The notes under the pieces are model-generated. The model did no database searches. It was not told the origin of the DNA and saw only the letters and a program-made list of their open reading frames with translations. A program made the translations under genes and the position numbers. This document shows, one piece after another, positions 1 through 7,345 of a stretch of DNA of 7,345 bases. The DNA comes from a virus. The stretch lies in the IMG/VR virus record IMGVR_UViG_3300003327_000002; one strand, 5' to 3'. How positions within the stretch are numbered: the stretch's first letter is position 1; every line of letters begins with the position of its first letter.

Positions 1-59
1 CCGCCGACAACCAACGCAGCAGCGATGGTCAGGAGGACGACTGCAAGAAGCTGGCCCAT
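1..59 (-). CDS. Duplicate N-terminal fragment of the 64-aa membrane ORF (same sequence as 7092-7150); an artefact of the terminal redundancy
   Basis: The ATG (plus-strand 'cat' at 57-59) and following codons are identical to those of the ORF at 6956-7150. Confidence 0.6.
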   Translation of the reverse strand, partial: MGQLLAVVLLTIAAALVVG

Positions 60-191
60 GCCCTACCCCTACCCCCCGCACCCCGAAGACCCGCCCCGGC
101 CGGGGGGGAGAGCCGGGGGCGGGATGACCAAGGCCATTGGTCACAAGGCACTGTATAAAGGGCTTGGTCACCTCAGTCAAGGGGCTTGGTC
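60..191. promoter_or_regulatory. Divergent control region between the minus-strand morphogenesis/replication operon and the plus-strand repressor gene (second copy at 7151-7282)
   Basis: This 132-bp stretch is non-coding. The minus-strand promoter is TTGACT (plus 180-175), a 17-nt spacer, then TATACA (157-152). The plus-strand -10-like TATAAA lies at 154-159 with TG at 152-153, and it overlaps the minus -10. The SD AAGGGG at 179-184 sits 7 nt before the ATG at 192. Confidence 0.55.
90..123. other. GC-rich stem-loop: CCCGCCCCGG / CCGGGGGCGGG arms with one bulge, containing the perfect 12-nt palindrome CCCCGGCCGGGG at 94-105. Candidate ssDNA origin, packaging signal or leader structure.
   Basis: Arms 90-99 and 113-123 are complementary apart from one extra G. 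The C-tract array at 61-101 lies next to it, and these become G-tracts on the coding/packaged minus strand. Confidence 0.4.
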
Positions 192-192
192 A
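125..192. promoter_or_regulatory. Operator-like array: four copies of the half-site TTGGTCA
   Basis: TGACCAA (125-131) and TTGGTCA (137-143) form an inverted repeat with a 5-nt spacer. Direct copies of GGGCTTGGTCA lie at 160-170 and 182-192, 22 bp apart. The last copy overlaps the repressor ATG, and the middle copy lies in the spacer of the minus-strand promoter. Confidence 0.5.
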
Positions 193-671
193 TGGAAATC
201 GGAGAAATCATCGACCGCGCGAAAGCAGCAATCGGAGCCGAGAGCGACAGCGCGCTATCCCGCCACCTCGGACTCAGCCGAACCGCGGTAGGCAACTGGC
301 GGTCAGGCGTCAGCCTGCCGGACCCGGTTTCCTGCGAGCGCCTGGCAGGACTGACCGGAATCCCGCTGGCACGGGTGCTGGGAATCGTAGGAGAAGCCCG
401 CGCTCACTCGCGCGAGGAAAAGGCCGTATGGCGCAAGCTGGCGGCCTCCGCCACCCTCCTAGCGCTGGTGGTGCTGGGAAACGCGCAGGAAGGCGTCTAT
501 GCGGCCACACAGCCGTCAATCGACGCGGCCAAGATGTATATTATGCGAAATCGCGGGGGCCTCGATAAAGGACTGCGCTACCTCGGCCGAATCCTGCGGG
601 ACTGGCTCGGCTTCGCCCTAGGACGCGCCCGCAAGCCAGAAGGAAGCATCGAGGTCTTCACATGGATTTGA
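192..671 (+). CDS. XRE/Cro-cI-type helix-turn-helix repressor (putative phage immunity/lysogeny regulator), 159 aa
   Basis: The HTH signature SALSRHLGLSRTAVGNWRSG spans about nt 246-308. The gene is divergent from the structural operon, as filamentous-phage repressors are. I chose the ATG at 192 with SD AAGGGG over the TTG at 186. Codons are GC3-rich except at the embedded dif-like site. Confidence 0.85.
   Translation: MEIGEIIDRAKAAIGAESDSALSRHLGLSRTAVGNWRSGVSLPDPVSCERLAGLTGIPLARVLGIVGEARAHSREEKAVWRKLAASATLLALVVLGNAQEGVYAATQPSIDAAKMYIMRNRGGLDKGLRYLGRILRDWLGFALGRARKPEGSIEVFTWI
524..551. other. dif-like XerC/XerD recombination site (candidate attP) inside the repressor CDS: CGCGGCCAAGA-TGTATA-TTATGCGAAAT
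   Basis: On the minus strand it reads ATTTCGCATAA-TATACA-TCTTGGCCGCG. From memory, ATTTCGCATAA is the XerC arm of Xanthomonas dif, and E. coli dif is GGTGCGCATAA-TGTATA-TTATGTTAAAT. This is an AT-rich island in a GC-rich gene: the codons tat att atg cga aat break the GC3 bias. Confidence 0.55.
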
Positions 672-985
672 CCGACTACAACAACAGAACGCCATGTTGG
701 CCAATGGGCCAGCCATGCCCGAACAAGTGCGCTGCGCAAGTGCGCGATTTGATAACGCGGAACCATGTGCACTTGCACGGCCCGTGGGCCGGCTGGCGAC
801 TCGCCGGCCGCGACTTGGTCAGCCCGGACGGCATCAGATTCAGCCCCGAGCGACTCCGAGGGCTGGCATGGCGGCAAGAAGCAGAAACCCGCTTGGCCCA
901 CATCCGGGCCAAGCACAAGCAGCAAGAACCGCTCGTCACCGTGATCCGCGTCCGCAAGAACGAAATCGGCCCCCTAGCAGGCTAG
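662..985 (+). CDS. Small phage protein, probably DUF3653 family (XafT-like Xer recombination activation factor candidate), 107 aa
   Basis: The ATG at 662 overlaps the repressor stop (ATGGATTTGA), with SD GAGG at 651-654. GC3 bias is strong. The motif GPWAGWRLAGRDLVSPDGIRFSPERLRGL and the size match my recollection of DUF3653 proteins of IMEX-type phages. Confidence 0.7.
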   Translation: MDLTDYNNRTPCWPMGQPCPNKCAAQVRDLITRNHVHLHGPWAGWRLAGRDLVSPDGIRFSPERLRGLAWRQEAETRLAHIRAKHKQQEPLVTVIRVRKNEIGPLAG

Positions 986-1158
986 CGGACACACAACAGG
1001 CACGCACGCGCCAAGGGAATGGGTCACCAGTGGGTGGGTGGTGAGCACCGCCCGGGTATACATCAACACCTGAACCCGGAACCGGACCACAACCGTGGCA
1101 CCGCAGGTGCGTTGCGAGGATCGCCCAGGAGCGGCCCCAAACTCATCATTGCCCGTGC

Positions 1159-1179
1159 GTAGGGGGCTTTGCCCCCTAC
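1159..1179. other. Perfect 9-bp hairpin GTAGGGGGC-TTT-GCCCCCTAC in the 236-bp intergenic region
   Basis: Read directly from the sequence. Neither strand has a flanking U/T tract, so it is not a canonical intrinsic terminator. It is a candidate ssDNA structural element (origin or packaging signal) or a weak terminator of the 192-985 transcript. Confidence 0.4.
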
Positions 1180-1221
1180 ACCCCCAGCCTGTAACCTGCC
1201 GGCACGATCAAGGGGGACCGC

Positions 1222-1611
1222 ATGGATCGAGAGCGACCGCCCTACCTGGGCGACCTACCGCGCGACCGACGCGGCAACTGGCCGATGTACCTGCTGGCCG
1301 TCAGCCTACTGGCCGCACTGATCGGCGCTTGGAAGGTCTACACGGGCACCGTGGTGGCATGGCATGAGCGCTTCCAGGCTCCGAAGCCCACCGCCACAGC
1401 GCCAGCACCGCCAAGCCCCGCCAAGCTGGAACGACGCCGCGCAGCACGGCAAGAGGCGCTTGTCGCAGAGGCTGCGCGCCAGATCATGCAGCAGGCCGAG
1501 AAACAGGACCGGTCAGGCTGGAAATGCATCGACGGCACGCCGTTCCGGCCTGTTCCAGGTGGCGGCTGGGAGAACGTGCCAGGCGAGAGATGCGCTACGT
1601 CGAGGCAATAG
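1222..1611 (+). CDS. Membrane-anchored protein of unknown function, 129 aa: Arg-rich N-terminus, one TM helix, Pro-rich linker, charged helix, and a C-terminal two-Cys domain
   Basis: SD AAGGGGGA lies 5 nt before the ATG at 1222. Codon usage is GC3-rich. The TM segment is YLLAVSLLAALIGAWKVY. The C-terminal sequence is GWKCIDGTPFRPVPGGGWENVPGERC. I recognise no family. Confidence 0.7.
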   Translation: MDRERPPYLGDLPRDRRGNWPMYLLAVSLLAALIGAWKVYTGTVVAWHERFQAPKPTATAPAPPSPAKLERRRAARQEALVAEAARQIMQQAEKQDRSGWKCIDGTPFRPVPGGGWENVPGERCATSRQ

Positions 1612-2230
1612 CAGACAACAAGACGAGATGAGCAACGTAATACCCGAGGAAAACCCATCGAACGCGCGGCAAGCGCACATCCAGACGCCCGAGCGCCCAC
1701 AGCACCGGCACCGATAACAACGCCCAGACGTTGCCGTTGTAGAGGCACAAAGCGCTGTATGCAACACCCAGTGCTAAGGCAGCGACGAAGTGACCCGTCC
1801 ACGTTCTGGCGCGGAACCAAAGACACGCAGAGAACATCAGCGCCGGGCCGGTCCACTGGTAATCAACGAACAGGCCAAGGACCGCCCACACTACGAGCGC
1901 AGCCCATGCACTCCGCGCAGTGCAAACGTACAGCCCGAGCGCCAACGAGAACAACACGTTCACCGGCAGCCAGTACCCGAACGCAAGAGCATGGAACGGC
2001 TGAACGACCGCCCCAGCCACCAACAGGCGGCGAATCGCCCGGCCAGACGTTCCAGGACGCGTGTCTACCGCAGCGTTGTAAGCCAGCACGACGGCAAATA
2101 CCGGAAACGCGACGCGCCCCAATTCCGACAGCCACTGAAACGAGCCAGCGAACAAGGCTTTGTTCACGTGGTCGCCGGTCATCAAAACAAGCGCAAGCCA
2201 CTTCAACAGCTCACGGCCACCAGAAGTCAT
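1595..2230 (-). CDS. traX: TraX-family integral-membrane acyltransferase (F-pilin N-acetylase family), 211 aa
   Basis: Three blocks align with my memory of F-plasmid TraX. LKWLALVLMTGDHVN matches IKTVALVLMVLDHSN. GRVAFPVFAVVLAYN matches GRGAFPLFALVWGLN. LPRVRWVFLGYYVAHLVLLSAIA matches LPRFWPGDFFPTFYACHLAVLGVLAL. The protein is polytopic and hydrophobic throughout. Its start overlaps the zot stop (ATGA at 2230-2227). Confidence 0.85.
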   Translation of the reverse strand: MTSGGRELLKWLALVLMTGDHVNKALFAGSFQWLSELGRVAFPVFAVVLAYNAAVDTRPGTSGRAIRRLLVAGAVVQPFHALAFGYWLPVNVLFSLALGLYVCTARSAWAALVVWAVLGLFVDYQWTGPALMFSACLWFRARTWTGHFVAALALGVAYSALCLYNGNVWALLSVPVLWALGRLDVRLPRVRWVFLGYYVAHLVLLSAIAST

Positions 2231-3357
2231 TGCACAAGCCCCGCACCATCAATCACAACTCCCGCGCTCGTAGACGCAGGCACGGCCTGTGACACCTGCG
2301 CAACCTGATGCACCTGCTCGCGCTCACGCTGACGCTCACGGTATGGGTTGTAGGGCGCACCGTAACGCGCAACCGTGCGACACTCGGGCTGGCTCAACTC
2401 GTACAGCGTGCCCTGTTCTGTGAAGCACGTACACGACGGCTCGCGGTAGCTGCCATCCGCCACGGTACCGCCCAAACTGGACATGCAATACAACTGCGGA
2501 TCGGCAGTAACGCGCCGATCATCGAACACCGGAGCAGTCCAGGGCATAGTGGCAAACCGCGGCAAGTGTGCAGTCGCATAATCCGAGAGACTGGCCCAAA
2601 CCCCGCGCCCGCCGCCGCCCTGCTCAACAGGAACGGCAGCATGCGGCGGCGCGGCTGACGCCGCGCTCGCCGCCTCTTCCGAAACACTGCCAGCTACAGC
2701 ATCCGGACGCAGGAAGCTAAACGCAATCCACCCAGATACCACGGCTCCGACAATCACCGCAGGAATTGCCAGAACCTTAAGCGGAAGCCGCGGCTTGATC
2801 GTGTGAACTTCCGCGGACTTGTAAGAGCCAAACACATGCGAAGGCAACAGCCGCGTGGTCCGCTGAGCCAGCTCACGCTTCGCGGTGGACTTGATTTCTT
2901 CGTTCAACTCGCCCCACGTGAACACGTCAACCATATGTGTGCCAAACCGGCGCACAACGTGATGATGCGTTCCGATAAGACCCCGCACAAACGGATACAG
3001 CTGATTAGGCTGCTGAGTCGTCCACACGAAGTCCAGGCCCCTGTGCCGATGCTCCGCCAGGTCGAGAACATGCTTAGGCGTAGCTTGCCTGGTCGCATCG
3101 TGAAGATGACCAAACCATTTCCAGGCCTCATCCACGAAGATCAGCGAACCGTCAGGGACAATGTACTGTCCTGTATGAGGATCACGGCGGTTCCAATCCC
3201 GCGCATCGTCCAACGGCGTAGCCAAACCCGGCTGCAACCCATCGATTCCAACCGCGAAAATCGGACGTTCAGCTTTCTTGGCCTCTTCAATGAGACGCTC
3301 GACCATGAGCGCCGTCTTACCGTTGCCCGGCTGACCAGTGAACAATTCGATTGGCAT
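2227..3357 (-). CDS. zot: Zot-family / pI-like phage assembly ATPase, 376 aa
   Basis: Walker A GQPGNGKT (nt 3313-3336) and Walker B LIFVDEAW are present, followed by one TM helix (LAIPAVIVGAVVSGWIAFSFL) and a C-terminal periplasmic domain. I chose the start at 3357 (MPIELF...) because it lies 1 nt after the pVI-like stop (TGAAATG) and has a GGGGG SD. I rejected the upstream ATG at 3402. Confidence 0.95.
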   Translation of the reverse strand: MPIELFTGQPGNGKTALMVERLIEEAKKAERPIFAVGIDGLQPGLATPLDDARDWNRRDPHTGQYIVPDGSLIFVDEAWKWFGHLHDATRQATPKHVLDLAEHRHRGLDFVWTTQQPNQLYPFVRGLIGTHHHVVRRFGTHMVDVFTWGELNEEIKSTAKRELAQRTTRLLPSHVFGSYKSAEVHTIKPRLPLKVLAIPAVIVGAVVSGWIAFSFLRPDAVAGSVSEEAASAASAAPPHAAVPVEQGGGGRGVWASLSDYATAHLPRFATMPWTAPVFDDRRVTADPQLYCMSSLGGTVADGSYREPSCTCFTEQGTLYELSQPECRTVARYGAPYNPYRERQREREQVHQVAQVSQAVPASTSAGVVIDGAGLVQ

Positions 3358-3358
3358 T

Positions 3359-3691
3359 TCAAGCCCCCGATGCCGCCTTCCGGAAGAACACCCGGCCAGC
3401 ATTCATTGCGTGTCTGGCCGCCACAGCGGAGATGATCATAGTTAATGCCTTGTCGAAATTGAGAAGGCCCATCCATTGAAGAGCAACAGCAGCATACTCA
3501 CCGCCACCCATGCCCGAAGTTGCCAAACTTTCGAGGTGCTCAATGAACGGCTCGACGCCAAACTTATAGCTCGCCAGTGAAACACCAAACCAGGACAAAA
3601 CAGCCGTGAGCATCTGGCCGATGCGATTCTTGAACAGCCAGAGGACAGCAGACGTGATGCCAGAAATAATCCAGCCGAGAATCGCAGGCAT
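3359..3691 (-). CDS. pVI-like minor coat protein, 110 aa
   Basis: It sits between the adsorption protein and zot. It is a small hydrophobic protein with membrane segments (ILGWIISGITSAVLWLF, MLTAVLSWFGVSLA). Its start overlaps the upstream stop (TAATG at 3693-3689). Confidence 0.75.
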   Translation of the reverse strand: MPAILGWIISGITSAVLWLFKNRIGQMLTAVLSWFGVSLASYKFGVEPFIEHLESLATSGMGGGEYAAVALQWMGLLNFDKALTMIISAVAARHAMNAGRVFFRKAASGA

Positions 3692-5061
3692 TATGCAGTC
3701 CCCCCGCTAACGATCCGCAACGACACCAGTCCGGCCAGGATCAACACGATAGAACCGGCAAGACTCACCCATTGACACAACGGCGCAAGATCGAAATTAA
3801 CCACCACGCCGTTTGGCAACGTCACACTCGGCGGCGTTGGACACGTCCGCGAATAGCCGTAACCGCTCGAATCAGGCTCAGGGATATCAACTTCATCATC
3901 GCCGGGGCCAGCATCAGTCAGCGTATCGCCGCCAACAACGTTGGGATCATGCGTACCCGGACCGCCCAAGAAGTCGATCACGTCCGAATTGTCACCATCG
4001 CCGCCGCCACCACCGCCCGCCGCCATCTTTTCCAGCGAACACGCTGCCTTCCACTGTTGCACCAGCATCGAATACTCGAGCGCGTCACACTTCTCACCAT
4101 CGCATACCGGCATAGCTCCACACGTACCGCCACTTATGCTGCGGTTCTTGCGAGTATTGCAATCAATGCGCCATTGAATCCGCGCTTGTCCGCACAAGAT
4201 CGGACTACCGCTGCACTGTGGCGGAGTGCTGCAATCATCGCCGCCGGAAAAAAACTCTTCGTCGGCGTCGTCTTCGTTGCCATCGCCGTCATCATCGCGC
4301 TTGCACGTGCCATCCGGGCCGCGCACCTGACCGGCGGGACACTCGTTATCAACACAGCTACCATCCGGACCGCGAACTTGACCGGCTGGACATTCGTTCT
4401 CGCGCTTGCGACACGTGCCATCCGGACCCAGAACTTTACCCGCAGGGCAAGGCTCCGGAGCGCACTGGCCCAAACTGTTACGCGACTGGCCAGCAGGACA
4501 AAGCGGCTCGTCAGGCTCACACACATTCAACACGGGATTCCAAGTGTGACCGGACGCAACACACGATTCCGGAAAATTACGGCCATCACACGCGCTGGAC
4601 TGATCGAAACTAGCAGTGCTGGTGCCATCTGCATTCTGATAAAAATGCACGGTGCAACCACCGTTGCAGCCATACGAACCAGAACGAGGCAAAAACTCAG
4701 TCACAAAATCATCGCGCGCCTGGCAACTGCTCCTAAAAAAATAAGTGCCGTAATACGTCTGAGAGCCAGCATAAGCCGTAGAACAATCCCAAGCTCGATG
4801 AATGATGGTATAGCGCGGCTGATAGCGGTCAGGCAGCGTCTTAAAACACCCGTCAAACGACCGAACATAACCAGTGATCTCTTTACCATCGCCGGGCGAA
4901 TGCTCAGCCATGCAGCGTGAGTACGCCTCGCCCTCGTCCTCATACATGCCACCGCTAGGCGGGCTGAATGAAGGAGCCTGGCACGATTGAGCAAATGCGC
5001 TCCCCGCCGCGACGAACAGCGAAAAAAAACACAAAACCCGCGCGAAGAGCACACGAACCAT
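3691..5061 (-). CDS. pIII-like adsorption/minor coat protein, 456 aa
   Basis: It has a signal peptide MVRVLFARVLCFFSLFVAAGSAFA/QS. The start at 5061 has a GGGGG SD 7 nt upstream, and I rejected 5118. Downstream come a Cys-rich N-terminal domain, four Cys-bounded repeats, an acidic stretch, a Gly run (GGGGGGDGD) and a C-terminal membrane anchor WVSLAGSIVLILAGLVSL. It lies immediately after the major coat gene. Confidence 0.8.
   Translation of the reverse strand: MVRVLFARVLCFFSLFVAAGSAFAQSCQAPSFSPPSGGMYEDEGEAYSRCMAEHSPGDGKEITGYVRSFDGCFKTLPDRYQPRYTIIHRAWDCSTAYAGSQTYYGTYFFRSSCQARDDFVTEFLPRSGSYGCNGGCTVHFYQNADGTSTASFDQSSACDGRNFPESCVASGHTWNPVLNVCEPDEPLCPAGQSRNSLGQCAPEPCPAGKVLGPDGTCRKRENECPAGQVRGPDGSCVDNECPAGQVRGPDGTCKRDDDGDGNEDDADEEFFSGGDDCSTPPQCSGSPILCGQARIQWRIDCNTRKNRSISGGTCGAMPVCDGEKCDALEYSMLVQQWKAACSLEKMAAGGGGGGDGDNSDVIDFLGGPGTHDPNVVGGDTLTDAGPGDDEVDIPEPDSSGYGYSRTCPTPPSVTLPNGVVVNFDLAPLCQWVSLAGSIVLILAGLVSLRIVSGGTA
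4303..4500 (-). repeat. Imperfect tandem coding repeats encoding four Cys-bounded 13-residue loops
   Basis: The peptides are CPAGQSRNSLGQC, CPAGKVLGPDGTC, CPAGQVRGPDGSC and CPAGQVRGPDGTC, at ORF-track residues 207-272 of the 475-aa ORF. The matching nucleotide repeats (ccatccgg[gr]cc...accggc) are visible on the plus strand. Confidence 0.8.
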
Positions 5062-5143
5062 CAATCGCCCCCGAAAACGATATAAAGCGCAACGAGCCAA
5101 GCGCAAAGCCAGATCCAACCTTCCATGAAATCATCCCCAGAGG

Positions 5144-5174
5144 AAAAAAGGCCGGAAGGGAACGCCTTCCGGCC
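5144..5174 (-). terminator. Rho-independent terminator downstream of the major coat gene
   Basis: A perfect 10-bp GC-rich stem (5150-5159 pairs with 5165-5174) has a 5-nt loop. On the minus strand it is followed by TTTTTT (plus A-run at 5144-5149). It begins 15 nt after the coat stop codon. Confidence 0.85.
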
Positions 5175-5188
5175 CACAACAGCACCCG

Positions 5189-5410
5189 TCACATCGCGCG
5201 ACGCACCCACTTGTAGACCTTGATACCCACGAGGACCAGAAGCACCGCGGAACCGATGGCCGCAATCGGAGCCGCGGCACCCTCAATGGCGCTCACGACG
5301 CCGGACACATCGACACCACCGCCACCGCTGGCGAACGCGGCCGGAGCGACCAGAACCAGCGACGCGGCCGGAGCCATGGCGTACAGCTTGCCCTTGAACT
5401 TCTTCAGCAT
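5189..5410 (-). CDS. Major coat protein (pVIII-like, class II Xf/Pf1 type), 73-aa precursor
   Basis: The signal peptide is MLKKFKGKLYAMAPAASLVLVAPAAFA, followed by the mature sequence SGGGGVDVSGVVSAIEGAAAPIAAIGSAVLLVLVGIKVYKWVRRAM. That sequence has an acidic N-terminus, a hydrophobic core and a basic C-terminus, and it is nearly identical to my recollection of the Xf coat protein. A strong SD GAGGAGA lies upstream. Confidence 0.95.
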   Translation of the reverse strand: MLKKFKGKLYAMAPAASLVLVAPAAFASGGGGVDVSGVVSAIEGAAAPIAAIGSAVLLVLVGIKVYKWVRRAM

Positions 5411-5422
5411 TGCTTTTTCTCC

Positions 5423-5626
5423 TCACGATTGATCAACGAACTTCCGAATCCGGCGAAAAACCCACGCGCTGCCCCAGAGCAACGCGCACGCCAGGCCAAT
5501 GGCCTGCGCTTCCTCGATGCTCAGCGCCGGAAGACTGGGCATCTGCGGAACCCAAATTTCCTGTGCGCACGTGCCCGTCGACGCATCAAAATCTCGATCA
5601 AGACAGCCTCGGACAACGTACGCCAT
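5423..5626 (-). CDS. Small coat-like membrane protein (pVII/pIX-position ORF), 67 aa
   Basis: It lies between the ssDNA-binding gene and the major coat gene. A C-terminal TM segment plus basic tail (AIGLACALLWGSAWVFRRIRKF) resembles a virion-cap or coat-type protein. It starts 3 nt after the upstream stop. Confidence 0.6.
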   Translation of the reverse strand: MAYVVRGCLDRDFDASTGTCAQEIWVPQMPSLPALSIEEAQAIGLACALLWGSAWVFRRIRKFVDQS

Positions 5627-5629
5627 GAC

Positions 5630-5917
5630 TCAGCCCTTCACCGCGTTGGCGGTCGAAGTCGGAATCGGAATCAAGTAGATGCGGCGGCCGACCCGCAGCG
5701 AGTCGAAATCGCCGACTTCCAACGAGGACACGTCGAGCAGATACTTGCCCGGCGGATACGGCGGCTGATCGTCGCCAAGATTGATAGTGAACGGCTTCGG
5801 GAAGTCCTCGCCAGTCTCAATGGCCGCCCGCTGTTCCTTGAAAACAACCTGCGTACCGTCCTTGCGCTTGATGACGCGCGGCGTGGCAGTGCCAGACTTG
5901 ATGATGATGCAGTTCAT
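5630..5917 (-). CDS. gV-like ssDNA-binding protein, 95 aa
   Basis: The assignment rests on position directly after Rep with an ATGA overlap (5917-5914), a GGAG SD 8 nt upstream, its size, and a beta-rich sequence ([29 protein letters not shown]...). I rejected the upstream starts at 5974 and 5938. Confidence 0.7.
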
Positions 5918-6747
5918 GCGATTAGCTCCAATTTCCATGCAAAAACCCGGCCCTGAATGAACGAAACCCGCCACGGCGAGGGCCAGAATTCGCCGGTGAG
6001 TTTGTCAACGTAGCCGCCGAGGGCTTTGCGAATATCGGCCAACGGACCGAGTGCGGCGCGCGCATCTTCCGGGGCTTTCCACCACCGCAGTTCGCGCCTG
6101 GACTCTTCATTGAGGCCGCCGACGCCATGAGTGCGAAAACCCTTCGGGAACGCCTCAGCCATCGCGCCGCAGAACTTGGAGGCGTACTTAGCGAGATACC
6201 CGACCGCATTACGGGCGCGCTCGATCTTAGTCATGCCGTGAGGCCACCAGCCGCGCGCGTCCGGCTTGCCCATCCAGTAGCCGCGCGGAATCCAGATCAG
6301 GAGGTGGTAGTGAGGCCGCAGGCGCTTTGTGAGTTCGCAGACCCACAAATAACGGAGGCGCGCACGCCCCAGCCCCTTTCGTCGGTTAAAGCGATCGAAG
6401 TGGCCCCGGACTCGCTTAACCAATTCGCTAACGTCACGAGGGCTTGCGTCACTTCCCTCTGCGTAGGTCGCAGTGAGCATGTACCACGCGCCACGCACTG
6501 AACCCTTCCGCGCTTCTTCGTCATGGAGCCTTGCTCCGGTGATGATGGACTTCCGCAGGCGCATGGCCCTGATGCGGTTCTTGTTGAGTTCAACCGACAC
6601 GCGGTGAAGATGGCGCGTGTCACTTGTTGAAGAATGGACAAGCCCAAGGCCGCCTGCGGCGGCCTTCGAAAAGCGGGCGGCGCAAAGCGACTCCGCAACC
6701 TCAGCGGTGCGATGCGCAGCAGCGGCAAGGAGGGAGGCACGATTCAT
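5914..6747 (-). CDS. HUH-superfamily rolling-circle replication initiation protein (gII-like), 277 aa
   Basis: Motif I-like is WYMLTATY. The HUH motif is PHYHLLIW (nt 6292-6315). The catalytic Tyr motif is [11 protein letters not shown] (nt 6172-6204). I chose the start at 6747 because of the ATGA overlap with the upstream ORF and the GAGGTG SD. Confidence 0.9.
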
Positions 6748-6956
6748 GCGCACACCTCGGAAAGCGCAGCGCGGCACGCCGCCTGTTCGGCCAGTTCATC
6801 CATAGCCGCCTCGCGGATGCCCTTCCAGATCTGCCGCTGCCGAGGAGTAAGACGAAGCGGGAATAGATCAGCACGCGCCGACGCGGCGGCCAGCATGCCG
6901 TCCGCGAGTTCGAGCGCCATGCGTGCGCCGCGTTCGGTGTCCGTGATGCGGCTCAT
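6744..6956 (-). CDS. Small hypothetical protein upstream of Rep, 70 aa
   Basis: The ATG at 6956 has SD GAGGAAGG and a TGATG overlap with the upstream ORF. Its stop overlaps the Rep start. It is GC3-rich. I recognise no family. Confidence 0.6.
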
Positions 6957-7150
6957 CAAACCTTCCTCAACTCGCGGCATCGGGCAGCGCGCACCTCGCG
7001 CTCAGCGTTCCAGACCAGCGCAGCGGCGCGGTAGCTCGCATCCAGACGATGAAAGCGGCGAAGACGGACGAAGCGGACGACCCCGGCGATACCGCCGACA
7101 ACCAACGCAGCAGCGATGGTCAGGAGGACGACTGCAAGAAGCTGGCCCAT
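6956..7150 (-). CDS. Small membrane protein, first gene of the minus-strand operon, 64 aa
   Basis: An N-terminal TM helix (LLAVVLLTIAAALVVGGIAGVV) is followed by a basic stretch (RFVRLRRFHR). Codons are GC3-rich. It is coupled to the next ORF. I recognise no family. Confidence 0.55.
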   Translation of the reverse strand: MGQLLAVVLLTIAAALVVGGIAGVVRFVRLRRFHRLDASYRAAALVWNAEREVRAARCRELRKV

Positions 7151-7282
7151 GCCCTACCCCTACCCCCCGCACCCCGAAGACCCGCCCCGGCCGGGGGGGA
7201 GAGCCGGGGGCGGGATGACCAAGGCCATTGGTCACAAGGCACTGTATAAAGGGCTTGGTCACCTCAGTCAAGGGGCTTGGTC
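7151..7282. promoter_or_regulatory. Second copy of the divergent control region; this copy is physically upstream of the operon start at 7150
   Basis: It is identical to 60-191. The operator half-sites lie at 7216-7222, 7228-7234, 7254-7261 and 7276-7283. The GC hairpin lies at 7181-7214. Confidence 0.55.
7243..7271 (-). promoter_or_regulatory. Sigma-70-type promoter for the replication/morphogenesis operon
   Basis: Reading the minus strand gives TTGACT (7271-7266), a 17-nt spacer, then TATACA (7248-7243). This predicts a leader of about 85 nt containing the GC hairpin and G-tracts before the ATG at 7150. Confidence 0.5.
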
Positions 7283-7345
7283 ATGGAAATCGGAGAAATC
7301 ATCGACCGCGCGAAAGCAGCAATCGGAGCCGAGAGCGACAGCGCG
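7283..7345 (+). CDS. Duplicate 5' fragment of the HTH repressor gene (same as 192-254), truncated by the window end
   Basis: The sequence is identical to that of the first copy. Confidence 0.6.
   Translation, partial: MEIGEIIDRAKAAIGAESDSA

What the first reader, a model, noticed from the sequence alone, without database searches (positions are those of the whole stretch)
524..551. dif-like Xer site embedded in the repressor coding sequence
**Seen in the sequence.** CGCGGCCAAGA-TGTATA-TTATGCGAAAT lies inside the HTH repressor ORF at codons ~111-120 (DAAKMYIMRN). The codons tat att atg cga aat are A/T-ending in an otherwise GC3-rich gene, which suggests a DNA-level constraint overriding codon bias.

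**Established knowledge (from memory).**
- Xanthomonas dif carries the XerC arm ATTTCGCATAA, which is the reverse complement of 541-551.
- Cf/Lf/XacF1-type phages integrate at dif through host XerC/D.

**The orientation is ambiguous.**
- Read on the minus strand, it is a perfect XerC arm, a centre TATACA, and a degenerate XerD arm.
- Read on the plus strand, it is a degenerate arm, the dif centre TGTATA, and a near-XerD arm (TTATGCGAAAT vs TTATGTTAAAT).

**Inference.** No integrase gene is present, so this is the likely attP. Integration would cut off the last ~40 codons of the repressor, so episomal and integrated forms would encode different repressor C-termini.
Basis: partly seen in the sequence, partly recalled or inferred. 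Interest (0 to 1): 0.65.

Follow-up and report, generated by a model that had tools for sequence, protein, structure and literature searches.

The report
Xer attachment site inside phage repressor gene
A small filamentous phage carries, inside its repressor gene, the DNA site that lets the host's own chromosome-resolving enzymes (XerC/XerD) insert the phage into the bacterial chromosome; the site is real, but the same arrangement is already known from Xanthomonas and Ralstonia filamentous phages.

Summary
The 28-mer is at 524-551 exactly as described. The window is a circular 7,091-bp inovirus with no integrase. The XerC arm ATTTCGCATAA (minus strand, 541-551) is not expected by chance (0 of 200 shuffles).

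Comparative evidence settles its nature:
- 128 of 130 homologous repressor genes carry a dif-like half-site at the same position. It occurs in all three reading frames, so the constraint is on the DNA, not the protein.
- In more than 60 Lysobacteraceae loci, the repressor is the truncated end gene of a ~7-kb prophage bounded by two directly repeated dif-like sites.
- The nearest cultured relative, a Pseudoxanthomonas sp. SGNA-20 prophage, is split exactly here.

The orientation ambiguity resolves to the minus-strand reading: XerC arm, centre, degenerate XerD-side arm. The plus-strand "TGTATA" is probably a one-base synonymous variant of the palindromic TGTACA found in the closest relatives.

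A DUF3653 gene overlaps the repressor stop. DUF3653 is the domain of the Vibrio Xer activator XafT, which suggests TLC-type XerD-first integration, but that role is contested.

The architecture is published for XacF1 ORF12 and φRSS0 ORF13, and annotated for Xf109 ORF10. This is a new member of a known kind. Integration of this lineage itself was not seen.

The parts
541..551 (-). XerC-binding arm of attP, ATTTCGCATAA. On the sense strand it reads TTATGCGAAAT and encodes (I)MRN.
   Evidence: Exact and unique in the window; 0 of 200 shuffles contain it. Nearly invariant in 94 unique class-A sites. Identical to the arm of the chromosomal dif-like sites in Lysobacteraceae loci.
535..540 (-). 6-bp central (strand-exchange) region. 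It reads TATACA from the XerC arm and TGTATA on the plus strand.
   Evidence: Siblings have TGTACA (L050-L055) and TGTGCA (L155, L110). The window variant recurs in independent assemblies L001, L140 and L141. The A at the second position is unique among 94 class-A sites.
524..534 (-). Degenerate XerD-side arm, TCTTGGCCGCG on the minus strand. It matches the XerD arm TTATGTTAAAT at 3 of 11 positions and is ordinary repressor coding sequence.
   Evidence: this arm is unconserved across the family except G at the fifth inner position (86%) and T at the sixth (69%). The window has T at position 1 and G at position 5.
192..671 (+). Repressor-like gene of 159 codons: CI-type HTH, DUF3693, a hydrophobic segment, a variable linker, the att site and a tail.
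   Evidence: Pfam Phage_CI_repr, DUF3693 and HTH_3. 509 homologues. 30% identical to Xf109 ORF10, which contains that phage's annotated attP.
552..671 (+). The 39-codon C-terminal tail plus stop codon. Integration would detach it from the repressor N-terminal part.
   Evidence: The tail is conserved only in episomal or rejoined forms (LRYLGRILRDWL...VEAFxWI). In prophage L155 the homologous tail lies at the opposite prophage end, next to the complete dif-like site.
662..985 (+). DUF3653 gene of 107 codons, overlapping the repressor stop codon (ATGGATTTGA). It is either a XafT-like Xer activator or a PSB15-like packaging-signal binder.
   Evidence: Pfam PF12375, E = 1.4e-8. 79% identical to the DUF3653 protein of prophage L155. 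Xf109 has the same HTH-attP-DUF3653 order. Functions are taken from PMC6744903 and bioRxiv 10.1101/2024.03.19.585677.
125..192 (.). Four TTGGTCA repeats (one inverted) immediately upstream of and overlapping the repressor start. Probably operator sites.
   Evidence: 10 copies in the window, 6 in the unique genome, against 0.7 expected. Four of them cluster at 125-192. Function is inferred.

Best explanation

**Anatomy.** Read on the minus strand it has three parts:
- a perfect XerC-binding arm (541-551);
- a 6-bp strand-exchange centre (535-540);
- a degenerate XerD-side arm (524-534), which is simply repressor coding sequence.

**Predicted integration.** Host XerC/XerD pair this site with the chromosomal dif at the replication terminus and recombine within the centre.
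- The phage ends up between two dif-like sites.
- The repressor keeps codons 1 to about 117. Codons MRN are re-supplied by the host XerC arm, and translation then runs into host DNA.
- The 39-codon tail and the overlapping DUF3653 gene move to the far end of the prophage, beside the regenerated full dif-like site. They are then cut off from the repressor promoter.

**Mechanism.** The site design (good XerC arm, centre matching the host, poor XerD arm) and the adjacent DUF3653 gene point to a TLCφ-like, XerD-first mechanism that does not need FtsK.

**What is shown and what is inferred.**
- Shown: the site anatomy, family-wide conservation at the DNA level, and prophage junctions in relatives.
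- Inferred: Xer dependence, the order of strand exchange, the role of DUF3653, and the consequences for regulation.
For: **The site and the genome.**
- The XerC arm is exact and unique; 0 of 200 shuffles contain it.
- The genome is circular and has no recombinase.

**Family-wide conservation.**
- 128 of 130 family genes carry the half-site at the same gene position.
- It occurs in all three frames: YIMRN (54), YTLCE (34) and IHYAK (17).

**Prophage structure in relatives.**
- More than 60 loci have a second, complete dif-like site 5.5-9 kb upstream in direct orientation.
- The flanks show the GC-skew sign change expected at a replication terminus in 20 of 34 loci, and the opposite change in 1.
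- S. maltophilia locus L004 shows both junctions directly.
- Prophage L155 is the nearest cultured relative: Zot 73%, DUF3653 79%, repressor 60% identical. It is split exactly at the site, and rejoining its two ends restores a tail homologous to window 552-671.
- Three sibling metagenome contigs end exactly after the centre, the XerC arm and one further base. That is the pattern expected when episomal and integrated forms are assembled together.

**Precedent.**
- Xf109's annotated attP lies in the homologous HTH gene, followed by a DUF3653 gene.
- XacF1 integrates at dif, with attP inside ORF12 (PMC4076744).
- DUF3653 is the Xer-activating domain of XafT and is found in the Xanthomonadales dif phages (PMC6744903).
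- G at the fifth inner position of the XerD-side arm is conserved. This fits the XafT-driven requirement reported in PMC9226527.
Against: **No integrated copy of this lineage.** Neither the 99% nor the 88% lineage was found integrated in 185,579 genomes, in IMG/VR, or in the one metagenome scan.

**Deviant centre.**
- The window's centre has A at the second position, where 99% of 94 class-A sites have G. The window lineage is the only exception.
- No dif-like site in the fetched genome loci has the centre TATACA read from the XerC arm.
- This variant may therefore integrate poorly or not at all.

**DUF3653 role disputed.** In φLf-UK the DUF3653 protein PSB15 binds the packaging signal, and its loss does not affect integration (bioRxiv 10.1101/2024.03.19.585677). 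That weakens the XafT-like step.

**Untested.** Xer dependence and the order of strand exchange were not tested here.
Confidence: 0.82

Rival explanations
1. Plus-strand (mirror) reading. The site acts as degenerate XerC-side arm, then centre TGTATA, then an arm bound by XerD (TTATGCGAAAT). It would integrate into a TGTATA-type dif of Stenotrophomonas or Xanthomonas in the opposite orientation, as the family's class-B members do.
For: - Class-B relatives exist. 25 gene copies read degenerate arm, TGTATA (or TGCATA, TGCACA, TGCCTA), then TTATGT..., with prophage junctions to match (L002, L021, L031, L045, L156).
- The window's plus-strand centre equals the Xanthomonas-type dif centre at 6 of 6 positions and starts with TG, as all dif-like sites seen here do.
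- The peptide AAKMYIM resembles the class-B peptide AKAGMYIM.
Against: - Every class-B site has TTATGT. The window has TTATGCG, the XerC-type arm.
- The relative with a 99% identical repressor, L050, has TGTACA with the same arms.
- Sibling contigs break after the whole XerC arm, so the identity with the host extends across that arm.
- The nearest integrated relative, L155, is class A.
Confidence: 0.08
2. The site is a decayed or repurposed attP. The G-to-A change at the second position of the centre blocks XerC strand exchange. This lineage would then live as an episome, perhaps using the site only to resolve multimers of the replicative form, or not at all.
For: - The window's centre is the only one of 94 class-A sites without G at position 2.
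- All contigs that carry TGTATA are complete or partial episomal genomes that do not break at the site (window, L001, L140, L141).
- No integrated copy was found.
Against: - The XerC arm and the rest of the centre are intact.
- The change is a single synonymous transition, so it may be recent and neutral.
- XafT-driven recombination of TLCφ works on the three most common dif1 variants of V. cholerae, including the apparently defective dif1AT (PMC6744903).
- dif centres differ between Pseudoxanthomonas species (TGCACA, TGCATA, TGTATA, TGCCTA), so a matching host could exist unsampled.
Confidence: 0.08
3. The motif is kept for the protein, as a functional YIMRN peptide, or it is a chance AT-rich patch with no role as DNA.
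For: YIMRN is conserved in many homologues.
Against: - The same DNA is read as YIMRN, YTLCE or IHYAK in different members. Class B is read as MYIM*, CILCK or VYYVK.
- Protein similarity stops exactly at the motif in chromosomal copies.
- The exact arm is absent from 200 shuffles.
Confidence: 0.01

Closest known systems
Xanthomonas integrative filamentous phages Xf109, XacF1 and Cf1c (Xylivirus): the HTH gene - attP - DUF3653 module
   Same: - attP lies in the 3' part of an XRE/CI-type HTH gene, on the gene's sense strand, as centre followed by the reverse complement of the XerC arm.
- A DUF3653 gene overlaps the end of the HTH gene.
- There is no integrase, and integration is at host dif.
- Gene order includes TraX, Zot, pVI and pIII homologues (PMC4076744).
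   Different: - The repressor is only 30% identical to Xf109 ORF10, and tblastn finds nothing in 50,697 phage records.
- DNA similarity to known phages covers 8% of the genome or less.
- The 15-bp core is TGTATATTATGCGAA rather than TATACATTATGCGAA, 13 of 15 positions.
- The host is probably Pseudoxanthomonas-like, not Xanthomonas.
Ralstonia phage φRSS0 (attP inside ORF13)
   Same: A dif-type attP sits at the 3' end of a reverse-oriented HTH regulator. Integration truncates the regulator from 156 to 130 aa, and different functions for the two forms have been proposed (PMC3816273).
   Different: - The att sequence is different (TATTTAACATAAGATAAAT).
- The host is a betaproteobacterium.
- No homology with the window was tested here.
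TLCφ of Vibrio cholerae (TLC-type IMEX with XafT)
   Same: The attP has a good XerC arm and a XerD arm that binds XerD poorly. A DUF3653 protein is encoded next to attP. Integration is XerD-first and independent of FtsK (PMC6744903, PMC9226527).
   Different: - In TLCφ the HTH and DUF3653 domains are fused in one protein, XafT. Here they are two overlapping genes, and attP lies inside the HTH gene.
- In Xanthomonas φLf-UK the DUF3653 protein is reported to bind the packaging signal and to be dispensable for integration.
VGJφ-type and CTXφ-type IMEX
   Same: These are filamentous phages without an integrase that use XerC/XerD at dif.
   Different: From established knowledge of IMEX classes:
- VGJ-type sites have two good arms, and XerC makes the first exchange.
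- The CTX-type site is formed by two inverted sites folded in single-stranded DNA.

The window has one site with a 3-of-11 XerD-side arm and no inverted partner.

Membership tests
IMEX (integrative mobile element exploiting Xer) | A dif-like attachment site on the element | tested here: met
   XerC arm 11 of 11, plus a centre, at 535-551. 0 of 200 shuffles contain the arm.
IMEX (integrative mobile element exploiting Xer) | No self-encoded integrase or recombinase | tested here: met
   Pfam scan of the ten main ORFs found no recombinase family. The remaining ORFs have 78 codons or fewer.
IMEX (integrative mobile element exploiting Xer) | Found integrated at the chromosomal dif, flanked by two dif-like sites | tested here: inconclusive
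   Met for relatives: more than 60 loci, including L155 (Zot 73% identical), with terminus-type GC-skew flanks. No integrated copy of the window's own lineage was found.
IMEX (integrative mobile element exploiting Xer) | Integration depends on host XerC and XerD | not testable with these tools
   This needs xerC and xerD mutants. It is reported for XacF1 and Cf2 relatives only (PMC4076744; Yeh 2020, as cited).
TLC-type IMEX | Good XerC arm combined with a degenerate XerD arm | tested here: met
   11 of 11 against 3 of 11 matches to the Xanthomonas-type dif arms.
TLC-type IMEX | Centre homologous to the host dif | tested here: inconclusive
   The two junction sites share the same centre in all but one prophage seen (the exception is L022). 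The search required an identical centre to find the second site, so only the independent scan tests this. The window's host is unknown, and its centre differs by one base from its siblings' TGTACA.
TLC-type IMEX | Element-encoded DUF3653 (XafT-like) activator of XerD | tested here: inconclusive
   The DUF3653 domain is present at 662-985 (E = 1.4e-8). Its function is contested: XafT in PMC6744903 against PSB15 in bioRxiv 10.1101/2024.03.19.585677.
TLC-type IMEX | XerD catalyses the first strand exchange, independently of FtsK | not testable with these tools
   This needs in vitro or in vivo assays with catalytic mutants.
VGJ-type IMEX | Both the XerC and XerD arms are well conserved in a double-stranded attP | tested here: not met
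   The XerD-side arm TCTTGGCCGCG matches at 3 of 11 positions.
CTX-type IMEX | Two inverted dif-like sites that fold into a forked hairpin in single-stranded DNA | tested here: not met
   There is only one dif-like site in the genome.
Xylivirus-type HTH-attP-DUF3653 module (Xf109, XacF1, Cf1c) | attP inside the 3' part of the HTH regulator gene, with a DUF3653 gene immediately downstream | tested here: met
   Window: HTH gene 192-671, site 524-551, DUF3653 gene 662-985. Xf109: ORF10 6043-6513, attP 6121-6135, ORF9 5663-6046.
Xylivirus-type HTH-attP-DUF3653 module (Xf109, XacF1, Cf1c) | The 15-bp core TATACATTATGCGAA | tested here: not met
   The window has TGTATATTATGCGAA, which matches at 13 of 15 positions.

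The most novel reading that the evidence does not exclude
The window's site may be a natural intermediate between two mirror-image site designs that coexist in this repressor family.
- Class A has the XerC arm and centre conserved and the XerD-side arm degenerate.
- Class B has the XerD-type arm and centre conserved and the XerC-side arm degenerate. That design may be an IMEX attP type not yet described.

The dif arms of Lysobacteraceae are near-palindromic (ATTTCGCATAA against ATTTAACATAA). One or two base changes could therefore flip which recombinase sits on the conserved arm, and with it the direction of insertion and the range of usable hosts. The window's centre reads as a proper TG-initiated centre only on the class-B strand, yet it is joined to a class-A arm. 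It would be such a switch caught in progress, or a site usable in both orientations.
Probability: 0.1. Interest if true: 0.6.

Novelty: new member of a known kind. Interest (0 to 1): 0.35.

Why it matters
**For annotation.** The result marks this uncultured 7.1-kb inovirus as a temperate, dif-integrating phage. It points to a Pseudoxanthomonas-like host in the Lysobacteraceae.

**For the biology of these phages.**
- The repressor-embedded attP is not a curiosity of a few Xanthomonas and Ralstonia phages. It is a family-wide design, seen in about 130 gene copies across Stenotrophomonas, Pseudoxanthomonas, Luteimonas, Lysobacter, Thermomonas and Xanthomonas.
- Integration automatically rewrites the repressor's C-terminus. 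It also separates the repressor tail and the DUF3653 gene from the repressor promoter.
- This gives a built-in molecular difference between the episomal and integrated states. That difference could underlie immunity, prophage stability or superinfective variants. φRSS0 workers proposed this but did not test it.

**Limits.** None of this is new in kind. The mechanism (which strand exchanges first, and what DUF3653 does) remains open in the literature.

Tried and rejected
**Searches that found nothing useful.**
1. Megablast of the genome against 50,697 phage records found only short matches of ~74% identity in the Zot and pIII genes. tblastn of the repressor found nothing. No close cultured phage exists.
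2. An exact-protein look-up of the repressor found only ~7-kb episomal contigs.
3. I scanned IMG/VR for TGTATATTATGCGAAAT to find a host dif with an inverted centre, or junctions. It returned nine unrelated, apparently low-GC contexts. One of them, seen in two contigs (L134 and L138), is a full dif-like site with centre TATACA in an unrelated AT-rich organism. None is informative about this phage.
4. The single metagenome scan, for GCCAAGATGTAYATTATG, found two more episomal copies of the TGTATA variant and no junction.

**Arguments set aside.**
5. The codon-bias argument is too weak on its own (GC3 0.72).
6. The CTX-type folded site is rejected because there is no second site.
7. A protein-motif explanation is rejected by the three-frame distribution.
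8. A sigma-70 promoter scan of 1-1300 found nothing. Whether DUF3653 has its own promoter remains unknown.
9. The GC-rich hairpin at 90-123 does not fold better than shuffled sequence (z = -0.8).
10. I first took the variable "XerD arms" next to class-A prophages in Stenotrophomonas to be the true host arm. They vary too much between species for that to be certain, and tandem IMEX remnants are an alternative. This was left unresolved.

Full report
**What the window is.**
- Bases 1-254 repeat at 7092-7345, so the window is a circular genome of 7,091 bp.
- It encodes a full inovirus gene set: G2P-type replication protein, ssDNA-binding protein, coat protein B, a pIII-like protein, a pVI-like DUF2523 protein, Zot and TraX.
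- On the other strand it carries a CI-type HTH/DUF3693 gene (192-671), a DUF3653 gene (662-985) and one unassigned ORF.
- No ORF matches an integrase or recombinase.
- DNA similarity to cultured phages is limited to ~74% over 8% of the genome or less, all in Xanthomonas inoviruses.

**Checking the observation.**
- 524-551 reads CGCGGCCAAGA-TGTATA-TTATGCGAAAT and covers codons 111-120 (DAAKMYIMRN) of the ORF that starts at 192.
- ATTTCGCATAA occurs once, on the minus strand at 541-551. None of 200 shuffles contains it.
- There is no second dif-like site.
GC3 is 0.72 and 28% of codons end in A or T.

**Comparative evidence: the protein family.** A protein search gave 509 homologues. In an alignment of 28 of them, the sequence behaves as follows:
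- it is conserved through the HTH and DUF3693 part;
- it is variable in a linker;
- it is conserved again in a short [VML][YGH]IMRN motif;
- after the motif it is either unrelated (chromosomal copies from Stenotrophomonas and Pseudoxanthomonas) or continues into a shared tail (copies on ~7-kb contigs).

**Comparative evidence: the DNA.** I fetched 44 genome loci, all Lysobacteraceae apart from two metagenome bins labelled Nitrospira and Opitutus, and 79 IMG/VR loci.
- 128 of 130 gene copies carry a dif-like half-site 330-390 nt into the gene.
- The same DNA is read in all three frames: YIMRN (54 copies), YTLCE (34) and IHYAK (17). The constraint is therefore on the DNA, not the protein.
- In more than 60 loci a second, complete dif-like site lies 5.5-9 kb upstream in direct orientation. 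The repressor is then the terminal, truncated gene of a ~7-kb prophage.
- The flanks of these prophages show the (+,-) GC-skew change expected at a replication terminus in 20 of 34 loci. The opposite change occurs in 1.
- S. maltophilia locus L004 shows both junctions directly.

**The nearest integrated relative.** A Zot search placed the window closest to Pseudoxanthomonas prophages. Prophage L155, in Pseudoxanthomonas sp. SGNA-20, has the same gene order. Its Zot is 73%, its DUF3653 protein 79% and its repressor N-terminal part 60% identical to the window's. It is split exactly at the site:
- One end reads GGCCGACCCGA-TGTGCA-TTATGCGAAAA followed by host DNA. This gives a 128-aa ORF ending ...PMCIMRKSSTSPGVA*.
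- The other end reads a XerD-side arm (host, or a neighbouring element), then TGTGCA, then TTATGCGAAAT, followed by IMRNNLLWWGRLLRDWL...VAWI* and the overlapping DUF3653 gene.
- Rejoining the two ends restores a full ORF whose tail is homologous to window 552-671.

It is passed in a relative, not in the window's own lineage.

**Orientation.** The family contains two mirror classes.
- Class A (105 copies) reads, on the sense strand, degenerate arm, then the reverse complement of the host centre, then TTATGCGAAAT. The conserved arm is the XerC arm.
- Class B (25 copies) reads degenerate arm, then the host centre, then TTATGT.... The conserved arm is of the XerD type.

The window is the only site that combines a class-B-looking centre (TGTATA) with a class-A arm. 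Several observations resolve this in favour of class A:
- L050, whose repressor is 99% identical, has TGTACA with identical arms.
- The clade with 88% identical repressors (L051-L055) also has TGTACA.
- L155 and L110 have TGTGCA.
- TGTACA is palindromic, so in these relatives the arm alone sets the orientation.
- Three sibling contigs from three metagenomes end at ...TGTACATTATGCGAAATC. One of them also begins with that 18-mer, and another begins immediately after it. This is the pattern expected when episomal and integrated forms are assembled together. It places the phage-host identity across the centre plus the whole XerC arm.

The window's TGTATA is therefore most simply one synonymous TAC-to-TAT change. 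It is real, because it recurs in the separate assemblies L001, L140 and L141. Read from the XerC arm the centre becomes TATACA. The A at position 2 is unique among 94 non-redundant class-A sites, and no dif-like site in the fetched genome loci has it. Whether it matches an unsampled host, is tolerated, or impairs integration cannot be decided here.

**Mechanism.**
- The site design (perfect XerC arm, centre matching the host in relatives, XerD-side arm matching at 3 of 11) is that of TLCφ. It is not the VGJφ design (two good arms) or the CTXφ design (two inverted sites).
- The gene that overlaps the repressor stop carries DUF3653. This is the domain through which TLCφ's XafT activates XerD, and Midonet et al. 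found it in the Xanthomonadales phages that lysogenise at dif (PMC6744903).
- In the class-A profile the degenerate arm keeps G at its fifth inner position in 86% of sites and T at the sixth in 69%.
- Miele et al. reported that T at position 1 or G at position 5 is what XafT-driven integration needs (PMC9226527). The window has both.
- Against this, a 2024 preprint reports that the DUF3653 protein PSB15 of Xanthomonas φLf-UK binds the packaging signal and is dispensable for integration.
- I therefore give the XerD-first, DUF3653-assisted step about even odds.

Two consequences follow from the geometry, but their regulatory effect is inferred:
- The integrated repressor loses its 39-codon tail and gains host-encoded residues.
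- The tail and the DUF3653 gene land at the other prophage end, behind host DNA.

No sigma-70-like promoter was detected in 1-1300, so it is unknown whether DUF3653 has its own promoter.

**Comparison with what is known.**
- In Xf109 the annotated attP (6121-6135) lies inside ORF10, an XRE-family HTH gene that is 30% identical to the window's repressor. There it is read as YTLCE. A DUF3653 gene, ORF9, overlaps the end of ORF10.
- The XacF1 paper states that attP lies within ORF12, a putative regulator that integration would split. It shows attL and attR at dif (PMC4076744).
- For φRSS0 of Ralstonia, attP lies in ORF13. Integration shortens ORF13 from 156 to 130 aa, and distinct roles for the two forms were proposed (PMC3816273).

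The window is a new, distant member. tblastn of its repressor finds nothing in 50,697 phage records.

**Verdict.** Novelty is "new member of a known kind". Two results go beyond the published cases:
- the family-wide picture, with three reading frames and two orientations;
- the lineage-specific change in the centre.

These are worth a note, but they do not change the classification.

Noticed in passing
Loci L002/L006, L011, L019, L021, L025, L031, L037, L044, L045, L058, L061, L062, L066, L078, L088, L090, L091, L102, L120, L126, L156 (site ~340-370 nt into the repressor gene): About a fifth of the repressor family (25 of 130 copies) carries the att site in mirror orientation. The arm next to the centre is XerD-type: a perfect TTATGTTAAAT in L061 and L102, whose reading frames continue past the site as in unintegrated copies. 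The XerC-side arm is degenerate. Prophage junctions fit this, for example L021 with ATTTCGCATAA-TGTATA-TTATGTTAAAC at one end and TAAGGCCGGAA-TGTATA-TTATGTAAAAC at the other. I do not know whether this attP design has been described; Cf2's 'XerD-dependent integration' paper could not be read.
   Followed up: partly
L053, L054, L055 (IMG/VR contigs from three metagenomes), contig ends: All three contigs end at ...TGTACATTATGCGAAATC. L053 also begins with that 18-mer, and L054 begins with the next base. Assembly graphs apparently branch at both edges of the att core, which suggests that episomal and integrated forms coexist in those samples.
   Followed up: partly
window 125-192 (repeated at 7216-7283): Four copies of TTGGTCA, one of them inverted, lie between the divergent gene blocks and overlap the repressor start codon. 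There are 10 copies in the window against 0.7 expected. They are probably operator sites.
   Followed up: partly
window 4303-4449: Three tandem ~51-57-nt repeats lie in the pIII-like gene. They encode Cys-rich CPAGQVRGPDG(S/T)C units.
   Followed up: no
window 1595-2230 (-): A TraX-family protein (PF05857, E = 4e-37) is encoded just downstream of Zot. The Xanthomonas phages Xf109 and XaF13 and the prophages L002, L004 and L155 have the same arrangement. Its role in an inovirus is unexplained.
   Followed up: no
Left junction sites of class-A prophages in Stenotrophomonas loci (e.g. L004 3152-3179, L008, L012, L014, L015, L026, L027, L032, L034): The 'XerD arm' beside the prophage varies a great deal in its outer 4-5 bases between species (TTATGTTCAAA, ...TTCACA, ...TTACAA, ...TTCTAG, ...TTAGAG). 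That is more than expected for a true dif arm. It may reflect tandem IMEX remnants, so that the real dif lies further away.
   Followed up: no
L010 (Luteimonas sp. 22616) 2869-17842; L033; L072; L108: These loci hold tandem or double prophages, with two copies of the repressor and its att site 7.3-9 kb apart. Repeated integration at the same dif is the likely cause.
   Followed up: no
window 444-490 (repressor residues ~85-100) and all homologues: Every family member has a hydrophobic, transmembrane-like stretch (LAASATLLALVVLG) between the DUF3693 motif EKAVWRKLA and the att site. This is unusual for a soluble repressor and was not examined further.
   Followed up: no
L024 (Luteimonas salinilitoris), L110 (IMG/VR), L155 (Pseudoxanthomonas sp. 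SGNA-20), just downstream of the repressor-end junction: The same flank (AAAATCTAGTACTTCTCCCGGTGT, read as RKSSTSPGVA) follows the XerC arm in hosts from different genera. The DNA was read only in L155; for L024 and L110 the match is inferred from the identical translated tail. It could be a conserved dif-adjacent sequence or a shared neighbouring element.
   Followed up: no

Follow-up and report, generated by a model that had tools for sequence, protein, structure and literature searches.

A DUF3653 gene overlapping the repressor gene beside the dif-like attP of a Lysobacterales filamentous phage: a candidate Xer accessory factor

In beta- and gamma-proteobacteria, plant and human pathogens included, most dif-integrating phages have a DUF3653 protein encoded next to their attachment site, and two laboratories have found different jobs for these proteins: Xer activation in the case of XafT and XafV, and packaging-signal binding in the case of PSB15. 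Which of these jobs belongs to the DUF3653 gene located in the window analyzed here, a 7,345-nt stretch of DNA that represents a circular filamentous phage (inovirus) of 7,091 bp from Lysobacterales, the Xanthomonas order (Table 1)? Studied members of the family either switch on XerCD or bind a packaging hairpin, and in this phage the choice between the two is beyond sequence alone.

Table 1. Coordinates of the features of the two-gene unit, its attachment site and the candidate packaging hairpin in the window.
Feature	Coordinates	Strand	Description
Putative regulatory region of the repressor operon	124..193	+	Three TTGGTCA-type operator-like repeats and a TATAAA box
HTH (XRE/CI-type) regulator gene	192..671	+	First gene of the two-gene unit; weak DUF3693 region
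dif-like attP	524..551	-	ATTTCGCATAA XerC arm, 541-551; TATACA centre, 535-540; TCTTGGCCGCG XerD-position arm, 524-534
GAGG ribosome-binding site (Shine-Dalgarno) of the DUF3653 gene	651..654	+	Within the repressor ORF; 7 nt 5′ of the ATG
DUF3653 gene	662..985	+	107 aa; positional orthologue of phiLf-UK PSB15 and VGJphi XafV
N-terminal extension	695..760	+	Residues 12-33, CWPMGQPCPNKCAAQVRDLITR; conserved in the clade, absent from PSB15, alignable to XafV 49-72
DUF3653 core	767..880	+	Residues 36-73; Pfam match; predicted three-stranded beta unit
Candidate packaging-signal hairpin	6596..6621	-	Viral strand, in the Rep gene: GACACGCG-CCATCTTCAC-CGCGTGTC

The initial annotation described a 107-aa ORF coupled to the repressor gene, and this overlap is borne out: the ATG (662-664) lies ahead of the repressor TGA (669-671), and the two genes share 10 nt (ATGGATTTGA). 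Neither a sigma-70-like promoter nor a + strand terminator was found between them. The product begins with MDLTDYNNRTPCWPMGQPCPNKC, and its residues 40-68 are GPWAGWRLAGRDLVSPDGIRFSPERLRGL. Its suspected DUF3653 identity was established by the Pfam HMM search that had been suggested: residues 36-73 match the curated family HMM PF12375 with 35.2 bits (E 1.4e-8), which exceeds the gathering score of 22.4 bits. Homologues of the product number 99 in a set of 5.8 billion proteins, two-thirds of them (66/99) with a precomputed PF12375 annotation, and 334 representative clusters match it at E <= 1e-3. W42, G44, W45, R46, G49, R50, P55, R59 and G67, among others, are invariant or near-invariant in the family. 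Furthermore, the identical 107-aa protein is encoded by 12 metagenome contigs, among which the ORF differs at 3 nucleotide sites only (L046-L048), all of them synonymous third-codon positions. The ORF is confirmed as a genuine conserved gene and not a chance ORF.

The overlapping upstream ORF (186/192..671) matches Pfam Phage_CI_repr (E 6.6e-5) and the PHROG 638 transcriptional regulator (E 2.6e-22), while its DUF3693 match (E 1.7e-3) is below the cut-off. Its product is 30% identical to ORF10 of phiLf-UK and 28% to ORF154 of VGJphi, both of which carry DUF3693 and contain the attP of their own phage; in the window, the last ~45 codons of the regulator span the attP. The operator-like repeats upstream comprise a palindrome, TGACCAAGGCCATTGGTCA (125-143), and two further repeats at 157-170 and 179-192, with the TATAAA box at 154-159. 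A like arrangement of operator-type repeats is found 5′ of the homologous HTH gene in a related prophage locus, L032, and the region probably has a regulatory role for the repressor operon.

On the + strand the dif-like site reads CGCGGCCAAGA-TGTATA-TTATGCGAAAT and encodes K-M-Y-I-M-R-N within the repressor ORF. The DUF3653 gene had been placed about 110 bp past this site, and its ATG is indeed 111 bp from the XerC arm (site at 524..551), immediately beside the attP like the genes of XafT and XafV. A good XerC arm and a degenerate XerD arm had also been claimed, and the comparison agrees: the XerC arm is perfect, with exactly the sequence that many Lysobacterales genomes have in the XerC arm of their dif, and the XerD-position arm matches TTATGTTAAAT at 3 of 11 positions, namely bases 1, 4 and 5 (T1, T4, G5). 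In XafT-driven recombination, a non-canonical XerD arm keeps the first or fifth innermost base (PMC9226527); the present site, with its canonical XerC arm and both of these bases, has this TLC-type feature. The centre is mostly TGTACA in near-identical phages, with a one-base variant in the window and in three further contigs; TGTACA is also the dif centre of Luteimonas sp. TWI596. In TLC-type sites, full homology of the centre to the host dif permits two-strand exchange. The opposite (XerD-side) polarity, as in L032 and VGJphi, was considered because the + strand centre is TGTATA. It was rejected because the gene adjoins an exact XerC arm, with C at position 6, because L011, in which a non-palindromic centre settles the polarity, has a similar degenerate arm, and because the TGTACA of most relatives is a palindrome. 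In phiLf, an extra XerD-like arm, TTATGTCAGGA, abuts the XerC arm and is unique to that phage. No integrated copy of the exact phage was found: all 12 contigs encoding the identical protein are episomal circles, and scans for exact patterns in metagenome and viral contigs yielded circles and CRISPR arrays only.

Relatives of the phage are found as prophages. In about 35 Lysobacterales chromosomal loci, the homologous gene lies roughly 20-140 bp from an XerC arm, which belongs either to a full dif or to an attP-like junction in a tandem array; this is as predicted by integration through the dif-like site. The HTH gene of related Lysobacterales prophages lies at the end of the prophage far from the DUF3653 gene, and both prophage junctions are visible in L032. 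Midonet et al. (2019; PMC6744903) had earlier reported DUF3653 in every dif-integrating phage of Xanthomonadales. The adjacency to dif seen in many loci was inherited from a common phage ancestor; it is not independent evidence of function. An argument for an Xer role from DUF3653 subclasses tracking attP polarity was dropped, since PSB15-like and WAGWRM-type proteins both adjoin either arm and the tracking is not clean. Solitary DUF3653 genes that have host genes or defence islands as neighbours (L002, L053) appear to be decayed remnants and favour neither function.

The protein itself consists of an N-terminal extension, the DUF3653 core, and a long helix followed by a hydrophobic linker. 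In the core, which carries the motifs LHG, WAGWRL and SPD, the AF2 model places strands at residues 35-37, 46-48 and 51-53 (pLDDT 93-97); a helix at 62-86 and the stretch VTVIRV follow, and the product stops at residue 107, 9 residues past this hydrophobic linker. The extension includes a helix at residues 22-33 in the same model and is conserved at C12 (all 78 sequences having a residue there), C23 (74/83) and P20 (75/83). Both the BLASTP and the hhalign alignments to XafV take in its residues 12-33, and it is interpreted as what is probably left of the C-terminal half of an HTH domain. Structural searches added little: a profile search of PDB sequences gave chance matches only (best E 0.087), Foldseek with the AF2 model (pLDDT 84.7) found nothing in the PDB at E < 1, and its sole find in BFVD was a member of the same DUF3653 family. 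Weak Foldseek matches to a methyl-CpG-binding-domain fold (probability about 0.1) were not taken as evidence.

Among the members with a demonstrated Xer role, XafV is ORF136 of Vibrio phage VGJphi (NC_004736 6102..6512), located beside the attP and overlapping the HTH/DUF3693 ORF154 that contains it. XafV raises integration through attP-VGJ 10,000-fold and is reported to be active only on XerC-initiated reactions (bioRxiv 10.64898/2026.06.12.731946). The window protein is homologous to this proven activator (BLASTP 30% identity over 53 aa, E 1e-6; hhalign probability 87%, E 4e-6), and the match covers DUF3653 and also a pre-domain stretch absent from PSB15. There are differences as well. XafV is longer (136 aa) and has a complete HTH-like domain at its N-terminus, whereas the window protein lacks an intact HTH, and the DUF3653 match of XafV (20.3 bits) is below the Pfam cut-off that the window protein passes. 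The VGJphi attP has two fairly good arms around a 7-nt centre, and xafV lies next to its XerD arm, whereas the window gene lies next to the XerC arm of a site in which the XerD arm is degenerate.

In this last respect the window resembles TLCphi, a satellite phage of V. cholerae. XafT (VC1465), a DUF3653 protein whose gene lies on the XerC side of the attP, binds XerD; it is both required and sufficient for the integration of TLCphi, and its activity on XerD is independent of DNA binding (PMC6744903). XerD binding, XerD-first catalysis and the integration requirement have been shown for XafT only. In the XerD arm of TLCphi, 8 of the 11 positions deviate, and the window has the same number. By its description, XafT is larger than the window protein (about 190 aa) and, unlike it, possesses an XRE-type HTH and a dimerisation function; it was not identifiable among the 150 representative matches listed. 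Furthermore, non-filamentous double jelly-roll (DJR) phages carry the same repressor/attP/XafT module (PMC12715192), which is therefore not tied to filament assembly. In the Vibrio system of that study, the repressor and Xaf-like genes flank the dif-like attP and become the terminal genes of the prophage, as in the Lysobacterales relatives; going by the description, the host order is another one, and the window differs in having the attP inside the repressor ORF and overlapping ORFs.

Judged from these comparisons, the ORF is the DUF3653 (Xaf-family) part of the conserved "regulator - attP - Xaf" lysogeny module of dif-integrating phages and, tentatively, is most likely an Xer accessory factor. 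This reading is favoured because the DUF3653 score is above the gathering score and the protein is homologous to XafV, and because the whole two-gene unit, an HTH/DUF3693 gene containing the attP and an overlapping DUF3653 gene, is homologous in the window, phiLf-UK and VGJphi. It is favoured also because the gene, like xafT, is next to the XerC arm, as are its homologues in the Lysobacterales loci mentioned above, and because the XerD-position arm deviates as much as that of TLCphi yet keeps bases 1 and 5. The TLC-type integration module proposed in the initial annotation stands as regards DUF3653 membership, attP anatomy and gene overlap, but the intact HTH of XafT and XafV is absent.

The module would work as follows. 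In the circular replicative form, the DUF3653 gene would be transcribed from the repressor promoter, with its translation coupled to the repressor ORF that crosses the attP. The protein may help host XerC/XerD to synapse and recombine the attP with the chromosomal dif, independently of FtsK, even with an XerD arm that is almost unrecognisable; we infer both its contact with XerD/XerC and the order in which the recombinases act. Recombination would sever the operon at the attP, so that the promoter and the HTH part go to one prophage end and the DUF3653 gene to the other, beside a regenerated functional dif. Because the operon is cut in this way, the factor should be shut off after integration, and this would stabilise the lysogen. 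XafT protein is detected from the replicative but not from the integrated form, and the operon topology of the window would predict likewise.

Some observations stand against this Xaf-type reading. No HTH family was matched by the ORF product in the Pfam search, and the N-terminal dimerising HTH that is fused to DUF3653 in XafT and XafV is missing: only residues 12-33 align with the end of the XafV domain, and the HTH is encoded on the separate, overlapping upstream ORF, which certain relatives, P0206 for one, have joined to DUF3653. There is also no informative structural match and no integrated copy of the exact phage. The genetics of PSB15 count against it too. PSB15 is ORF112/ORF9 of Xanthomonas phage phiLf-UK (MH206184 4983..5309; 108 aa against 107 aa here), and like the window gene it directly follows and overlaps an HTH/DUF3693 gene (ORF10) containing the attP. 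It is reported to bind the packaging-signal hairpin and to be required for assembly but dispensable for integration: in a start-codon knock-out, attL/attR formation was "unchanged" by qualitative PCR while phage yield went down (preprint, bioRxiv 10.1101/2024.03.19.585677). Of the suppressors of a packaging-signal mutant, 54/100 mapped to PSB15.

It is possible, if short of probable, that the window protein is an assembly factor of the PSB15 type, whose DUF3653 beta-hairpin binds the candidate hairpin and delivers it to the assembly site at the inner membrane; the attP adjacency would then be a legacy of genome organisation, with no role in Xer recombination. For PSB15 itself, the genetics and EMSA are strong. 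The two genes are positional orthologues in related phages (Rep 67% identical, gene order and HTH-gene overlap alike), and the proteins match by BLASTP at 35% identity over 65 aa (E 8e-8) and by hhalign with a probability of 95%. This match passes beyond DUF3653 into helix 1 and the hydrophobic linker (PLVTVIRVR vs P-AGVIYLR); the architecture of DUF3653, helix 1 and linker is shared. The window protein is about equally distant from PSB15 and XafV. The LTG/WAGFXF/TPE motifs of PSB15 have recognisable counterparts here in LHG/WAGWRL/SPD.

Several residues and parts of PSB15 nevertheless differ or are absent in the window protein. Phe15, the cross-linked DNA contact whose F15A mutation abolishes binding, corresponds to Leu47 here, and Leu or Met occupies this position in 80/83 family members; the specificity residues Thr7 and Thr22 are replaced by His and Ser. 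DUF3653 stands at the very start of PSB15, whereas in the window protein a conserved, Cys-containing N-terminal extension of 35 residues precedes it. At the other end, PSB15 continues for ~40 further residues with a basic helix 2 and a 27-residue C-terminal tail, which mediate cardiolipin/membrane binding and which the window protein lacks. The absence of the basic tail and the replacement of Phe15 by Leu are further grounds for favouring the Xaf-type reading.

The candidate hairpin has an 8-bp GC-rich stem and a 10-nt loop, CCATCTTCAC, that contains T-x-x-x-C, and in the Rep alignment its position corresponds to that of the mapped packaging signal of phiLf-UK (nt 330-358 of MH206184). Relatives have in-frame indels in the loop but retain the stem. 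Known packaging signals have a GC stem of 7-8 bp with GGX(A/-)CCG(C/T)G and a loop of 6-10 nt with conserved T and C (bioRxiv 10.1101/2023.12.30.573655); in the candidate stem, ACCGCG is present but the required GG is absent. In addition, a PSB15-type function leaves unexplained why DUF3653 genes are kept beside the attP in Vibrio phages and in non-filamentous DJR phages, where two members are proven Xer activators.

Combination of the two jobs in one protein is conceivable but unlikely: the DUF3653 protein may be a fate switch that licenses XerCD at the crippled attP, captures the packaging hairpin and is silenced by integration. As long as the genome remains a free circle, this protein and the repressor would be produced jointly, and integration would cut the operon exactly between the repressor and DUF3653 genes. 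On this reading, the clade-specific, Cys-containing N-terminal remnant could be the part contacting Xer, or thioredoxin. The remaining alternative, a transcription-regulatory partner of the repressor (Cro/antirepressor-like or co-repressor) acting on DNA or on the HTH protein, is very improbable: the gene is co-expressed with and overlaps the repressor gene, DUF3693 and DUF3653 are one fused polypeptide in P0206, the PHROG 25084 profile (250 positions) is matched at 136-222, VGJphi ORF136 was first annotated as a "putative transcription regulator" and XafT/P15 is termed "a transcriptional regulator" in PMC12715192, but of a DNA-binding HTH only a remnant of ~25 residues is left, transcription regulation has been shown for no family member, and XafT acts on XerD without need of DNA binding.

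The finding extends a known module to uncultured phages of Lysobacterales, and is otherwise unsurprising to a specialist. What makes this 7.1-kb phage useful is its compactness as a natural test case: its DUF3653 protein has an XafV-like front and a PSB15-like back without the membrane tail of PSB15, and the same genome unites a TLC-type attP with a recognisable packaging-type hairpin. If the fate switch were true, the seemingly contradictory results on XafT/XafV and on PSB15 would be those of one family with two DNA-transaction partners.

The first 254 bases of the window reappear at its end (1..254 = 7092..7345) in a circularly permuted assembly, and therefore the circular unit genome is 7,091 bp. 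The standard inovirus gene set is found on its minus strand (see table). No close DNA-level phage was found in GenBank; the top hit there is 74% identical over 8% of the window. At the protein level the relatives belong to the order Lysobacterales (Xanthomonas, Stenotrophomonas, Lysobacter, Luteimonas, Pseudoxanthomonas, Thermomonas). A gene of the TraX (F-pilin acetylase) family is placed between Zot and the lysogeny module and is kept in many related prophages (loci L007, L008, L023, L032, L035, L036, L052). The intergenic space after the DUF3653 gene and before the 129-aa ORF holds a perfect GC-rich hairpin, GTAGGGGGC-TTT-GCCCCCTAC, with no T-run, which may for example be a terminator or an origin element.

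Features of the phage genome (window coordinates)
Feature	Position	Strand	Remarks
Repeats with TATAAA box	124..193		TTGGTCA-type
HTH regulator	192..671	+	
dif-like site (attP)	524..551		
DUF3653 ORF	662..985	+	
Hairpin	1159..1179		
129-aa ORF	1222..1611	+	
TraX-like gene	1595..2230	-	Pfam PF05857, E 3.7e-37
Zot/pI	2227..3402	-	
pVI-like protein	3359..3691	-	
pIII-like protein	3691..5118	-	
Major coat protein	5189..5410	-	
Single-strand DNA-binding protein	5630..5974	-	
Rep	5914..6777	-	PF23343, PHROG 2969
Hairpin in Rep	6621..6596	-	
Protospacers	538-569, 2120-2151, 4356-4387, 5728-5760, 6409-6440, 7044-7075		spacers of contigs L059/L060

The ORF that the initial annotation proposed as XafT-like indeed belongs to the DUF3653 family, with a Pfam score of 35.2 bits against a curated cut-off of 22.4. 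The described overlap with the repressor gene is confirmed as well: the ORF begins with the ATG at 662, ahead of the repressor stop at 669-671, with GAGG 7 nt upstream, and a sequence scan found neither a promoter-like site nor a plus-strand terminator between the two genes. The motif quoted there is found at residues 40-68, and the nearby dif-like site is located 111 bp before the ATG, within the repressor ORF. The 99 homologues share a sharply conserved core, GPWAGWRLAGRDLVSPDG.R..P.RLRGL, and the few nucleotide differences in the ORF among near-identical phages are all synonymous. An AlphaFold model (pLDDT 84.7) places helices at 22-33 and 62-86, with three short strands in between (35-53); a PDB profile search and fold searches with this model against PDB and BFVD gave no informative structural neighbor.

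The two-gene unit of HTH and DUF3653 genes is also present in Xanthomonas phage phiLf-UK and Vibrio phage VGJphi. In phiLf-UK, the HTH/DUF3693 gene ORF10 (5299..5844) holds the annotated Xer core (5393..5407) and overlaps ORF112 (4983..5309), which encodes PSB15; in VGJphi, the functional attP (6544..6560) lies inside the HTH/DUF3693 gene ORF154 (6436..6900), overlapped by ORF136 (6102..6512), which encodes XafV. Identity of the window's HTH protein is 30% with ORF10 and 28% with ORF154. The DUF3653 protein shares 35% identity with PSB15 (E 8e-8, residues 38-98) and 30% with XafV (E 1e-6, residues 13-65), with profile comparison probabilities of 95% and 87%, respectively. Its pre-domain stretch (CWPMGQPCPNKCAAQVRDL), which resembles the end of an HTH domain, is common to XafV (QWDAGEKIPPICKRLMRW) but not to PSB15, whereas the long helix and hydrophobic linker after the domain are common to PSB15, making the protein a mosaic of both. 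In the 234-aa family protein P0206 and in PHROG 25084, regulator and DUF3653 protein form one continuous ORF, and the att-encoded peptide lies mid-protein in such fused relatives, so that integration would split the protein in two.

On the minus strand the attachment site reads ATTTCGCATAA-TATACA-TCTTGGCCGCG. As had been described, the XerC arm is good, being identical to the dif XerC arm of many Lysobacterales genomes, and the XerD-position arm (524-534) is degenerate, as bases 1, 4 and 5 alone agree with the XerD consensus; the XerD arm of TLCphi attP, with 8/11 mismatches, is equally degenerate. In TLCphi, XafT (VC1465) has an HTH and a DUF3653 domain, and its gene lies on the XerC-arm side of attP. 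The protein is both necessary and sufficient for integration; it binds XerD, drives XerD-first recombination and tolerates almost any XerD arm if base 1 or base 5 is kept (PMC6744903, PMC9226527). The window arm keeps both. By current knowledge this attP should be nearly inert without help. XafV expression raised integration of an attP-VGJ plasmid 10,000-fold, and XafV is active only on XerC-initiated reactions (bioRxiv 10.64898/2026.06.12.731946). The TLC-like arm pattern favours XerD-first over XerC-first order here, a choice that sequence does not decide.

Among the 41 chromosomal loci found with the DUF3653 protein family, about 35 have the gene preceded, at roughly 20-140 bp, by a XerC arm. 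Its partner is either a true XerD arm, which marks a functional dif at the prophage end, or a degenerate one, which marks an internal tandem-array junction. The DUF3653 gene is followed by inovirus genes, with the HTH gene at the opposite end of the prophage; because of this placement, integration parts the DUF3653 gene from the promoter of the repressor. The gene would then be shut off after integration, in agreement with an immunoblot in which XafT was seen from the replicative and not the integrated form (PMC6744903, PMC9226527). Since attP lies in the regulator ORF, where it codes for residues MYIMRN (114-119), the last ~45 regulator residues would become host-encoded. The regulator also carries a hydrophobic stretch, LAASATLLALVVLG (residues ~84-100), after its DNA-binding domain. 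Directly upstream of its ATG, a TATAAA box is surrounded by three TTGGTCA-type repeats, the palindrome TGACCAAGGCCATTGGTCA among them, which are probably operators; the HTH gene of L032, a Pseudoxanthomonas koreensis prophage, has an equal layout.

A minority of elements are mirror-polar: the DUF3653 gene adjoins the XerD-type arm, and the XerC position holds the degenerate arm. Both junctions of L032 (9881-9908, 17484-17511) were read, and its reconstructed attP is TCCCCCGGGAT-TGCACA-TTATGTCCCGC; its HTH protein is 80% identical to that of the window. VGJphi itself is of this polarity, and so are several genes of the PSB15-like type located on the opposite side of dif. Minus-strand DUF3653 genes are found beside dif in L023, L027, L029, L033 and L036, a mirror-type site occurs in L050 (6536-6560), and many dif sites have prophages of both polarities on either side, facing each other. 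Because the DUF3653 subclass does not track this polarity cleanly, no functional conclusion is taken from the comparison.

Base 539 of the center (535-540) is polymorphic among near-identical phages: the plus-strand center is TGTATA in the window, L044, L055 and L056, and the palindromic TGTACA, also the dif center of a Luteimonas genome, in eleven contigs (L045-L049, L054, L057, L058, L061-L063). In XerC-to-XerD orientation the window center, TATACA, matched none of the dif centers of the fetched Lysobacterales loci, and no integrated copy was found among identical-protein contigs or by exact-pattern scans of metagenome and viral contigs. A direct link to a host comes from CRISPR spacers, on array contigs without flanks that name it. 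The metagenome contigs L059 (ERZ777003, 3165 bp) and L060 (Ga0065720_1007014, 3132 bp) carry type I-F-like arrays of 51-52 repeats, which read GCTAGCTGCCGCATAGGCAGCTCAGAAA on the presumed transcribed strand. Among their spacers, six different ones match this phage with 1-5 mismatches, and a CC PAM is found at 5/6 protospacers. A spacer that occurs two times in L059 spans half of the attP center, the XerC arm (541-551) and 18 nt beyond; its single mismatch, at the PAM-distal end, is base 539.

What, then, does the DUF3653 protein do? We tentatively favor a Xer factor of the Xaf type, because the family has two proven activators, the homology extends to the pre-domain of XafV, the attP is expected to need help, and the module persists in phages that form no filaments. 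The only evidence against it is end-point PCR in a preprint, where a PSB15 start-codon mutant gave few virions and still formed attL/attR products (bioRxiv 10.1101/2024.03.19.585677). A packaging role of the PSB15 type is a real, somewhat weaker possibility. By position and host order, PSB15 is the closest orthologue that has been studied, and its function is backed by unbiased genetics, 54/100 suppressors of a packaging-signal mutant mapping to it; it binds the signal hairpin via LTG/WAGFXF/TPE, with Phe15 cross-linked to DNA, and cardiolipin via its basic C-terminus (bioRxiv 10.1101/2024.03.19.585677). The phage also conserves a perfect viral-strand hairpin with an 8-bp stem, GACACGCG-CCATCTTCAC-CGCGTGTC, inside Rep at the position homologous to the mapped phiLf-UK signal. 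It fits the published description of a 7-8 bp GC stem and a 6-10 nt loop with a conserved T and C (bioRxiv 10.1101/2023.12.30.573655), without the GG of the required stem consensus. At the homologous sites (L036, L045, L054, L055, L058) the stem is kept and the loop varies by whole codons; the 5′ arm in L058 carries a 9-nt duplication. Against a full PSB15 mechanism, the window protein has Leu for the contact residue Phe15, changed residues for the specificity threonines and no membrane-binding C-terminus. That the protein both activates Xer and packages, a case contained in these two readings and not additional to them, has a small but real chance, and a purely regulatory role is very improbable.

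The presence of DUF3653 in all dif-integrated Xanthomonadales phages was already noted by Midonet et al. (PMC6744903), and the repressor/attP/XafT module is known in Vibrio inoviruses and non-filamentous double jelly-roll (DJR) phages (PMC12715192). Neither the mosaic relation to XafV and PSB15 nor the conserved Cys-containing N-terminal remnant was found in the literature consulted on the module, and the occasional fusion of both genes, as in P0206, and the mirror-polarity sites in Lysobacterales were likewise not met with in those papers. The phage is a new, uncultured member of the described regulator/attP/DUF3653 module.

Follow-up and report, generated by a model that had tools for sequence, protein, structure and literature searches.

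A zot-coupled TraX/TrbP-family gene in a filamentous phage clade and possible N-terminal acylation of the major coat protein

A clade of filamentous phages may modify its own virion. In the phage analysed here, the last gene of the assembly operon encodes a membrane protein of the TraX/TrbP family, and across about 190 phages compared, the presence of this gene goes almost exclusively with a glycine-rich N-terminus of the major coat protein. The reading favoured is that the phage's own coat protein is the target of TraX-type N-terminal acylation; this is supported rather than proven, and its probability is put at about 0.55. In the wider scenario, a TraX-type enzyme was acquired from a conjugative element and built into the assembly operon, all copies of the major coat protein are N-acylated by it, and the coat has co-evolved a Ser/Gly-Gly-Gly acceptor tail; the odds of this are roughly even. 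It would be the first case of an inovirus capsid modified post-translationally by an enzyme, and would give the TrbP-like branch of the family its first assigned substrate. What is new here is the covariation of TraX with the coat N-terminus; the gene type itself was already annotated in this phage group.

The window, a 7,345-nt stretch of viral DNA (IMG/VR record IMGVR_UViG_3300003327_000002), carries a 254-nt terminal redundancy: bases 1-254 recur as a direct repeat at 7092-7345, 100% identical and 7,091 nt apart. It thus corresponds to a complete circular inovirus genome of 7,091 nt whose ends overlap in the assembly. This phage is known from metagenomes alone. Its IMG/VR relatives stand at 86-92%, ten metagenome contigs encode exactly the same 211-aa TraX-like protein with the gene order unchanged, and no TraX-like protein of an isolate exceeds 53% identity to it. 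The features of the window are as follows:

5914-6777, minus strand: replication initiator (PF23343)
5630-5974, minus strand: ssDNA-binding protein (PF02303)
5423-5626, minus strand: small membrane protein (ORF only)
5189-5410, minus strand: major coat protein, 73 aa precursor, the proposed TraX substrate (PF05356, E=3.4e-18)
5315..5329, minus strand: codons of the predicted mature coat N-terminus Ser-Gly-Gly-Gly-Gly, right after the signal-peptidase site A-F-A (translation AFASGGGG)
3691-5118, minus strand: pIII-like adsorption protein, between the coat and pVI genes (PHROG 4454, E=4e-118)
3359-3691, minus strand: pVI-like minor coat protein, DUF2523 (PF10734, E=2e-13)
2227-3357, minus strand: zot / pI assembly ATPase, 376 aa from MPIELF... 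(PF05707, E=6e-16; PHROG 197, E=2e-88)
2227..2230, minus strand: ATGA overlap of the traX start and the zot stop (translational coupling; from the sequence)
1595-2230, minus strand: gene of the TraX/TrbP-family polytopic inner-membrane acyltransferase, 211 aa, the last of the operon (PF05857, PHROG 5529)
2159..2179, minus strand: helix-1 motif T-G-D-H-V-N-K (Asp20-His21, Lys24), the putative catalytic centre (translation and alignments)
186-671, plus strand: CI-type repressor
662-985, plus strand: DUF3653 protein
1222-1611, plus strand: 129-aa ORF

The minus-strand gene order is that of the canonical inovirus operon. The longest ORF of zot extends to 3402, and gene callers on the identical metagenome contigs give a protein of 375-376 aa; for the pIII-like gene the longest ORF is 475 aa and the gene callers give 456 aa.

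The 211-aa protein is a member of the TraX/TrbP family. The Pfam TraX profile PF05857 matches it with E=3.7e-37 (128.8 bits, cut-off 25) from residue 6 to residue 207, covering profile positions 2-215 of 217. This full-length match bears out the original prediction, which had assigned the polytopic protein to the TraX family from its sequence blocks. PHROG 5529 ("transfer protein") matches residues 1-210 with E=6.2e-62, and similarity at this level lies well outside chance expectation. Within the family, the sequence scores put the protein nearer to IncP TrbP than to F TraX: i) the NCBIfam TrbP subfamily model NF010454 is the best-scoring model, at 200.6 bits just under its cut-off of 206; ii) the F-type equivalogs TIGR02755 and NF010260 score far below theirs (45.8 bits vs 149.35 and 37.5 vs 419, respectively); and iii) the best plasmid matches are TrbP proteins of IncP-1 plasmids, 42-44% identical over the full length. 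F TraX is ~32-36% identical, and its BLAST alignment (~36%) is confined to the N-terminal half.

Eleven residues, D20, H21, R39, N52, R68, N91, P188, R189, F194, Y198 and H201, are invariant between the window protein, F TraX and two IncP TrbP proteins (alignment A1). The same positions are invariant or nearly so among 63 homologues (alignment A2), D20 and H21 being invariant there. Asp20-His21 are the putative catalytic residues, a role suggested by these alignments. In related TmAT families a conserved helix-1 His together with Arg/Lys is taken as a shared signature (PMC12423673). The dN/dS ratio against close relatives is 0.12-0.26, so the gene is maintained by purifying selection. An AlphaFold2 model built from the 63 homologues is all-helical (pLDDT 97, pTM 0.92) and shows ten helical segments, of which some are short; nine transmembrane helices are given for TraX in the literature (PMC12423673). 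From the sequence and the model, the positive-inside rule would place the enzyme's N-terminus in the cytoplasm and Asp20-His21 within the outer half of helix 1. Foldseek searches of the PDB and BFVD with this model returned no significant match, a profile search of PDB sequences returned nothing relevant, and no solved glycan acyltransferase was among the Foldseek or profile matches. Structure comparison contributed nothing on substrate or mechanism.

The gene is a fixed, translationally coupled terminal gene in an inovirus clade of Xanthomonas, Stenotrophomonas, Pseudoxanthomonas and relatives. The junction in the window reads ...gtgcaATGActtctg..., in which the traX ATG (2230-2228) overlaps the zot stop TGA (2229-2227), as had been predicted. 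Synteny was examined in 77 TraX instances drawn from isolates and 73 IMG/VR loci. In 77/77, zot lies directly upstream of traX, although identity of the zot proteins at these loci to that of the window varies between 95% and 30%. The two genes overlap in 72/77, by 4 nt as (A/G)TGA in 60 and by 1 nt as TGATG in 12; in the other five, zot is broken or a small gap separates the genes. A scan around zot-traX found no promoter-like site between the two genes, and terminator-like sites were no commoner there than in shuffled sequence. The constant adjacency to zot, the overlaps and the lack of an internal promoter-like site make traX an integral, co-translated end of the operon, and the earlier view of it as a co-expressed part of the assembly operon holds. 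The accompanying remark that it occupies the slot of the pIV secretin stands as a statement of gene order only; similarity to a secretin is absent.

A genome scan with one genome per species found zot-linked copies only among those above ~45% identity, in Pseudoxanthomonas and Stenotrophomonas hosts, apart from one zot-linked Lactobacillus assembly contig that was read as contamination. Four more high-identity loci, one of them in Xanthomonas, were not scored as zot-linked by the filter used. At 44% identity or less, 64/64 loci were without an upstream zot, and the plasmid matches inspected at that level were IncP TrbP.

The coat protein of the window reads ...AFA/SGGGG..., with a predicted mature N-terminus of SGGGG. 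It is 72% identical to the major coat protein of Xf109, whose record annotates the equivalent signal peptide cleavage. XacF1 and Cf1c have an unrelated coat body and likewise an N-terminal SGGGG. Among TraX-less phages, the coat of PSH1 starts GDLATA, and the SHP2 and phiLf groups have leaderless coats.

This relation was followed in loci gathered via TraX, via five different coat bodies and via one genome scan. Every zot locus with a complete coat gene and sufficient downstream sequence was scored, and unique zot and coat combinations were counted. Coat cleavage sites are predicted ones; the motif test, A-x-A followed by [S/G/A/T]-G-[G/S/T] with exceptions inspected by eye, replaced initial cleavage-site heuristics that mis-called many sites. 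The motif was found in 140/143 phages with an intact TraX, in 0/44 in which TraX is absent, and in 1/4 that retain only a C-terminal remnant of TraX. The three exceptions with intact TraX read SGASPG (two) and GATSPG (one). With one count per zot cluster, the Fisher p value of the association is 4e-7 for clusters at 70% identity and 6e-4 for clusters at 50%. TraX and coat queries served as seeds for the sampling, and one query pattern was AFASGGGG itself; this seeding is a caveat, and at the same time it makes the absence of SGGGG coats without TraX informative. The contrast between phages with and without TraX recurs inside five unrelated coat-body types:

Xf-type coat: with TraX, SGGGG-VDV; without, A-VDV, AD-VDV, TTGG-VDV
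Cf1c-type coat: with TraX, SGGGG-DFDG; without, A-DFDG, QSG-DFDG, ADGA-DFDG
L031-type coat: with TraX, SGGPAEAI; without, QAAGPGEAI
L051-type coat: with TraX, SGSGSPGAA; without, QTSSPGAA, TGAGSAI
SHP2-type coat: with TraX, leader plus SGGGG-IDAS (L157, the sole TraX-positive member); without, leaderless

In a decayed lineage, traX is reduced to a C-terminal remnant without the Asp-His helix and the coat reads ADSASPG. Several apparent exceptions were dismissed on inspection. The second prophage of L065 has a truncated zot, L271-L276 carry only the C-terminal remnant of TraX, and twelve TraX-positive coats that seemed to lack a leader were artefacts of ORF extension or contig edges. The pIII-like protein shows no comparable pattern. 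Its predicted N-termini are heterogeneous, share no motif and are unrelated to TraX presence; in the window the predicted mature N-terminus is QSCQAP, without the Gly-rich motif. The motif-less pIII N-termini argue against pIII as the TraX substrate.

The F plasmid provides the precedent for such a modification. F TraX N-acetylates F pilin, the one proven TraX substrate, and both F pilin and pVIII-type coat proteins have their processed N-terminus on the periplasmic face. The F pilin N-terminus is A-G-S-S-G-Q (the pilin sequence used matched traA at 100%), and other F-like pilins start with AGGSQ, ASGGK or TTTATD. A strict [SGAT]-G-[GST] rule fails for F-like pilins, since the Klebsiella-type TraA is the one that starts TTTATD; what the family favours seems to be a small, uncharged N-terminus more than one strict motif. 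Loss of traX in F leaves pilus assembly and transfer unaffected, so any phage phenotype may be subtle.

The following sequence of events is proposed. The coat precursor would insert into the inner membrane, and signal peptidase would cut after A-x-A. The new N-terminus, exposed to the periplasm, would be short, flexible and without charge ([S/G/A/T]-G-[G/S/T]..., in the window SGGGG). The TraX-like enzyme would draw an acyl group through the membrane, most probably an acetyl supplied by acetyl-CoA as in F, and move it onto the coat protein's free alpha-amino group. The pI/Zot ATPase would then thread the modified subunits onto the DNA, and translational coupling to pI would put the enzyme at the assembly site. 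Coat position 1 varies (S, G, A, T), which makes the alpha-amine the only constant nucleophile and fits N- rather than O-acylation. Removal of the N-terminal positive charge, shielding of the floppy glycine tail from aminopeptidases, and alteration of the virion's surface or antigenic properties are candidate benefits. The catalytic activity, the acyl donor, the coat alpha-amine as acceptor and the benefit are inferred. Among the targets put forward in the original prediction, the phage's own coat is the one that the motif counts favour.

Some observations count against coat acylation. A study of 1978 reportedly obtained the sequence SGGGG... from the Xf coat protein itself; if this was done by Edman chemistry on the intact protein, the N-terminus was not fully blocked. 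Also counted against it is that the closest relative is IncP TrbP, and the IncP pilin is cyclised, not acetylated. The three intact-TraX exceptions, the seeded sampling, the reliance on predicted cleavage sites and the lack of effect of traX loss in F weigh on the same side.

Other explanations of the gene were weighed against coat acylation. An enzyme that acts on a host protein, especially type IV pilin or another receptor filament, and thereby alters motility or virulence or excludes superinfecting phage, is an unlikely reading. The sole characterised TraX family member does act on a pilin; however, the N-terminal Phe of mature type IV pilins is N-methylated and thus offers no free alpha-amine, which, together with the lack of a shared pIII motif, leaves the two alternatives of the original prediction, pIII and a host pilin, unsupported. 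In cells infected with XacF1, lower PilA and a loss of twitching have been linked to the TraX-like ORF9 (PMC4076744), and a host target is the idea put forward for this ORF. A host target leaves unexplained both the tracking of the phage coat N-terminus by TraX in five coat types and the coupling of traX to pI, away from the regulatory and moron genes. Slightly less probable is a glycan O-acyltransferase that acts on LPS, xanthan-type exopolysaccharide or peptidoglycan in a lysogenic conversion like that by temperate-phage O-antigen acetylases, which prophages are well known to encode. The Pfam clan Acyl_transf_3 (TmAT), whose members mostly acylate carbohydrates, includes TraX, but as its most divergent, borderline member, and the authors ascribe this divergence to a protein substrate (PMC12423673). 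The structural and profile searches, from which solved glycan acyltransferases were absent, also speak against this reading, and the covariation with the coat N-terminus would be left unexplained.

A non-catalytic, chaperone-like membrane partner of pI that handles coats with Gly-rich N-termini, for instance by keeping them ready for assembly, and transfers no acyl group would account for the tight coupling to pI and for the covariation with the coat. Furthermore, these phages are without recognisable pVII/pIX and pIV (bioRxiv 10.1101/2023.12.30.573655), so assembly may use other parts. The chance of this is nevertheless judged as low as that of a glycan target: the residues common to F TraX (the helix-1 Asp-His, several Arg and His201) are invariant in the 63 homologues, a pattern typical of retained catalysis. 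That the gene is a passenger, taken from a P-type conjugative element and without function in the life cycle of the phage, is very improbable. Its nearest non-phage relatives are indeed the IncP-1 TrbP proteins at 42-44% identity, but a passenger would hardly be under purifying selection, keep its position and overlap across zot lineages merely 30% identical, and be retained in genomes of just ~7 kb, and its loss would not be expected to go with a change of coat.

The gene has been named repeatedly in sequenced phages. Translated searches found homologues with 45-53% identity in XaF13, Xf409, Xf109, SMA6, XacF1 and Cf1c, and a weaker match in fSU1, split into two pieces with 37% identity. In the three isolate genomes inspected (Xf109, SMA6 and Cf1c) the traX-like gene directly follows zot; it is annotated there as "conjugal transfer protein TrbP", "trbP-related" and "transfer protein", respectively. 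It is "TrbP conjugational protein" (ORF8) in the XaF13 genome announcement, and NCBI names prophage copies "TraX family protein". The XacF1 paper of 2014 had already pointed out the homology to TraX and F-pilin acetylation (PMC4076744). The original prediction therefore overestimated the novelty of the gene, which is annotated in Xf109, Xf409, SMA6, XaF13 and Cf1c and whose TraX likeness is in the XacF1 paper. Literature searches on TrbP or TraX in filamentous phage, inovirus and prophage returned annotation-level mentions only and no functional study of the phage copies.

To our knowledge, filamentous-phage capsids are treated as unmodified protein, and this view lies behind structural models, phage display and ideas on virion surface charge. 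If N-terminal acylation of the coat is true, thousands of N-acylated coat subunits per virion could change surface chemistry, antigenicity and protease stability, and possibly the behaviour of these phages in biofilms and in pathogens of plants and humans (Xanthomonas, Stenotrophomonas). For the little-understood TraX/TrbP family it would also mean a second class of substrate and a simple rule of recognition, namely a small residue, then Gly, then Gly/Ser/Thr, directly after the signal-peptidase site. If the coat is unmodified, the finding shrinks to an ordinary, already annotated accessory gene.

The window protein can be compared with four known systems. The AT3/TmAT acyltransferases, including phage O-antigen acetylases, are polytopic membrane proteins like TraX and belong to the same Pfam clan. 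They are thought to use acyl-CoA from the cytoplasmic side and an acceptor outside the membrane (PMC12423673). TraX differs from them in having ~9 helices, without the broken ninth and without the tenth helix, in a Lys in place of Arg in the helix-1 motif, and in a protein rather than a glycan substrate (PMC12423673). The IncP-1 TrbP proteins (RP4, R751 or pBS228 type) share the invariant residues and the NCBIfam TrbP model with the window protein; they have an N-terminal extension of ~25 aa and are encoded at the end of the trbJKLMNOP mating-pair-formation operon, whereas the window is without trb genes. F TraX has the same Pfam family and the helix-1 Asp-His. Its substrate is a small, signal-peptidase-processed inner-membrane filament subunit with a new N-terminus that is small and Gly/Ser-rich; its context is the F-type tra operon (traI-traX-finO), whereas the window gene follows zot in an inovirus. 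The closest likeness is to the proteins of the Xanthomonas/Stenotrophomonas inoviruses, Cf1c Cf1cp5, XacF1 ORF9, Xf109 ORF8, Xf409, SMA6 and XaF13 ORF8, which at 45-53% identity likewise belong to PHROG 5529, are ~210 aa long, directly follow zot with overlapping stop and start codons, and accompany a similar type of coat N-terminus.

The window is a circularly assembled genome of 7,091 nt, and its two ends (1-254 and 7092-7345) carry an exact terminal redundancy of 254 nt. About 1.5 tandem genome units were also seen on a single metagenome contig (L339, 10,999 nt). Two features lie at the downstream border of the assembly operon and within it:

1222-1611, plus strand: 129-aa ORF converging on traX, also called by the gene callers
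4303-4449, inside the pIII gene: a 39-nt direct repeat present in three imperfect copies, with 51-57 nt spacing

The 129-aa ORF overlaps the 3' end of traX by 17 nt (1595-1611). Searches of Pfam and PHROG found no significant match for its product, and homologues with 30-99% identity are encoded on the opposite strand directly past traX in many related loci. The repeats are translated into Cys-Pro-Ala-Gly-...-Gly-Pro-Asp-Gly-(Ser/Thr)-Cys modules that recur in the pIII-like protein. Two starts can be considered for zot: i) the longest ORF, 391 aa (2227-3402), would overlap the pVI gene; and ii) the shorter form (MPIELF..., 3357), whose start lies 45 nt further downstream and is the one preferred by the gene callers, begins immediately past the pVI stop.

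The state of TraX and the N-terminus of the coat protein were also recorded in related prophages. In prophage loci L271-L276 from IMG/VR, the TraX found past zot is cut down to its C-terminal ~70 residues, the N-terminal two thirds, the putative catalytic part, being gone; the coat proteins of these phages start with ADSASPG in place of SGSGSPG. The Pseudoxanthomonas sp. LjRoot168 prophage (L157) has a coat body of the SHP2 type, which is normally leaderless but here carries a signal peptide and SGGGG, and this is the only TraX-positive phage with that coat type. Stenotrophomonas-type TraX genes turned up in assemblies of unrelated organisms, namely Lactobacillus laiwuensis contig36 (L168), Nocardiopsis yanglingensis (L166) and a Rickettsia endosymbiont MAG (L171); the L168 gene is zot-linked and ~81% identical to the copy in the Stenotrophomonas phage SMA6. 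These contigs are probably contamination.

The 'trbP-related' CDS of SMA6 (L002, HG315669.1) was deposited with a start at 4890; judging by the alignment, the gene (4842-5468) starts with a GTG at 4842, which overlaps the zot stop (GTGA) like the starts in other phages. MN335248.1 is phage XaF13 of Xanthomonas vesicatoria, and the phage collection labels it 'Vibrio phage XacF13'. The main source of the NCBIfam model NF010454, 'conjugal transfer protein TrbP', is probably the prophage copies; the protein of the window phage scores 200.6 bits against this model, higher than the 150.1 bits of a genuine IncP-1 TrbP.
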